DNA of 64,000 bases. Origin: Coriobacteriales bacterium. Lineage in GTDB: Bacteria; Actinomycetota; Coriobacteriia; Coriobacteriales; UBA8131. Where the stretch lies: contig JAITRZ010000014.1 in NCBI GenBank assembly GCA_031288185.1, positions 17,091-81,090 on the forward strand, given 5' to 3'. The notes under the pieces were generated by a model. It was not told the DNA's origin and did not search any database. It saw only the letters and a program-made list of their open reading frames with translations. The translations under genes were made by a program, and so were the position numbers. This document shows, piece by piece, positions 1-64,000 of this stretch (position 1 is its first letter; each line of letters begins with the position of its first letter).

Positions 1-1072
1 TCCGTTCATTACACCGATCTCGGTTGCCTGTGCCGACATGTTGCTGCCTGTTTCCATGAGTCCAGAGCGCAATTCCTGTCGCACGTGGTGGACGCCGGTA
101 CGTTCCATAAGCAAGGCATGTAGTTTCTACGAGGCAAAATCCGATGAGGAAATCATGCTCGATATGGGCAGACGCCTGAATCCTGAGTACTTCCCCTGGA
201 AAGACGATATCGAGATGATGGACTGGCTCCTCACTGACTGTTCATTGCCAGATCCCGATCTGTTTAAGGAAAAATCCACAAACCTCAGCCTTGAATCGGC
301 AAAGGTCAATGTCACTCAATTCAAGTTGAAACACCATGAGTTGGCGGAAAGGGGAGGCTACGCTTACGACGAATGGAACAGCGTGTACCGCAAGCACGAA
401 AAGGGCATGTGCAGACCAGACGGCAGCATTGGCTTTGCCACCCTGAGTGGCCGTGTCGAGCTGGTGCCGGCCGTCTACCCAATTTGGGGTCTTAATCCCA
501 CACCTTACCACATTGAGCCGCCAGAGAGTCCACTGTCAACCCCTGAGCTGATGAAAGAGTACCCCTTGGTTCTTACTACCGGTGCCAGGTCTTGGGAGTT
601 CTTCCATTCGGAGAATAGACAGATTCCCACCATGCGCGAGATGCATGGGGAGCCGCTGGTTACCATTAACCCAAAAACGGCGAAGCACTATGGCATTGGT
701 GAAGGCGACTACGTTTGGATTGAGAACGACCACGGCCGATTCAGACAGAAAGCCAAACTATCGCCGGTCGTCAACGAACAGACTATCAGCGCTGAGCATG
801 GCTGGTGGTTCCCGGAGAGCGATGCTGAAGAACCAAGCCTTTTTGGTACGTTTACCGCGAATCCAAACAATTGCACCAAGGCTTTTGAGACTGGCCCTTC
901 AGGGGTGGGCACATCTATCAAGTGCATGATTTGCAAAATATATCCCTATAAGGAAGGCGATGTTCTTCCTGGCGAGCAGGTGATCAAGCGGGGCGGATTC
1001 ATTAAATATACGCCCGGCGAGGGATATCCAGACTACGACGAATATAAGCAGAATGGGTATTGTTATTTTTAG
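1..1072 (+). CDS. Molybdopterin (bis-MGD) oxidoreductase catalytic subunit, C-terminal part (5' end outside window)
   Basis: Frame is open from position 2 (PFITPISVACADMLLP...). Motifs YPLVLTTGARSWEFFHSE, INPKTAKHYGIGEGDYVWIEN and EHGWWFPE mark the molybdopterin dinucleotide-binding domain. Confidence 0.93.
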   Translation, partial: PFITPISVACADMLLPVSMSPERNSCRTWWTPVRSISKACSFYEAKSDEEIMLDMGRRLNPEYFPWKDDIEMMDWLLTDCSLPDPDLFKEKSTNLSLESAKVNVTQFKLKHHELAERGGYAYDEWNSVYRKHEKGMCRPDGSIGFATLSGRVELVPAVYPIWGLNPTPYHIEPPESPLSTPELMKEYPLVLTTGARSWEFFHSENRQIPTMREMHGEPLVTINPKTAKHYGIGEGDYVWIENDHGRFRQKAKLSPVVNEQTISAEHGWWFPESDAEEPSLFGTFTANPNNCTKAFETGPSGVGTSIKCMICKIYPYKEGDVLPGEQVIKRGGFIKYTPGEGYPDYDEYKQNGYCYF

Positions 1073-1081
1073 GAGGAAGCG

Positions 1082-1420
1082 ATGAAAGGGATTCTGATTA
1101 ATAGCGAGTTCTGCACTGGCTGTCACTCCTGCGAGGTAGCTTGCAAAAAGGAGTTAGGACTTGTAAAGGGCGAATTTGGCATCAAGCTCACCGAGACCGG
1201 GCCATGGAAATACGATAGCGGAAACCAAGCCGGAAATTGGGAATGGACTTGGGCACCGGTGCTTACTAAGGCTTGCGACATGTGCGAGGAGCGTGTTGCC
1301 AGGGGCAAGATGCCCATGTGTGTCCAGCACTGCCAGGCATGGTGCATGTATCACGGAGAAGTCGAGGATCTGGTGAAGAAGATGGATGGGAAAAGCCGCT
1401 GGATTTTGCTGACTCGATGA
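1082..1420 (+). CDS. Small 4Fe-4S ferredoxin-type subunit of the upstream molybdoenzyme
   Basis: CTGCHSCEVAC, CDMC and CVQHC motifs; AGGAGG RBS; 9 bp after the catalytic subunit. Confidence 0.9.
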   Translation: MKGILINSEFCTGCHSCEVACKKELGLVKGEFGIKLTETGPWKYDSGNQAGNWEWTWAPVLTKACDMCEERVARGKMPMCVQHCQAWCMYHGEVEDLVKKMDGKSRWILLTR

Positions 1421-1550
1421 CCTACTAACCCAACGATGCGCTGTCGCGTCAATGTGCAATACGGCGCGGTAGCGCAAGCTCGCCTGTGCCTGCCGGCACA
1501 GGGTTACGTTCAGTTGCAATTGTGGGTTGCAATGATAAGGAGGAATTGTG

Positions 1551-2837
1551 ATGTCTGAAACTAATAATAAACTAAATGAGGGCGAATTGAAATCCGGGAA
1601 CACATGGGCCTGGCTTATTGTTGTTGGCCTGGGCTTTCTGGGCGGAGCAGGCCTTGTCACCATACTGGTCAACGCAGGAAACTTCATTCCTCATATTTGC
1701 GAAGAGCTACAGATAGACCCGGGACAACTGACACTGTGGATAACCTGCTATGCGGTTTTCATGGCCATATCCCAGCTTTATGTAGGACGCCTTTGGCCAA
1801 AGGTAAACACCAGGCTGCTTTTGCTGGCATCATTCCTGATCTCTATAGCAGCCATGGCATTGATGGGAACCTATACCGAAGCATGGCAATTCTGGATTTC
1901 GGGGGCGGTCATAGGACTTGCTGGTGGTGTGTACTTTATGGTGGCGGCTCCAATTCTCGTGACCAACTGGTTTGCGGAGCGAGTTGGCCTTGCTCTTGGG
2001 GTGGTTGGTATCATCAGCGGTATCCTTGCGGCAATACTCAGCCCGATAGATGCGATGATTGTCGCTGCATTTGGATGGCGGACAGCTTATTTCATTGTTG
2101 CGATTATCGCTTGTGCACTCGCTTTACCTTGGATATTGTTCGTATTTGTATATGATCCAAGCAAAAAGGGCATGAGACCCTTTGGCTGGGAGCCAGGGAT
2201 GCAAAATATTACCGCCGGATCAGAGAAAGCAGCCGGTATCCCCGCTAATAAAGCCTTGTTCTCTGTGCCCTTTATCTGCATCTTTCTGGCGGCAGGCTCA
2301 TTTGCCCTTTATGGCGGCTTTCAAAACCTTTGGGGCTTTGCTGCAGAGGAATGGAACTTTGACCCTCTGTTTACCGCGATGATGATTTCTGTTACCAGCC
2401 TGTTCATGCTCTGCGGCCCAATTATCGGTTTGGTTATAGATAAAATCGGGCCCTATAAGACCTCCTTTGGCATCATCATCATTCAGCTACTTGCCTCATT
2501 GGGTTTGCTATTCTTCCACCAAAGCGAGGCTATAGTGCTGGTGCTGGTATTCTTCTTTGCCTTCCAAGGAGGTATCGTAGGTACAACTGCCCCTCTTTTG
2601 ATACGGGAGACCTTCGGTGCCAAGGACTACACAAAAATCCTTTCCTATACGCAAATGGGCATTGGTTTGATAGGTGGTTTCTCTGCTCCCGCCGTGTCCT
2701 TCTTCTACATGGCATACGGCAATTTCGATGCCGCGCTCGTCTTTGGCGCGGCCCTTGCCGTCTTTGGGTTTATCTGCGTAGTGCTCGCTTATGTGACGAA
2801 AAACGCCACCATCAGGGCCAAGTGGCAAGAAAACTGA
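1551..2837 (+). CDS. MFS transporter (OFA/MCT-like)
   Basis: About 12 hydrophobic segments with VTNWFAERVGLALG and IDKIG loop motifs; AAGGAGG RBS (start GTG 1548 or ATG 1551). Confidence 0.9.
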   Translation: MSETNNKLNEGELKSGNTWAWLIVVGLGFLGGAGLVTILVNAGNFIPHICEELQIDPGQLTLWITCYAVFMAISQLYVGRLWPKVNTRLLLLASFLISIAAMALMGTYTEAWQFWISGAVIGLAGGVYFMVAAPILVTNWFAERVGLALGVVGIISGILAAILSPIDAMIVAAFGWRTAYFIVAIIACALALPWILFVFVYDPSKKGMRPFGWEPGMQNITAGSEKAAGIPANKALFSVPFICIFLAAGSFALYGGFQNLWGFAAEEWNFDPLFTAMMISVTSLFMLCGPIIGLVIDKIGPYKTSFGIIIIQLLASLGLLFFHQSEAIVLVLVFFFAFQGGIVGTTAPLLIRETFGAKDYTKILSYTQMGIGLIGGFSAPAVSFFYMAYGNFDAALVFGAALAVFGFICVVLAYVTKNATIRAKWQEN

Positions 2838-2838
2838 A

Positions 2839-4212
2839 ATGGATACGGATACGGAAGTCGGCGGTTCGGGCGAGCGCGGCAATTCAAGCAGCCCGGGCAA
2901 TGCGACGGACAACACGAGTCCCCCATCTGGCAACAAGCAGACCAGTTTCTGGATATGGCTCCAGGTAGTGGGAATGGGCGTGTTAGGTGTTGCTGGCATC
3001 CAAACCATACTTGCCAACTCCGGGAATTTCTTTGCAGCAGTCTGTGCTCCTGTTGAGGCAGGCGGAATGGGCTTTGCCGTCAATGAGTTTGCGCTTTGGC
3101 TGACATGCACGACCTATTGCATGGCATTCTCCCAACTCTACGTCGGCCGCCTGTGGCTGAAGCTGAAGACCCCCCTGCTGCTTACCGGTTCTTTTCTGGT
3201 GTGCATGATAGCCTTTGCGCTCATGGGGACATATTCAGAACTTTGGCAATGGTACTTTTCTGGAATCGTCATAGGCCTGTCGGGCGGCTTCTTCTTCATG
3301 GTAGGGGCGCCGATCATCGTGACAAACTGGTTTGCAAAACGCAGTGCCTTTGCCTTGGGAGTTGTTACCATCATTGGCGCTTTGGGCGCAGCAATACTCT
3401 CCCTTGTACAGGCGACCATCATTGCTGCCTTTGGATGGCGCATGGCTTATCTCCTTGTTGCGGCCATTTCGGTAGTGATAGCCCTCCCCTTTACCTTGTT
3501 TGTTGTCCGCTTCAAGCCTGAGGATAAGGGATTGAAGCCTTACGGCTGGGAAACAGGCATGGAAACCATCACTGCCGGAGACAAGAGGGCCAGCGGTACC
3601 TCTGTCAAACGGGGACTGCTTTCGATACCCTTTGCGGCGCTTTTTGTTGCTGTTGGGTTCTGTGCCCTGTTTGGCGGCTATCAGAACCTCTGGCCGCTTG
3701 CCGCTGAGGAATGGGGCTACGGGGTACAGTTTGGCTCGCTGATGATCTCGACAACGGCTCTGTTTGGCCTGATTGCACCGCTGCTTGGCACTTTGATAGA
3801 CCGGTTGGGGGCTTATCCGTCGGTATTCATCATACTGGGTGCGCAGTTGCTGTCAGGGTTGGGCATCCTGTTCTTCCATGCAAACCAGGCGGTATTATTG
3901 ATAGCGATCTTCTTTTTTGCCGATCAGATGACCGTAGTGGGAACGCTCGTGCCATTAGTTATCAGAAAAATGTTTGGCGCGAGAAATTACACGAAGATCC
4001 TTGGTTACGCCCAGCTTGGCGTGGGCCTGATAGGCGGGCTTTCTGCGCCTATTGTCTCTACTTTGATGGTCACATTTAACACGTTCAATGCCACCTTGGT
4101 ATTTGCGGCGTTTCTTTCCGTGGGCAGCGCCTTGTTCTTTTTAATAGCCTTTGTCACAAGAAGGACTCTTAAGTGGGAAGGCAGGAGCGAAGAGCAGAAT
4201 GAAATGGCTTGA
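2839..4212 (+). CDS. MFS transporter, tandem paralog of the preceding gene
   Basis: Shares SQLYVGRLW, APIxVTNWF, AAFGWR, FGGYQNLW/YGGFQNLW and YTKILxY motifs with 1551-2837. Confidence 0.9.
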   Translation: MDTDTEVGGSGERGNSSSPGNATDNTSPPSGNKQTSFWIWLQVVGMGVLGVAGIQTILANSGNFFAAVCAPVEAGGMGFAVNEFALWLTCTTYCMAFSQLYVGRLWLKLKTPLLLTGSFLVCMIAFALMGTYSELWQWYFSGIVIGLSGGFFFMVGAPIIVTNWFAKRSAFALGVVTIIGALGAAILSLVQATIIAAFGWRMAYLLVAAISVVIALPFTLFVVRFKPEDKGLKPYGWETGMETITAGDKRASGTSVKRGLLSIPFAALFVAVGFCALFGGYQNLWPLAAEEWGYGVQFGSLMISTTALFGLIAPLLGTLIDRLGAYPSVFIILGAQLLSGLGILFFHANQAVLLIAIFFFADQMTVVGTLVPLVIRKMFGARNYTKILGYAQLGVGLIGGLSAPIVSTLMVTFNTFNATLVFAAFLSVGSALFFLIAFVTRRTLKWEGRSEEQNEMA

Positions 4213-5297
4213 GAGGAGGACGGCGGTTCAGATGCAAGGACGCCAGTTGTTGCGCCAGTTGGTAAGGGGTTGGCAAGGAGGCAGACGGGAAAAGGTAGGG
4301 AGCGATAAGAACAATTCGATAAGCTAGGGTCGTCCCTGTCCGAGATGCCTTGCCTTGAAGGATTATGTATACAATCCAGGCCAGGAGCTCTATCCGATGA
4401 AGCGTGACTCCACCGACTACGGGAGGGTTCACTGCAACAATTTGATTTTGGTATGAGCGATCAGTCTTTCGAGGCTGGTCGCTTTTCCTCTGACTCAAAA
4501 TGGACATACAAGGCCGAGCTACGCAGGCAGATAAACATAAAGAAAAGGATGTAGCGCATCATGATGGTCGGCCAAGATGAGAGGATAACTAAAATCCGGA
4601 GGCAGTAGACTGCCCGCCCAACCATTCCTCAGTTGTGGTCAACCCGGCCGCAACCTGTCGCAGCTTGCGTTATGTTAGATGCATTATTTTTTTGACCATA
4701 AATAGTGTTGGATAATACAGTAGGTTTTCCATCTCCTTGGCCACCTTCTTCAGTTCATTGTGAATTTTGAGGCTCTGTGGGCAGTGTTTCTCACCTGTGC
4801 CCTTTTGATTTCTTGTGCCCGTTTGTGGGCAGGTTATCTGGTGTTTGAGCTCACAGGCGCAAAGATTCATGGCGCGCGCCCTTTTCTTTTCTTTAGACAT
4901 CACAGCTGAGTTAATAAGATTTAATGCTGATGGGATTTCTGGTAGAATCCTAAGATACGCTTCAATCAGCAACGGTAGAACTGTCTGACACGACGCTTCA
5001 ACGAGCAAAGGGATGGTTTAGGTTTACTCGATTGGCTGTTAGGGAGACCGAAAACGGTGGACGCGACTCCCGCACCGTTGAGTTCCCCTATGCCCCCAGC
5101 CGCATTGGGAGAAATCAACCAGGGAAAACTTGCCAATCTTATGGCCGGGATAATAAATTGTCCAACCTGCGGAGCAGAGAACTTCTTTGACAAGAACCGG
5201 TCAAAGAATAGCGTAGCTCATTTGTGTTTCCACATAAGAAAGAAAATTGCAGCGCGATTATGAAACGGATTGTAGATGCTTATAGGGAGGGGTAAAA

Positions 5298-6227
5298 TTG
5301 ACCTTACAGCAACTCAAATATTTTATTGAAATCGTGAACCGTGGCTCAATTAACAAGGCCGCCGAACACCTTTTTATCACGCAGCCAAGCCTTTCCAACG
5401 CCTTAAAAGATCTGGAAAACGAGCTCACGCTTGACCTTATCATACGCACACCGCGCGGAATTTCCCTGACGGCTGACGGCGTGGAGTTTTTGGGTTATGC
5501 CCGCCAAGTTGTAGAACAATCGGGCTTACTTGAAGAGCGATTTCTTCGTAAGAAACCGTCACGCAAAATCCTCTCTATTTCAATGCAGCACTACGCATTC
5601 ACCATCAACGCTTTTGTCAATATGGTAAAAAAGACAAATGCTGATGAGTACGAATATATCTTGCGTGAGGGACGGACATTTGAAATTATTGAGGATGTAA
5701 AAAACCTGCGAAGCGAAATAGGTATTTTATTTGTGAGCACGTTTAACCGCAAGGTTATGGAGAAGACATTTCGCGAAAACGGCCTGGCCTTTCACCCCCT
5801 TTTTATATCTAAGCCACACATCTTTACGGGTTCGGGCAGTCCGTTGGCGAAGAAAAAGGCCGTGACGCTTGATGATTTGGCTAACTACCCGCGCCTCTCA
5901 TTTGAACAGGGCGACTTTAATTCGTTTTATTTTTCAGAGGAAATCCTTAGCGCAGAATTCTCTAAAAAAGACATCAAGGTTGGTGATAGGGCGACTATTT
6001 TTAATCTGATGATAGGTCTGAACGGTTACACCATATCCACAGGCATTGTGAGCGCAGACCTAAACGGCGAGAATATAAAAGCCATTCCGTTGCTCGTGGA
6101 TGATGAAATTGAGGTTGGCTACATCGCCCATAAGGACATAGGGTTGACGCGACAGGCAAACAGTTACCTTGATGAACTAAAGGCCGTTGTGGCTGAATAC
6201 GGAGTTAAAATCGAAAATAGGCTATAG
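5298..6227 (+). CDS. LysR-family regulator, MtaR/MetR/CpsY-like (methionine regulon)
   Basis: LysR HTH (SINKAAEHLFITQPSLS); YPRLSFEQG...SFYFSEEILS and DRATIFNLMIGLNGYT segments resemble streptococcal MtaR/CpsY; lies upstream of Met synthases. Confidence 0.9.
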   Translation: MTLQQLKYFIEIVNRGSINKAAEHLFITQPSLSNALKDLENELTLDLIIRTPRGISLTADGVEFLGYARQVVEQSGLLEERFLRKKPSRKILSISMQHYAFTINAFVNMVKKTNADEYEYILREGRTFEIIEDVKNLRSEIGILFVSTFNRKVMEKTFRENGLAFHPLFISKPHIFTGSGSPLAKKKAVTLDDLANYPRLSFEQGDFNSFYFSEEILSAEFSKKDIKVGDRATIFNLMIGLNGYTISTGIVSADLNGENIKAIPLLVDDEIEVGYIAHKDIGLTRQANSYLDELKAVVAEYGVKIENRL

Positions 6228-6239
6228 CCTATAGCTATA
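6223..6239. promoter_or_regulatory. Putative Met-box (MtaR/MetR operator)
   Basis: TATAGCCTATAGCTATA fits the 17-bp TATAG-N7-CTATA palindrome; a TATACT -10-like element lies at 6286-6291 and an AAGGAGG RBS precedes 6325. Confidence 0.7.
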
Positions 6240-6324
6240 ACTCAATATATTATTTTGGTGTTACCTATAAGCTCCCTTTCGGCGGTATACTATGGTTATA
6301 CCCTATTAAGGAGGGCTTTATTAT

Positions 6325-7485
6325 ATGAGTACTAAGTTTCAAACCGTAGGCAGTCTCTTGCGCCCGACAGATTTGCTCAACTATAAACGTGAAATCGAGA
6401 GCAGGGACGACATCACCTACCCTTTTTACGCCGCGCTGCCCGGCTACGAGCAATGCGAGGCAGATGCTACCTGTGTGGTTGTGGCGAAACAAATAAAACA
6501 CAAATTGTCCATTATCACAGACGGTGAGTATTCCAAGTCGATGTGGCACCTCGACTTTGTCTGGGGGATTGGTGGTGTGGAGCGCTACATCGCCAAACAC
6601 GGCTACTTCTTCCGCGACAAAGACGAAACGCAGAAATACGAAACGCGCCGTGACATCGGTTTGCGCATTACGGGTGAATTGTCCGGTAAGAACCATCACT
6701 TTATCTCTGTGTTCAAGCGCCTAAAAGCAATGGCGGGCGACAGAGCAACAAAACTCTGCATTCCGTCGCCGTCGCATATTTTTGGCGAACTATCGTGGTC
6801 GGATGCTATCGGTGGCAAGAATGCAATTTATGCAAATCCGCATGAGCTTAAAACAGGGCTTACCCGTACCTATGAAGAATTTATAGAGGAATATATCGAA
6901 GCAGGCGGAAAGATATTGCAATTTGATGATTGTCTTTGGGAGATTTTTGCGGATGATAATCCCAACTCTCCCTATACAGGCACAAACATCAACCACACAA
7001 CCGTTCGGGCGTTGGCAGCGGAATTTATCGACATTAACAATAGGTTGATTGACTTTGGACACAGTCTTGGTCTTACCATGTGGACGCACAACTGTCGTGG
7101 CAATTACGACAGCCGCAATATGGGTGGCGGCTCGTACATCAAGATTGCGAACCTGTTCTTAAAGCAACTGAAATACGACCGTTTTTTCCTTGAGTGGGAC
7201 GATGAGCGGGCGGGTTCGCTTGAAGCGTTGACTGTTTTCAAGGATAAGCCAAACACTGAAATCGTCCTTGGCCTGCTTTCCAGCAAGACAAATACGCTTG
7301 ATGATGAAAGGCGTGTTATCAGAATGCTCGATGAAGCGTCCAAGATTATCCCGAAAGAGCGGCTTTTGCTTTCACACCAGTGCGGTTTTGCCTCCTGCGA
7401 TGGAGGCAACAAACTCACTGAGGACGAACAGTGGGCGAAAATTGACCAAGGGCAAAAAATCGCCTTACAGTATTGGGGCACATAG
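6325..7485 (+). CDS. Cobalamin-independent methionine synthase II family protein (single-barrel, YxjH/MetE2-like)
   Basis: VGSLLRP, ITDGEY, Zn-ligand motifs HNCRGNY and HQCGF, FLEWDDER. Confidence 0.88.
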   Translation: MSTKFQTVGSLLRPTDLLNYKREIESRDDITYPFYAALPGYEQCEADATCVVVAKQIKHKLSIITDGEYSKSMWHLDFVWGIGGVERYIAKHGYFFRDKDETQKYETRRDIGLRITGELSGKNHHFISVFKRLKAMAGDRATKLCIPSPSHIFGELSWSDAIGGKNAIYANPHELKTGLTRTYEEFIEEYIEAGGKILQFDDCLWEIFADDNPNSPYTGTNINHTTVRALAAEFIDINNRLIDFGHSLGLTMWTHNCRGNYDSRNMGGGSYIKIANLFLKQLKYDRFFLEWDDERAGSLEALTVFKDKPNTEIVLGLLSSKTNTLDDERRVIRMLDEASKIIPKERLLLSHQCGFASCDGGNKLTEDEQWAKIDQGQKIALQYWGT

Positions 7486-7517
7486 AAGAAAAGAACGCAC
7501 AGAGGAGAAAAACAACC

Positions 7518-9788
7518 ATGCAGACATCCATTATCGGTTACCCTCGTATCGGGAGCAATCGCGAACTTAAATTTGTCACCGAGAGTTACTTTAAGGGTGC
7601 GAGTACAGAAGATGAACTTCTCGCGAAGGCAAAAGAACTCCGCTTCGCGCATTGGAAAAAGCAGGCAGACGGCGGGATAGACTTTATCTCGTCGGGAGAT
7701 TTTTCTTTTTATGACGGGATGCTTGATACCGCCTTTTTACTTGGCATTATCCCAAAACGCTACCGTGATTTGGGGTTTTCAGGAGTAGATACCTATTTCG
7801 CTATGGCAAAGGGCTATCAAGGCGAAAAAGGTGACGTTAAGGCTCTTTCTATGCGCAAGTGGTTTACTACCAACTATCACTATATCGTTCCCGAAATTGA
7901 GGATGATACCGCTATTGCCCTGAAGGGCAGCAAGCTGTTTGACGAGTTTTTAGAGGCAAAAGCGGCGGCCTTTGAAACAAAGCCTGTTGTGATTGGGGCG
8001 TTTACATTCCTTAAACTCGCGACGTATGAACACAAGCAAGCAAGCGACTTTGTCGAGCAGATAACAAAAGCCTACGTAGACATTATCACACGGCTTGGCA
8101 ACCTTGGCGCGCAGTGGATTCAGATCGACGAGCCAATCCTTGTGACGGATTTGACGCCGGACGATAATGCGCTGTTCACACAGATTTACTCTGCGCTCTT
8201 GGCCCAAAAAGGTAGCGTAAAAGTTCTGCTGCAAACATACTTTGGTGATATCCGTGACGCATACGATGACGTTATCGCATTGCCGTTTGACGGTATCGGG
8301 CTTGATTTTGTTGAAGGCAAAGAAACGCTGAATCTTGTTAAAAGCGGATTTTCGCCAGACAAAACCTTGTTTGCCGGTTTAGTAAATGGTAAAAATATTT
8401 GGCGAAATAACTATACCAAGACATTAAAGCTGCTTACGGAAATCCAAAAACATGCCGCGCCGGTTGTTATAGGAACATCCTGCTCACTGCTCCATGTCCC
8501 GTATTCAATTGTGCCCGAAAAGAAGCTGCCAGAATCTGCGTGCAGGGTTCTTGCCTGTGCTGAGGAAAAACTGATCGAGCTTGCTGAACTTTCCTTACTC
8601 GGAGGTGACAACAAGTACGCAGAATCTGCGGTATACAAAAGCAATAGAGCGCTGCATGCCGGGCTCGAAAAGGGCGTAAATTCTGCCGTAACATCTCGTC
8701 TTGGCTCCTTGAAAGAAAGCGACTACATCCGCCTGCCCATTCGCAGGGAACGTTTTACTATTCAAAAACAAGTATTTAATCTACCCTTGCTGCCTACAAC
8801 TACCATTGGCTCCTTCCCGCAAACTGAGGAGGTTCGAAAAAATCGCACAAATTACCGCAAGGGCAACATTACAAAGGAACAGTATGAGGCAAAACTGAGG
8901 GAATTGACGGCCAGAGTTGTTAATTTTCAAGAGGAAATTGGGCTTGACGTGCTTGTCCACGGCGAGTTTGAACGCAACGACATGGTAGAGTATTTTGGCG
9001 AGAACCTTGACGGCTTTTTGTTCACACAATTCGCTTGGGTTCAGTCCTATGGCACACGATGCGTAAAACCGCCGATTGTTTATGGGGATATCAGCCGCAA
9101 ACAACCGATAACAGTCGAAACCTCGATATATGCACAAGGCTTGACAAATAAGCCAATGAAAGGCATGCTCACCGGGCCAATGACAATCCTTAACTGGTCG
9201 TTTCCTCGTGAAGACGTGAGCAACAAAGAACAGGCGACACAAATTGCTCTTGCCATCCGTGACGAGGTTCTTGACCTTGAGGCTGTGGGCATTACAATTA
9301 TACAGATTGACGAGGCGGCTCTGCGAGAAAAACTGCCGCTGAGAAAATCTGACTGGCACCGTGAATATCTTGACTGGGCAATTCCGGTGTTTCGCTTGAC
9401 GCACAGCGGAGTAAAGCCTGAAACGCAAATTCATACCCATATGTGCTACAGCGAGTTTCAGGATATTATTTGTGACATTGACGCTATGGACACCGACGTG
9501 ATTACCTTCGAGGCAAGCCGTTCATCCCTGGCGATTCTAACTGCTATTAAGGAAAGTGGATTTAAAGCTGCGGTGGGCCCAGGAGTTTATGATATTCATT
9601 CTCCGCGTGTGCCATCTGAAGAAGAAATCAGAGCGACCATTGAGACAATCTTACAAACCGTACCTGTTGAAAAAGCGTGGGTTAATCCTGACTGTGGACT
9701 AAAAACACGCGGAAACACTGAAACCATACCAAGTTTGAAAAATCTTGTGGTAGCGGCAAAAAAACTACGGAACACGTTGAAGGTATAG
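7518..9788 (+). CDS. metE: 5-methyltetrahydropteroyltriglutamate--homocysteine methyltransferase
   Basis: GYPRIGSNRELK, KWFTTNYHY, PTTTIGSFPQT, HGEFERNDMVEYF, HTHMCYS, WVNPDCGLKTR; ATG 7518 follows AGAGGAG. Confidence 0.97.
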   Translation: MQTSIIGYPRIGSNRELKFVTESYFKGASTEDELLAKAKELRFAHWKKQADGGIDFISSGDFSFYDGMLDTAFLLGIIPKRYRDLGFSGVDTYFAMAKGYQGEKGDVKALSMRKWFTTNYHYIVPEIEDDTAIALKGSKLFDEFLEAKAAAFETKPVVIGAFTFLKLATYEHKQASDFVEQITKAYVDIITRLGNLGAQWIQIDEPILVTDLTPDDNALFTQIYSALLAQKGSVKVLLQTYFGDIRDAYDDVIALPFDGIGLDFVEGKETLNLVKSGFSPDKTLFAGLVNGKNIWRNNYTKTLKLLTEIQKHAAPVVIGTSCSLLHVPYSIVPEKKLPESACRVLACAEEKLIELAELSLLGGDNKYAESAVYKSNRALHAGLEKGVNSAVTSRLGSLKESDYIRLPIRRERFTIQKQVFNLPLLPTTTIGSFPQTEEVRKNRTNYRKGNITKEQYEAKLRELTARVVNFQEEIGLDVLVHGEFERNDMVEYFGENLDGFLFTQFAWVQSYGTRCVKPPIVYGDISRKQPITVETSIYAQGLTNKPMKGMLTGPMTILNWSFPREDVSNKEQATQIALAIRDEVLDLEAVGITIIQIDEAALREKLPLRKSDWHREYLDWAIPVFRLTHSGVKPETQIHTHMCYSEFQDIICDIDAMDTDVITFEASRSSLAILTAIKESGFKAAVGPGVYDIHSPRVPSEEEIRATIETILQTVPVEKAWVNPDCGLKTRGNTETIPSLKNLVVAAKKLRNTLKV

Positions 9789-9851
9789 TCAGCACCATCT
9801 TTGCAACCAGGCATCTGAGGAAAACGGGGTAAGAAGTGGTGAGCGGTGAAG

Positions 9852-9926
9852 TGGTGGGCGATAACGGACTTGAACCGCTGACCTTGTGCGTGTAAAGCAC
9901 CTGCGCTACCGCTGCGCCAATCGCCC
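9852..9926 (-). tRNA. tRNA-Val (anticodon TAC)
   Basis: Reverse complement GGGCGAT...GGTGC-TTTACAC-GCACA...GGTTCAAGTCC...ATCGCCCACCA folds as a cloverleaf with encoded CCA. Confidence 0.95.
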
Positions 9927-10090
9927 ACGCTATAACATAGTATTATAGAGTAAGTTACTGCTCTGATTGCGGGTCGAGACACATACCGGCGCGGTTTTGT
10001 GTCTGCGTTTGGTGCCTGCAAGGCGTTTGCGCAACAGACCAGTATCGATGGCCGGGGCCAGACAGTCTACAAAAAACGAAAGGAACGCCA

Positions 10091-10648
10091 ATGGGCAATC
10101 CAGAAACAAACCCAGAGACAAAGGCTGAGAACACGCAAAACCGGCAATCTCAAGAGATTCTGCACGATGCGTCTCGCCATATCAGTATTCGACTGGCTCA
10201 GGCCGGTGATGAGAACTTCATAGTAGAGATGGTCAGGCAGCTTGCCCAACACGAGCACTCGTTGCAAGAGGTCAACGCCACGGCAAAACAACTGCATGAC
10301 ACATTGTTTGTGGGCGGAGAAGCAGAATGTTTGATCGGAATGCTGAACGGTGTCGATTGCGGCATAGCTCTGTTTTTTCGCAACTTTTCTAGCTGGGAGG
10401 CAACGTCCGGGCTCTTTTTGGAAGACCTGTTTGTAAAGGAACAGGCCCGTGGTCACGGCCTGGGCAGAGCACTGCTCAAGGCCCTGGCCCAGCTGGCCAA
10501 AGAGCGCGGCTACGCTCGCATTGAGTGGGCGTGTCTGGACTGGAATGAGCCCAGTCTGCGTTTTTATAAAGGTATAGGAGCCCAGGTTCGCAAGGAATGG
10601 ATTTTGCACCGCCTGGACAAAAGTGGCATCGATCAGCTTTTAGCATAG
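10091..10648 (+). CDS. GNAT N-acetyltransferase (SSAT/diamine acetyltransferase-like)
   Basis: LFLEDLFVKEQARGHGLG acetyl-CoA motif; WACLDWNEPSLRFYKGIGA. Confidence 0.9.
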   Translation: MGNPETNPETKAENTQNRQSQEILHDASRHISIRLAQAGDENFIVEMVRQLAQHEHSLQEVNATAKQLHDTLFVGGEAECLIGMLNGVDCGIALFFRNFSSWEATSGLFLEDLFVKEQARGHGLGRALLKALAQLAKERGYARIEWACLDWNEPSLRFYKGIGAQVRKEWILHRLDKSGIDQLLA

Positions 10649-10698
10649 GAAGAAGCAGGGCCGCGCGCAGGCGGTCTCAGTTCTGACCTGTTTACCCC

Positions 10699-12090
10699 TC
10701 ATAACACGGCGTAATCAGCGATCACTTTTTCCAAGCTCACCCCAGAAGCGAGCATCCGCAGCATCCGCTGCGCTGGATTTTCCAGGCGTTCAGCTCGTTC
10801 AAACAGGCAGTTTAGATAGACTTCCTCACCCAATCCGCGCTGCTCAAGCCCGCCACGGGCCACCTCCAGGACAGACAACAGCAATGAGCGCAGCGCATTG
10901 CGGTTGATAAACTGTGGCCACTGCTCGCATACTAACAACGCGCGCAGCTCTGCGTGAGTAAAGCCCTGGCCAAAAAGCACGGTATCAGCAGTAAGCAATT
11001 CTTTTAGATGTTCCGTCTGCTCCTTACCCATCAACCCCAGATGAAAGGCCGCGACGCTCATGGCGTCGCGCACCGGCTGACAACAACAACTGCGCCATTC
11101 AATGGTGCCTCTAAAGGTTAAGTCCGTAAATTTATAGCTGCGCAGATAGTTCAGATCGTCGCGCTCAGGCATAAACTCCATCTGGTGGTAACTGCCCAGC
11201 GCAAAGTATTCGCCGCTGATGTGAGGTTGTGCAAAATAATCAACGATGGGTAACGGCAAAAAGGTAAGGTACTTTTCCTGGCGTCGCGCGCAGTAGATAC
11301 TCAAGCCTGAAAGATAGGATAAAAGCTCAGTAGGCGTTGCCGGCAGCTGCTCAAAGGAGCCGACATTATGAGGATTATAGCCTTGCATACTGTTGGCCCA
11401 CAAGAAATCACGCCCGCAGAGGTACTGAACGCCAGCGTCGTAAAAAGGTGAATTGGCAAACAGCACCGCCTTTAGGGGTTCCAGCAGGTTGTGGACAACC
11501 AATGTTGGCACCAGCTGTTCAAAGCTAACGTCGCACTGTATTTGTGAAGCGCTGGTAAACATGCCGTAGTTGTAGTAGTGATGCAGATAGCGCGGCAGCT
11601 TTATGGTGGCGGCCTTACTCAGGTGATGGTATAGCATCCGATAGCGCGCAGTTGGTATGGGCTGATGATGGTTTACGCGATAGCGCGGGTTGATGCCCAT
11701 GCCGGTTAAGCCGTGCCCGTGGCGACCCAGAAATTCCTGAGCTACGCAAAAATAGCGCTCAAAGCGCCGCAGAACCTGGTGCAGGTCGTCTGTCCGGCCA
11801 AAACTGAACTCTAGATTGTTGTAGGAACAGTCATACGACAGCACATCACCGGTTTGCGGCGAGTGCACGCTAAAGGTGTTTCCGTAACTGTCCAGTGCCG
11901 CTCTTTGTAAGCCAGCCTTGGTGAGGAAATGCTCAGTCAGGGCATGTACGACCGTAAAATCCACTGCCGCCCCACTTTGGTTGACAAGTGGCATTTCCAA
12001 CTCTACGCCAGTAAAGAGTGGTCGCAGCCGTCGTGTTGGCTCGATAAACCGCTGCCAAAGCATGTCCAAAACCTGCTGCCTGTTCAACAC
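10699..12090 (-). CDS. Glutamate--cysteine ligase family (GCS2/GshA-like) protein
   Basis: GVELEMP, SYNNLEFS, GMGINP, SASQIQCD, LFANS, RGTIEWRS motifs. Confidence 0.8.
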   Translation of the reverse strand: MLNRQQVLDMLWQRFIEPTRRLRPLFTGVELEMPLVNQSGAAVDFTVVHALTEHFLTKAGLQRAALDSYGNTFSVHSPQTGDVLSYDCSYNNLEFSFGRTDDLHQVLRRFERYFCVAQEFLGRHGHGLTGMGINPRYRVNHHQPIPTARYRMLYHHLSKAATIKLPRYLHHYYNYGMFTSASQIQCDVSFEQLVPTLVVHNLLEPLKAVLFANSPFYDAGVQYLCGRDFLWANSMQGYNPHNVGSFEQLPATPTELLSYLSGLSIYCARRQEKYLTFLPLPIVDYFAQPHISGEYFALGSYHQMEFMPERDDLNYLRSYKFTDLTFRGTIEWRSCCCQPVRDAMSVAAFHLGLMGKEQTEHLKELLTADTVLFGQGFTHAELRALLVCEQWPQFINRNALRSLLLSVLEVARGGLEQRGLGEEVYLNCLFERAERLENPAQRMLRMLASGVSLEKVIADYAVL

Positions 12091-12201
12091 CGACCTCTCA
12101 CCTCCTCTTCTGCTGTGTTGCCTGTAGTCAGGAGTGTTCGTGCGTCTTGTCCCGGTAATGTCACCCCCGTAAAAGGCAGCTTGCTGTCTGTCGCACGGGG
12201 G

Positions 12202-13071
12202 CTAAAGGGCAGCAAAATCCTGATAGAGATAGCGGGTGTCCTCCTCATTGTCAAAGTATTCATGTGTGTGAGGCTGTCCCTGGCGAATCAGGCGACCCTG
12301 GCGGTAGGCAAAGGCGGTACAAAGCGGCAGATCTTCCCAGCAGGGTAGGACAGGGGATGTATGCGGCTGTGTGGAGCGCCGTCCAGTCTGGGGATGTTCG
12401 GGTGCGCGCTCGTCTGCTGAGGTTGCTACCTGCGCGGGAATTGAGGTCAGTGCCGAGGTGCAGAACAGCGCGCAATCGGCACAGTGCAGTAGCCTGATGG
12501 CGTTTTTATAGTTCGCGTGCAAGAAGAACTGCTCACCGTCAAAGACAATCAAATTGAGGCAGGCACCCACTGAGATCTCACGTGTCAGCCGCTCAAAGAC
12601 CGCAAAGCGCTCAGCGGCTGTCAGCTCTGTCGCCTTGTTTGCTCCTGCTCTGTTTATCTGATCGATCAGATAAAGCAGTATGCGCTCGCTGTCTGTGGAA
12701 CCCTGTTGCAGGGTGAAATAGGGATCCAGAGGCGAGTAGTCAAAAACAGTCCCCTTATGGATCAGCGTCCATTTCCGACCGCTGGCATCCGCAGCCACAA
12801 ACGGGTGGCAGTTGTCGAGTTCTATCTGACCTACCGTTGCCATGCGAATGTGCACCAGGGCGTTCGCCAATGTCAGGGGCTGCGCCAACAGTTGGCTGGC
12901 CAGCGTGCTGCGGTTGGCGGGTTCGGGACAGCGCAGCAGTTCTGTTTGCGCTCCGGAAAAGTCTGCAAAGCCCCAGCCATGTGGGTTTTTGTTGGCATGG
13001 GTAAAAAACTCGCGCACCATCTCAGTGGCAGTGATGCCGTGCGTCGAACTTATGCAAAACAGCTGGCAGAT
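12202..13071 (-). CDS. Class II glutamine amidotransferase (EgtC/YafJ-like), possibly decaying
   Basis: CQLFCIS N-terminus, NPHGWG, HIRMAT, NCHPF, GSTDSE. The codon before the catalytic Cys is ATC rather than ATG, and HNG reads HKG. Confidence 0.8.
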   Translation of the reverse strand: MCQLFCISSTHGITATEMVREFFTHANKNPHGWGFADFSGAQTELLRCPEPANRSTLASQLLAQPLTLANALVHIRMATVGQIELDNCHPFVAADASGRKWTLIHKGTVFDYSPLDPYFTLQQGSTDSERILLYLIDQINRAGANKATELTAAERFAVFERLTREISVGACLNLIVFDGEQFFLHANYKNAIRLLHCADCALFCTSALTSIPAQVATSADERAPEHPQTGRRSTQPHTSPVLPCWEDLPLCTAFAYRQGRLIRQGQPHTHEYFDNEEDTRYLYQDFAAL

Positions 13072-13557
13072 GACCCGTATCTCCTTCAATTCCTGACCAA
13101 GACGGCACCTGTGCGCCGCGCCTTCAGCTCAAGGCTGGTGCGGCTCACACGGTTAAGAAGCAGTGCCATCAGCGTGTGTAGGTTTCCACTGGAGATCCCC
13201 GTGCAGGATTTTTGTCCAGGATTTGGCCGGGGATTTCTGCCAGGGGCTCCCATTCACCTGTGCGAAGCCCAATCAGTATAGTTAGTAGATAAGTTTAACA
13301 TGTTTTAAGCGCCAGGTCATCCGCAGCCTAAGCAAGCAACCAGCAAACAACCAGACAACAATGAGCGAACCGATTGTGGCGAAAAAGCCAAACGTGAGCC
13401 TTTGAGCGTTCCTTTGGGCGCGTCCAGCCCTCTTAAAAACAAACAAGGAACAAGACATGGCAAGAATTCTGCACCAATCCCTCAGCGCGTTCAACCCTGT
13501 CAAAGGCAAACAGGTAACCGGCGCGTTAACCCTTGCGCGTGTCCGGCCCGTTTAAGG

Positions 13558-14109
13558 TCATTTGGGCAGGAGAAAAGCCAGCACGGCAGGCCAGTCTGGA
13601 AAGCGCTCACTGCCAAATTTAAGCCAGAGACCAGAAAAGCGCACTACGCCATGTTTATTGCGGTCATCAATCAGATAGTCGCCGCAAAAGGTACCCTTAT
13701 CGTGCGTCAGGTTGATGCGCTTGTAGAAGGGGCTTTCGCGATCTGAGCCAAAATGGCGAAAAATCCAGTATACCTTGTCGCTCCAGGCGCTGGGGTTTTC
13801 CCAAGGTGCTGTAGAAAGGATATGGCATTCATACTGCCGCGCAAGCGCCTTGACAGCGGTGAGGGCACCGGGCATTGGGCACAGGCGAGCAAAAATGCCC
13901 GGCACGTTTTTTAACTGACCACCGGCCGCCTCCAGTTCTGCCGGGCTAACCAGGGCATAGCCGCCGGTATAGTCAACCAAAACGTCATCCATATCAAAGA
14001 AAATGGTCTTGCGATCATCCTGAGCGGCAACAGGAGCAGGGGCAGGACAGATATTGTCCTTGGCTCCGACAGGTTCAGTTGTTGTTAGTGGGTGGTCTGG
14101 GGTATCCAC
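13558..14109 (-). CDS. 5'(3')-deoxyribonucleotidase, NT5C/HAD family
   Basis: FFDMDDVLVD, ILSTAPWENPSAWSDK, GDYLIDDR motifs. Confidence 0.85.
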   Translation of the reverse strand: MDTPDHPLTTTEPVGAKDNICPAPAPVAAQDDRKTIFFDMDDVLVDYTGGYALVSPAELEAAGGQLKNVPGIFARLCPMPGALTAVKALARQYECHILSTAPWENPSAWSDKVYWIFRHFGSDRESPFYKRINLTHDKGTFCGDYLIDDRNKHGVVRFSGLWLKFGSERFPDWPAVLAFLLPK

Positions 14110-14322
14110 GGTTGCTTTACGGCACCTCTCTTACAGGTATCTGTCGGTCACGTCCTCGCCAGATGATAGGGCATCCCCTTGCGGGTGTCTGCCAGCTGCC
14201 ACTTATAGGAGTGTGCAGGAGGCGGAACCCCCCCCCCGTTGCGGATATCTGCTACCGGTCACAGCAGCGAGCGGTAGGGTGGCTGAGGCTGGCGAGCCGT
14301 AGGGTGGCGCTTCGGACTCTCC

Positions 14323-14396
14323 TGGCTGGGGCAGAGGGAGTCGAACCCCCACTAGCGGCACCAAAAACCGCTGTCCTACCATTAGACGATGCCCCA
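14323..14396 (-). tRNA. tRNA-Gln (anticodon TTG)
   Basis: Reverse complement TGGGGCATCGTCTAATGGTAGGAC...GCGGT-TTTTGGT-GCCGC...GGTTCGACTCC...GCCCCAGCCA. Confidence 0.95.
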
Positions 14397-14739
14397 ACGC
14401 AGCTCCAGGATTTTATGACAGTTTCCGTCTCTTGTCCAGCCAGCATTTTTCTTCGCCGCCGCTTCGCTGCTGGTCGCGTGACAGGAGCTGACCTACCACT
14501 CTGTCGCATATCCCGCAGTTGGGCCCGTCAACAGGTACCGCTCACACAAAACGATTTCTGTAGAAAAATCTCACCGCCATTTCTGTAGCCTTGTTGTAGA
14601 ATACGATAGCAACAAGGCTGTACTGGACGGCTCGCAAGCTGCGATTTTGCGCTAACCGGCAGCCCTGTGCGCACGTATCAGCCTTGTACCCGTATTGTCC
14701 GGGGCTCAGTTTAGTGCTTAACGGATTTGGATGATAGTT

Positions 14740-15096
14740 ATGACTTCAGAAACACCGGTGGAGGGTATCGACTACCAGGCAGGACTGGCTCAGTATCAGT
14801 TAGAGCGCGTTTACCATCGCATTCTGACAAGCTACGCGCGAAGCGTACCTGACCTGCTTAACAAACTTGCGGCGTTTGTGCCTGAGGAGCTTCAAGATTA
14901 CATCACCACTGTGCACGGCCTAAAGGGGGCCAGTTACGGGGTACAGGCCAATCATATTGGCGACCTGGCCAGGGATCTGGAACTTGCGGGCAAACAGGGG
15001 GATCTCAACTTCATCAGAGAACACAATCAACATCTGCTTGATGAAACAAATACCCTGCTGAACCGCCTGCGCGTCTATCTGGACTCTGAAACCTGA
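14740..15096 (+). CDS. Stand-alone Hpt (histidine phosphotransfer) domain protein
   Basis: YITTVHGLKGASYGVQA...LARDLELAGK matches the HxLKG Hpt motif; start could be 14731 or 14740. Confidence 0.85.
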   Translation: MTSETPVEGIDYQAGLAQYQLERVYHRILTSYARSVPDLLNKLAAFVPEELQDYITTVHGLKGASYGVQANHIGDLARDLELAGKQGDLNFIREHNQHLLDETNTLLNRLRVYLDSET

Positions 15097-15200
15097 AAGC
15101 CACGACATCGTGTCATCCACAATTCTGCCATCCACAATTCTGCTATCCGCAGTACCGTCCGGCGCGCAGTTTTTGTAGAGCGTGAGACGACCCATCGCCG

Positions 15201-16235
15201 ATGCCTGAAGGAGACACCGGCACGTTTATTGTCCTGCCCCAGGTTGACTCGACCAACAACGAAGTGCGCAGACTTTTGGATGGCTGGCTACCAAAGACGC
15301 CCTCGTCATCTCTTCCCAACAAGCGGCAGTCCTGTCCCGTGCTCCTGCCTGAGCTGGTGGTGAGGGCTTCGTGCCAAAGCGCGGGACGTGGGCGATTGGG
15401 GCGCGCCTGGAGTTCACCTGAGGGCGGTCTCTACTTTTCATTAAATCTGGGGACGGTTGATGATGCCAATCGCCAGGCGGCCTTGAGCCCGCTGGTGGCA
15501 TTGGCGGTGCGACGGGCTCTGGGTAACTGCATAGGGTGGCAAACCACCAGCACCCAAAAAACGGCGAGCACCCAAAAAACCGCCAGGCGACAAACGGCTT
15601 CTGTTCTCCAGGAGGTCGCTCTCCACACAGCAGCTACCACCCCAATAGACGCTGAGGCCCACAAAGATGCTGTCAGGCGCTCAGGTGCCCCTCTGCTACA
15701 CATCAAATGGCCCAATGACATTATGGGCGCGCGTGGTAAACTGGCTGGCATCCTGATTGAGGACTATCGCCGCGCCAACCTGGACTGGCACTGTGTTATC
15801 TGCGGAATAGGCGTTAACGTTTATCGCCCAGGACAGGATGCGCAGCAAGCGACGGCACACGACAGCACCTTCAGCTCACCTGATACCAGCGCCGCGCCTG
15901 CTTCTCCTGCGGCCGCTTCGACTGTCTATCTGCAGGAGATGGCTAACCGCAATCTTAAACTGGAAGAGGTGGCCGCAGAATGCGTGTTTCAGATTCGCTC
16001 GTATCATGCCCTCTGGCTGGCGGCTGGAGGCGATTTTGCGCCCTTCCAGGATGAATACAACGCGTACCTCAGCCTGCACGGTCACGTTGTCACCGTGAGT
16101 GACCCTACCGGCCAGCCCCTGGCTTCAGGACGGGTGCTTGGGGTGGATGGGCGCGGATTCTTGCTGTTGGAAGACGGATTTGGTAAGGAGCGGGCCGTGT
16201 TGAGTGGTGAGGTCACCCTGCGGCGTCCAGTGTAG
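15201..16235 (+). CDS. birA: Biotin--[acetyl-CoA carboxylase] ligase lacking an N-terminal HTH
   Basis: VDSTN, QSAGRGRLGRAWSSP, IKWPNDI, KLAGILIE, GIGVN and C-terminal SGEV; contains low-complexity inserts. Confidence 0.9.
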   Translation: MPEGDTGTFIVLPQVDSTNNEVRRLLDGWLPKTPSSSLPNKRQSCPVLLPELVVRASCQSAGRGRLGRAWSSPEGGLYFSLNLGTVDDANRQAALSPLVALAVRRALGNCIGWQTTSTQKTASTQKTARRQTASVLQEVALHTAATTPIDAEAHKDAVRRSGAPLLHIKWPNDIMGARGKLAGILIEDYRRANLDWHCVICGIGVNVYRPGQDAQQATAHDSTFSSPDTSAAPASPAAASTVYLQEMANRNLKLEEVAAECVFQIRSYHALWLAAGGDFAPFQDEYNAYLSLHGHVVTVSDPTGQPLASGRVLGVDGRGFLLLEDGFGKERAVLSGEVTLRRPV

Positions 16236-16374
16236 CGCGTGGCTTTGCCACGTCAACCTTTGCCACGTCAACCCCACAATTTGTTGCCAAAATCCTCTTT
16301 GAGCTGAATCTTAGGATTTGCTCATGTCCAAGTGCGCTACAATCAATTATCTTGAGAATTGAGGTTATACCACC

Positions 16375-18126
16375 ATGCCTAAAGACCCTTTGGCAGATGG
16401 GCCTGAAAACGACCCGCCACAGCATATGTCCACTCACACAAATTCGCATTCTGCCCCTGCGCCTGCCGTTCCAACTGACGATGCGCGTCAGAGTGCTGTC
16501 CCTGCATCTGCCCCTTCTCAAAACGCGGCTACCCCTCTGCCAGCGGAAACGGCCGTTTCTTCCGCTGCTTCTTCGCAGTCACCCTCTCCCTACCTAAGCA
16601 AAGCCCACTGCGAGCCTGATCCAAATCTTGTTGTGGATCCCCGGGCTGATGAGGATTACACGCCAGATGAGCCGGTCTCCAAGCGCGGCCTTCAGTACAC
16701 AAAAAAGCAGGATCAGGTAGATAGGATGGGAACCGCCAAGCTGGGGCGACTGATCCTTGAGTTTGCCATTCCTTCAATTGTGGGTATGGTCATCAACGGT
16801 TCCTATAACGTTATTGACTCAGTGTTTTTGGGCTTGAAATTGGGCGAGACGGGCCTGGCGACCATTACGGTAGCCACACCCGTGATGACCATGTCGATGG
16901 CTGTGGGCGTATTGGTTGGCGCCGGAGGCAATGCTCTCGCGGCCATCAAGCTAGGCGAAGGCAAGCGTGATGCCACTGAACGCGTATTGGGTAACGCCTT
17001 TATCCTGACCATTGCACTGGCCCTGTTTTGTACGCTGGCCGTGCAACTGTTCATGGATCCGGTGCTGCACCTATCCGGCTCCACCCCAGAGGTTCACGGC
17101 TCTGCCCACACCTTTATCAGCGTCTTTTCCCTTGGCTTCATCTTGCAATTTTTTGGTATGGGATTTAACAATTTTATCCGTACTGCCGGCGACCCTAACA
17201 GGGCTCTGTATACCATGGTCATTGGGTTATTGGCGGGGATTGCATTTAACTATCTGTTTGTGATGGTGCTCAATATCGGCATTTTAGGCTCGGCCCTGGC
17301 CACGGTCATCGGCCAAGGTGTCACCGCCGCTACCGTTTTTTATTACTTTGCCTTTTCAAAAAAGGCCCCGTTTAAGCTGCGCCGGCCGGCCTTTCAGCTT
17401 AGTTTGCGCCTGATGGCCAATATCTGTGCTTTGGGCTCGGCATCGTTCTTTTTGCAGGCGGCGATGGTTGTGCTTAATCTGATCCTGAACAACCAACTGG
17501 TACTCTACGGCGCCACAGACCCCATAGCTGCCCCTGGCGCTCTGGCAGCCTTTGGCGTTATGCAGCGCATCGCCATGTTTTCATTTTTGCCTATTCTGGG
17601 TATATCGATTGCCGTGCAGCCAATTATGGGCTATAACTTTGGCGCCCATTCTTATGACCGCGTCAAACGCGCCTTTAACATCTCTTTAGCCTGGGTTAGT
17701 TCCTTTGGCGTTTTCTTCTGGCTGATACTCCACCTTTTTCCCCATCCTATTGTGGCCATGTTTGGGGTGGAGGCAGGGCTGTATGACTTTACCATCAAGG
17801 GCACGCAGATACAGATGTTCATGATGCCGTTAGTTGGCCTCCAGGTGCTTGTGGCCGGTTATTTTCAGGCTACAGGCCAACCTCTTAAGTCTATGTTTGT
17901 TTCCCTGACGCGTCAGCTGCTGTTTCTGGTGCCCCTGCTCTACCTGCTGCCCATGTTGCTGCCACGCCTTTTGGCGGTTAGCTCCCTGCAGTCGCTGTAC
18001 TATACGTACCCCATCGCTGATCTGCTATCTATTGTGACATCTGGCAGCATGATTCTTGTAGAATGGCGACGCTTAGATCGACTGTCTCAGCCTGCCAAAA
18101 AGCACCATCCTGCCGCCGCTGGTTGA
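16375..18126 (+). CDS. MATE family efflux transporter (MepA-like) with long Pro/Ala/Ser-rich N-terminal extension
   Basis: FAIPSIVGM...YNVIDSVF, GILGSALATVIGQ, QPIMGYNFGA, FQATGQP motifs. Confidence 0.9.
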   Translation: MPKDPLADGPENDPPQHMSTHTNSHSAPAPAVPTDDARQSAVPASAPSQNAATPLPAETAVSSAASSQSPSPYLSKAHCEPDPNLVVDPRADEDYTPDEPVSKRGLQYTKKQDQVDRMGTAKLGRLILEFAIPSIVGMVINGSYNVIDSVFLGLKLGETGLATITVATPVMTMSMAVGVLVGAGGNALAAIKLGEGKRDATERVLGNAFILTIALALFCTLAVQLFMDPVLHLSGSTPEVHGSAHTFISVFSLGFILQFFGMGFNNFIRTAGDPNRALYTMVIGLLAGIAFNYLFVMVLNIGILGSALATVIGQGVTAATVFYYFAFSKKAPFKLRRPAFQLSLRLMANICALGSASFFLQAAMVVLNLILNNQLVLYGATDPIAAPGALAAFGVMQRIAMFSFLPILGISIAVQPIMGYNFGAHSYDRVKRAFNISLAWVSSFGVFFWLILHLFPHPIVAMFGVEAGLYDFTIKGTQIQMFMMPLVGLQVLVAGYFQATGQPLKSMFVSLTRQLLFLVPLLYLLPMLLPRLLAVSSLQSLYYTYPIADLLSIVTSGSMILVEWRRLDRLSQPAKKHHPAAAG

Positions 18127-18192
18127 CCTGTCACCTCTATAAGGCGGGCAGAGACCTCACCCGCCAAAAACCTCACCTGCCCGGCCTGCCCG

Positions 18193-18891
18193 TTACCCTT
18201 CCCTTGCTTTGCTGATGGTAGGCTCGTGGTAACGATTCTGAGTCCAGGTTACCCCCTGGGTCATGAGCGCCCAGGCGGCCTCAGCGCACCGGCTGGCCCC
18301 CAGGTGCAGTTCTTCCAGATCCAGGCCGCTTAGGCGCTTAAGCACATACGTGCTGGCATCCATCTGACCTGGTGGTTTCCCGATGCCATATTTCAAGCGT
18401 AGAAAATCAGGGCCAATGGCGGCAATGATGTCGCGGATGCCATTATGACCGCCAGAACCTCCTCCTTGCCTGATGCGAATGGCATCCGGAGGCAGGTCAA
18501 GGTCATCGTGAATCACGAGCATATCCTCAAGCGTGAGGTCATAGTGCTTGAGCAGGGCGCGTACGGCCCGCCCAGAGTGGTTCATCATGGTTTGCGGCTT
18601 AGCCAGAATAAGGGGTGAGACAAGCACGGCGTTCGCGATGGTGAACTGTTGCGGTGGTTGCTCGGGCGCTTCTGAGATTGTTTGCGCGCAGTTGCCGTCT
18701 GATGTTGCGGCTGTGACCAGGACATCGGCCTGATGTGGCATGTCAGCCTCAAACACCAGAGATTTACCCAGGAGGTGCCAGTGGCCCTTGGTGTCAAGCC
18801 GTTGTGCCAGCTGCTCCAGCGCCAAAAATCCGATATTGTGCCGAGTGGCCGTATATTCTGCCCCCGGATTTCCCAGTCCTATAATTAACAT
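18193..18891 (-). CDS. pth: Peptidyl-tRNA hydrolase
   Basis: IGLGNPG..Y..TRHNIGF, KPQTMMN, IHDDLDL, GGHNG motifs. Confidence 0.95.
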   Translation of the reverse strand: MLIIGLGNPGAEYTATRHNIGFLALEQLAQRLDTKGHWHLLGKSLVFEADMPHQADVLVTAATSDGNCAQTISEAPEQPPQQFTIANAVLVSPLILAKPQTMMNHSGRAVRALLKHYDLTLEDMLVIHDDLDLPPDAIRIRQGGGSGGHNGIRDIIAAIGPDFLRLKYGIGKPPGQMDASTYVLKRLSGLDLEELHLGASRCAEAAWALMTQGVTWTQNRYHEPTISKAREG

Positions 18892-18989
18892 GTTACACAG
18901 CTACCTTTTCTTAAGCAGATACCGGTTCTGCTATCTTCTGCGAAGCTAGGGGAGCGTGTTTGCAACACCTTAGTACCCCCTCAGTACCT

Positions 18990-19964
18990 CTAAATGGCAA
19001 ATTCAGGATCAAACAGCTCACTAACTGAGGTATTGTTAAAAACGCTGTTGATAGCCTGGGCCAGAAGAGGCGCCACACTCACCACCTTGATCTTGTCGTT
19101 TTGATGTTCTGGCGGTACCGGTACGGTATCGCCAACCACTATGGACTTAACGTTTGCGTTATTGAGGCGCTCATAGGCCGGGCCGGAAAACAGCGCATGG
19201 GTGGCGCAAACATAGATGTCACCTGCGCCTTGAGCTTCTAACGCGCTGATGCCAGAGGCGATGGAACCCGCGGTGTCAATGATGTCATCATTAATGATGC
19301 AGGTTCTGCCGCGCACCTTGCCGATGACGTTTGTTATTTCGGCCTCATTATGGGCGGGGCGAGATTTGTGCATGATAGCCAGATCCCCCTTTAGCAGATC
19401 GGCTAGTTTCTTGGCCGCCTTGGCCCGGCCAACATCGGGAGAAACCACGCAGACATCGGTCAATCCAATATCATTAAAATAGTTAGCAAAAATGGGAAGA
19501 GCGGTCATATGGTTAACAGGAATGTCAAAAAATCCCTGAATCTGGCCCTGGTGCAGGTCAATGGTGATGACACGGTCAACGCCGGAAACCGCGAGCATAT
19601 CGGCAACGAGCTTGCCGGTAATCGGCTCCCTGGCCGCTGACTTTTTATCCTGGCGCGAATAGCCAAAATTTGTTATGACTGCGGTAATGGAATGAGCCGA
19701 GGCCCGTTTGGCGGCATCCACCATTATCAACAATTCCATCAGTGCGTCATTAACGCTGCCGCCTGGGTAGGAGGCCACAGATTGAATAATGAACAGGTCA
19801 GCGCCGCGTACACTCTCTTTGTAGCGGGCATAGATCTCGCCGTTGGCAAAGGTTTTGGTGGTGATTTCGCGGAGCTTCAGGTTTAGGATCGCCGCGATGT
19901 CTGCCGCCAGTTTGGGATTGCTGCGCCCGCTGAACAACATAATGTCTTTGGTTACCTGGGTCAT
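18990..19964 (-). CDS. prs: Ribose-phosphate pyrophosphokinase
   Basis: FANGE, YSRQDKK, DLHQGQIQGFFD, VSPDVG, DDIIDTAGS. Confidence 0.97.
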   Translation of the reverse strand: MTQVTKDIMLFSGRSNPKLAADIAAILNLKLREITTKTFANGEIYARYKESVRGADLFIIQSVASYPGGSVNDALMELLIMVDAAKRASAHSITAVITNFGYSRQDKKSAAREPITGKLVADMLAVSGVDRVITIDLHQGQIQGFFDIPVNHMTALPIFANYFNDIGLTDVCVVSPDVGRAKAAKKLADLLKGDLAIMHKSRPAHNEAEITNVIGKVRGRTCIINDDIIDTAGSIASGISALEAQGAGDIYVCATHALFSGPAYERLNNANVKSIVVGDTVPVPPEHQNDKIKVVSVAPLLAQAINSVFNNTSVSELFDPEFAI

Positions 19965-20013
19965 AGAACTCTCCCTGAGCGTTTATATTTGCTTTGTTAG
20001 CGGCCTGATGTTC

Positions 20014-21555
20014 TCAGGCGTTGGCCCCCTTGTCAGACGGCTCGTTTTTCTCACTGTCTGTCGGCCGTTTCCTCTGGCGTTTTGTCCAGTTTGCAACATT
20101 GGTCTGTGGTGGTCGGGCAATGGCCAGGGTGCCACTTGGCACATCGTTGGTTATCACACTACCGGCGCCGGTAACAGAGTCCGCGCCAATCTGAACCGGC
20201 GCCACTAACATAGTATCACTGCCAATAAAGCTGCGGTCGCCAATTATGGTAGGATTTTTGTGGACGCCATCGTAATTACAGGTGATTGAACCGGCGCCGA
20301 TATTGACCTCGCTCCCCAGGCGGGCATCGCCAATATAGGACAGATGGGGAACCTTAGAGCCCGCGCCGATCTCTGACTTCTTGATTTCTACATGGCTGCC
20401 AGCATGAGAACCCGCGCGCATCACGGTGCCCGGACGCAGATAGGCTCGTGGCCCTACGCTAACCCTGTCCTCCAAAATAACATCGATAAGAACACTTTCA
20501 TCCACGACACAGCTTTGGCCGATGGTGGAGTTGTTTACACGGCTACTGGGTCCAATGATCGTACCCCAACCAACCTTGGTTTGGCCGGTCAGCGTTGTAA
20601 ACGGCAGTATTTCCACATCATGGGACAGCTCTACATCAGGGCCGATCCACACACTTTTTGGATCAAAGATGGTAACGCCGGCGCGCATAAGCCGTTGATT
20701 AACGCGCTGTTGGGCCAGGGCCTGAACTTCAGCCAACTGTATCCTGTCGTTGATGCCCCTAAGCTCGCTGGCATCAACAACCCTGATTACCTCCACTGAC
20801 AAACCGGTTTGCACCATCAGCGTTAGTACATCAGGCAGGTAATACTCCTTCTGCGCGTTATCCGCGCGCAGCTGTTGTAACAGGGAAAAGAGAGAGGATC
20901 GTTCAAAGCAATAGACACCGCCGTTCACTTCCCTTATCTGGCGTTGTTTGGTGTTGGCATCCCTCTCTTCAACGATTCCCCTGAAAGCCGGGCAGGAGAC
21001 GAGCGGTGTATCTGAGGCGATGTCTTGCGTTCGGTCGCCCTGATGCTGCCAGGCATCCTCATATGTCCACCTGTCCGTACCGGCCTGCTTATTGGGAGCG
21101 CGTTCTGTGGCACCAGGGGCCCAATCGCGAATGATGCGTCCATATCCAGAGGGGTTTGCTGTCTCAAAGGTTAAGAGACAGGCCGCCGCCCCTGACTGAG
21201 CCCGCCGCTCAGCCAGTTGCGTGATGGTCTGGGAAAGGAGTAGGGGCGTATCACCGGACATAACCACTATATCATCGCCGTCCAGAGGCTCCAGCGCCGG
21301 ACGGGCCATCAACACGGCATGACCGGTGCCAAGCAGCTTATCTTGATAGATTATCTCAGTATCAAAGGCCAAGGGCGCGGTTTGGGCGTGATTGTGCCCT
21401 AAAACGGTAAACACGTGGTTTGAGCCGGCAGCCCAGGCGGCATCAATAGCCCAGCGCAACAGTGGCTTACCTAAAATTTCATGGGCCACCTTGGGCTTTT
21501 CTGATTTCATGCGCGTACCTGCGCCCGCCGCCAGGATCAGGGTAGAAAAAGCCAT
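20014..21555 (-). CDS. glmU: Bifunctional UDP-GlcNAc pyrophosphorylase/glucosamine-1-P acetyltransferase
   Basis: ILAAGAGTRMKS, GYGRI, EYYLPD, HLSYIGDA, ITCNYDG and hexapeptide repeats; ATG 21555 follows GAAAGGA. Confidence 0.97.
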   Translation of the reverse strand: MAFSTLILAAGAGTRMKSEKPKVAHEILGKPLLRWAIDAAWAAGSNHVFTVLGHNHAQTAPLAFDTEIIYQDKLLGTGHAVLMARPALEPLDGDDIVVMSGDTPLLLSQTITQLAERRAQSGAAACLLTFETANPSGYGRIIRDWAPGATERAPNKQAGTDRWTYEDAWQHQGDRTQDIASDTPLVSCPAFRGIVEERDANTKQRQIREVNGGVYCFERSSLFSLLQQLRADNAQKEYYLPDVLTLMVQTGLSVEVIRVVDASELRGINDRIQLAEVQALAQQRVNQRLMRAGVTIFDPKSVWIGPDVELSHDVEILPFTTLTGQTKVGWGTIIGPSSRVNNSTIGQSCVVDESVLIDVILEDRVSVGPRAYLRPGTVMRAGSHAGSHVEIKKSEIGAGSKVPHLSYIGDARLGSEVNIGAGSITCNYDGVHKNPTIIGDRSFIGSDTMLVAPVQIGADSVTGAGSVITNDVPSGTLAIARPPQTNVANWTKRQRKRPTDSEKNEPSDKGANA

Positions 21556-21752
21556 CGCCGTTCCTTTCATTGCCAATAGTGCGCGTCAAAAGAGCACTAA
21601 TGCGCTCAGTCGCGCGATCAGGTTGGGAAGTCGTAACAGGACAGTTACCCCATTATCGCAGAATTGCACTGGTCACGGCACAGTGTTTCGTGTTACTCTG
21701 GTTGGGTGTTACCGGGTGCTTCTGAAGTGGGTCTGCGGTTTGCGACGGCGTC

Positions 21753-23507
21753 TTGTTTGATGCCAGTCAAAAACCAGTTGGGGAGCAAACTTACCACACG
21801 GACAGCTGTCTGTGTGGTTTGGTATCGCCGTGTTACGGGAATAGGTTAAACGACGTGTCCAGTAAAAATCACCATACCTTTGAAGACGATCTGGCCCTGT
21901 TGGGCGGCGCTCCGGCTTTGGCGGGCGGCGGTGTCCCAAACTTCACTAAACCAACCCCATCCGGCACTACCGGGCCCACCCATCCCCCTGCTTCTTCAGT
22001 CGCACCTGCTGGTTTTGCGCCCCTTCACTTCAGTGGCAACGCGGCTGCCGCAGGCCATCCTGTAGGCGCGCTACATTCACCTGGCCCCGCTCATCTGGCG
22101 ATACCGCAAAAACCTTCCCTGCGCTGGTTTAAGATTGCGATACTCACTTTAACGGTAGTGGTTTTAGCTGCTTACGCCGGATTTGCCTACTTCTTTATGG
22201 ATCATTTTGGTTTTAATTCTACGGTCAATGGTGTTGATGTCAGCTTCATGGCCACTCAAGATGTCGAAGGCGCCATAGCTGCCCAGGTCGATAACTATAC
22301 CCTGAGCATCAGCGGTCGTGATGGTCAGCTTGCCAGCATCAGCGGCGAGCAGGTTGGTCTGCGCTATGTGCCGGATGGTCAGCTTGAACGCCTGCTCAAA
22401 GCGCAAAGCGCCCTGCTTTGGCCGGCGCGTCTGTTTACATCCGATAATGCCTTTACCACTGCCAGCGTAGAACTGGATGAAAGCCGCCTTGAAGAGGTCA
22501 GTGTCGCCCTACCGTTTTTTGACAGCGCCCAGATGCGACCGCCCATTGACGCTTATTTGCAGTTCAAGGACAGTGCCTATGTGATTGTTCCTGAAGACCC
22601 AGGTACCACACTGGAGAGTGAGCAGGCCCGCCAACTGATACGTTCAGCGCTCCTGGCCACACTCCGTAACCTGGATCTAGACGCTGAGGGCGCCTACACG
22701 TTGCCGGCCGTCCTTTCTACCAATCCGGAATTGGCGCAGAGGAGGGAAACGTTTAATCGCTATGTACCCTTTTCCATCACCTACGTGTTGGGTGACGAGC
22801 GCGTAGTGCTTGATGCTCACACCGCTATCAACTGGGTGGATCGCAGCGGTGGGGGTTCTGGCGAGTTGGATCCGACAGAAGTGTCAAATTGGATAGCAGA
22901 ATTTGCGGCCAATCATGATACGCTGGGATCCACGCGCGATTTCATAAACGGATATGGTCAGCCAAAAAGCGTCAGTGGCGGTACGTACGGCTGGCAGGTA
23001 GATCAAACCGCTGAGATTGAGGCCATCTATGCGGCGGTGGCCAATCGCTGGGGAGAGGAACGAGAACCCTATCTGCGCAGGAGCGCCGCTAGTGTAGGTG
23101 TGCCGGACTGGGGCAGTACCTATGTAGAGGTGGATATGAGCGAACAACACATGTGGTATTTTGTCGATGGAGCCTGTGTACTGGAGTCTGATGTGATAAC
23201 GGGCCTGCTCTCTGGTGGTAACGCGACACCGGAGGGAGTGTACACCATCTTGGACAAAAAAAGCCCTTCAGTGCTCAGGGGCCCCAAATTGCCAGAGGGC
23301 GGTTATGAATGGGAGTCGCCGGTGTCCTACTGGATGCCCGTTACCATTCAGGGTGTGGGCCTGCACGACGCCACCTGGCAATCATCTTTTGGTGGGCAGC
23401 TTTACCTAACGCGCGGTTCTCATGGCTGCGTCAACCTGCCCCTGTCTGTGGCCAAGCAACTATATGCGCAGATAGAGACGGGCACACCGGTAGTGCTGCA
23501 CTTCTGA
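21753..23507 (+). CDS. L,D-transpeptidase (YkuD domain) with membrane anchor and peptidoglycan-binding region; start uncertain
   Basis: TM segment near aa 125-150; TPEGVY, YWMP, GLHDATWQ, GSHGCVNL catalytic motif. Confidence 0.9.
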   Translation: MFDASQKPVGEQTYHTDSCLCGLVSPCYGNRLNDVSSKNHHTFEDDLALLGGAPALAGGGVPNFTKPTPSGTTGPTHPPASSVAPAGFAPLHFSGNAAAAGHPVGALHSPGPAHLAIPQKPSLRWFKIAILTLTVVVLAAYAGFAYFFMDHFGFNSTVNGVDVSFMATQDVEGAIAAQVDNYTLSISGRDGQLASISGEQVGLRYVPDGQLERLLKAQSALLWPARLFTSDNAFTTASVELDESRLEEVSVALPFFDSAQMRPPIDAYLQFKDSAYVIVPEDPGTTLESEQARQLIRSALLATLRNLDLDAEGAYTLPAVLSTNPELAQRRETFNRYVPFSITYVLGDERVVLDAHTAINWVDRSGGGSGELDPTEVSNWIAEFAANHDTLGSTRDFINGYGQPKSVSGGTYGWQVDQTAEIEAIYAAVANRWGEEREPYLRRSAASVGVPDWGSTYVEVDMSEQHMWYFVDGACVLESDVITGLLSGGNATPEGVYTILDKKSPSVLRGPKLPEGGYEWESPVSYWMPVTIQGVGLHDATWQSSFGGQLYLTRGSHGCVNLPLSVAKQLYAQIETGTPVVLHF

Positions 23508-23634
23508 AATGTTATTCTCCCTGCGTTCCACCGAGATGTTACCTGCTCTCCACACGTGTTGTTGTTCCCTACCAACATTTCCTCGTGTATCCCTCCCGTT
23601 CTCCTCTGATCCTTGAAGCAAGAAGATGAACAGC

Positions 23635-23664
23635 AAAAAGCCCTGCTCTTGAGCAGGGCTTTTT
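23635..23664. terminator. Bidirectional rho-independent terminator
   Basis: AAAAAGCCCTGCTC-TT-GAGCAGGGCTTTTT between convergent genes. Confidence 0.85.
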
Positions 23665-23812
23665 GAGTGGGTCATGCTGTGGGCTGCTTAGTTGTTCAGT
23701 CAAGCTATCCGTCACCCATAGCGCCACCCGTCACCACAGTCTGAGAGAAGAGGAGTTGCCACCAAAGGGGCAGACAGCGGGCTGTTTGGTCGGCGCTATC
23801 TATCGGCTCCAA

Positions 23813-25000
23813 CTACTCACCTGCCCCTGCGTTGGATTCCGCGCTGGGCTGAGTGGCCGCAGACAATTCAACCTCAAAGTACAATGTGGAATTGGCCGGA
23901 ATGTCGTTCAATTCCTGGTCGCCATAGGCTAATTCAGGCGGGATGGTCAGCAGGCGTCTGCCACCCACCTGCATGCCCACCAAACCAGCATCCCAGCCCT
24001 TGATGACGGTGCCCTGGCCCAAGGTTAACGTGATGGGATCATCAGGTGCCTGACGGCTATCAAAAACCGTGCCGTCTGCCAATGTGCCGGTGTAGAACAC
24101 AGCAACTTCACTGCCGTCTATAGCCTCAGCACCTTCGCCCACCACTATATCCTCAATCACCAGGCCGGCGGCCAAGGCCGCCTCAATGGCCTCGGGGGTA
24201 GAAGTGGTACCGGCCGTGGGGTTGCTCTCAGACTCCTCATTGATGTCCTCAGCCAGGCTCATGTCTACGTTATAGGGTACGTCTTCTGGTATCGGATTGA
24301 TAACCACATCAGCCGCTTCCACCAGCCCGTCAACATATTCCTGAAACCTGATGCCCTTATTGGCTGTTACCCACTGTTCTTTGAGCTGGGTAATGACGCT
24401 TTCGGGCACATCGGCATACACCACCACGCCATCGTCTGGCACGGTATAACCCTCAATGCTTGTGGCATTGTCTATGACATACTGCTCCAACTCCTCGGCG
24501 CTTGGCTCAACAATATAGGCATCATACATTTGTTCGGCAAGATCACTGGTGGTCAGCATGTCGCGATAGGCCTGCTCGTCCTTGTAGCCGTAGCGTTTTA
24601 AGGTATCTGTCCAATTTTGCTCATCGCCACCCACCGTGGTCTTGGCTTGGGTAATCTGCTCATCGATAGCGGTCGTGTCCGCCTGATAGCCCTGTTCCAG
24701 GGCCGCCTGCTCAATGACTATGTTGCGCACAAAAGAATCGATAACCTGCTCGCGCAGGGATTCCGGCGTCAAAGCGCTACCCGCGAGCGCCGTTGCCCAA
24801 TCAACATCGGCGGTGTAGCCGGATTGTGAGCGCATGGCCTCAATGGAATCCGTAATGTCCTGTTCCAGTATTGGCTCACCGTTGACCGTTGCCGCCTGCG
24901 CGGCCGGTGATTCTGCCTCATCGCATCCTGCCAGCGTAAAAGTCGCCAGTAGCAGGCTTAAAGTTATTGCTAAAGTTATGAGCAGTTTCTTTCTGTCCAT
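23813..25000 (-). CDS. Lipoprotein foldase: SurA N-terminal-like domain fused to FKBP-type PPIase
   Basis: Lipobox TLAGC; AATVNGEPI; YTGTLADGTVFDS, VIKGWDAGLVGMQVGGRRLLTIPPELAYG. Confidence 0.88.
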   Translation of the reverse strand: MDRKKLLITLAITLSLLLATFTLAGCDEAESPAAQAATVNGEPILEQDITDSIEAMRSQSGYTADVDWATALAGSALTPESLREQVIDSFVRNIVIEQAALEQGYQADTTAIDEQITQAKTTVGGDEQNWTDTLKRYGYKDEQAYRDMLTTSDLAEQMYDAYIVEPSAEELEQYVIDNATSIEGYTVPDDGVVVYADVPESVITQLKEQWVTANKGIRFQEYVDGLVEAADVVINPIPEDVPYNVDMSLAEDINEESESNPTAGTTSTPEAIEAALAAGLVIEDIVVGEGAEAIDGSEVAVFYTGTLADGTVFDSRQAPDDPITLTLGQGTVIKGWDAGLVGMQVGGRRLLTIPPELAYGDQELNDIPANSTLYFEVELSAATQPSAESNAGAGE

Positions 25001-25378
25001 CAATCGTTCTCCCTTGCTCTTAGGTTTGGGGACTCTGGTTGTGAATGCGTTTTGCCCATTGCGAGGCCCTATATTATAAAACTCTGCCCTCCCATTCTAA
25101 CTGAAACCATGTTCCCTATCGGATATGAATCAGCAGTTTTGTGTGAGAGCTGTTTTTTAAGAAGGATGATTTTTCAACGGGACTGATTTTTCAAGGAGGA
25201 AAGCAGCACCAGGCGTAACGGAGGTAGAGCTACCTGGTGAGCATGCGATGGGTGTCACAAGGGTAAAACTACCCGACAGGTTGCGCGTTGGGCATAACAG
25301 AGGCGCGCCACTCACGCATCAGGGGTGATAGATAAAACCGCAACGGCCGCGAAGGCAGCCAGCAGCGCCAATCACGCA

Positions 25379-26092
25379 TCAGGGATGATAAGGGTCAAAC
25401 TGCTCGTAATCATAGAGACGTTCAGCTTCAAAGACCTTGATGATCGAGCGATTGCGTGAGATGTGACCTTCACTTTCCAAGGTGGTGAGCAGGCGAGAGC
25501 AGGTAGAGACGTGGATATTCAGCAACTCTGCCAACTGCTCAATGGTGATATTGGCGTGGATGGTGTGTACACCTTGTTCGTCTGCCTCATATATCGCGCA
25601 AAGCTTAAGCAGCCAAAATATCAGCCTCTGCATGGCCGAGGGCATGGAAGAGTCCGCCAGACGATGGCCCATCTGGCCAAAGGCCATGTGGCAGTTGAAT
25701 ATGAATTCAAAGAAAATGCCTGGATCCCTTTGGCAGAGCTCATAGAGTTGCGCCTGGGTAAAGCCAAACACCACGGTATCGGTGGTGGCCACAAAGCGCA
25801 TCTTAAAGCGGTACAGTGACGCGATGCCGCTGTATTCCACTGAAAAGGCATTGCCGGCATTGCGATAAAACAACGTAGCCGCTTCACCATCCAGTTTGAT
25901 AAAGGTGCAGCGCAGCTGGCCGGTTTCCACGTAAAAATAGTAGAGATCGGCCAATTCCTCTGCCGAGGCATACACCGCCTCTCCCTTAAAGAGTTTACGC
26001 TTTTTGGCCTGGTCAATATACTGGCCAATCTTCAGTTTATGGTAGGGCATCGTTGGAACCAGAACCGCAGTAAAATCCTCTTTGCTTGTCAT
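25379..26092 (-). CDS. Crp/Fnr-family transcriptional regulator
   Basis: cNMP-like beta-roll (YFYVETG) and C-terminal HTH ITIEQLAELLNIHVSTCSRLL; divergent from the molybdoenzyme operon. Confidence 0.85.
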   Translation of the reverse strand: MTSKEDFTAVLVPTMPYHKLKIGQYIDQAKKRKLFKGEAVYASAEELADLYYFYVETGQLRCTFIKLDGEAATLFYRNAGNAFSVEYSGIASLYRFKMRFVATTDTVVFGFTQAQLYELCQRDPGIFFEFIFNCHMAFGQMGHRLADSSMPSAMQRLIFWLLKLCAIYEADEQGVHTIHANITIEQLAELLNIHVSTCSRLLTTLESEGHISRNRSIIKVFEAERLYDYEQFDPYHP

Positions 26093-26664
26093 GGGATTCC
26101 TTTCTTCTTTAACACCAGTATGCCTCAAACCTCCTGGTCAGACACACCCTTGTTGTGGGATGCCTTCATGCGGTGGCAGCGGGCGTAAGTTTCTACCACA
26201 CGGCGCTCAGCACTCCCCCTTATGCAACCGGTCTGACGCTACAGCCGCGTGCATACCGTTACGCGCGCACAATCGCGCACGTAGAAGACCGGCAAGCAGT
26301 ACTCACACAACGTGTGCCGGAACTTGGTTGTGCATGTAGCGTTGCGCACGTACAAGACCGGCTTTGCGCGCGCATCCGCGCGCAAACAAGAGTGATTGAA
26401 AAGTACAGAGGTGCGCGCCGTCTTTCTCAGGTGATCAGGTCAGAGGCGGCCACCTCGCGTCTCGTCTGACGGCATCACCACAAATCATCTCTCTGGTCAT
26501 TATATCAACCTCGCATACGCAAGGGAGCGTAGTATTCCAAGAAATATGCTGGCATATCTCACGCTACTGGAAATGTTACTTTCTTCCCTTTAGCATGGTT
26601 TCATTACCTCAGGGGGGGTAGGGGATATTGGATTTTTAGTCCCAGAGAAAAGGAGAGTGACGCT

Positions 26665-27486
26665 ATGTCGAAAAAGGCAATGGTGATCGACCTGACACGC
26701 TGCGCGGGATGTTATGCCTGTGTGGTGGCCTGCCAGATGCAGAACAACACCCGGCCGGGTGTTGCCTGGAACCAGGTGGAGCGCTGCGAGTGGGGTGACT
26801 ATCCCGAGGCCGGACGCTCGTATCTGCCGCACGCGTGCATGCAGTGCGAAGCGGCTTCGTGTGTGGAAGCCTGTCCCACAGGCGCAAGTTATACGCGTGA
26901 AGACGGTATTACCTTGGTAAACTATGATGAGTGTATCTGTTGCGAACAGTGCGTACACGCCTGTCCCTACGGCGCTCGCCGTGTCAATACCGCCAACGCC
27001 TATTGGTTTGAGGCTGCCGTACCCACACCCTATGAGGGCTATGGCATCCAACGAACCGATGTAGTAGAAAAATGTATTTTTTGTAACGAGTTGGTAGATG
27101 CCGGCGGTCAGCCAGCCTGTGTGGCTAACTGTCCTGGTGGAGCGCGTGTCTTTGGCGACATCGATGACATGGAAAGCGCGGTGGCCCAAAAGGCTGCTGG
27201 GGCGCTTCGCATCGATAAAACCAGCTTTTATTATGTACCCGTAAAAGGAATGCCGGACGAGATAATTACAGGAAAGGTTCTTGCGGCCAAACCTGCCCCG
27301 CGTAGCGGGCGTAAGCCTGCGGCTGATGCCACCCCGGCGCTGGTGGGGGCTGGGGTTGTGGCCGCTGCCGCCGTAGGTGCCGCAGTGGGTTATGGCGCGC
27401 GAGGGCTGCGCGAGGGCGGCAGGCGTGATGCAGCTGGTACAAGCGAAATTCAGGATACTGCCGGCAAGGGTGGTGAGCAATCATGA
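26665..27486 (+). CDS. DmsB-like 4x[4Fe-4S] subunit with C-terminal hydrophobic anchor
   Basis: CAGCYACVVAC, CMQCEAASCVEACP, CICCEQCVHACP, CIFC...CVANCP; AAAGGAG RBS. Confidence 0.92.
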   Translation: MSKKAMVIDLTRCAGCYACVVACQMQNNTRPGVAWNQVERCEWGDYPEAGRSYLPHACMQCEAASCVEACPTGASYTREDGITLVNYDECICCEQCVHACPYGARRVNTANAYWFEAAVPTPYEGYGIQRTDVVEKCIFCNELVDAGGQPACVANCPGGARVFGDIDDMESAVAQKAAGALRIDKTSFYYVPVKGMPDEIITGKVLAAKPAPRSGRKPAADATPALVGAGVVAAAAVGAAVGYGARGLREGGRRDAAGTSEIQDTAGKGGEQS

Positions 27487-29723
27487 CCGCCTTATCAAGA
27501 CGCAATTTTGTGAAAGGAGCCGCCTGCGCGGTTGCGGCTGTGGCTGGCGCTTCCCTTGGTTTTAGATCCGGAGGCATTGACTTTTATTATCCCCAGGAAG
27601 CCTTTGCGGATGAGAATTCACCTATAGAGCGGCGCTACAGCTACTGCGATATGTGTAATCATGTACCCAAATGCGGCATCGTCGCCTCAGTGCGTGAGGA
27701 TAAGGTAATCCGTGTTGAAAGTCGCGACAAGTATCCTTCTACACCACTGTGCGCAAAGGGCATCGCTTCACTGCAGGAACTCTATGATCCACATCGTCTG
27801 CTTACTCCCAAAATCCGTACCAACGCCAAGGGGGGTCCGGCGGAATGGAAGGATATAACCTGGGACGAGGCCTACAGCATACTTGCTGAAAGGCTCAACC
27901 GCGTTAAGGCGCAGCACGGCGCGGATTCCGTCCTCTTCTTTTGCGGCGATCCAAAAGAACCGCGCGGTGCCATGCAGCGTCTGGCTACACTCTTTGGCTC
28001 GTCAAGCTATGGTACAGAAAGTAGCGTTTGCGCGGCGGCCAGCTGGATGTGCGCGCAGTTGGTCTTTGGTCAAAACTCGATGGGTGAAAACCCTTCTGAT
28101 GCTTCTGCCTCCTGTCTGATATGGAGCCTGAACCCCGCATGGTCGCAGCCCAACCGTTATGGCGTGCTCATGAAGCAGAAGGAACGGGGGTGTAAGTTTG
28201 TGGTAGTAGACCCGCGCGTTACGCCTACGGTCACCGGCATGGCTGACATCCACCTTCAACTGCGCCCCGGCTCAGACGGTGCTCTGGCAGCGGGTTTTAT
28301 CAATCAACTCATCGAGCAGGATCTCATTGATCACAACTTTGTGGACAACTGGACCCACGGCTTTGAGGAGCTAAAAGCCTATGTGGCCGCGTATACGCCT
28401 CAGAAAGTAGAAGAGATAACCTGGGTGCCGGCTGACAGGCTGATTGCCGCAGCCAAACTGATAGGGGAGAACAAGCCTGGCACTTTGATTACCTCCTCCA
28501 AGGGAGGCTGCCACACCACCAATGTGGGACACTTTCAGCGTGCAGTGTTTATGATTCCGGCCTTGTTGGGCAACCTGGATGTTACCGGCGGACTGCCGCT
28601 TGGTCCCGGTTTGCCCTTTGACTATGCGGCCTCCACTAAGGGATTTCAGTTGGAGGATGTCTATGAGGCCGAGGGATTTCAACAGCGCCGCTATGATCGT
28701 GAAGATTTTCCGGTCTGGGCTCGTTATTACAAGATGATGCAGACGGTCAAACTACCGGAGTACGTTGATGAGGGCAAGATTCGCGCCGGTGTTTTGTTGG
28801 GTGTCAACTCAATGATGTGGCCCAACACGCCGCTGTATCAAAAGGCCATTGCGGATTTGGAGTTTTCTGTAGCCATCGACTATTATCTGCGTCCGGTGAC
28901 TCACGATCTGGTTGACATGGTGCTGCCGGCGGCCATGTGTTATGAACGAAGCGCCGCTCTGGCAATTTTTGGCCGTAAGATTTTTCTGCGTGAGCCGGTT
29001 GTTACCCCACGGGGAGAAGCCCGCGAGGACTGGCGCATCATCCTGGAAATTGGGTGCGCGCTTGGATACGCCGAGCAATGCTTTAACGGTGATGTTGATG
29101 CAGCATTAGAAGAACTGCTGCGTACCACCAATCTTGGCATCACTCTGGCCGACCTGCGAGCCAACCCCCAGGGATATGACGTACCTGGCCCAGCCGCAGC
29201 CCAGCGTAAGTATGAGACCGGTGGCCTGCGCAACGATAAGCAGCCAGGTTTTAACACGCCCTCCGGCAAGGTTGAATTGGTAAGCACGGTGCTTGAGGAC
29301 ATGAACTTTGTGGGCTTGCCTGTCTATGAAGAACCGCTGCATAGTCCCTTTACCGCTGATGCCAAAGACTACCCGCTTGTCTTAAACACCGGCTCGCGCG
29401 TACCTTACTATACCCACTCAAAACTGCGCGATCTGCCCTGGCTCAACCAGTTCATGCCCAATCCGGTTGTGCGTATCTCTTCCAAGGATGCCTCTGAACG
29501 CGGTTTGGTCGAAGGTGAATTGGCGCGTGTCTACAACGCACAGGGCGAGGTTGAGATGCAGGTAGAGATAACCAACATGGTATTGCCCGGCGTTGTTGAC
29601 ATCTTTCATGGTTGGGAGCGTGCCGATATTAATCTCCTTACCACGCGCGACTTTGACCCCATCAGCGGTTTTCCGCCGTTTAGTAATGGGCTCTGTCAGG
29701 TTGCCAGCCTACAGGCCAGGTGA
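27483..29723 (+). CDS. Tat-exported molybdopterin oxidoreductase catalytic subunit
   Basis: SRRNFVK Tat motif, CDMCNHVPKC...LCAKG Fe-S motif, VVDPR, LRPGSDGALA, TPSGKVEL, YPLVLNTG. Confidence 0.93.
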   Translation: MTALSRRNFVKGAACAVAAVAGASLGFRSGGIDFYYPQEAFADENSPIERRYSYCDMCNHVPKCGIVASVREDKVIRVESRDKYPSTPLCAKGIASLQELYDPHRLLTPKIRTNAKGGPAEWKDITWDEAYSILAERLNRVKAQHGADSVLFFCGDPKEPRGAMQRLATLFGSSSYGTESSVCAAASWMCAQLVFGQNSMGENPSDASASCLIWSLNPAWSQPNRYGVLMKQKERGCKFVVVDPRVTPTVTGMADIHLQLRPGSDGALAAGFINQLIEQDLIDHNFVDNWTHGFEELKAYVAAYTPQKVEEITWVPADRLIAAAKLIGENKPGTLITSSKGGCHTTNVGHFQRAVFMIPALLGNLDVTGGLPLGPGLPFDYAASTKGFQLEDVYEAEGFQQRRYDREDFPVWARYYKMMQTVKLPEYVDEGKIRAGVLLGVNSMMWPNTPLYQKAIADLEFSVAIDYYLRPVTHDLVDMVLPAAMCYERSAALAIFGRKIFLREPVVTPRGEAREDWRIILEIGCALGYAEQCFNGDVDAALEELLRTTNLGITLADLRANPQGYDVPGPAAAQRKYETGGLRNDKQPGFNTPSGKVELVSTVLEDMNFVGLPVYEEPLHSPFTADAKDYPLVLNTGSRVPYYTHSKLRDLPWLNQFMPNPVVRISSKDASERGLVEGELARVYNAQGEVEMQVEITNMVLPGVVDIFHGWERADINLLTTRDFDPISGFPPFSNGLCQVASLQAR

Positions 29724-29728
29724 GGTTC

Positions 29729-30514
29729 ATGAGCAAGGATACCAAAAGACCCAATCTGGATGACGCTCACGAGCTGGACATGCGTGACGCAGGTTTGGAT
29801 GATGCTCACAAGCCGGACATGCTGTCGCGCGCCAACCGGCGCGCGCGAATTGGCATGGTTGCGGCAATCGCGGCGGTGCTTGTGATAGCGGTAGCCTGCG
29901 GTGGTTGGGTTTGGCATGAGGATCCCAGTTTCTGTGGTGCCATCTGCCATGAACCGATGGACACCTATGTATCCGGGTATTATGCTAGCCCCGGACAGGT
30001 CACTACCGATGCCTATGGTGGCGACGCTTCGGCCATGCTTGTGACAACGCATGCCTCCGAGGGTGTCAGCTGCCTGCAGTGCCACCCACCTGATATTGCC
30101 CAGCAAATAGGTGAATTAAGCACCTGGCTCTCTGGTAACTATGACTATCCGCTGGTAGAAAAGGATGTGAAGCAGCTGCTTGTTGACGCGCATCAACCCG
30201 TTCAGGGCAATGGATCAGAATTCTGTCTGGTGGAAGGCTGCCATGTGGACGCAGACGGCAATCCGCTCACTGAAGAAAGCCTAAGAAGCACCCTTGCGGG
30301 AAAGCCAGGATATACGTATCGCAACCCGCATGTGGCACCTTCTGGCTCACCCCACGGCCTTTTGGAATATACCTGTTCAGATTGCCATAAGTCACATCGT
30401 GCCTCTACCAACGCCTGTACGCGCTGTCACTATGACCTGGTACCCCTCCTGCCCGACGGCTGGGAACCCTGGGCAATCAATGCGGGGGTTTTGTCTCAGG
30501 TACATCTTCAGTAA
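29729..30514 (+). CDS. Membrane-anchored multiheme cytochrome c
   Basis: N-terminal TM helix; heme motifs CGAICH, CLQCH, CLVEGCH, CSDCH, CTRCH. Confidence 0.88.
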   Translation: MSKDTKRPNLDDAHELDMRDAGLDDAHKPDMLSRANRRARIGMVAAIAAVLVIAVACGGWVWHEDPSFCGAICHEPMDTYVSGYYASPGQVTTDAYGGDASAMLVTTHASEGVSCLQCHPPDIAQQIGELSTWLSGNYDYPLVEKDVKQLLVDAHQPVQGNGSEFCLVEGCHVDADGNPLTEESLRSTLAGKPGYTYRNPHVAPSGSPHGLLEYTCSDCHKSHRASTNACTRCHYDLVPLLPDGWEPWAINAGVLSQVHLQ

Positions 30515-30791
30515 CAAGAGGTTTTGAGCGACAGCAAGGCGCTCTCTCGCCGTCACTCTGAACAAAGCGCAGCAAGTCCGGCAGTCCCTCCATGCGCTCT
30601 GCCGGACAGCCTTACCAACGCGCTCTTTAGAGTGAAGAAGTAGGAGCAGGCACAGCCCAGATAAAGCTGATGGTATGGGGATTATGAACGCAGCTCAGGC
30701 GACCTTGGTCGCCTGAGCCCACCACCGTAGTGGCTCAACATGAAATTTGGCCGAATCTGGTCACAAAACATAGTCGAAACATCAGCGCCAC

Positions 30792-30820
30792 TTGACATTT
30801 GAGTCCTCATTGTGCACTAT
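30792..30820 (+). promoter_or_regulatory. Sigma70-type promoter of the T-box leader
   Basis: TTGACA (30792-30797), 17-bp spacer, CACTAT (30815-30820). Confidence 0.7.
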
Positions 30821-30827
30821 AGGTGCC

Positions 30828-31325
30828 AACGCGTTGACGGAGAGAAGGATGGCGTATCCTGTTTGGGGCGAATGTCCCGTCCAGAGAGTCCGCGGTTGCT
30901 GTGAGCGGATAGCAGAACGACATGTATGTACACTCCTGAGCGGATCACCTGAAAGCCACCTACCTTTTGGGCGCCTGTGCTTGCCATGAGCAGGCCGGTG
31001 GTGTCCAGGCGGCCACTTGCCAGGGCGCTGAGGCACCCAAACCTTAATGGCGCGTAGCGATTGTTGAGGGGAGGCGGCCGTCAGGGCAGTGCGTTGCTAG
31101 CAACAGAGGTATCGGCAACATCCAGGTGGCAGATGCCGCCTGCGAGCAATGAGCAAGTAGGGTGATACGGGTGCCCCCCGTTATAGGGCTGGGATTAGGA
31201 GCCTGACCCGGGCTTTGATCCGATGAGAGGCGGCTTGGCCGCAACCGGGGTGGTACCGCGGAAGTCTTGAGAGCTTTCGTCCCCGGGCAAGTGTTTTGCC
31301 CGGAGAGGAAGGCTTTTTTCTTTTC
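30828..31325 (+). ncRNA. T-box riboswitch leader, transcription-attenuation type, probable Tyr (UAC) specifier
   Basis: Stem I with AGAGAG and GCTGTGA distal motifs, closing TAC-A-CTCC (TAC 30929-30931); stem II GAAA/AGTA; CCGTTA F-box; T-box GGGTGGTACCGCG (31248-31260) with TCGTCCC; terminator hairpin followed by a U-tract. Confidence 0.92.
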
Positions 31326-31397
31326 CTCCCGAGCGGTCATGTAACGCTCCGTCGGCCCTGGTCCGAGGCCGGGAGCACAGAGAATGGGAGGCCCCCT

Positions 31398-32846
31398 ATG
31401 GACACAGTGAAGTTAAGCAGTGGTGAGTTTGTGCCTTTGGAAATGCATAAGGCGCGCATTGTCCAGCGCATTACTCTGGAGCCCATCGAACAACGCAAGC
31501 GGGCGATAGAAGAAGCAGGCTTTAATACTTTTTTGCTTAAAAACCGGCATGTCTTTCTCGATATGCTCACCGATAGCGGCGTCAATGCCATGAGCATTGA
31601 GCAGCAGGCAGCCATGCTGCTGGCTGACGATAGCTATGCGGGCTCTGAGACCTATTACCGTCTGGAGCAGGCACTCATGGATTTTTTTGGTACACGCTAT
31701 TTTTTGCCAACCCATCAGGGTCGCGCCGCAGAAAACGTTTTAGCTAACAGCTTTATACAACCCGGCTTGGTAGCACTGATGAATTTTCACTTTACTACTA
31801 CCAAAGCCCTCGTCACTCTGCGGGGAGGTTCAGTTCTAGAACTGGTTTCAGAGGCTGGCCTGGAGATTGAGAGCGATCTGCCCTTCAAGGGTGACTTTGA
31901 CCTCGCGAGCCTGAACGCTGAGATTGAACGTTTGGGCACGGACAACATTGCCTTTGTGCGTGCCGAAGCTGGTACCAACCTTATCGGCGGTCAACCAATT
32001 TCCATGGGCAACATGCGAGCGGTCTCAGCTGTCTGTAAAGAAAAGGGCCTGCTTTCGGTGCTGGATGCCAGCCTATTGGCAGACAACCTCTACTTTATCA
32101 AAACCCGCGAAGCCGGCTTTGCTGATGTTGACCTGGCCACTATCACCCGCGAACTGGGCCAGCTCTTCGATATTATCTACTTTAGCGCCCGCAAATTGGG
32201 TTGTGTGCGCGGTGGTGGTATCGTCACCAATAACGAGGAGCTCTACAAACAGATGCGTGGTTTTGTGCCGCTGTTTGAGGGGTTTCTGACGTATGGTGGC
32301 ATGTCGGTGCGCGAGATGGAAGCGCTGGCAGTGGGCCTGCGCGAAACCCTGGATTTTGATGTCATCAGCCAGACGCCGATTTTTGTCAGGGCACTTACCG
32401 AGGAGTTAACCAGGAAGGGTGTGCCCACGGTGACACCGGCAGGCGGTCTGGGCTGCCATATAAACGCTTTCAAGTTTCTACCCCATATTAAGCAGAGCCA
32501 CTACCCGGCTGGAGCCCTGGCGGCGGCGGTGTTCCTGGCCGGCGGTATTCGTGGCATGGAGCGCGGCACCCTTTCAGAACAGCGCAATCCCGATGGCAGT
32601 GAGCCGTTGGCCGAGATGGAATTGCTGCGTCTGGCCTTTCCCAAAAGGGTATTTTCGCTTTCCCAGGTAAAGTACATTGCCGATCGAGTGGCCTGGCTGT
32701 TTGCCAACCGCGAACTGGTGGGAGGGCTGCGCTTTGTGGAAGAGCCACCAACACTCCGCTTTTTCTTTGGTCGCCTGGAACCCCTGGGAAACTGGCCGCA
32801 GCAATTGGTTGATGCCTTCCGTTGCGACTTTGGCGACAGCCTGTGA
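31398..32846 (+). CDS. PLP beta-eliminating lyase of the tryptophanase/tyrosine phenol-lyase family, with TPL-type specificity residues
   Basis: DMLTDSG, DDSYAGS, PTHQGRAAE, FSARK (PLP Lys), EGFLTYGG. NFHFTTT, GMERG and LRFF match TPL T124/R381/F448 rather than TnaA D/I/H. Confidence 0.9.
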   Translation: MDTVKLSSGEFVPLEMHKARIVQRITLEPIEQRKRAIEEAGFNTFLLKNRHVFLDMLTDSGVNAMSIEQQAAMLLADDSYAGSETYYRLEQALMDFFGTRYFLPTHQGRAAENVLANSFIQPGLVALMNFHFTTTKALVTLRGGSVLELVSEAGLEIESDLPFKGDFDLASLNAEIERLGTDNIAFVRAEAGTNLIGGQPISMGNMRAVSAVCKEKGLLSVLDASLLADNLYFIKTREAGFADVDLATITRELGQLFDIIYFSARKLGCVRGGGIVTNNEELYKQMRGFVPLFEGFLTYGGMSVREMEALAVGLRETLDFDVISQTPIFVRALTEELTRKGVPTVTPAGGLGCHINAFKFLPHIKQSHYPAGALAAAVFLAGGIRGMERGTLSEQRNPDGSEPLAEMELLRLAFPKRVFSLSQVKYIADRVAWLFANRELVGGLRFVEEPPTLRFFFGRLEPLGNWPQQLVDAFRCDFGDSL

Positions 32847-33147
32847 GGCCACCGGGTGCCTATTTTGCTTATTATATTAGTATTTCACCAACCTCGTTCC
32901 AACTGCTGGTGAGACTGCTGGCCTGATGTATTGCCCCCTCTTGCCCGTTTTGTTGTAGAATGGCAAGCCGTGCTGGTTCTGTAGACCTCCCTGGGATTTC
33001 CTGAAACATCTAACAGACAGCATATCGACCGATCTCCGCGCTATCAGGTACAGGTTTTTTGAAGAGGACTGTACCGGGGAGATGTACGACCGACCCCCGT
33101 GCCAGCAAACGCGGGGATCCAGACAGACCTGAAGGCAGGTGATAGTT

Positions 33148-33765
33148 ATGAGCAAGGCAGACGATGTCAAAAACGCTACCCCGGATAGAACGCCTCCGGG
33201 CAGTATTGGCGCTAAAATAACAGAATTGCGGGAAGCCTTGCTGTTGTCGCCTGAGGATCTGGCTGAGCGTTGCGGTTGTGCGGTGCAGGTTATTACGGAT
33301 CTGGAGGGCGGACAATTGGCGCCTTCACTGGCTCCGCTTATCAAGATTACGCGAGCTTTGGGTGTGCGTCTGGGCACCCTGCTTGATGACGATGAAAACC
33401 TGGGACCGGTGCTCACCAGGGCCAACGCCTACAAGGGTTCTACGCGCCTGAAGGGCCTGGAGACACACAGCGACGCAGGTGAGCTCAGTTTCTTTTCGCT
33501 GGCCGAAGGTAAGGCTGCCCGTCACATGGAGCCCTTTTTTATCAGTCTGGAACCCTCCCAGGACCTGGAACACAGCCTCAGCGCCCATGAGGGTGAGGAA
33601 TGGCTGTTTGCTCTGGAAGGTTCGCTTGAGATAGAGTACGGAAAACAACTCTTCATCCTTGAACCCGGCGATAGCATTTACTATGATTCCATCGTGCCCC
33701 ATCAGGTTCGCTCCCATAACGGCCAGAGCGCTCGCTTTGTGGCCTGTGTCTACACGCCGGTGTAG
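33148..33765 (+). CDS. XRE-family HTH regulator with C-terminal cupin
   Basis: [10 protein letters not shown]...EDLAERCG...[11 protein letters not shown]; [21 protein letters not shown]; start 33139 or 33148. Confidence 0.9.
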
Positions 33766-33773
33766 GTGATTTT

Positions 33774-35444
33774 GTGACAGAGAATTTTCCCCTGCATAGC
33801 GAGTTAACCATTGGCGACTATTTTGCCGCTCAACGGGCCTTGGATCCCAACCATGAGTTTGTTGTCTATCCTGATCGCCAACTGCGTTGGACGTACGGCG
33901 ATTTTGATATTCGAACCAACAATCTTGCCAAGGGCCTTTTAGCCATTGGGATGCGACCCGGCGACCACCTGGGTGTCTGGGCGCGCAATATCCCAGACTG
34001 GCTGACCTTCATGTACGCCACCGCCAAGGCGGGCATTGTGCTGGTCACAATGAATCCGGCCTACAAGAGTCATGAGCTTGATTACGTGCTCAAACAGAGC
34101 GATATGTCCACCCTGTGCGTTATCGACGCCTGGCGCGATGTGGATTACATAAAGATAATTCGCGACCTGATACCTGAGGCCCAAAGCTACGAGCGGGGAT
34201 ATCTGCAAACTGCCGAATACCCCTACCTAAAGAACCTTGTCTACATGGGACCAGAAAAACACCGCGGCTTTTTTACCGTGCCCGAATTGCTGCTGTTGGG
34301 ATCACACCTTAATGATGACCAGCTGCGCCAGGCCCAGGGCACGTTTGACAATAATTCCGTTGTGAATATGCAATACACCAGTGGAACCACCGGCTTTCCC
34401 AAAGGGGTCATGTTAACGCACCGCAACATCTTAAATAACGGCTTTTATATTGGTGAAAACCAGAAACTCGGCCCTGATGACCGGGTCTGTCTGCCGGTAC
34501 CCTTTTTTCACTGCTTTGGCTGCGTGTTGGGGGTTATGGCATCACTGACCCATCGTTCTACGATGATCATTGTAGAGGAGTTTGACGCGCTCATGGTGCT
34601 GGAAGCCATCGAAAAGGAACAAGCTACCGCCGTCTATGGCGTACCAACAATGTATATTGCCGAGCTAAACCACCCACTGTTTGACCGGTTTAACCTGAGC
34701 AGTTTGCGTACTGGCATCATTGCGGGGGCTGCTGTGCCGCCAGAAACCACCAAGGAGGCTATGGAGCGCATGAATATGCGCCAGATAACCAACTGTTATG
34801 GACTGACGGAAACCTCCCCGGTGTTTATTCAAACCAATGCAGACGATGATGACTGGCACAAGCAGTACACCGTGGGTCGTCCCCATCCTGCCGTGCAGGT
34901 GCGGGTCATCGACCCTGAAGACGGCCATATCTGTGGCCCAGGAGAGATTGGTGAGCTGTGCTGTAAGGGCTATAACGTTATGAAGGGCTACTATAAGATG
35001 CCTGAGGCCACTGCTGAGGCCATAGACGCTGATGGCTTTTTGCACTCCGGCGACCTGGGTTCTTTTGATGATGAAGGCTATTATCGCGTAACCGGCCGCA
35101 TAAAGGATATGATCATTCGCGGTGGCGAAAACATATATCCGTTGGAGATAGAAGATTTCCTGCTGTCAGTTCCCGGTGTGTTGGATGCCCAGGTAGTAGG
35201 TGCCCCTGATCCTACCTATGGCGAGATCGTTGTGGCCTTCATTAAACAGCGCGAGGGTTTTGAGCTAACTGAGGCGGGCATTCGCGAACATGCCCAAAAG
35301 CACATCGCCCGCTTCAAGGTTCCCAAATATGTATTTTTTGTGGATGAATATCCTGAGACAACCTCTAAAAAAGTCCAGAAGTTCAAACTGCGCGAGCAGG
35401 CCGCTGAGTTAGTGGAGCAGCGCAGGGTAGAGGCGCAAACGTAA
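33774..35444 (+). CDS. AMP-dependent acyl-CoA synthetase
   Basis: [43 protein letters not shown]. Confidence 0.93.
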
Positions 35445-35486
35445 GAGAAACTATGCCCGTGCTGTTGACCGGCGATGTGGAAAAAA

Positions 35487-36617
35487 CTAATCCTTGGCTA
35501 TCTCGCGTTCCAGTAGATGGATCTTGATAAGGTCAGGATGTATCACCGCCTCCTGTGGCTGACCAAGGGCGGCAAGCAGGACAACGCGCAGGCCATCCCG
35601 CGCGGCGGCGGCGTTGACCAGCATCTCCTCAAACAGCACGTCAACGTCAAACGGCTCAAGAAGAGGCGGCAGGTTGAGACTGGTCAGTAGGGATTCCTGT
35701 TGGGTTGTGAGCTCCCTGGAGGCGTTGATAACCTCCTCGGCCAGCCTGGCACAGTAACGCATACCCTCTGCCAGGGCGCGACCAGAGGCAACGGGCGCAG
35801 TGGGTGCGGCAGCCGACACGGCTAGTGCCACAGCCTCCAGGGCGTGCGCGAACGGCCGGCCATAGCTCTGGTAGGCACATGTTTCTGTAGCGTTGGCGTT
35901 GGTGGTAAGGGCGAGCGCTCGAAAAGCGAGGGTTTGAACTATGGCCTCCTGAAGGCTGGCTTCATCATGCGCCACCAGCCCCTCGACGTTATTGTGTAAC
36001 CACTCCAGCGAACCCCCGCCTTCCAGCAGGGCCGTTTGGGCAATTTCCGCAAAGCCGTTTTCCCAATCGGCCCTTGAGTTCGCGGCCAGCGATTGGAGGT
36101 CACAGGTCGCGTACACCGGCAAGCTGTCAGTCACAATCCGGTCGCTGGCAGTTCCCATATCAAGGGCCGCATGGTTTGCCAGGGTGTGGCCCACCATGGC
36201 GGCCAGCGTCACCGGTACACGCACCAGGGGGAGACCGCCTTGGTAGACTGCTGATGCAAATCCTGCCGCGTCCAACACCGCCTCTCCACCCAGAGCGACA
36301 ATCAGGGTGCCGCGCCTAGTATCTAAAAGCGTTATTTGTTTAAGCAATTTAAGAACCGCCGGAGCGGACTTGGCCGCGCGGCCAGACGGCAGGGTTATCT
36401 CTGCGACGGTAAACGCTGCCTTTGACAAACCGGCCCTGGCTTTTTGCAGGGATGCGGGAGAAATAAGCGCGTCGGTTACTAAAATCGCGTTGTCTGTGGT
36501 ACTGGTAAGGAGGGTATCGCGCAGGTGCACCCCCAGGTTTACCAACAGGCGATTGCCCACACGTATATCAAAACGGTGCTTTTCATCAATGATCGCGCGC
36601 AGGCGACGGGTTCCCAT
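35487..36617 (-). CDS. 3-dehydroquinate synthase-like protein with degenerate motifs
   Basis: ALGGEAVLDAAGFASAVYQGGLPLVRVPVTL aligns to the AroB GGGV.GD.AGF....Y.RG....PTTL motif; VDSSVGGK, EVIK and NLGHT motifs are altered. Confidence 0.75.
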   Translation of the reverse strand: MGTRRLRAIIDEKHRFDIRVGNRLLVNLGVHLRDTLLTSTTDNAILVTDALISPASLQKARAGLSKAAFTVAEITLPSGRAAKSAPAVLKLLKQITLLDTRRGTLIVALGGEAVLDAAGFASAVYQGGLPLVRVPVTLAAMVGHTLANHAALDMGTASDRIVTDSLPVYATCDLQSLAANSRADWENGFAEIAQTALLEGGGSLEWLHNNVEGLVAHDEASLQEAIVQTLAFRALALTTNANATETCAYQSYGRPFAHALEAVALAVSAAAPTAPVASGRALAEGMRYCARLAEEVINASRELTTQQESLLTSLNLPPLLEPFDVDVLFEEMLVNAAAARDGLRVVLLAALGQPQEAVIHPDLIKIHLLEREIAKD

Positions 36618-36626
36618 CCTGATCCT

Positions 36627-37835
36627 CTACCGCTCATAGATCTGACCGCCGCCCAGCAGTTTATACATGGCGTGATATATCTGCTTGGGATCGTTGAGCC
36701 GGTGGGCGGGCGGCTGCATGGTAAAGCGAATAATGGCGCCTTCTATCAGTTCTTTGATAGGCACCTTACTCTCGATACAAATAGCCTGGGTGGGACAGAT
36801 GTCCTCACAAAGGCGGCACTGTACACAGTCTGCCGGATAGTGTTCCACACCCATGTCGCCGTTTTTACCCGGATCGTCAAACATGGCAATTGCGCCAGTA
36901 GGGCAGAATGTCGCGCACATCCGGCATGCGCTACAGCGTTTCGCGTCGATGCGCAGATAGCCCCACAGGCGGCTGTCAAGGTATTGGGCCATCGGCTCGC
37001 CAATGAGTGCCAGATGATCAAGCATCCGCTCGCGACGGCTAGGCACAAAGTGGGGCAAGGTGCCATCGGCCATCACCTTAACCACACGGGGTCGGGATCC
37101 ATCAAGCGCCTGTTGCTCCATCTCCAGAGTTTGAAGTGCCGCCTGGCTGGCCGCTTCGGTCATGCGGGTTTTAATCTGGGTAAAAAACTCTCGGCGCGAC
37201 ACACCATCAACATCTGAGGTCTGCGCAGCTTTGTTTCTCTTGCGCAGGACGTTAGCAGGTAGCCCCTCGTCCATCCGCATTGGATCATCACGCCCCCACA
37301 CTGCGAGCAGGGCGCGCATTGTTTCTAAAACAAGTTTTGCAACCTCATAGCCACGGGCGCGGTCGCAATCTGCGCAGATGGCATGAGCAAACCGCGGCGC
37401 TGGCATTCCAGAGGCAATCAGCGCAACAAGTTCGCTTTCTTCTAAGCGTCCCAGACAGCCAAGTCCTATGACCCGGCTCTTATCATACGTGCCTTTGCAG
37501 GCATCAAGCAGTGGCTCACAGGCAAAGACAGGTGCCTGCCCGGTCTCTCTGAGGACGTTCATGCTCATCTCCAACAGCTCTGAGGCTGCTGGCTTGCGCG
37601 CTTCTAAGGCCATCGTTGGGCAGGCGGCGGCGCAGCTGCCACAGCCCAAACAGGTGTCGGGATCAACGGACAGTGTATTGTTTTCTATTCTGATGGCTTC
37701 GGGTGTACAGGCCTGCAGGCAGCGTCGACAGTGAGCGTTACGGTTGCGCACCAAAACGCAACGTTCAGGGTGAAGGATTAGATCGTCGGTATCCAACCTG
37801 CTTAGGCCATCAACTAAATCCAGTATAACCGGCAT
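36627..37835 (-). CDS. Polyferredoxin/4Fe-4S dicluster protein
   Basis: CRRCLQAC, CLGCGSCAAACP, CSACRMCATFCP, CVQCRLCEDICP. Confidence 0.85.
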   Translation of the reverse strand: MPVILDLVDGLSRLDTDDLILHPERCVLVRNRNAHCRRCLQACTPEAIRIENNTLSVDPDTCLGCGSCAAACPTMALEARKPAASELLEMSMNVLRETGQAPVFACEPLLDACKGTYDKSRVIGLGCLGRLEESELVALIASGMPAPRFAHAICADCDRARGYEVAKLVLETMRALLAVWGRDDPMRMDEGLPANVLRKRNKAAQTSDVDGVSRREFFTQIKTRMTEAASQAALQTLEMEQQALDGSRPRVVKVMADGTLPHFVPSRRERMLDHLALIGEPMAQYLDSRLWGYLRIDAKRCSACRMCATFCPTGAIAMFDDPGKNGDMGVEHYPADCVQCRLCEDICPTQAICIESKVPIKELIEGAIIRFTMQPPAHRLNDPKQIYHAMYKLLGGGQIYER

Positions 37836-38244
37836 CTCACAAACCTCGCTTTCTGGACTCCTGCATCCGGGGGAGGCCGGTGGGGGGCCGCCAGATGAAG
37901 ATTCTCGCACAACCTTCTAAATGTCCAAAAGGTACTCGCGCGGAGGGATAAGGGGCGCCCTCCTTGTCCCGTCTCTGTCTCGTCTCCGCTTAAGACGTTA
38001 CGGTACAGACCCTAACCTGGCGCACAGAGGACAACAGGGCCAAGGTTGGCCCAAGCCGCTTAAGACAGGCGAAATGTTACGCGCCGCATGGCCGATTGAC
38101 TAAAGGCGGCCCTCTCGTCTATCATAGCAGAGGGAAAAACCGCTGGCCTCAGCGGATGTTGTTTGCAGAAGAACCCCTCAGGGGGTTTGTTTGCTGTGTA
38201 GTGTAGCATAACCTGGTGTGCGGGCAACATCTGAGAGGACTATC

Positions 38245-39222
38245 ATGAGCCATGATCCACCTGATGCGCAGGGTTTTTCTGGTTATACAGATACCTTTCT
38301 TTCATCCCCCTTTTCTGCTCTTGACACCTTTGGCCTTGACGAGTCGTTTGATCCACTGTCAGACAGTGAATTGGATACTGATGACGAGGATTTTGAAGAG
38401 TCAATCGAGTTGATTGGCCCCGGTAGCCTTTCTGTGCGGCCGGGCTCTGCTACCAAACAAGTTGATACCCGTAGCGCACAGGAACGCATCGCCGATCTTC
38501 TGAAAGCGATGGCTCCTCACCGCAAGGCGCTTTACGGCATCCTGGCTTTTTGTCTAAAGCCGCACCTCGCAAAGGAGGTCGACGGTGAGGTCGAGCGCCT
38601 CAAGGAGCACAGCCTCTCTGTATTCAGTGCAGCTAATTTGACAAATCTTTTAGAACAATCCGGTGGGATTCGTCGCGTTGCGGCGGATGGTAGCGATTAC
38701 AACCAAAATGCAAAACCACAACTGGTTGAGGAGGAGGGGATACCGTACCTTCGTCCGGGGCAGGCGCCTGACATCTACTGGGTTACAACTGCCGAGGGGC
38801 GCGCGGCACTTGAGGCCGACAATCCCTTACAGCGTCTGCGCGAACTATTTGCGACCGACAGCCGATACCTACCCATCTACAAGCGCATACTCACCCTGTG
38901 TAAACGTGAAGGAGGGGTATCAGTCAGGGAGTTGGGCATTCACGTGGATGATGATCCGTTGACGCAAAAGCCACGCCTGTACGCGCCCCGTTTTCTTGAC
39001 CGACTGGAGAAATGCGATGCAGTCATCTGGCGCGGAAACTGGATTATCACCAACATTGGCACGAGTGCCCTGGAATTTCTGGATACGACACGCGATGACT
39101 ATGCCATGCCCACGTCTGAGACAGTGGCGGCCAAACTCGCTCCACAGTTCACCGTACCTGCCATAGCATCAGCGGCGCAAGCGAAGAGGCAAGCGGATGG
39201 CAGGCCGGCAGGCCTGCCATGA
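38245..39222 (+). CDS. Hypothetical protein (paralog of 44654-45460), coupled to a TorD chaperone
   Basis: Long ORF with acidic N-terminus; shares ERIxDLL, IYxRIL and VDDDPLxQxPRxY...FxDRL with the minus-strand copy; ATGA overlap with the next gene. Confidence 0.75.
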   Translation: MSHDPPDAQGFSGYTDTFLSSPFSALDTFGLDESFDPLSDSELDTDDEDFEESIELIGPGSLSVRPGSATKQVDTRSAQERIADLLKAMAPHRKALYGILAFCLKPHLAKEVDGEVERLKEHSLSVFSAANLTNLLEQSGGIRRVAADGSDYNQNAKPQLVEEEGIPYLRPGQAPDIYWVTTAEGRAALEADNPLQRLRELFATDSRYLPIYKRILTLCKREGGVSVRELGIHVDDDPLTQKPRLYAPRFLDRLEKCDAVIWRGNWIITNIGTSALEFLDTTRDDYAMPTSETVAAKLAPQFTVPAIASAAQAKRQADGRPAGLP

Positions 39223-40037
39223 CAACTGACCACTTTACGAACGCCAGTTCTTCTCCAGCTTCTGCCCATCCTAATGCAGGAGCGCCGCGCGCGTTGTCCA
39301 CCAACATCTCAGACGATGGGGCATTGATAGAACTTGCTCAACTGAATGTTCAGCGCGCCGCCACCTATGCCTTCTTAAGCCGACTTTATCGGGTTGAGAT
39401 CGATGCGGAGTTGTTGGAAGAGCTGCGGGAAATGCGCTTTCCGGTGGACACCGGCGACGAGAAGATTGACCGGGGTTATCGAACCATCGCTGTCTATCTA
39501 AGCGCGGTATGGGAAAACAGCCTAACTGAACTGGCCGTGGATTATGCGCGCGTGTTCATCGGCCATGGCGTAGACGCCTTTTCTGCCGCCTATCCCTTTG
39601 AGAGCGTCTATACCTCTGAAAAGCGCCTGCTGATGCAGGATGCTCGCGATGAGGTGCTGGCCCTCTATCGCGCCAGCGGTCTGCATAAATCCTCTCGCTG
39701 GAAGGAAGGCGAAGATCATATCGCCCTTGAGCTGGAGTTTATGCAGGCGCTTTGCCAACGAACCGCTGATGCGTTAAAAAACGGTGATGAAAAAACCGCC
39801 ACGCGCCACTTGCTCTCTCAGCTAAATTTTCTCATTGACCATCTGGCAGCCTGGGCGCCAATGATGACTGCGGATATGAAGAGCTTTGCTCAAACCGGTC
39901 TTTATCAGGGACTGGCCTGGCTGACAGAGGGCTTTCTTGAGACAGAGGTGGAATTTCTAAAGGATCTGTTGGTGTCACACGAGGCGATTGAACAAGGAGA
40001 TAGATCAAGGCAAAATGGTAGGAGTGATCATGGGTGA
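39219..40037 (+). CDS. TorD/DmsD-family molybdoenzyme maturation chaperone
   Basis: LAVDYARVF, AYPFESVY, EDHIALELEFM, FLIDHL..W. Confidence 0.9.
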   Translation: MTTDHFTNASSSPASAHPNAGAPRALSTNISDDGALIELAQLNVQRAATYAFLSRLYRVEIDAELLEELREMRFPVDTGDEKIDRGYRTIAVYLSAVWENSLTELAVDYARVFIGHGVDAFSAAYPFESVYTSEKRLLMQDARDEVLALYRASGLHKSSRWKEGEDHIALELEFMQALCQRTADALKNGDEKTATRHLLSQLNFLIDHLAAWAPMMTADMKSFAQTGLYQGLAWLTEGFLETEVEFLKDLLVSHEAIEQGDRSRQNGRSDHG

Positions 40038-40686
40038 GAGCGAAAGGCCGGGGATAACCCGCCGCAGCGCGGTTGTTGGAGCAGGAGCGGCTGCCGTTGT
40101 CCTAGGATTGGGCGGTTTCAGGTTTCTGCCCACAGAACCCACCTTGAGGCCACCGGGAGGACAGGCAACTGACCAGGTTGTTTCAGCCTGTATCCGTTGT
40201 GAGAAGTGCTATGAGATCTGTCCACGTGAAGTTATTGTGCCAAGCCACATCGAGGCGGGCATTTTGAACATGCGCACCCCTACACTTGACTTCTCCGGTG
40301 ATTATTGTGATTGGTGTGGAGAAGCCAACAACGGTGACCCTCTCTGTGATAAGGTCTGCCCCACTCTGGCCCTCAGATTGCCAGAGGGCGCTAGCGCCAA
40401 AAACACCATCATCGGCGTTGCTGAACTCTATACAACCTGGTGTCTGGCCTACAAGCTGATTGGTTGCCGTTTTTGTTACGATGCCTGTCCCTATGAGGCC
40501 ATGGAGCTTGACGGGAATAATCGCCCTTATGTGCTTAACGATAGATGCAACGGCTGTGGCGCCTGCGAAAGCGTTTGCGTTTCGCTGCAAAGCGGTTCTA
40601 TCGCAGAAGGCGCCGATGAGCGCGCGATCATTGTTCGGCCGCTGAGGCAGGATGGCAGCGTCCTGTATCGCTGGAAACCGTCTTAG
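40030..40686 (+). CDS. NapG/MauM-like Tat-exported ferredoxin
   Basis: TRRS Tat-like motif, LRPPG, CIRCEKCYEICP, CDKVCPT, CRFCYDACP, CNGCGACESVC. Confidence 0.87.
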   Translation: MGESERPGITRRSAVVGAGAAAVVLGLGGFRFLPTEPTLRPPGGQATDQVVSACIRCEKCYEICPREVIVPSHIEAGILNMRTPTLDFSGDYCDWCGEANNGDPLCDKVCPTLALRLPEGASAKNTIIGVAELYTTWCLAYKLIGCRFCYDACPYEAMELDGNNRPYVLNDRCNGCGACESVCVSLQSGSIAEGADERAIIVRPLRQDGSVLYRWKPS

Positions 40687-40706
40687 GACTGGGAAGAGGA
40701 AAGCCC

Positions 40707-41762
40707 ATGAGAATTGCGAGCTTGCGTGTTCTGGTTGCTCTGGCCGTCATTGCTTTAATCACCATCGGCTTTGTAACAAATATCGGCATCGGTACGCTCT
40801 CGTCCTTTGGCTGGAGCGATATTTCTATTCTTTGCCCGCTGGGCGCTCTGACAACGATGCTAGGTGCCAAGATTCTTGTGCCACGTGCACTGATCGCCCT
40901 GGTCATCGTCGTTATATTGATTGTGCTTGTGGGCAGAGCTTTTTGTTCTTGGGTTTGTCCCGTACCGCTGCTGCAAAAGCTGCGCGCGGTGTTTCGTAAG
41001 GACAGCAAGCTCACCACACCTGATGAAGAATCAACTGTAGGGACAGGTGATACTGATACAACTGCCACCTGCAGGTCTGCCGCTTCCCTCAAGACGCAGT
41101 CTACCGCCCCTCCCAGGGTAGCGGGTAAGGCAGAAAAGGCCAGCCTGTGTCACTCAAATGGCGATGCCTCAAACTGCTCTAGCTGCGCTCAAAAGCGTGG
41201 CACCCTTGATCCTCGGCATTTTGTGCTTGGCGGCTCCTTGCTTTCGGCTGCCCTTTTTGGCTTTCCGGTGTTTTGCCTTATCTGCCCCATCGGCTTAAGT
41301 TTTGCCGCTATTTTGCTGGTGGTTCGGCTGTTTAGCGAAGGTGATCTAACATGGTCAATTGTTATTGTGCTGCTGCTTCTAACGGTCGAAGTGCTAATCT
41401 TTCGTAAGTGGTGTTCACAGATTTGCCCACTTTCTGCCTTCATGTCACTCCTGGCCAAGGTCAACCGGACGTTTCGGCCCGCCATCAACAAAGCCACCTG
41501 CCTTGAGACCGCCAAAGGTATTGATTGTGGACTGTGCGCAAAGGCCTGTCCCGAGGACATTGACCCGCGCCATCCCAAGCGTTCCTACGCGCCCATGAGT
41601 GAATGTACAAAGTGCCTGGAGTGCGCAAAGGCCTGTCCAACTAAAGCGTTGCGCCTGCCCTTTTTGCCTGGGTCGCGCGCAAACGGAGCTGGTTCGGACG
41701 ACAGTGGAGGTTTGGGCGGCAGCGGTGGCCCCAACACATCTGAACAGGAAAGGGCCGCATGA
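40707..41762 (+). CDS. NapH/MauN-like membrane 4Fe-4S protein
   Basis: TM helices, GRAFCSWVCP, WCSQICP, CGLCAKACP, CTKCLECAKACP. Confidence 0.87.
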   Translation: MRIASLRVLVALAVIALITIGFVTNIGIGTLSSFGWSDISILCPLGALTTMLGAKILVPRALIALVIVVILIVLVGRAFCSWVCPVPLLQKLRAVFRKDSKLTTPDEESTVGTGDTDTTATCRSAASLKTQSTAPPRVAGKAEKASLCHSNGDASNCSSCAQKRGTLDPRHFVLGGSLLSAALFGFPVFCLICPIGLSFAAILLVVRLFSEGDLTWSIVIVLLLLTVEVLIFRKWCSQICPLSAFMSLLAKVNRTFRPAINKATCLETAKGIDCGLCAKACPEDIDPRHPKRSYAPMSECTKCLECAKACPTKALRLPFLPGSRANGAGSDDSGGLGGSGGPNTSEQERAA

Positions 41763-43924
41763 GTTCTCAGGTGATGATGGTTGATGGGGAAGCGCTTCCC
41801 ATGGTTGAGACGTACAGGATAGTCGCAGTTGACCCCAGACGCTTCACCACTCCTGAAGCGCGGTGTATCCTTGGGGGTGCTGGCACGGGCAAGACCGAAC
41901 ACCTCTTAAAAAGAATTTCCGCATTACTTGCGGCGGGCGCCAAACCTGGCGAACTGTTGGTGCTGTGTGCCACCCCTTCTGCTGCTATAGACTTTAGGGA
42001 GCGGCTGGCGCTCCGGATTGAAAATATCGCTTATGAGATAAGTATAATAACGCCTCGCGCGCTGGCCCTTGAGATTCTTTCAACAGAGATGGCCAGGGCA
42101 TATACCAGACGTCCCGCTCGGCTCCTCGCGTCCTTTGAAGTTAATTTTCTGCTGGAGGATATGAAGACGGTGGGCACGCGACCAGGCCGGCTTAGAGAGA
42201 TACTGAAGTTTTTTTATCGAGGCTGGACAGAACTGGCTGAGGACGATCCTGAATGGCTTATCATGGCTGAAGAGGTGCACCTGCATCGTCTGCTGCTTGA
42301 AAACCTCACCTTTATGCAGGCAATGCTTGAGCCGGAACTCTCCAAGCTGGCACTTGGTTTTTTGCGTGGCAATGATGAAGCGTGCCAACAGACCGCGCCT
42401 GCTCATATTTTTGTAGACGATTATGGCTTTTTGAGCAGGGCTTCACAACTGCTGGCGCAGTTTCTGGCGGTTCAATCAATCACGGTGGCCGCAGACCCCT
42501 TTGTCAATTACCCTGTATTTGATTCCTATCCCTATCTGGACGGTGTGCAAGAGTTCATGAGCATCAATTCAGCGGCTAACCGCACGGTACTAAGTGCCAG
42601 CTGGCGAAGCGCCGCCGTGACTGCCGCTCTGGGCGACCTCTTCTCTGACCAGGCTCTTGCATCAAACGGCTCCGCACAAACTGAAGCCGCAGGAGATATT
42701 TCAGCCCCAGGGTTGGCAGCGCACGGAAAGGAGCATGTCGAAAGAACTGGAGGCGTGGGAGATATTTCAGGACTGCCACTGCCTGAAGTGTGTCCTGGTG
42801 CACCAAGCGGGCAGGTGGATGAAGGGACGGTAACCAGCGTAGCGTTCAGCGGCCCTGCTGAGGAGTTTGAGGGGGTGGCGACCAAGGTCGAGATGTTGCT
42901 TGCCTCCGGACTGCGGCCCAGGGACATCGGCATTGTCTCTCTGCATGAGCTTTGGGGAAAGCAGGTGGCCGCTCACCTTATGAGCCGTGGTATCCAGGCC
43001 GCCACCCTTTTTGGCGACAATCAGTTGAGAGGTGATATACGTGACTTGAGCCGTTCCTTTGCGTTGCGTGTCTATACGGCCCTGCGCCTGACGGCAAATC
43101 CCGCAGACAGTGCGTCCTGGCGTTGTTGGTGCGGATTTGGGGACTACCTCACAAACAGCGCGGCCCTGCTAGAACTAAAATCAAGGCAGCCAGGCCCCAG
43201 CCACAAGGTTCAGAGTCCTGCCTGCACAACCCCTGCTGTCCCACCTGAGCCTGTGTCACTCTTGGCCGCTTTGGCTACTAAGGGCCAACATCTGCCCGAC
43301 ACTGAGGACGACATTCTTTTTGAGGATCCGACAGAAACCAGTGAACCCATTTTGGGTAAAGTGCTTGTCCAGTGGCAAAAAGGCCAGAATATCATTGCTC
43401 ATTGCGCGGATCTCAGAGGTCAAGAGCTGCTAAACAAAATTATGCATCTAGTAGCAAGCGATACGCCTAACCCTTCCTTACTTCCCCCGGCTCTCTTTTC
43501 CTTGGTTCCTGAGTGCGCTTCAGCTGTTGAATTGGCGCGTTTGCTGGAAGAACGCCTGCTTTTTCCCCATTTTGATGTCCCGTGTGACCAGGTGCGTGTT
43601 CTTGTCCCCTCACAACTTTGTGGCCTGCACTTCAAGGCGGTAATTGTTTGCGGCGCAGCCAACGGCTTTTTGCCCTGCCGTGACTATTTTGACGGCACCA
43701 TCGTGTCTCTTGATCAGCGAGAGCGCATGCGCGCCCGCGATCTCAGGCTGTTTTACCTGATAGTGGGCACACCTCTCCAGGACTTGATATTTACCTGGTT
43801 TAGAAAAATAGACCTTGAGAGCGCTGAACGCTTGAAGTTGAAAATAGCGCGTATTCGCCTGGAAAAGGGCCAGCGCGTCTGTTTAATGACCCCCAGCCAG
43901 CTCCTTGAGCTCATTCACCGCTGA
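41759..43924 (+). CDS. UvrD/REP-like SF1 helicase-domain protein with degenerate catalytic motifs
   Basis: GGAGTGKT Walker A; IFVDDYGF, SWRS, GLHFKAVIV and RLFYL are recognisable but altered motifs II, IV, V and VI. Confidence 0.75.
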   Translation: MSSQVMMVDGEALPMVETYRIVAVDPRRFTTPEARCILGGAGTGKTEHLLKRISALLAAGAKPGELLVLCATPSAAIDFRERLALRIENIAYEISIITPRALALEILSTEMARAYTRRPARLLASFEVNFLLEDMKTVGTRPGRLREILKFFYRGWTELAEDDPEWLIMAEEVHLHRLLLENLTFMQAMLEPELSKLALGFLRGNDEACQQTAPAHIFVDDYGFLSRASQLLAQFLAVQSITVAADPFVNYPVFDSYPYLDGVQEFMSINSAANRTVLSASWRSAAVTAALGDLFSDQALASNGSAQTEAAGDISAPGLAAHGKEHVERTGGVGDISGLPLPEVCPGAPSGQVDEGTVTSVAFSGPAEEFEGVATKVEMLLASGLRPRDIGIVSLHELWGKQVAAHLMSRGIQAATLFGDNQLRGDIRDLSRSFALRVYTALRLTANPADSASWRCWCGFGDYLTNSAALLELKSRQPGPSHKVQSPACTTPAVPPEPVSLLAALATKGQHLPDTEDDILFEDPTETSEPILGKVLVQWQKGQNIIAHCADLRGQELLNKIMHLVASDTPNPSLLPPALFSLVPECASAVELARLLEERLLFPHFDVPCDQVRVLVPSQLCGLHFKAVIVCGAANGFLPCRDYFDGTIVSLDQRERMRARDLRLFYLIVGTPLQDLIFTWFRKIDLESAERLKLKIARIRLEKGQRVCLMTPSQLLELIHR

Positions 43925-44657
43925 AGGGAGGGTCAGGAACAGACCTGCCATCATGGTGTTCATCGTCTGACGCTTCTATCCATTCCGATAAAATATCAAA
44001 ATCTGTAGCAATAAATCCCGCGCTCAGGAACGCGAGGGCCCGGTAAAAATCCGTCTTTGCGAATTTGTGCATTTCAGCAAAGAGCATCGGTGTCCAGTTT
44101 GCAAGGTGGTCATTTAGAAAACCGTACTGTACCGCAAGCAATCTGGCGGCCTCGTCTTCGCGCTGTTTCTGTCGTGCAACCAGCATTCGTTCACCTATAA
44201 CCTGCATAAACTCCAGCTCCAGGGATATATGGTCTTCTCCCACCTTCCAGCTGGAACGAGTGATAATGTCATTGGCGCGATAGAGCGCCAGTATTTCATC
44301 CCTGGCATCCTGCATCAGCAGGCGCTTACTGGATGTGTGTACGCTTTCAAACGGATAGGCGGCTGAATAGGCATTTACCCCATTACCCAGAAAGACCCTG
44401 GTGTAATCAATTGCCAGCTCGGTAAGCGTTCTTTCCCAGGCGTTGCTTAGGTAGGTATGAAAGAGGCGATAACCCGCATCCATATCCGCGTTGCCCGTAT
44501 TCACCGGAAACCGCATTGCGCGCATCTCGGAGAGTAATGGTTCGTCTACCTCCTTACGATACAGGCGTGTCAACAGGGCATAGGTGGCAATTCGCCCTTC
44601 TAACAGAGTCAGGACATCGGAATCTGACATTACGTTTGCGCATTCTAGCTCGCTCAT
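43911..44657 (-). CDS. TorD/DmsD-family chaperone (paralog of 39219-40037)
   Basis: LAIDYTRVF, AAYPFESVH, KRLLMQDARDE, EDHISLELEFM. Confidence 0.9.
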   Translation of the reverse strand: MSELECANVMSDSDVLTLLEGRIATYALLTRLYRKEVDEPLLSEMRAMRFPVNTGNADMDAGYRLFHTYLSNAWERTLTELAIDYTRVFLGNGVNAYSAAYPFESVHTSSKRLLMQDARDEILALYRANDIITRSSWKVGEDHISLELEFMQVIGERMLVARQKQREDEAARLLAVQYGFLNDHLANWTPMLFAEMHKFAKTDFYRALAFLSAGFIATDFDILSEWIEASDDEHHDGRSVPDPPFSGE

Positions 44658-45460
44658 TGTTCTGCCTCTCCTTCCGATAGCGCACATTCAACCAACACCT
44701 TGAGGCCGATATCGGTTGTTTTCCACAACGGCATCCACGCGAGAGCATCATATTCATTGAGGCGATCGATGAAATACCCGCTGTAGCGGCGAGGCTGCTG
44801 CAAGAGGGGGTCGTCATCAACCAACACGTTAAGTTCAATCTTGCTGCGCGGCTCATCAGCACAAAACTCAAGGATGCGCCTATATATCTCCAGGTACTCG
44901 TTATCCTGTCCTAAGATTGTTTTCAGGTTAGAAAGGGGGTCAAGTGCATCATAGAGAACCAGTGCCTCCGGTGTTGACAGCCAATTGCCCTGAGCGGACG
45001 TTTGAACCACCAGATATTCTGTCTCTGAGCCATCCTGCTGTGTCAGCGGCTCAACGGCCACGGTTTCTTCATTGGCTTGTTCATCCTGTTGATATATCAG
45101 CGCCCCGGCTTCTTCCAGTAACTGCCGCAGCATAACCGGTGTGTAGACCGAGCGATTTGTTTTTTGCATCGCTTGGGTAAACTCGTCCACCTCCTGGGGG
45201 CTGCGTGCGCTTCGGCAAAAATCGATAAGGGCAAGTAGGATTTTTTTCTGTGCTGGCAGGCTGGACAAAAGATCGTTAATGCGCTGCTCAGAAGAACGCC
45301 CAGGTTCATCACCACATTCTGCCTCTAACCGCTTTTGGCTGCCGACCAGCCCGATGAACTCAATGTCCTGATCCTCTTCATCCAACTTTGCGACACCCGC
45401 GTCGTCCAGGGGGTCATAATCCAGTTCGCAGGTAAAACCGTGGTCATCCTGATACACCAA
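44654..45460 (-). CDS. Hypothetical protein (paralog of 38245-39222)
   Basis: SEQRINDLL, IYRRILEFC, VDDDPLLQQPRRYSGYFIDRL; GTG start after GGAGG; overlaps the torD start. Confidence 0.75.
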   Translation of the reverse strand: MVYQDDHGFTCELDYDPLDDAGVAKLDEEDQDIEFIGLVGSQKRLEAECGDEPGRSSEQRINDLLSSLPAQKKILLALIDFCRSARSPQEVDEFTQAMQKTNRSVYTPVMLRQLLEEAGALIYQQDEQANEETVAVEPLTQQDGSETEYLVVQTSAQGNWLSTPEALVLYDALDPLSNLKTILGQDNEYLEIYRRILEFCADEPRSKIELNVLVDDDPLLQQPRRYSGYFIDRLNEYDALAWMPLWKTTDIGLKVLVECALSEGEAEQ

Positions 45461-45649
45461 ACGCCTCCGTATCTCTCCTCTTGCTCACGTCTGTTTTTCT
45501 GGTGAGTGGGCTGGTGAATGGGCACATTTACCCTGGTTGTTAAGCCTGAGTGCAGCCTCCCGTCTGTTTTGCCTGTTTTCCTCGTGCTGGTTTGGGAAAG
45601 AACCGTGTATCTCTGTCAATAGGCTCCGTTGTCAGCAGAAGGCGTATTG

Positions 45650-46522
45650 TTAGTAGAAGGCGTAAACACTGATGCCCAGGATATACAGCGCGGCCCTGAA
45701 GGCTATCCCACCTGCCAGAGCGCAGATCAGCGCGGCGCCAGCAAAGCCTGAGTTAGCCACCGATTTATTCCAGAACAAAAATCCCAAAACAGCGGCAATG
45801 ACACCACCCATTATCAGCGCTCCCCAGAAATAAGCAGCTAGTTCACCTACCAGCAGGTTGCTTCCCAGGTCGGTAGGGGCAACCATCGGTTTGGTGGGCT
45901 CGGTGGGGTCAAAGTAATTGCCAACCATCGGCAGTGACAAACTGCCAACATACGCCGCATAGGCGACAAGAGACACTGCAACCAAGGCTCCACCAACGGC
46001 CGTAAAGCGCGCTCCTAGCTGGAGCGAGTCCTCGGTTTTGGTAAGAGCCGCAATTAACCACAGGGCTGACGCGCCGGCCACCACCATCTGCGCCAGATAG
46101 AACAGGTGCAACAGGACGGTTGACCACACGGGACGTGCGGCCATCATATAGGAATTTGCCATGACCAAGACCAATACCACTCCACCAACCACGGCAAGCG
46201 CTCCCATCCATTTGGGAATCTCACCTCTGCGGGCAAAGGCAAAGTAGATGATAATAAGGACAAACATCACCGCAACAGCGATCAATTCCTGGGTTATCCC
46301 TGAGCTCAAGTGACCAAAGCCATTGAAACTCCGCTCCCAATGTTGCAGATGCGTAAATGAAGCAATGCCGCCAATAAGCAAGGCAACCAACGCCACCATC
46401 AGGCTTGGCATTTGCAGTTTAGCTCCCTTGCCAAGCAAAACCAGCAGGCCCTGTCCGGCAAACACGCCAGCACTCAGGCAGACAAATAAGGTAAAGAGCA
46501 CCAAAGACCACTGTATCTCCAT
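45650..46522 (-). CDS. DmsC-like membrane anchor subunit
   Basis: MEIQWSLVLFTL, ASFTHLQHWER, SGITQE; about 8 TM helices. Confidence 0.9.
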   Translation of the reverse strand: MEIQWSLVLFTLFVCLSAGVFAGQGLLVLLGKGAKLQMPSLMVALVALLIGGIASFTHLQHWERSFNGFGHLSSGITQELIAVAVMFVLIIIYFAFARRGEIPKWMGALAVVGGVVLVLVMANSYMMAARPVWSTVLLHLFYLAQMVVAGASALWLIAALTKTEDSLQLGARFTAVGGALVAVSLVAYAAYVGSLSLPMVGNYFDPTEPTKPMVAPTDLGSNLLVGELAAYFWGALIMGGVIAAVLGFLFWNKSVANSGFAGAALICALAGGIAFRAALYILGISVYAFY

Positions 46523-46525
46523 CTC

Positions 46526-47110
46526 TTATCCCTTCCATTTCATAGTTCTAAGGATGTATTTGAAGGTTGGCTTATTGCCTACATCAGGCAGTGAATAAAC
46601 CTTGCCGGAATCCTCAGCCGCCAGTATCTTGGATACCTCAGAGCTGGCATCCTCCAGGTCGCCAAAGTAGCGAGCACGGCCGCCGCATTGGGTAACACAC
46701 TGGGGTGTACCGCCGTCAGCGATGAGTTGTTCGCAAAGAGTACATTTCTCAACAACCCGCTCGTCCTCATTAAGATAACGCACATTGTAGGGACAGGCCA
46801 TCACACAAAACTGACAGCCGATACACTTCTGCTTGTCGATCTGCACCGTTCCATCTATGAGTTTCTGCGAAGCGCCGGTGGGGCAGACCTCAACACATTG
46901 GGGCTTTTCGCAGTGTTGGCACTGAACTGTCAGATAATAAAGCTCAACATCCGGCCAGTTATCCCCTTCCTTTTTTGGGTTGGGGCCAACACGCAGGGTC
47001 TTGTTCCAAAACTGTCCTATCGGCACCGAGTTGACCATTTTGCAGGCAACCGAACAGGCCAGGCAGCCAACACAACGATCCAAGTCAGTAACAATCGCAT
47101 ACTTAGTCAT
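46526..47110 (-). CDS. DmsB-like 4Fe-4S subunit
   Basis: CVGCLACSVAC, CQHCEKPQCVEVCP, CIGCQFCVMACP, CTLC. Confidence 0.93.
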   Translation of the reverse strand: MTKYAIVTDLDRCVGCLACSVACKMVNSVPIGQFWNKTLRVGPNPKKEGDNWPDVELYYLTVQCQHCEKPQCVEVCPTGASQKLIDGTVQIDKQKCIGCQFCVMACPYNVRYLNEDERVVEKCTLCEQLIADGGTPQCVTQCGGRARYFGDLEDASSEVSKILAAEDSGKVYSLPDVGNKPTFKYILRTMKWKG

Positions 47111-47112
47111 AC

Positions 47113-50022
47113 TTATTTCCTTCCCTCATAGACCGGCTGCCATTCTTTAAGGCGGGGATCGGTTGCCGAGGCGATGATCGGTGTGCCATCTTGGCCGGTT
47201 GGCACTACAACGCCGCCCGGACAGTTGGCCGGCGTGGCTTTGTAGATGGTGCCCAGATAGGCGCGCAGGTTTGTAGCGCCACATATGGGGCACTGCGCAT
47301 ACCTGTCATTGACGCAGTTAATACTGGACAGCCTAAAGCCGTGCCCCGACTCATTGAGCTCTGGATACCACCATTGGTGTTCGCAATTTATGGTACCTTT
47401 TTTGATACCGTAGTACAGATCGGCAACCTGGCGAACCTTGCCCCATTCAGTTTCAATCCACACCCAGTCACCCTGTTCAATACCCAGTTCAGCGGCATCC
47501 TCTGGGTTGATTTCGCACCGAGGCGTCGGCCACAGTTCACGACACCAGGGCAGCTGGCGATGCTCAGAGTGAAAATAAACGGGAATGCGCCGGCCCGTTG
47601 TAACAATAAAGGGGTATTCCTTGAAGCGTTCGGGATCGCTGATGGGGGAGTGCGGTGGTTCATCATAGGTGGGCAGTTCAAATCCCCGTCCCGGCATCAG
47701 AGACTCGACGATGGTCGACCAGAACTCATATTTTTTTGTTGGGGTATTCCATCCCGGCGTAGGTGGTACGGGCGGCCCACCCATCATGCCCGCTGAACCT
47801 CCCAGGATATAGCCGGTCTCGTAACGGCGGTAGGTGCCCCACCGGTCTGGTTCCATGACCTTGGCGTCCCACCAACCATCGCGTTGAAATGCCTCGGCAT
47901 ACTGATTCCAGGACATTCCACTGCCCATCACAGCGTTGTTGAGAATAAACTGCTCTCCTGGTTCCCAATCTTCAGGAAGATTGCCAGGCCAGGGATCCTC
48001 AGGGTTGGGACTATAGAAGATTCCCAGGGCCTTGGCCACTCCCATGATTATCAGCGGATCCCAGAGGGTATCTGCCGGTGGCTGCACACAGCGCACGTTA
48101 GCACCGTAGGCTCCTGACGATCCCTGAGACACGCGCGAACAGTTAATTTCCAGCCAGTGCCAGGCGGGCAGCAGGAGATCAGCATAGTCGCTTGAGGGGG
48201 CGTGCCAGAGATTGCATTCTATGATAAAGTCAAGTTTGACCAGCTGATCCCAGGCGTTGTTCGCGTTGGTCATGTTCATGAAGTCGCCCGACATGTTCAC
48301 GCCGCCCTTGACAGGATAGGGTTTGCCGGTCTCCATCGCGTCATAGAGTGTGTTGCCATCTGACCAGCCACCCCACCAGCGGTTGACCGGGAATTCATCA
48401 TCGCCGATCTCTTTGGAGCTGTCAGGGAAGTAACCTTGCATCATGGCACCGGGAATCATGAAAGCAAAGGGGGTAAAGCCGCCGTCCACAGGGGCCATGG
48501 TTGGGCCTCGCTGGCCAGCCGGCGTGTCATAGTTACCGGTAAGCGCCGCGATGGCATCAATAGCTCGGCAGTTTTGAACTGCCGTGCCTGCGTGCTCTAC
48601 AGCCAGCATATACTGAATGCCGCCATTGCCATAACCAGACGCAGGATCGATACGCGTGGCGTAGGTCTTGGCTGCTGCCTCCAGTTGGTCGGCGGGGACA
48701 CCCGTTATCTCAGCGGCCCTTTCAGGGGTGTAGTCGCGGCAGACCTCGGCATATATATCCAAGACTGGACGTACTTTTACCGTTGTACCGTCCTTAAGCG
48801 TAACGTCATATTCACCATAGATGGCAGGGTCTATCTCTGGATTGAAAGGCGTGGGGTCAGGAACAAATCCCTGAACTACACCAGGCATCAGATGAGGCTG
48901 ACGCGCCTCATGGCCCTTGGTGGGAGGCGAGAAGGGCGGCTCGTTTTCCCAAAGACCGGTAGTGGAGTCAAAATAGGTAAGCCCGTTTGCGATACTGTCC
49001 CAAACCATGAAGCGCGTAGGATCGCCGCCTTCAATCAGGTCTGATTCCTTAAGAAGGCGTGTTTTCAGTTCCCAGGGACGTCCCGGACCGTACAGTTGAG
49101 TGCTGCTAAGGCTTGGCCCTGTGGGAAGAACCAAGAAGGAAGCGTTGGTCCACCGCTTCACAAACAGTGCGTCAATCAGGTCGTTTTCCAGTATGACGTT
49201 AGTCCAGCAGAGCGCGACAGCGGCATCGGTGCCCGGACGCAGATTCATCCAGTAATCTGCGTTGCGGCCGATGCCAGCCATGCGTGGGTCAACTACGATA
49301 TGAGAATCAGCCACAACAGCGCAGTCAACCGTAGTGCGGCAGGAGTCATCATAGTTTGATATTTCCGATGCCCCACCCCACTGCACAAAAACACGGGGAC
49401 GGTCAACAGTCGCCATCCAGCTAAAGGCCCTGTTGGAGACCAGACGTGTCGCGTAGTGGCGGGGACCCTTGCACACCTGGTAAGCCTGGATGGTGTTGGG
49501 CGTTTGCAGTATCTGTGGCCAGGCCATTAACCCACCCATCGACCAAACACGGCTTGTCCCTACCATAGAATAAAACGTTTCGCCCCCGTACTTGTCTTTA
49601 AGTTCCTGTATCTTTTCCGCCGCTAATGCAAAGGCCTCATCCCACGTGATGCGTACCCAGCCGGGATCGGGCGCGTTTTTGGGATTAGTGCGCTTCATGG
49701 GATACATCAGGCGGTCAGGATGGTAACAGGCTTGGACTGATGCTTGTGATTTTGAACAGCAGTTTGCATCACTCTGGAAGGCGTCCGGATCTCCCTCGAT
49801 CTTAATGGCGCGACCGTTGCGCACTGTCACTAAAACCCCACATTCCATTTTGCCGCAGCCTCTGCAGGTGGTACGCACCACCTTGACCTCATCTGGTGTT
49901 GATGAGGCATTCTCATCAACGGCAAGCGCTCTGTCCATGACAGCGGACGTTAGAGCGGTTGCCGCGCTGAGCGCCGCAGCAGTTTTTACGAAACTGCGCC
50001 GTGTCATAGTTGGCATCTTCAT
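47113..50022 (-). CDS. Tat-exported molybdoenzyme, dopamine/catechol dehydroxylase (Dadh)-like catalytic subunit
   Basis: TRRSFVK; CRGCGKMECGV...NCCSKSQ; GTSRVW; VCKGPRH; WGGASEISNYDDSCR; TTGRRIPVYFHSEHRQLPWCRE. These motifs are recalled from Eggerthella Dadh-type enzymes. Confidence 0.9.
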   Translation of the reverse strand: MKMPTMTRRSFVKTAAALSAATALTSAVMDRALAVDENASSTPDEVKVVRTTCRGCGKMECGVLVTVRNGRAIKIEGDPDAFQSDANCCSKSQASVQACYHPDRLMYPMKRTNPKNAPDPGWVRITWDEAFALAAEKIQELKDKYGGETFYSMVGTSRVWSMGGLMAWPQILQTPNTIQAYQVCKGPRHYATRLVSNRAFSWMATVDRPRVFVQWGGASEISNYDDSCRTTVDCAVVADSHIVVDPRMAGIGRNADYWMNLRPGTDAAVALCWTNVILENDLIDALFVKRWTNASFLVLPTGPSLSSTQLYGPGRPWELKTRLLKESDLIEGGDPTRFMVWDSIANGLTYFDSTTGLWENEPPFSPPTKGHEARQPHLMPGVVQGFVPDPTPFNPEIDPAIYGEYDVTLKDGTTVKVRPVLDIYAEVCRDYTPERAAEITGVPADQLEAAAKTYATRIDPASGYGNGGIQYMLAVEHAGTAVQNCRAIDAIAALTGNYDTPAGQRGPTMAPVDGGFTPFAFMIPGAMMQGYFPDSSKEIGDDEFPVNRWWGGWSDGNTLYDAMETGKPYPVKGGVNMSGDFMNMTNANNAWDQLVKLDFIIECNLWHAPSSDYADLLLPAWHWLEINCSRVSQGSSGAYGANVRCVQPPADTLWDPLIIMGVAKALGIFYSPNPEDPWPGNLPEDWEPGEQFILNNAVMGSGMSWNQYAEAFQRDGWWDAKVMEPDRWGTYRRYETGYILGGSAGMMGGPPVPPTPGWNTPTKKYEFWSTIVESLMPGRGFELPTYDEPPHSPISDPERFKEYPFIVTTGRRIPVYFHSEHRQLPWCRELWPTPRCEINPEDAAELGIEQGDWVWIETEWGKVRQVADLYYGIKKGTINCEHQWWYPELNESGHGFRLSSINCVNDRYAQCPICGATNLRAYLGTIYKATPANCPGGVVVPTGQDGTPIIASATDPRLKEWQPVYEGRK

Positions 50023-50391
50023 AAACTCCTCCTGTTGGATTGATGGCCCTGCGCGCTGGCACGCACGAAGGTGATGTAAGAGGGGATTCCCGCTGAAGGT
50101 GTTGATGGTTCTGCGCGCTGACGCGCACGAAGGTAATGACCTCAAAACCCTCAAAAGAGTGGGGAAGCACTCCTACCTTTCTACTCCCTCCCTCCGTACG
50201 GCCGCTGCTTTTTCAAGTATAGAGAGGTAGGAGGTATGCTTGGATCAGTAAAAACAACCGTAAAACGTCCCAGCCCGTCATAAATGCTTTATGATTTCTC
50301 ATTCGTATGGAGCAGCGCGAGGCAAGAAGCGGTATCCTTGTTAGGTAAAGAGGATGCGCGTTGTAAGATGGCATGCTGATAGAGGAGTCCC

Positions 50392-51879
50392 ATGGTCAAT
50401 ATACCAAAAGTCTCTCGCGAAAAGTCCCTGGCGCGTTTGGGCACTATGATTCCAGGGGAAAAGGAGAGTTTGTTCAGGATTGTAGGCTTTACCTGTAATC
50501 GTGCCTGGATCTACTGTGTCATCTTTAACCCCCTGTTAATTGCCTCCTCCGGTTTTACCTCCATTCCGCTTACTGTTTCCCTTTTCTGTCTTGCCATAAC
50601 CCTTGTGGTGATGGCTCTTGCCCACAACCTTACTAAGCGCCTGCTTGAGAAGAACGGTTGCCTGATGGGGGCGGGCATGAGCATGGCTTTGGGTGCCTTC
50701 TTTTGGATAATGGCCAGCACCATGCAGCTTGATTCTGTTGTCCTGTTTGTGCTCTGTGGGATACTAACCGGTTTTGGATCTTCCCTTATGCTTATGCAGT
50801 GGGGACGCGTTTTTGGCGCTGTCCCAACTGCTACCTCTCATTTTGAATCGTCTCTGAGTTATCTCAGCGCTGCCTGCGTATTTCTCATGTGTGGTTTTTT
50901 GCCCCTGCCAGCAAGCGTTGGAGCGGCGATACTGCTGCCACTGATTTCAGTCTTTATTCTTGCGCAGTTGAAACGGCTCGCCGTTTCACCACGGCCAAAC
51001 CTTGAGAATTTATCTGCTATCACGCAGGATAGTTTTTTCATCAAGTTGCTGCTTGGGGTTTTGCTGATAGGAACTTGCGCGGGTGTTGCTGATGAGTTTT
51101 ACTTTATCTACAATCCGGTGATTTCACCAACGGATGCAACACTACAGTTCTTTCTGGCGGCCTTACTTGCGCCCCTCCTCATGCTCATAATTCCGGTTTT
51201 TTCAAAACGCCTGGATTTTGGCCTTACCTACCGACCAACCCTCGTAGTGATGATATTTGGAGTGCTGATGCTGCCCTTCTTCACCGGGGGTACGCAGATG
51301 ACAGGATGGATAGTGCTAGCTGGCTATCACTGCTTTGATTTGATGACCTGGATCTTGTTGGCTGATCTCTCCTATCGTTTCCACATTTCACCCATCCTCA
51401 GTTTTGGGCTCGGTCGCGGTGTCCTTTACTTCTCCTGCGGGATGGGCAGCTGCATCGGTAGGCTGATTCGCCTTTATTGGGGAATAGGATTTGAATCAAT
51501 GGCTACCAGCCTGGCCGTTACCGTTATTACCCTGGTTCTTGTTTTGACCTACTGCCTTATATTCACAGAAAAGGATTTAAGTAGGTATGAAAGTGTGGCA
51601 AAGGACGGCCGCCCCGGCGCTGTCATGCAGTCATGCAGTCATATTGCTGGACTCTACGGCCTTTCGCCTCGGGAAGAAGCGGTGATGCGGTTGCTGGTAA
51701 AAGGACGTTCCATTGCCCGTATCCAGACTGAGCTTTTCATTTCTAAGGGAACGGTAAATACGCACCTGCGTCATATCTATCAGAAGTTGAATATCCACAC
51801 CAAACAAGAGTTACTTGACCTCGTGGAAGGTGACAGGCTGCCCGTGCAAGCGCCAGAGCCTGACAGCCACACCGAGTGA
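50392..51879 (+). CDS. Membrane-embedded (multi-TM) LuxR-family regulator
   Basis: About 12 hydrophobic helices followed by LSPREEAVMRLLVKGRS...ISKGTVNTHLRHIYQKLNIH. Confidence 0.92.
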   Translation: MVNIPKVSREKSLARLGTMIPGEKESLFRIVGFTCNRAWIYCVIFNPLLIASSGFTSIPLTVSLFCLAITLVVMALAHNLTKRLLEKNGCLMGAGMSMALGAFFWIMASTMQLDSVVLFVLCGILTGFGSSLMLMQWGRVFGAVPTATSHFESSLSYLSAACVFLMCGFLPLPASVGAAILLPLISVFILAQLKRLAVSPRPNLENLSAITQDSFFIKLLLGVLLIGTCAGVADEFYFIYNPVISPTDATLQFFLAALLAPLLMLIIPVFSKRLDFGLTYRPTLVVMIFGVLMLPFFTGGTQMTGWIVLAGYHCFDLMTWILLADLSYRFHISPILSFGLGRGVLYFSCGMGSCIGRLIRLYWGIGFESMATSLAVTVITLVLVLTYCLIFTEKDLSRYESVAKDGRPGAVMQSCSHIAGLYGLSPREEAVMRLLVKGRSIARIQTELFISKGTVNTHLRHIYQKLNIHTKQELLDLVEGDRLPVQAPEPDSHTE

Positions 51880-52103
51880 TGACTCTTTGGGTAGTGCGCG
51901 AAAAAAAAGGGCCACAAATCCCCTGGACGCGACTGTTTGCAGAGTCAGGAAAAGATCGCGCCCGGGGGGCTTGTGGCCCCGCAGAAAGGATGGGCAAGAG
52001 ACGATCGTCAACTGCCCCGATGTTTCATGTTGTGGTCTCAGCAAGAGAAAGGGCGCCTGGGGCCTGGCTGTGCAGACGACCTGCCCTTTCTCCAAACTGC
52101 TGA

Positions 52104-53021
52104 TTAATAAAATACAAAAACCGAAAAGCCCAGCGCATAGAGCACAACCCTGAAGCATAGCGCGCCCGCGAGGGCACACAGTGCAGCCACACCGGCTGTA
52201 CTTGCGGCCGTGGTGCCTTGTTGCCTTGTGACAAAGAAGGCCGCCGCGCCCGGTACAAGTGCGCCCAGTACAAGCGCCCCTACCCAAAACAAGAGCGCTT
52301 GGTCTCCGGTAAGAAAGCCAGAGAGCATCCCCTGAGGATCGTCCATGACCTTGGTAGGCTGTGTGGGATCAAAGTAGTTTCCCACAGAAGTAAACGACGG
52401 AGACAGGGAGGGGATAAAGACGGCGTAGGCCAAAAGGGCTATGAGCGTAAGCACGGCAGCGCCCAAGGCGAGTTTTGCGCTCAGGGTAAAGATAGCAGAT
52501 GAGCCTTGAGAACCCTTTGCGCTTTCAGCGTCTGGCTTTGCAAGCGCTGAGATAGCCAACACAACCAATGCCCCTGAAAGCGCGGCATTGGAGAGGTAAT
52601 ACAGCCAAAGCAGGGGTGTATCCCACACGGGACGCGCCGACATGCCATAGGATGCTGACATGATGATAACCAGGACAACAGAAACAATTAATGCGAGCCA
52701 TCCCGCCCAAGCAGGTACCGCTCCCCGTCTGGCCAACACAAGGTAGATGATGGCCACCACAGCAAAGACAACGATGCCGATAAGCTCCTGGGTTATCCCG
52801 CTTGTTAGATGGCCAAAGCCATTAAACGCTCTGTCCCAGTGCTCAAGGTGCAGAAAAGAGGCAAGACCGCCCAGAACAATAGCAATAAGCGAAACAACAA
52901 CTGCGGGTATCTGTATCTCTTTTGCCTTGTTGAGCCCCGCAAGCAGGCCGGCAACCCCAAAGGTGCCTGTTCCAAGGCAGATAAACAAGGTAAAGAACAT
53001 TAAAGGCCATTGGAGTTCCAT
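52104..53021 (-). CDS. DmsC-like membrane anchor subunit (second copy)
   Basis: MELQWPLMFFTL, ASFLHLEHWDR, NGFGHLTSGITQE. Confidence 0.9.
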   Translation of the reverse strand: MELQWPLMFFTLFICLGTGTFGVAGLLAGLNKAKEIQIPAVVVSLIAIVLGGLASFLHLEHWDRAFNGFGHLTSGITQELIGIVVFAVVAIIYLVLARRGAVPAWAGWLALIVSVVLVIIMSASYGMSARPVWDTPLLWLYYLSNAALSGALVVLAISALAKPDAESAKGSQGSSAIFTLSAKLALGAAVLTLIALLAYAVFIPSLSPSFTSVGNYFDPTQPTKVMDDPQGMLSGFLTGDQALLFWVGALVLGALVPGAAAFFVTRQQGTTAASTAGVAALCALAGALCFRVVLYALGFSVFVFY

Positions 53022-53686
53022 TATCGACCTCCTCCCTGCCAAGTGCGTTCCCGTAGGATAAACTTGAAGGATGGGATATTGCCAACGTCGGGAAGCGAGT
53101 ACACTTCGCTTTCCTTGTGCGGATTCAACAAGCTACCCAAAACGCTGCGTTCGCCCTGACACTTCTCATATGACTTATCTTCTTCCATTTGAGACGGTTC
53201 GGCGGGGCCTTCAAAAGACTCAATGCCTGCTTCCAGATCTCCAAAGAAACGAGCGCGCGCTCCACACTGCATAACACACTGTGGCAACTCGCCCTGGGCA
53301 ATCTTCTGCTCACAGAGCGTGCATTTTTCCACGATGCGCTCTTCCTCATTAAGGTAGCGCACGTTATAGGGACAGGCCATCACGCAAAATTGGCAGCCGA
53401 TGCACTTGGACTTATCTATCTGTACCGTGCCGTCCGCGCGCTTATGGGAGGCCTGCGTAGGACAAACCTCAACACACTGGGGCTTCTCGCAGTGCTGACA
53501 TTGCACTGTTAGAAAGTACATTTCAACATCAGGGCAGACAGCACCTTCAAACTTGGGATTAGGGCCAATGCGCAGTGTCTTGATCCAGAATGATCCGATG
53601 TCCACGCTGTTGGCAGCCTTACAGGCAACCGTGCAGTTTAGGCATCCGACACAGCGGTTGAGATCGGTGACGATGGCGTACTGCAT
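53021..53686 (-). CDS. DmsB-like 4Fe-4S subunit (second copy)
   Basis: CVGCLNCTVAC, CQHCEKPQCVEVCP, CIGCQFCVMACP. Confidence 0.93.
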   Translation of the reverse strand: MQYAIVTDLNRCVGCLNCTVACKAANSVDIGSFWIKTLRIGPNPKFEGAVCPDVEMYFLTVQCQHCEKPQCVEVCPTQASHKRADGTVQIDKSKCIGCQFCVMACPYNVRYLNEEERIVEKCTLCEQKIAQGELPQCVMQCGARARFFGDLEAGIESFEGPAEPSQMEEDKSYEKCQGERSVLGSLLNPHKESEVYSLPDVGNIPSFKFILRERTWQGGGR

Positions 53687-56600
53687 TAGTACTCACCTCC
53701 ATTCAACGAGAAATCTGGCAGCCACTTCTTCAGCCGCGGATCAGAGGCATCGTGAATGATTTCGGTGCCATCGTTGTCGCAGGGAACCGGATTGCCAAAG
53801 GGGCTGTTTGCTGATGTAGCCTTATAGACCTTCACCGCAAAGCCACGCATACCCGGCGACGCCATGATGGGATCAACGTTATCGGGATTGATCAAGCGAT
53901 TGCAATTACATAGTTCTTCACCATGATTGGGAGCGGAGAGTTCCGGGAACCACCAGGCATGTTCCAGGTTTACCACGCCCTCATTGATACCGTGGTAGAG
54001 GTCGGCAATCTGGCGCACTTTGCCATATTTGGTCTCGATCCAGGCCCAATCACCCTGCTCAAGGCCCAACCTGGCGGCGTCAGCGGGATTGATTTCCATG
54101 CGCGGAGCAGGCCATTGCTCGCGGCACCACGGCAGCTGTCGATGTTCGGAGTGAAAGTACACCGGGATACGGCGACCGGTTGTGGCCAACAATGGATAGT
54201 CGGTAAAGAGTTCCGGGTCGCGCACGGGACTTTCCAGGGGCTCTCGATAGTCTGGGATTAGCCAGGTATCGATCCATTCCCTGTCTGTCAGGCCCTCACC
54301 CTCATTGGCAAGACCGTCTGAGGTGTATCCCGACACCCCTTTCTGGGCGATGCCGCCCACGGCATAACGTTCCATCACCGTAGGCCAGAATTCATATTTG
54401 CCTGTTGGGGTAACAAAACCAAAGCGGCGGGTCTCGTCGCAACCGGGCACTTTAAGGCCGGTAATGCCTTCGGCGCGGCCAACACGTGGTTGTATTGTCG
54501 CATAGCCCGTCTCCCATCTGCGCCAGGTGCCCATTACCTTTGGATAGACCTTCTTGGCATTGCGCCAACCGTTGATCTGAAAGTCCTCCTCAAACTCTTT
54601 GTAGCTGTTAAATGGCAGACGTTCCCCAAAGGGCTCAGAGGCCGCCTGAGCCATCTGGAACATATGCTCACAGGCATCCTCGGTGGTTGGATCTTCCGGA
54701 CCAACAGGTACGCCTATATCCCTGAGACTCCAAGGAAAGCCATAGGCGCGCGCCAATGCTTTCATAAACATCGGATCATCCTTGCAGTCGCCCGGAGCCT
54801 CCACACAGGGAACATTCATACCAAGGCCACAGTGGGGACCCTGGCTGATGCGCGGCCAGCGCATTTCCAGCCAATGGTAGATGGGAACCAAGATGTCGGC
54901 GCAGTCAGCCGTTGGATGATGCCAGAGATTGGCTTCAAGCCAGAATTCCAGCTTGTTCATAGCCTCCCAGGCCGGGCCGGAGGCACCCTGATTCATAAAG
55001 GAACCGGAGTCATTTGCGCCCGCCACAATTGGATAGGGCTCACCCGTCAAAACAGCCTCCCAGATTTTGTTTGGGTTTGACCACTGGCCATACCACTTGG
55101 ACATTGGCCAATCATCACCACCAACAATGGCCGCGTTTCTCTCAAAACTATTGGGTGGCGCGGCAGGATTGGCCAACTCAAGCACATCGGCATTGGGATC
55201 CTTGTAGCCTAGATCCCATCCACCCCCGATAAATGCGTAGGGCAACCAGCATTCATCGTTAAAATAGGCGTGTGTTGGCCCTCGGTTACCACCCGGAATA
55301 TCCATATTGCCGGTCATGTGCACAAGCATCATGATGGCGCGAAGCGTCTGATAATTGTTGCCGTTTTGATCCATCGCCAAGCTTACGTGAAGGCCCCCGT
55401 TGCCGTGGTCAGCGCCTTCAGGACGCGTTGCCCAGGCCAGACAGGCTTTCTCGATTTTCTCGGCGTCAACGCCGGTGACGCTTTCAGCCCACTGCGGTGT
55501 CTTATCGGCAAGCATCTCAACATAATAGGACCAGACGCTTCTCGCCTTTACGGTGCGTCCATCCTTAAGGGTCACTTCGCCCTCCCAGATGAGATCGGGA
55601 TCAATGCTCTTGAACTGGGTGGGTTCAGGCAACCATCCTTCCCACGGTGTACCTTCCTTGGCGACACGACCATTTTTATAGGCATCATCCATTGTGATGA
55701 ATTCGCCATCCCACTGTCCAACACAGACATCATAAAATGACAGGGACTCATTGCCGGTTTTGCCCGCCGATGCCTTAGTAGCGTCATGAACAAAGAATTT
55801 CTGGTAGGAGCCGCCCTCAACCAGGTCGCTTTCCTTTAACAGGCGCGTCTTCATGTCATGAGCGCCAGAATTGTCGGTCATCCAACCGCCGGATGGTTCC
55901 ATATCCTCAACCACCAGGAAAGGAGCGTTGGTCCAGCGCTTCATGTGGAGGTTATCCATCAAGTTATTATCAGAGATGGTCTTTGCCCAGGACAGCGCGA
56001 TGGCCATGTCGGTACCAGGCCGAATATCCAGCCAGTAATCAGCCTCTTTGCCTATACCGGTCATACGGGGATCAACAATAATAAAGGTCTCCGCCTTGCT
56101 TATTGCCGCGTTGACAACATTACGACAGGAGTCATCGTAATTTGAATACTCAATATTGCCTCCCCATTCAACATAAACCCGTGGTTCCTCGGCAGAAGTC
56201 ATCCAGTTTGAGGCATAGGTATCGTTGGTTGCCGTGGTAAGAAAGCGGGGGCCCTTGCAGACACAGGACGCGACATGGTGGTTTACAGCTCCTGTGATAA
56301 TTGCGAGGGTGGCATAACCACCCATCGCCCACATGCGGCTGGTTCCATTCATGGTAAAGATGCCGGTGCCGGTGTACTTAGCGCTGATTTCATGAAACTT
56401 CTCGGCACTTATACTCATTGCCTCGTCCCAGGAAACACGCACCCACCCTGGATCCTCGCCTTTGGGGCGCGTGCGCTTCATGGGATAACGCAGCCTATCG
56501 GGGTGGTAGCAGGCCTGTATGGATGCCTGCGACTTTGTGCAGCAGTTACCACGGCTGGTAAAGCTGGATTGGTCGCCTTCAACACGAATAGCCTTTCCAT

Positions 56601-56841
56601 CTTGCACCGTCACCCATACGCCACACTCCATCTTTCCACATCCTCGGCAAATGGTGCGTATGCGCTTTACTTCGCCGTCAGTAATTGCAGAGCCATCACC
56701 AACGTCTGCCAAAACGGATAGCGAGCCACTTGTCGAAAGCGCCGCAGCACCTGATGTAGCTATGGCTAGCTTAACAAAGCTACGACGGGACAGGTTGCGC
56801 GACAGATTGAAGCCGCGATGGGTCGAATCCAGTTTTTCCAC
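53686..56841 (-). CDS. Tat-exported Dadh-like molybdoenzyme catalytic subunit (second paralog)
   Basis: GTG start after AAGGAG; SRRSFVK; CRGCGKMECGV; VCKGPRF; SNYDDSCR; TTGRRIPVYFHSEHRQLPWCRE. Confidence 0.9.
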   Translation of the reverse strand: MEKLDSTHRGFNLSRNLSRRSFVKLAIATSGAAALSTSGSLSVLADVGDGSAITDGEVKRIRTICRGCGKMECGVWVTVQDGKAIRVEGDQSSFTSRGNCCTKSQASIQACYHPDRLRYPMKRTRPKGEDPGWVRVSWDEAMSISAEKFHEISAKYTGTGIFTMNGTSRMWAMGGYATLAIITGAVNHHVASCVCKGPRFLTTATNDTYASNWMTSAEEPRVYVEWGGNIEYSNYDDSCRNVVNAAISKAETFIIVDPRMTGIGKEADYWLDIRPGTDMAIALSWAKTISDNNLMDNLHMKRWTNAPFLVVEDMEPSGGWMTDNSGAHDMKTRLLKESDLVEGGSYQKFFVHDATKASAGKTGNESLSFYDVCVGQWDGEFITMDDAYKNGRVAKEGTPWEGWLPEPTQFKSIDPDLIWEGEVTLKDGRTVKARSVWSYYVEMLADKTPQWAESVTGVDAEKIEKACLAWATRPEGADHGNGGLHVSLAMDQNGNNYQTLRAIMMLVHMTGNMDIPGGNRGPTHAYFNDECWLPYAFIGGGWDLGYKDPNADVLELANPAAPPNSFERNAAIVGGDDWPMSKWYGQWSNPNKIWEAVLTGEPYPIVAGANDSGSFMNQGASGPAWEAMNKLEFWLEANLWHHPTADCADILVPIYHWLEMRWPRISQGPHCGLGMNVPCVEAPGDCKDDPMFMKALARAYGFPWSLRDIGVPVGPEDPTTEDACEHMFQMAQAASEPFGERLPFNSYKEFEEDFQINGWRNAKKVYPKVMGTWRRWETGYATIQPRVGRAEGITGLKVPGCDETRRFGFVTPTGKYEFWPTVMERYAVGGIAQKGVSGYTSDGLANEGEGLTDREWIDTWLIPDYREPLESPVRDPELFTDYPLLATTGRRIPVYFHSEHRQLPWCREQWPAPRMEINPADAARLGLEQGDWAWIETKYGKVRQIADLYHGINEGVVNLEHAWWFPELSAPNHGEELCNCNRLINPDNVDPIMASPGMRGFAVKVYKATSANSPFGNPVPCDNDGTEIIHDASDPRLKKWLPDFSLNGGEY

Positions 56842-57181
56842 TAAGCTCTCCTTTTCTCTCTGATGATTTTGGTAAACGGACAGGCACGTGCAACGGATGT
56901 TCGATACACGCGGCAAAGCGAAACCCTCCCTTCTTTCTGCACGGATGGGTGCAAGTGTAGCGAACTGGGAGATAATAGAATACGGATATTTTTTATGAAT
57001 TTGCGAGGGGAAACCAAAACCATATCATGCAAACTTTATGATTCTACTCGGTCACCTGGCAGATTCCCCCAGCATGATTGCCTGAGGGGGCCTTATGAAC
57101 ATTGGGTGCTGATTGAGAGGAGGTCAGGAATAAATTATCGGGAACAAAAGGCGCTCTTAGCAGGATAGCTTTGTGCGGTGA

Positions 57182-57257
57182 TGGTGCCCTCGACAGGATT
57201 TGAACCTGCGACACCAGGTTTAGGAAACCTGTGCTCTATCCCCTGAGCTACGAGGGC
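57182..57257 (-). tRNA. tRNA-Arg (anticodon CCT)
   Basis: Reverse complement GCCCTCGTAGCTCAGGGGATAGAGCA-CAGGT-TTCCTAA-ACCTG...GGTTCAAATCC...GAGGGCACCA. Confidence 0.96.
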
Positions 57258-57425
57258 GCGATAGAATTTTAACACGCGCGGGAACGGGAAGGAAATCTGC
57301 CTATCCTGGAGCTTCCTGATAAGGCACCGTTTTTGCGTTCTGGCGGTTTTCTTCCGTGCCTTTCACCGCTATGCACACTGCCTTCTACCTGACAATTCTG
57401 GTTTTTGCATTCTGGCCGGTTTTCT

Positions 57426-58697
57426 TCAGCTCCCTTCGCCCTTGGGCATGAGCCTAAGAAACACCAGCCCCAGGATAAAAAGCACGGTGATGGACAGGAT
57501 ACCCAAGCTGGCGCTGCCAGTCATAAAGGTAAAACCACTCATCAAAAAGGTTCCCAAGATGGCGGCGTATTTGCCAAAAATGTCAAAGAAACCAAAATAT
57601 TCATTAGCATGTTTCAGGGGAATAAGCCTGCCAAAGTAAGAGCGCGAGAGCGCCTGGATGCCCCCCTGAAACAGTCCAACGGCAAGTGCGAGTATCCAAA
57701 ACTCAACGGCGGTTTTTAAGAAAAAGGCCGCAAAAAGCGTTATGAGCGCATAGGCGCACACACTCACACTGAGCATAACGCGCGCGCCAAGGCGCTGTGC
57801 CAGCTTGCCAAACAGCAGCGCTGCGGGAAAGGCGACCAACTGGGTACCTACAAGGGCCAACACAAGTTGTGTACTGTCAATGCCAAGGTCGGTGCCAAAA
57901 CTCGTAGCCATCTTGATGATAGTATGCACGCCGTCGATATAGCAAAAGAAAGCAAGCAGGAAAAACAGCATTTTGCGGTTGGCGATGATGTTGCGCAGTG
58001 TCTTGCTCAACCCGGCGAGTGTTTTGCGTATCGCGTGATCCTCATGCGGCTTGAAGTGCGTTTGGTGAACATTTTTAATCAACGGTAGGGAAAAGGCAGC
58101 CCACCACAAAGCAATAATGATAAAACTGATCTTTGTTGCCAGCTGGCTGTCTATACCAATCACCCCACCGCCAAATATCAGGGCGACACACGCAAGAAAG
58201 GGAATCAGCGAGCCAATATAGCCCCAGGCATAGCCCTTGGAAGACACAGAGTCAAACTTCTCCGGTTCTGTCGCGTCAACAAGAAAGGCATCGTAGAACA
58301 CCGTTGAGGAGTTTACGCCAACTGCCGCGATGACATAGACGGCCAGAAAGCCAAAAGCTGTGTTGGGAATACTGAGTGCCGCGCAGGCAACAACGCCGGT
58401 AGAAACCGCGCCAACAAAAAATTTCTTCTTACTTTTTGGATAGTCAGCCAGAGAGCCAAGAAAGGGCATAAGCAGGGCCACGATGAGAGAAACAACCGTC
58501 TCAGTGAGACCCCATCCAACAACAACCGAGCCTTCAGACAATTGGCTATAGTAGATGGGTGCTACCGCCGTCGCAAACATGAAAAAGGCCGAATTGCCCA
58601 CATCGTAGAGCACCCAGCACCATTCACGGCCGTTCATGCGGTTTGTTTGGTCTTTGCGTGATCGATTCTTTTGATCCTCTGTGGGCGATATACTCAT
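57426..58697 (-). CDS. MFS transporter, UMF1/ATG22-like
   Basis: WVLYDVGNSAF, PFLGSLAD, FYDAFL, QGGIQALSRSYF, EYFGFFDIFGK. Confidence 0.88.
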   Translation of the reverse strand: MSISPTEDQKNRSRKDQTNRMNGREWCWVLYDVGNSAFFMFATAVAPIYYSQLSEGSVVVGWGLTETVVSLIVALLMPFLGSLADYPKSKKKFFVGAVSTGVVACAALSIPNTAFGFLAVYVIAAVGVNSSTVFYDAFLVDATEPEKFDSVSSKGYAWGYIGSLIPFLACVALIFGGGVIGIDSQLATKISFIIIALWWAAFSLPLIKNVHQTHFKPHEDHAIRKTLAGLSKTLRNIIANRKMLFFLLAFFCYIDGVHTIIKMATSFGTDLGIDSTQLVLALVGTQLVAFPAALLFGKLAQRLGARVMLSVSVCAYALITLFAAFFLKTAVEFWILALAVGLFQGGIQALSRSYFGRLIPLKHANEYFGFFDIFGKYAAILGTFLMSGFTFMTGSASLGILSITVLFILGLVFLRLMPKGEGS

Positions 58698-59047
58698 ACA
58701 TTCTCCATTTCTTGTTCCCCCTACGATAGAGTATTGCCATCAGGAGGGGAACAGCGGCAGGCACAGAACAAACAAAATCACAATCGTGCGTGCCTGAAAG
58801 GCGCGTGAAGGCGGGGGAGAGGAAGGGCAGCGTTTAAGGATAAAGCCGGTTTGGGGGAGAAAACGGCGCGCGTCAGGGCAGATCAGGCCCAGCAGCTCAG
58901 GCAAAACTGATAGGGGATTGCGCACATAACAAGCAGGAAGGTGCCAGATGGCCCGTATCCCTTAAGCGATTGAGGCTGCATCACCTAAGCGACGGGAAAG
59001 AGTCCTGCGTCACAACCCTGCGTCATGCGGTTGCGTACCTGTTGCGC

Positions 59048-59458
59048 TCAGTCGTCACGCGTCAACTCAGCCAGTGACACGCCGTCGATAAAGGCGTCAA
59101 CGGTATTTTGTAAACCCTGCCAGAAGCGGGCTACGCCGCAGCAACTGCTCTGGCGAGGACACAACTCAGCTTGAGCATCCAGACAGGACACCGGCAGAAA
59201 TCCGCCCTCAGCAGCACGCATGATGTCGCCGGCACTGATGTTACGGGCCGTCTGAGCAAGGCGATAACCCCCCTGGGCCCCGCGTACACTTTCTAAAAAA
59301 CCGAGCTTGCTTAGGTCGCCAGCGATACGTTCCAGGTATTTTAGGGGGATGTCCTGGCGCGAGGCAACCGCGCGCAGGGGTACTGGGCCAGCCTGCTCGT
59401 GGCGAGCGACATCGATCATCAGATACAGAGCATAACGGGCCTTGGAGGAGGTCTTCAT
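59048..59458 (-). CDS. Rrf2-family regulator (IscR/CymR-like)
   Basis: SSKARYAL, YLERI, SVRGAQGGYRLA, Cys cluster CLDAQAELCPRQSSCC. Confidence 0.9.
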   Translation of the reverse strand: MKTSSKARYALYLMIDVARHEQAGPVPLRAVASRQDIPLKYLERIAGDLSKLGFLESVRGAQGGYRLAQTARNISAGDIMRAAEGGFLPVSCLDAQAELCPRQSSCCGVARFWQGLQNTVDAFIDGVSLAELTRDD

Positions 59459-59463
59459 GCAGT

Positions 59464-59910
59464 TTAGTAGTCCTCTTCTTCAGCCTCGTCTTCATGGATG
59501 TCGCTTTTGGGCTTAACGAGCCCCTCAATAGCGATGCTGTTTTTCTCAGCGTAGTCCCACAGCGCGGCGTGTATGGCCTCTTCAGCCAGGAGCGAACAAT
59601 GCACCTTGACAGGTGGCAGGCCATCCAAAGCTTCGCAGACGGCCTGGTTGGTCACCTCCAGCGCCTCCTGTATGGTTTTACCTTTAACCAGTTCAGTAGC
59701 CATTGAGGACGTTGCCACAGCGGCGGCACAACCAAAGGTCTTAAATTTAACATCGCGAATCACGCCTTTGTCGTCTATATCAAAATACACGCGCATGATG
59801 TCGCCACACTGGGCATTGCCCACCGTGCCAACACCGCTGGGATTAGCGATCTCGCCCATATTACGTGGATTGGCAAAATGTTCCATCACTTTTTCAGAAT
59901 AGGAAGCCAT
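59464..59910 (-). CDS. nifU: Fe-S cluster scaffold NifU/IscU
   Basis: YSEKVMEHFANPRN, CGDIM, KFKTFGC, LPPVKVHCS. Confidence 0.95.
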   Translation of the reverse strand: MASYSEKVMEHFANPRNMGEIANPSGVGTVGNAQCGDIMRVYFDIDDKGVIRDVKFKTFGCAAAVATSSMATELVKGKTIQEALEVTNQAVCEALDGLPPVKVHCSLLAEEAIHAALWDYAEKNSIAIEGLVKPKSDIHEDEAEEEDY

Positions 59911-60002
59911 CAGATTGTGATCCTTTCCAATCAGGACGTCAGGTCATATCCAACCAGGGATAAAAACCGCCGCCTAAACCGATGCCCGGCTTTTACTACC
60001 GG

Positions 60003-61211
60003 CTACTTTCGGGCACTGAGCTGCTTTTTGCCGGCGACAAAGTCTTCATACAGTGGGCTCATCTGGCGCAAATGAGCAACGATTTCCTTCAGGGCTTCTA
60101 CGGTGTAGTCGATATCGGCGCGGCTGGTATCTCTGCCCAGTGTGAGCCTGAGCGAACCGTGGGCGATTTCGTGCGGAAGCCCAATGGCCAACAGTACATG
60201 GCTTGGATCCAGTGATCCGGAAGCGCAGGCTGAGCCGCTGGAGGCCATGATTCCCCTTTGTTCCAGGCTTAGCAACAGCGACTCGCCCTCAATAAACTCA
60301 AAGGAAAAGTTTGCGTTACCCGGCAGGCGCAGGGAGCGGTGACCATTCAGGCGACAGTGTTCAACTTCTGCCAATACCCGCTTGATAAGATGGTCGCGCA
60401 ATACGGTCTCGCGCGTTACGCGCTCATCAAAGTTGGCCATGCAAAGATCCAGGGCCTTGGCCATTCCCATGATGTAGGGCACGTTTTCAGTGCCAGCGCG
60501 GCGTTTACGCTCCTGTGCTCCGCCATCCAGAAAAGAACGAGTACGCAGACCCTTTTTGATATACAGGAAGCCTACCCCCTTGGGAGCGTAGAACTTGTGC
60601 CCGGAGGCGGAGAGCAGGTCAACGTCTAATTTAGTTACATCAATTCGCAAATTTCCGAGGGCCTGTACGGCATCTGCGTGCAGAAGCACTCCATGTCGTC
60701 TGGCAACATCTATGAGTTGTTCAAGTGGCTGAATAGTGCCTATTTCATTGTTGCCGTAGATTATTGAGGCCAGCACGGTATCGGGACGGATAGCCGCTTC
60801 AAACTGCGCTGGGTCAACCATGCCGTACTGATCCACCGGCAGATAGGTTACTTCATAGCCGCGTTTTTTTAGCCAGTCACAGGAATGGGTAGTGGCATGG
60901 TGTTCAACCGAGGTGGTTATCAGATGCCGCCCGTTTTGGCTGTAGGCAAACATTGTTTCCTTGAGCGCCCAGTTGATGGACTCGGTGCCGCAGGAGGTGA
61001 AGTAGAGGTCAGGGGGGTTAGCACCCAGATGGGCAGCGATACGCTCGCGGGCATCAGTAATTGCATTGCGCGCCTGCTGCCCCAACTCATACAGCGCGGA
61101 AGGATTGCCGTAATACCGGCTGAAATAGGGCAGCATCTCCTCTATGACTTCTGGTGCTACCGCAGTGGTTGCGGCGTTATCCAGATAAACGGTCCTTGCG
61201 GGATGGGACAT
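60003..61211 (-). CDS. nifS: Cysteine desulfurase NifS/IscS
   Basis: YLDNAATT, GNPS, HADAVQ, SGHKFYAPKG, SSGSACASG. Confidence 0.95.
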   Translation of the reverse strand: MSHPARTVYLDNAATTAVAPEVIEEMLPYFSRYYGNPSALYELGQQARNAITDARERIAAHLGANPPDLYFTSCGTESINWALKETMFAYSQNGRHLITTSVEHHATTHSCDWLKKRGYEVTYLPVDQYGMVDPAQFEAAIRPDTVLASIIYGNNEIGTIQPLEQLIDVARRHGVLLHADAVQALGNLRIDVTKLDVDLLSASGHKFYAPKGVGFLYIKKGLRTRSFLDGGAQERKRRAGTENVPYIMGMAKALDLCMANFDERVTRETVLRDHLIKRVLAEVEHCRLNGHRSLRLPGNANFSFEFIEGESLLLSLEQRGIMASSGSACASGSLDPSHVLLAIGLPHEIAHGSLRLTLGRDTSRADIDYTVEALKEIVAHLRQMSPLYEDFVAGKKQLSARK

Positions 61212-61370
61212 GGCTACTCCTTGACTAATCCTGTGGTTGCGCGCAGATGCTGCTCTGCAACAGGGCTGTTGCAGAACGTGGGACGAGGCGCTACGCTACG
61301 GGGGGCGGGGACACCTTCTGCGTGCTTGCGCTGCCCAGAAGGGTTGTGGGCCTGCGGGTCGCTTGCTTTC

Positions 61371-61907
61371 CTAGAGGGTGTTGGCCTGTCGGGCCTCCTC
61401 AATCTCATCTAAGGCTTCCTGGGGAGTGGCATCACAATGGCCGTCGCCCCATTTCAGTACTCGGATGTGATCGCCCACCTGTACCTTGCCAGGCTTGCGT
61501 ACCACACCAAAGATACCTTCGCGCGGAAAAATACAATCGCCGGCCAGGTGATAGATGGCGCAGCGGGTATGACAGACCTTGCCAATCTGGCTGATTTCTA
61601 CCTGGGTGTCGCCAACAGACAGCAGGGTACCCACCGGTATGCTATACAACTCAATACCTTCCGTGGTAAAGTTTTCAGCAAAGTCTCCTTCCCCAACATC
61701 GAGGCCGGCTTCCCGCGCCTTTTGAATGGATTCTTCAGCCAGAAAGGAAACCTGACGGTGCCAGTCGCCCGCATGGGCATCGCCAACAATGCCACTATTC
61801 AGATCGATAGAGGCACAGCGCTCCGGCAGGGGAGTCTTGCGCGTACCCTTACGCCTGGAGGTGTTAATTGACGTTATGGTGCCACAAACGGCGGTCTGGC
61901 TGCCCAT
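61371..61907 (-). CDS. MOSC domain protein
   Basis: GIVGDAHAG.WHRQVS, GDFAENFTT, SQIGKVCH..C, CIFPREGIF. Confidence 0.9.
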   Translation of the reverse strand: MGSQTAVCGTITSINTSRRKGTRKTPLPERCASIDLNSGIVGDAHAGDWHRQVSFLAEESIQKAREAGLDVGEGDFAENFTTEGIELYSIPVGTLLSVGDTQVEISQIGKVCHTRCAIYHLAGDCIFPREGIFGVVRKPGKVQVGDHIRVLKWGDGHCDATPQEALDEIEEARQANTL

Positions 61908-62129
61908 TTAATCCATACCTTTCTTGTAGGGATTCACTCTCAGCAGTATAGTTCAACCGCGCCCAGATTTCTAGCGAAACCGGACGATTTTTTACCCACC
62001 TGTTTGTCCGTTACACTATTTCCCTGACATCGGGAAAAACCAGTAACGGTCATTGTCACGTGTGGACAAGTCTTGTACGACGGTGGGTTTTCACACAGTC
62101 TGCCGACCCCCTTTTGTTTTGTTGTGGTG

Positions 62130-62312
62130 ATAATGGCTGGTGATAATGGCGGAAGCCTTGTTCAGGTCATAGCGCTTTGAAGGAACCGCCTCCATCATCT
62201 GTCCGGTAACCAGGGTAGAAGCAGAGCAGACATCATTATGGGTGTACTTCAAGCCAGCCTCCACCGTTTCTCTGTCTACCGGCGAAAGTAGCTCAAGATT
62301 GTAGCAAAGCAA
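62130..62312 (-). pseudogene. Remnant of a 2-hydroxyacyl-CoA dehydratase/activator-family gene
   Basis: YNLELL..VDRETVEAGLKYTHNDVC...VTGQMMEA...RYDLNK resembles the GLKYVNNDACYP segment of that family; no start or remainder of the gene. Confidence 0.65.
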
Positions 62313-62395
62313 AAGCGATGCACTGGCGCTGCCATCCCTGAGTTGGTTACCGGCTCATTAGCGGGTTAGGGTTGGTTAGGGTCTGTACTGCAGCT

Positions 62396-63220
62396 TCATG
62401 GGCGCAGCCGGTAGAGGGCATAAAAGGCCAGTCCCAAGGCCACGCCGCCTACAAGGTTACCAAGGGTTACCGGCACAAGGTTATGCACAATACCCAGCCA
62501 GCTAAGATCGGCGGTCTGGATCGCGTAGAGTTCCTGTGCCCTGGCGGCGTAGTGTGGGTTGGCAGCTGCAGCTAGGCCAGCAACAAGGTAGTACATATTG
62601 GCGATGCAGTGTTCAAAGCCAGAAAGCACAAAGGCCATGATTGGAAAGAATATAGCCACTACCTTTCCTACAATATCGCGGGCCGCGAACGCGCCTAAAA
62701 CAGCCAAACAAACTAATATGTTACAGAGGATGCCGGACGCAAAGGCCGCCTCCAGTGGCAATTGAGACTTGCTCAGGGCCACCTTGATGGTAAAGGCTCC
62801 CAGCGTATCGGCTGAATAGTTAAACTGGGTGGACAAAACAACCAGCACAACCACCAGCACAGAGCCCACAAAGTTACCAAAAAAAACAATGATCAGGTTG
62901 CGCAGCCAGGCACGAGCGCTAATCTGACGGGCCCACAGCGCCTCTACCATCAGACAGTTGCCGGTGAACAGTTCACCCCCCACTACCATGATTAAGATCA
63001 GGCCGGTGGGAAAAACACAGCCGGCTATCAGTCGCGCCAGGCCCACATTGTCCATAGTGTGTATGGCTACCGAGGAAGCCGCAGCCCCCAGGGCGATGAA
63101 GGCACCCGCCAGGATAGCCAGCAAAAATGTCTGCGTGAAGCGCATCGTTGCCTTGCGCACTGATGTCGCGATGTAGAGTTCAGTGATTTCTGTCTGATTG
63201 TTAAAATTGTTAGTAGACAT
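62396..63220 (-). CDS. Formate/nitrite transporter (FNT family)
   Basis: AILAGAFIALG, GGELFTGN, GILCNILVCLAV, GFEHCIANMY, VTLGNLVGG. Confidence 0.93.
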   Translation of the reverse strand: MSTNNFNNQTEITELYIATSVRKATMRFTQTFLLAILAGAFIALGAAASSVAIHTMDNVGLARLIAGCVFPTGLILIMVVGGELFTGNCLMVEALWARQISARAWLRNLIIVFFGNFVGSVLVVVLVVLSTQFNYSADTLGAFTIKVALSKSQLPLEAAFASGILCNILVCLAVLGAFAARDIVGKVVAIFFPIMAFVLSGFEHCIANMYYLVAGLAAAANPHYAARAQELYAIQTADLSWLGIVHNLVPVTLGNLVGGVALGLAFYALYRLRP

Positions 63221-63486
63221 AGCTTTATCTCATAGACGCAAGGGATAGCGGACGCAGCACACATGGCACGGCATACGGCACCGTTGTGCGGCATGGTGTG
63301 TAAACGGTTGCGCCCTTAAGCAAAAGGAGCAACGCAGGACGGATACAGGGTGCGACAGTGCAGACGGAACCACTTGCCTAGCGCGCATAGAGCGAAGACT
63401 GCACCTATGCTGGTTGAGAGCCTTTGCCGCAATATCTGCCTGGCGCGCATAGAGCGAAGGCGTATCAGGCGCGAGTCACAAGCGCG

Positions 63487-63648
63487 TTAATCTTCTGTGG
63501 GCTCGAAGGAGTTTTTAGCCGCGCCACAGCCGGGGCAGATCCAGTCCTGCGGCAAATCCGCAAATGCGGTATCCGGCTCAATGTCACTGTCTATATCCCC
63601 CAGGGCCGGATCATAGATAAAACCGCACACACCACACTCGTAACGCAT
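63487..63648 (-). CDS. Rubredoxin
   Basis: [14 protein letters not shown]...WICPGCGA; AAGGAGG RBS before ATG 63648. Confidence 0.93.
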
Positions 63649-63894
63649 CGTGACCTCCTTGTGTCGTCTTCCTAAAACCAGCACTGGCCAGCCTGCTGTC
63701 CAGTGCTGTCCAGCAGCAGTGCACCAACACGGGCACCTTGTCACAAAACGGTGACCAATCCGTGGCCAGTTTGGGGCCAGCACGCTTCGATTATAGGGCA
63801 TAGGAGCCCATTCCTGGGTTACAATAAAACATTGTGCACAAACAGGCGGGCGAGTAGCGGCCGGCCCTTTATCGATATTCAAAGGAGGAATCGC

Positions 63895-64000
63895 TTGCAA
63901 GACTTTATAGTCATTCGCGGCGCCCGTGAACATAACTTGAAAAACCTGGATATATCCATCCCTCGCAATAAACTGGTTGTTGTTACCGGACTTTCCGGTT
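63895..64000 (+). CDS. uvrA: Excinuclease ABC subunit A, 5' fragment (runs off window)
   Basis: TTG start after AAAGGAGG; translates [35 protein letters not shown]. Confidence 0.93.

What the first reader, a model, noticed from the sequence alone, without database searches (positions are those of the whole stretch)
30792..32846. Tyr-specifier T-box controlling a tyrosine phenol-lyase-type enzyme: possible biosynthetic (phenol to Tyr) use of a catabolic lyase
Seen: promoter TTGACA-17-CACTAT, then a full T-box leader whose stem I closes on TAC-A-CTCC (specifier UAC = Tyr). The antiterminator bulge is UGGU, which pairs with an A73 discriminator as in tRNA-Tyr, whereas tRNA-Trp (G73) would need UGGC. 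A terminator follows, then a PLP lyase with the TPL-diagnostic residues T124 (NFHFTTT), R381 (GMERG) and F448 (LRFF). Established: T-boxes switch genes ON when the cognate tRNA is uncharged, TPL is normally a Tyr-induced catabolic enzyme, and its reaction is reversible. Inference: the logic is inverted here, and the enzyme scavenges phenol + pyruvate + ammonia to make Tyr during Tyr starvation, independent of the shikimate pathway.
Basis: partly seen in the sequence, partly recalled or inferred. Interest (0 to 1): 0.9.

Follow-up and report, generated by a model that had tools for sequence, protein, structure and literature searches.

The report
Tyrosine T-box controlling a phenol-lyase-like enzyme
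A tRNA-sensing RNA switch that turns genes on when tyrosine runs short sits in front of an enzyme whose relatives normally break tyrosine down, which suggests that this bacterium uses it in reverse to make tyrosine from phenol.

Summary
Window 30825-31287 is a complete T-box leader (Rfam RF00230, 65.9 bits, E 6.6e-14; below the gathering score of 93, with about 200 nt in stem II left unaligned). The specifier is UAC and the bulge is UGGU. The genome's tRNA-Tyr has anticodon GUA and A73. A -31.7 kcal/mol terminator overlaps the antiterminator. The gene (31398-32846, 482 aa) is not a canonical tyrosine phenol-lyase (TPL). It belongs to a third clade beside TPL and tryptophanase. That clade keeps the TPL residues Y71, F123, T124, K257, M379, R381, F448 and F449, and always carries E69D, R217L, K256R and N262R. 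The pairing recurs: 27 ortholog loci (6 genomes of two classes, 21 metagenome contigs) carry 28 T-boxes, all UAC and all UGGU. The genome's only other T-box is a Trp (UGG/UGGC) one before a TrpB2-like indole-salvage enzyme. No tyrA, pheA, aroC, trpA or trpC was found (genome 89% complete). Best reading: phenol-to-tyrosine salvage induced by tyrosine starvation. The regulatory logic is shown; the direction of the enzyme is inferred. Caveats: 28 of 34 genomes with the enzyme do have tyrA, most orthologs lack a T-box, and 16 of 26 Clostridia loci with upstream sequence carry a different, HutP-like GUAG-repeat leader of unknown logic.

The parts
30792..30820 (+). Promoter-like site: -35 TTGACA (30792-30797), 17-nt spacer, -10 CACTAT (30815-30820)
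   Evidence: Read. Both hexamers are invariant against L003 while the flanks differ. Not listed by the consensus scan, because the -10 matches at only 3 of 6 positions.
30825..31287 (+). T-box leader, full model match (stem I, stem II, IIA/B, stem III, antiterminator)
   Evidence: Rfam RF00230, 65.9 bits, E 6.6e-14, model positions 1-219 of 219. One of only 2 T-box matches in the genome.
30831..30941 (+). Stem I with the distal AGAGA / GGUUGCUG elbow-binding motifs and the specifier loop
   Evidence: Alignment to the Rfam consensus. The base helix GGAG/CUCC covaries with AGAG/CUCU (L015) and UGAG/CUCA (L030, L038).
30929..30932 (+). Specifier codon UAC (Tyr) plus the conserved purine A
   Evidence: Rfam register. 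UAC-A is the only triplet invariant across all 28 T-boxes found before orthologs. The genome's tRNA-Tyr has anticodon GUA.
30960..31160 (+). Roughly 200-nt lineage-specific insertion in the stem II loop
   Evidence: Left unaligned by the model. Not alignable with the insertion in L003, which has 106 nt here and a further insertion after IIA/B. No other Rfam match of note in this stretch.
31243..31261 (+). Conserved T-box sequence AACCGGGGUGGUACCGCGG; the bulge UGGU at 31251-31254 pairs with ACCA of tRNA-Tyr
   Evidence: tRNA-Tyr has A73. The same genome's Trp T-box has UGGC and its tRNA-Trp has G73.
31269..31325 (+). Intrinsic terminator (hairpin 31269-31317, then a U-run); its 5' arm overlaps the 3' arm of the antiterminator (31276-31284)
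   Evidence: Fold -31.7 kcal/mol, z -5.84, 0 of 200 shuffles as stable. The antiterminator folds at -20 kcal/mol. The terminator is conserved in L003.
31386..31391 (+). Ribosome-binding site GGGAGG, 6 nt before the ATG
   Evidence: Read.
31398..32846 (+). Gene for a 482-aa PLP-dependent lyase of a third clade of the TPL/tryptophanase family; PLP lysine K266 (codon 32193-32195)
   Evidence: Translation. Pfam Beta_elim_lyase 155.3 bits. NF009709 558.8 bits, above its cut-off; TIGR02618 408 bits, below 720.7. Best solved relatives are TPLs, E 4.7e-109. Residue table. Tree.

Best explanation
A classical transcription-attenuating T-box specific for tRNA-Tyr controls a single gene. That gene encodes a PLP lyase from a distinct third clade of the tyrosine phenol-lyase / tryptophanase family.

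Proposed mechanism: when tRNA-Tyr(GUA, A73) is uncharged, its anticodon pairs with the specifier UAC and its free ACCA end pairs with the UGGU bulge. This holds the weaker antiterminator (-20 kcal/mol) against the stronger terminator (-31.7 kcal/mol), and the lyase gene is transcribed. The enzyme keeps every residue that TPL uses to bind and activate the phenol ring. It then supplies tyrosine by running the carbon-carbon bond-forming direction. The substrates would be phenol plus either pyruvate and ammonium (reverse elimination) or serine (beta-replacement).

Together with the Trp T-box and TrpB2-like gene elsewhere in the genome, this gives a small-genome gut Coriobacteriia member two starvation-induced salvage routes: phenol to Tyr and indole to Trp.

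Shown here: the T-box, its specificity, the match to the genome's own tRNAs, the conserved residues, the separate clade, and the recurrence of the pairing. Inferred: that the switch works in vivo, that the enzyme acts on phenol and Tyr, and that the net flux is towards Tyr.
For: 1. T-box anatomy and specificity. Searches show the structure. tRNA-Tyr has anticodon GUA and A73, while tRNA-Trp has G73. The Trp T-box of the same genome has specifier UGG and bulge UGGC.

2. Recurrence. T-boxes precede orthologs in 3 of 8 Coriobacteriia ortholog loci: G000, L003/G302 and L015/G043. They precede 3 of 26 Clostridia loci with upstream sequence: L028, L030 and L038, the last with a tandem pair. They precede 21 of 72 metagenome loci with at least 350 nt upstream; Rfam confirmed 21 of 21 at 71.5-127.2 bits. 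The specifier is UAC followed by A in 11 of 11 printed alignments and in 17 of 17 by pattern. The bulge is UGGU in all of them.

3. Enzyme residues. Y71, F123, T124, N185, D214, K257, M379, R381, F448 and F449 are kept in 120 of 120 subfamily proteins. In the 48-row alignment R404 is also kept in all rows, and 33 of the 34 subfamily rows carry the full set; the outlier L004 has G at 124 and N at 448. T, M, R and F at positions 124, 379, 381 and 448 are shared with 9 of 9 model-labelled TPLs, while 5 of 5 tryptophanase-type rows have D, V/C, I and H there. A review of TPL assigns R381 as general base, Y71 as general acid, T124 as fixing the phenol hydroxyl, and F448/F449 as contacting the ring (passages, PMC10170061).

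4. Reversibility. The same review documents the reverse reaction and the beta-replacement with serine (passages).

5. Genome logic. There are only 2 T-boxes in G000, and the other precedes a TrpB-like enzyme (NF009057, 652.1 bits). G302 shows the same pair. G511 has the lyase T-boxes and a UGG-specifier T-box-like leader, read by eye, before its TrpB2-like gene.

6. Missing pathways. No PDH_N, chorismate synthase, TrpA, PDT or IGPS was found in G000. No PDH_N, PDT or IGPS was found in G302. Each family was found in 14 of 14 control genomes.

7. Precedent. A Tyr T-box controls an alternative route to Tyr (phenylalanine 4-hydroxylase) in the B. cereus group, and T-boxes precede a trpB-like gene in Dehalococcoides (passages, PMC2494555).
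Against: - No enzyme or expression data exist for any member of this clade. No RNA sequencing run was listed.
- The protein is below the TPL equivalog cut-off (408 against 720.7). It has four invariant changes near the cofactor and cation site (E69D, R217L, K256R, N262R). Its chemistry could therefore differ from that of TPL.
- For canonical TPL the reverse reaction needs high substrate levels. The reported Km values are pyruvate 12 mM, ammonia 20 mM and phenol 1.1 mM.
- tyrA is not generally missing. PDH_N is present in 28 of 34 lyase-bearing genomes, including 3 of the 6 with a T-box (G307, G469, G511).
- G302 and G043 have chorismate synthase.
- G000 is 88.87% complete and carries divergent aroA-like (155.9 bits, cut-off 287.25) and aroB-like (129.9 bits, cut-off 305) genes. 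Absences in G000 are therefore soft.
- Most orthologs have no T-box. None was found before 23 of 26 Clostridia loci, nor before the 51 of 72 metagenome loci that lacked the core pattern (those 51 were not scanned with Rfam).
- 16 Clostridia loci carry a GUAG-repeat leader resembling HutP sites. In the known HutP case such sites mediate substrate-induced antitermination. If that applies here, the same enzyme may be catabolic in those lineages.
- The consensus scan listed neither the promoter nor the terminator.
Confidence: 0.6

Rival explanations
1. The T-box is real, but the enzyme's physiological reaction is not phenol to Tyr. This clade may use other substrates, for example other beta-substituted amino acids or other phenolic or aromatic nucleophiles. 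It could give a Tyr-related product, or spare Tyr in some indirect way.
For: It is a separate clade, 1.11 + 1.61 substitutions per column from TPL plus tryptophanase. It is below all three equivalog cut-offs. It carries invariant E69D, R217L, K256R and N262R. No member has a solved structure; the best hits in the structure database are TPLs (E 4.7e-109), which I estimate from the printed alignments at about 45% identity.
Against: All residues that the TPL literature ties to the phenol ring and to catalysis are invariant. All 28 T-boxes are Tyr-specific, which ties the product to the supply of Tyr.
Confidence: 0.17
2. The enzyme is an ordinary catabolic TPL (Tyr to phenol, pyruvate and ammonia). 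The T-box would then be a relic, leaky, or a brake that is not the main control.
For: Canonical TPL is described as physiologically a degrading enzyme induced by Tyr through TyrR (passages, PMC10170061). Most orthologs lack a T-box. 16 loci have HutP-like GUAG sites, and 13 of those 16 genomes encode a HutP-family protein. In Bacillus that protein mediates substrate-induced antitermination. In G427 a second such site precedes a sodium:solute symporter, an arrangement that recalls the tnaA-tnaB pairing (the tna comparison is recalled).
Against: Inducing a Tyr-degrading enzyme when tRNA-Tyr is uncharged would be self-defeating. The T-box, its terminator and its promoter are intact and conserved between G000 and G302, while the insertion between them has diverged. 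The pairing is kept at 27 loci, including a tandem T-box in L038, which argues for selection. 0 of 4 canonical TPL loci scanned had a T-box (L018-L021).
Confidence: 0.1
3. The gene is what public annotation calls it: a tryptophanase that makes indole from Trp.
For: Sources name the orthologs 'tryptophanase'. The only NCBIfam model it passes is the subfamily model NF009709, which is named tryptophanase.
Against: At the three specificity columns the protein has T, R and F as TPLs do, not the D, I and H of tryptophanase-type rows. It scores higher on the TPL model than on the TnaA models (408 against 367.4 and 325.6). Solved TPLs are better hits than solved tryptophanases (E 4.7e-109 against 1.7e-90). 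The specifier is Tyr at all 27 loci, and the genome's Trp T-box sits elsewhere.
Confidence: 0.03

Closest known systems
Bacillus subtilis tyrS T-box (the founding Tyr T-box; recalled, and cited in the reference lists seen)
   Same: Same class of leader: stem I with specifier UAC, stem II, IIA/B, stem III, a UGGU bulge for A73, and competing terminator and antiterminator. TBDB reports that two-codon families prefer the C-ending specifier (passage).
   Different: The regulated gene is a lyase of the TPL/tryptophanase family rather than the tRNA synthetase. This leader carries an insertion of about 200 nt in stem II. The host is a Coriobacteriia member; an early survey reported no classical T-boxes in Actinobacteria (passage, PMC1262725).
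Tyrosine phenol-lyase of Citrobacter freundii / Erwinia herbicola (PDB 2ez1, 1tpl, 1c7g and others)
   Same: Same fold family (Pfam PF01212). Same PLP lysine and same Tyr/phenol residues: Y71, F123, T124, M379, R381, R404, F448 and F449. TPLs are the best solved relatives. The reaction is reversible and accepts serine as donor.
   Different: About 45% identity, estimated from the printed alignments. Below the TIGR02618 cut-off. A separate clade. Invariant E69D, R217L, K256R and N262R. Canonical tpl is induced by Tyr through the protein TyrR; this gene is wired to be induced by lack of Tyr.
Trp T-box before a stand-alone TrpB-like (TrpB2) gene
   Same: Same logic one amino acid over: a starvation-sensing T-box before a PLP enzyme that condenses a free aromatic ring with a three-carbon unit. 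It is present in this very genome, in G302 and, read by eye, in G511. T-boxes related to trpE and a trpB-like gene are reported for Dehalococcoides.
   Different: TrpB belongs to a different PLP fold type (recalled) and is a dedicated synthase with no lyase history. The present enzyme comes from a family known for degradation.
Tyr T-box before phenylalanine 4-hydroxylase in the Bacillus cereus group (PMC2494555)
   Same: A Tyr T-box drives an alternative, non-shikimate last step to tyrosine.
   Different: Different enzyme, different chemistry and a different precursor (phenylalanine rather than phenol).
Engineered 'tyrosine synthase' evolved from TrpB (Almhjell et al. 2024; known to me only through passages of PMC13578870)
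   Same: Makes tyrosine or analogues from phenols plus serine. That paper reports that evolved TPLs trade better synthesis against more product breakdown.
   Different: It is a laboratory product of another fold family. The present clade would be a natural solution, if the inference holds.

Membership tests
T-box leader (Rfam RF00230) | Match to the covariance model at or above the gathering score | tested here: not met
   65.9 bits against a gathering score of 93; not listed at the gathering threshold. E 6.6e-14, and all 219 model positions are matched. About 200 nt in stem II are left unaligned, which plausibly accounts for the shortfall. Orthologous leaders without a large insertion reach up to 127.2 bits.
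T-box leader (Rfam RF00230) | Stem I with a specifier loop: a codon followed by a purine, next to the closing helix, plus the distal motifs | tested here: met
   UAC-A at 30929-30932, closing helix GGAG/CUCC, distal AGAGA and GGUUGCUG. The closing pair covaries among orthologous leaders.
T-box leader (Rfam RF00230) | Conserved T-box sequence with a UGGN bulge inside an antiterminator that competes with a terminator | tested here: met
   GGGGUGGUACCGCGG at 31247-31261. Antiterminator -20 kcal/mol, terminator -31.7 kcal/mol, and they share 31276-31284.
T-box leader (Rfam RF00230) | A cognate tRNA in the same genome that matches both the specifier and the discriminator position | tested here: met
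   tRNA-Tyr with anticodon GTA and A73 on contig C69.
T-box leader (Rfam RF00230) | Read-through induced by uncharged cognate tRNA | not testable with these tools
   Needs in vitro transcription or a reporter. No RNA run holds the stretch.
Tyrosine phenol-lyase (NCBIfam TIGR02618 equivalog) | Score at or above the curated cut-off of the equivalog model | tested here: not met
   408 bits against 720.7. Five TPL loci scanned the same way score 755.8-793.8.
Tyrosine phenol-lyase (NCBIfam TIGR02618 equivalog) | Beta-eliminating lyase fold with the PLP lysine (K257) and D214 | tested here: met
   PF01212 at 155.3 bits. K266 and D223 align to K257 and D214.
Tyrosine phenol-lyase (NCBIfam TIGR02618 equivalog) | Tyr/phenol specificity residues T124, R381 and F448 (plus Y71, M379, F449) | tested here: met
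   All are present and invariant in 120 of 120 subfamily proteins. They are the same as in 9 of 9 model-labelled TPLs and differ from 5 of 5 tryptophanase-type rows.
Tyrosine phenol-lyase (NCBIfam TIGR02618 equivalog) | Cofactor and cation environment: R217, K256, N262, E69 (their roles are recalled, not checked in a paper here) | tested here: not met
   L, R, R and D at these columns in 120 of 120 subfamily proteins. TPL and tryptophanase rows have R, K, N and E.
Tyrosine phenol-lyase (NCBIfam TIGR02618 equivalog) | Branches within the TPL clade | tested here: not met
   Quick maximum-likelihood tree: the 34 subfamily rows are split from the 14 TPL and tryptophanase rows with SH-aLRT 100. TPL (97) and tryptophanase-type (97) rows are each other's neighbours. 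The root is only a midpoint root.
Tyrosine phenol-lyase (NCBIfam TIGR02618 equivalog) | Catalyses Tyr <-> phenol + pyruvate + ammonia | not testable with these tools
   Needs an enzyme assay.
Tryptophanase (TIGR02617 / NF053783 equivalogs) | Equivalog cut-off and the D137 / I396 / H463-type residues (E. coli numbering recalled) | tested here: not met
   325.6 bits against 825.8, and 367.4 against 750. T, R and F stand at the columns where tryptophanase-type rows have D, I and H.

The most novel reading that the evidence does not exclude
This clade is a natural tyrosine synthase. It is a third branch of the TPL/tryptophanase family whose job in cells is to build tyrosine from environmental phenol. 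Its invariant E69D, R217L, K256R and N262R changes would tune it towards synthesis, or make it independent of a monovalent cation.

In gut Coriobacteriia in which no tyrA, pheA or trp-pathway genes were found (G000 and G302), it forms a two-switch salvage kit with TrpB2: a Tyr T-box for phenol and a Trp T-box for indole. That kit would feed on the phenol and indole that neighbouring bacteria excrete.

In other Clostridia the same gene has been placed under a second, undescribed RNA control. That control would use GUAG-repeat sites read by a HutP-family protein encoded next to chorismate mutase.
Probability: 0.4. Interest if true: 0.85.

Novelty: new variant of a known kind. Interest (0 to 1): 0.72.

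Why it matters
T-boxes are reliable reporters of what a gene is for, because they switch on supply genes for one amino acid. Finding 28 Tyr-specific T-boxes in front of one clade of a family known only for degrading tyrosine and tryptophan points to a different physiological role for that clade. Public annotation calls the clade tryptophanase.

If the inference holds, several things follow:
- It would be a natural counterpart to the tyrosine synthases that had to be evolved in the laboratory.
- It would add a shikimate-independent last step to tyrosine.
- It would change how auxotrophy and cross-feeding of phenol and indole are predicted from gut metagenomes.
- It would offer enzymes possibly biased towards carbon-carbon bond formation for making tyrosine analogues.

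The idea is directly testable with standard assays. I found nothing in print on the pairing. The searches were 'T-box' + 'tyrosine phenol-lyase' (1 paper, unrelated) and 'T-box' + 'tryptophanase' + 'specifier' (0 papers). The T-box survey PMC2494555 has no occurrence of tryptophanase, phenol, tnaA or lyase. The surveys PMC2271356 and PMC2650889 could not be read, and the TBDB database itself could not be queried.

Tried and rejected
I rely instead on the fold and on conservation.

Rfam at the gathering threshold: no T-box. It was found only with the E-value threshold.

Folding the whole 501-nt leader: z -2.66. The minimum-energy fold does not reproduce the T-box architecture, so I did not use it. 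Stem I alone folds no better than shuffles (z +0.88).

Is the roughly 200-nt insertion a second element? No Rfam match of note was found inside it, and it is not conserved with L003. I treat it as a variable expansion.

Does the lyase replace tyrA in general? No. PDH_N is present in 28 of 34 lyase-bearing genomes.

Conserved gene neighbours: of 78 flanking ORFs from 33 loci, no family occurs more than 4 times. The TrpX-like ABC transporter next to the gene is confined to one Coriobacteriia family. The gene appears to stand alone.

Single-protein scan of genome contigs: it gave only 8 loci, of which 2 were orthologs.

GUAG-repeat leader: the loose pattern GTAKNNNNGTAKNNNNGTAG gives counts close to the reversed control, apart from the lyase sites and one symporter site. 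The hutP-like genes are not next to hut genes. The direction of this control is unresolved.

Expression: no RNA holder was listed, and read laying was not used.

Not run: structure prediction, fold search, complex prediction, the protein atlas and the representative-protein search. None could decide the direction of the reaction.

The careful tree search did not finish. The tree cited is the quick one.

The figure of 21 of 72 is therefore a floor.

Supplementary files of papers were closed. Supplements of the T-box surveys and of TBDB may list downstream genes that bear on the novelty claim.


Full report
WHAT IS THERE.
TTGACA lies at 30792-30797, followed by a 17-nt spacer and CACTAT at 30815-30820. 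A long leader follows, then the ribosome-binding site GGGAGG at 31386-31391. An ATG at 31398 opens a 482-codon frame that ends at 32846.

At Rfam's gathering scores the window shows only three tRNAs. Scanned by E-value, 30825-31287 matches the T-box model RF00230 over all 219 positions at 65.9 bits, E 6.6e-14. The gathering score of 93 is missed; about 200 nt in the loop of stem II are left unaligned, which plausibly explains it.

In the model's register the specifier is UAC (30929-30931). It is followed by A, and then CUCC closes on GGAG. The conserved T-box sequence reads GGGGUGGUACCGCGG, with the bulge UGGU at 31251-31254.

The 3' arm of the antiterminator (31276-31284) is also part of a long terminator hairpin (31269-31317, then a U-run). 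The terminator folds at -31.7 kcal/mol (z -5.84; 0 of 200 shuffles as stable). The antiterminator with its 7-nt bulge folds at -20 kcal/mol. This is the usual arrangement in which the antiterminator needs help from tRNA.

The simple consensus scan listed neither the promoter nor the terminator. The -10 hexamer matches TATAAT at only 3 of 6 positions.

THE tRNA MATCH.
The genome (G000: 1.81 Mb, 73 contigs, 88.87% complete) has one tRNA-Tyr, with anticodon GTA and A73. It has one tRNA-Trp, with anticodon CCA and G73.

Only two T-boxes were found in the whole genome. The second, on contig C71, has specifier UGG and bulge UGGC. It precedes a TrpB-like enzyme (NF009057, 652.1 bits against a cut-off of 366). 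Within one genome, then, the variable bulge base tracks the discriminator base of the tRNA named by the specifier: U with A73 for Tyr, and C with G73 for Trp.

THE ENZYME.
Pfam places the protein in Beta_elim_lyase. Among NCBIfam models it passes only the broad subfamily model NF009709, which is named tryptophanase (558.8 bits). It fails all three equivalog models:
- TPL (TIGR02618): 408 bits against a cut-off of 720.7.
- TnaA (NF053783): 367.4 against 750.
- TnaA (TIGR02617): 325.6 against 825.8.

The best solved relatives are eleven TPL sequences (E 4.7e-109 to 1.3e-103). Tryptophanases follow from 1.7e-90.

A search of the large protein collection returned 8000 scored candidates. The best 120 are 66-83% identical to the query, nearly all are 482 aa long, and those that carry a name are called tryptophanase. 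They come from metagenome-assembled genomes of Coriobacteriia, Oscillospiraceae, Lachnospiraceae, Peptococcaceae, Defluviitaleaceae, Christensenellales and Treponema.

To have labelled references I ran ten related loci through NCBIfam. L005, L009, L010, L019 and L020 pass the TPL equivalog. L007 passes the TnaA equivalog. L006, L024 and L027 are tryptophanase-like.

In a 48-row alignment, the 9 TPL rows have T, M, R and F at TPL positions 124, 379, 381 and 448. The 5 tryptophanase-type rows have D, V/C, I and H there. 33 of the 34 subfamily rows have T, M, R and F; the outlier is L004, with G and N at positions 124 and 448. Y71, R100, F123, N185, D214, K257, R404 and F449 are kept throughout.

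Four columns set the subfamily apart from both known groups: E69D, R217L, K256R and N262R. These four changes are invariant in 120 of 120 subfamily proteins. A review of TPL gives the roles of R381, Y71, T124, K257 and F448/F449, and notes the catalytically important potassium ion (passages, PMC10170061). The roles of R217, N262 and E69 are recalled only.

A quick maximum-likelihood tree (the careful search did not finish) separates the 34 subfamily rows from the 14 TPL and tryptophanase rows with SH-aLRT 100 and long branches. TPL and tryptophanase-type rows each form a group (97 each) on the other side. The root is a midpoint root only.

The gene is therefore TPL-like in its specificity residues, but it is not a member of the TPL equivalog family.

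IS THE PAIRING MORE THAN CHANCE?
Coriobacteriia: among 301 sampled genomes, 7 (counting G000) have an ortholog at 60% identity or more. A named Coriobacteriales genome (L003 = G302, 83% identity) came.

Clostridia: among 399 scored genomes, 27 have an ortholog.

Rfam E-value scans of these loci found T-boxes directly upstream in five of them besides G000:
- L003: 68.3 bits.
- L015/G043: 84.3 bits.
- L028/G307: 83.4 bits.
- L030/G469: 105.4 bits.
- L038/G511: a tandem pair, 94.4 and 126.2 bits.

No T-box was found within the available upstream sequence (up to 1500 nt) in 5 Coriobacteriia loci and 23 Clostridia loci. L054 has no upstream sequence.

A metagenome scan with a 20-sequence alignment gave 80 ortholog loci. 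72 of them have at least 350 nt upstream, and 21 of those carry the T-box core 94-241 nt before the start codon. Rfam confirmed 21 of 21 at 71.5-127.2 bits.

The specifier is UAC followed by A in all 11 printed alignments. It is also UAC followed by A in 17 of 17 further loci by a pattern for the specifier context. L089 and L093 each gave one extra, unrelated pattern hit. The bulge is UGGU in all.

The closing pair of stem I covaries: G-C in the window and L028, A-U in L015, and U-A in L030 and L038.

0 of 4 canonical TPL loci scanned (L018-L021) had a T-box.

Between G000 and L003 the promoter hexamers, stem I, the T-box sequence and the terminator are conserved. The stem II insertion is not alignable.

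GENOME LOGIC.
In G000 none of the following was found: PDH_N (prephenate or arogenate dehydrogenase), chorismate synthase, TrpA, prephenate dehydratase or IGPS. Each search found its family in 14 of 14 control genomes.

G302 lacks PDH_N, PDT and IGPS but has chorismate synthase and a near-cut-off aroA. G302 also has exactly two T-boxes. One precedes the lyase. The other has UGG and UGGC and precedes an 87%-identical TrpB2-like gene. G511 (Clostridia) has both the tandem Tyr T-boxes before the lyase and a T-box-like leader with a UGG specifier, read by eye, before a TrpB2-like gene.

The picture is not uniform. PDH_N is present in 28 of 34 lyase-bearing genomes. Among the six T-box genomes it is absent from G000, G302 and G043 (the last only 59% complete) and present in G307, G469 and G511.

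G000 also holds a divergent aroA-like gene (155.9 bits against 287.25; it is not MurA). It holds an aroB-like gene in the window at 35487-36617 (129.9 bits against 305). With 11% of marker genes missing, the absences are soft.

HOW IT MOST LIKELY WORKS.
By the established T-box mechanism (passages, PMC7778990), uncharged tRNA-Tyr stabilises the antiterminator and the lyase is made.

An enzyme that only destroyed tyrosine would be the wrong thing to induce at that moment. The coherent reading is therefore that it supplies tyrosine. The TPL reaction is reversible and also runs as a beta-replacement from serine.

The reported Km values of canonical TPL for the reverse reaction are high (pyruvate 12 mM, ammonia 20 mM, phenol 1.1 mM), which is a real objection. 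The invariant changes around the cofactor and cation site may be where this clade differs, but that is speculation.

The parallel with TrpB2 under a Trp T-box in the same genome, and the published case of a Tyr T-box before phenylalanine hydroxylase, make the salvage reading natural. I put it at 0.6.

A COMPLICATION FOUND ON THE WAY.
16 Clostridia ortholog loci without a T-box share another leader. It has a promoter, then two clusters of (G)GUAG triplets with an 8-nt period, then an intrinsic terminator.
- The strict pattern occurs exactly once per genome in 5 of 5 genomes, always at the lyase, with none in the reversed control.
- A HutP-family gene is present in 13 of these 16 genomes, in 0 of the 6 T-box genomes and in 1 of the other 12. 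The groups are related, so this is not an independent test.
- That gene is not next to hut genes. It sits beside cytidylate kinase, which in 2 of the 5 loci examined is fused to a type I chorismate mutase.
- Bacillus HutP binds two sites of three XAG triplets and prevents termination when histidine is present (passages, PMC2425495).
- In G427 a second such site precedes a sodium:solute symporter with its small accessory protein.

If this control is ligand-induced antitermination with tyrosine as the ligand, the enzyme would be catabolic in those lineages. If the ligand is phenol, or if binding causes termination, it would agree with the T-box logic. This is unresolved, and it counts as a caveat.

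COMPARISON AND NOVELTY.
The leader is an ordinary Tyr T-box in mechanism. What is new is the gene it controls and what that implies for a whole clade annotated as tryptophanase.

I found no paper that links T-boxes with TPL or tryptophanase. Two large T-box surveys were not held, and supplements were closed.

Verdict: a real, recurrent feature. It is a new variant of a known kind, with a testable and surprising implication. The enzymatic direction is not shown.

Noticed in passing
L031-L037, L039-L046, L048 (upstream of the lyase orthologs); for example L036, 389-370 nt before the ATG: A second, non-T-box leader for the same gene in 16 Clostridia loci. It has a promoter, two clusters of (G)GUAG triplets with an 8-nt period, and then an intrinsic terminator. 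There is no Rfam match. The strict pattern is unique in each of 5 genomes. A HutP-family gene is present in 13 of the 16 genomes, against 1 of 18 others.
   Followed up: partly
L145, L149 (G412, G672) and L146-L148: The HutP-like gene (144-145 aa) is not beside hut genes. It lies next to cytidylate kinase. In 2 of the 5 loci examined that kinase is fused to a type I chorismate mutase, which hints at a link to aromatic amino acids.
   Followed up: partly
L153 1501-1520 (G427): A near-identical GUAG-repeat site behind a TTGAC-17-TACAAT promoter. It precedes a symporter small accessory protein and a sodium:solute symporter, a possible second member of that regulon.
   Followed up: partly
L001 1501-1747 (-) = G000:C71:13060-13306, outside the window: The genome's only other T-box: specifier UGG, bulge UGGC, 91.8 bits. 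It precedes a TrpB2-like enzyme. The same pair is found in G302 and, read by eye, in G511. No TrpA or IGPS was found in G000.
   Followed up: yes
window 30960-31160; L003 about 2590-2850: Large insertions that differ by lineage inside the T-box: about 200 nt in stem II here, and 106 nt plus a second insertion after IIA/B in L003. They are not alignable with each other although the gene is 83% identical.
   Followed up: partly
L012, L013, L014, L016 (one Coriobacteriia family): In these loci the lyase sits, without a T-box, between a XerC-like recombinase gene and an ABC transporter. The transporter's binding protein is TrpX-like (NF041285, 321.5 bits, below the cut-off of 390).
   Followed up: partly
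window 35487-36617 (-); G000:C59:18275-19804 (L143 376-1905, -): Divergent AroB-like (129.9 bits against 305) and AroA-like (155.9 bits against 287.25) genes in a genome where chorismate synthase was not found. Their role is unknown.
   Followed up: partly
window 26665-30514 (+): A cluster of a 4Fe-4S protein, a molybdopterin oxidoreductase and a Cgr1-like cytochrome c (182.8 bits against 340) lies directly upstream of the T-box promoter.
   Followed up: no
L135 2711-3040; L073 209-308: In L135 a second T-box with specifier CAC (His) follows the lyase gene. In L073 a pyrrolysine insertion element (PYLIS_2, 64.6 bits) lies upstream of the T-box.
   Followed up: no
tree: The Coriobacteriia lyases nest among Clostridia sequences. 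The L015 and L028 leaders look alike, which suggests that gene and T-box moved together into a class where transcriptional T-boxes are otherwise rare.
   Followed up: no
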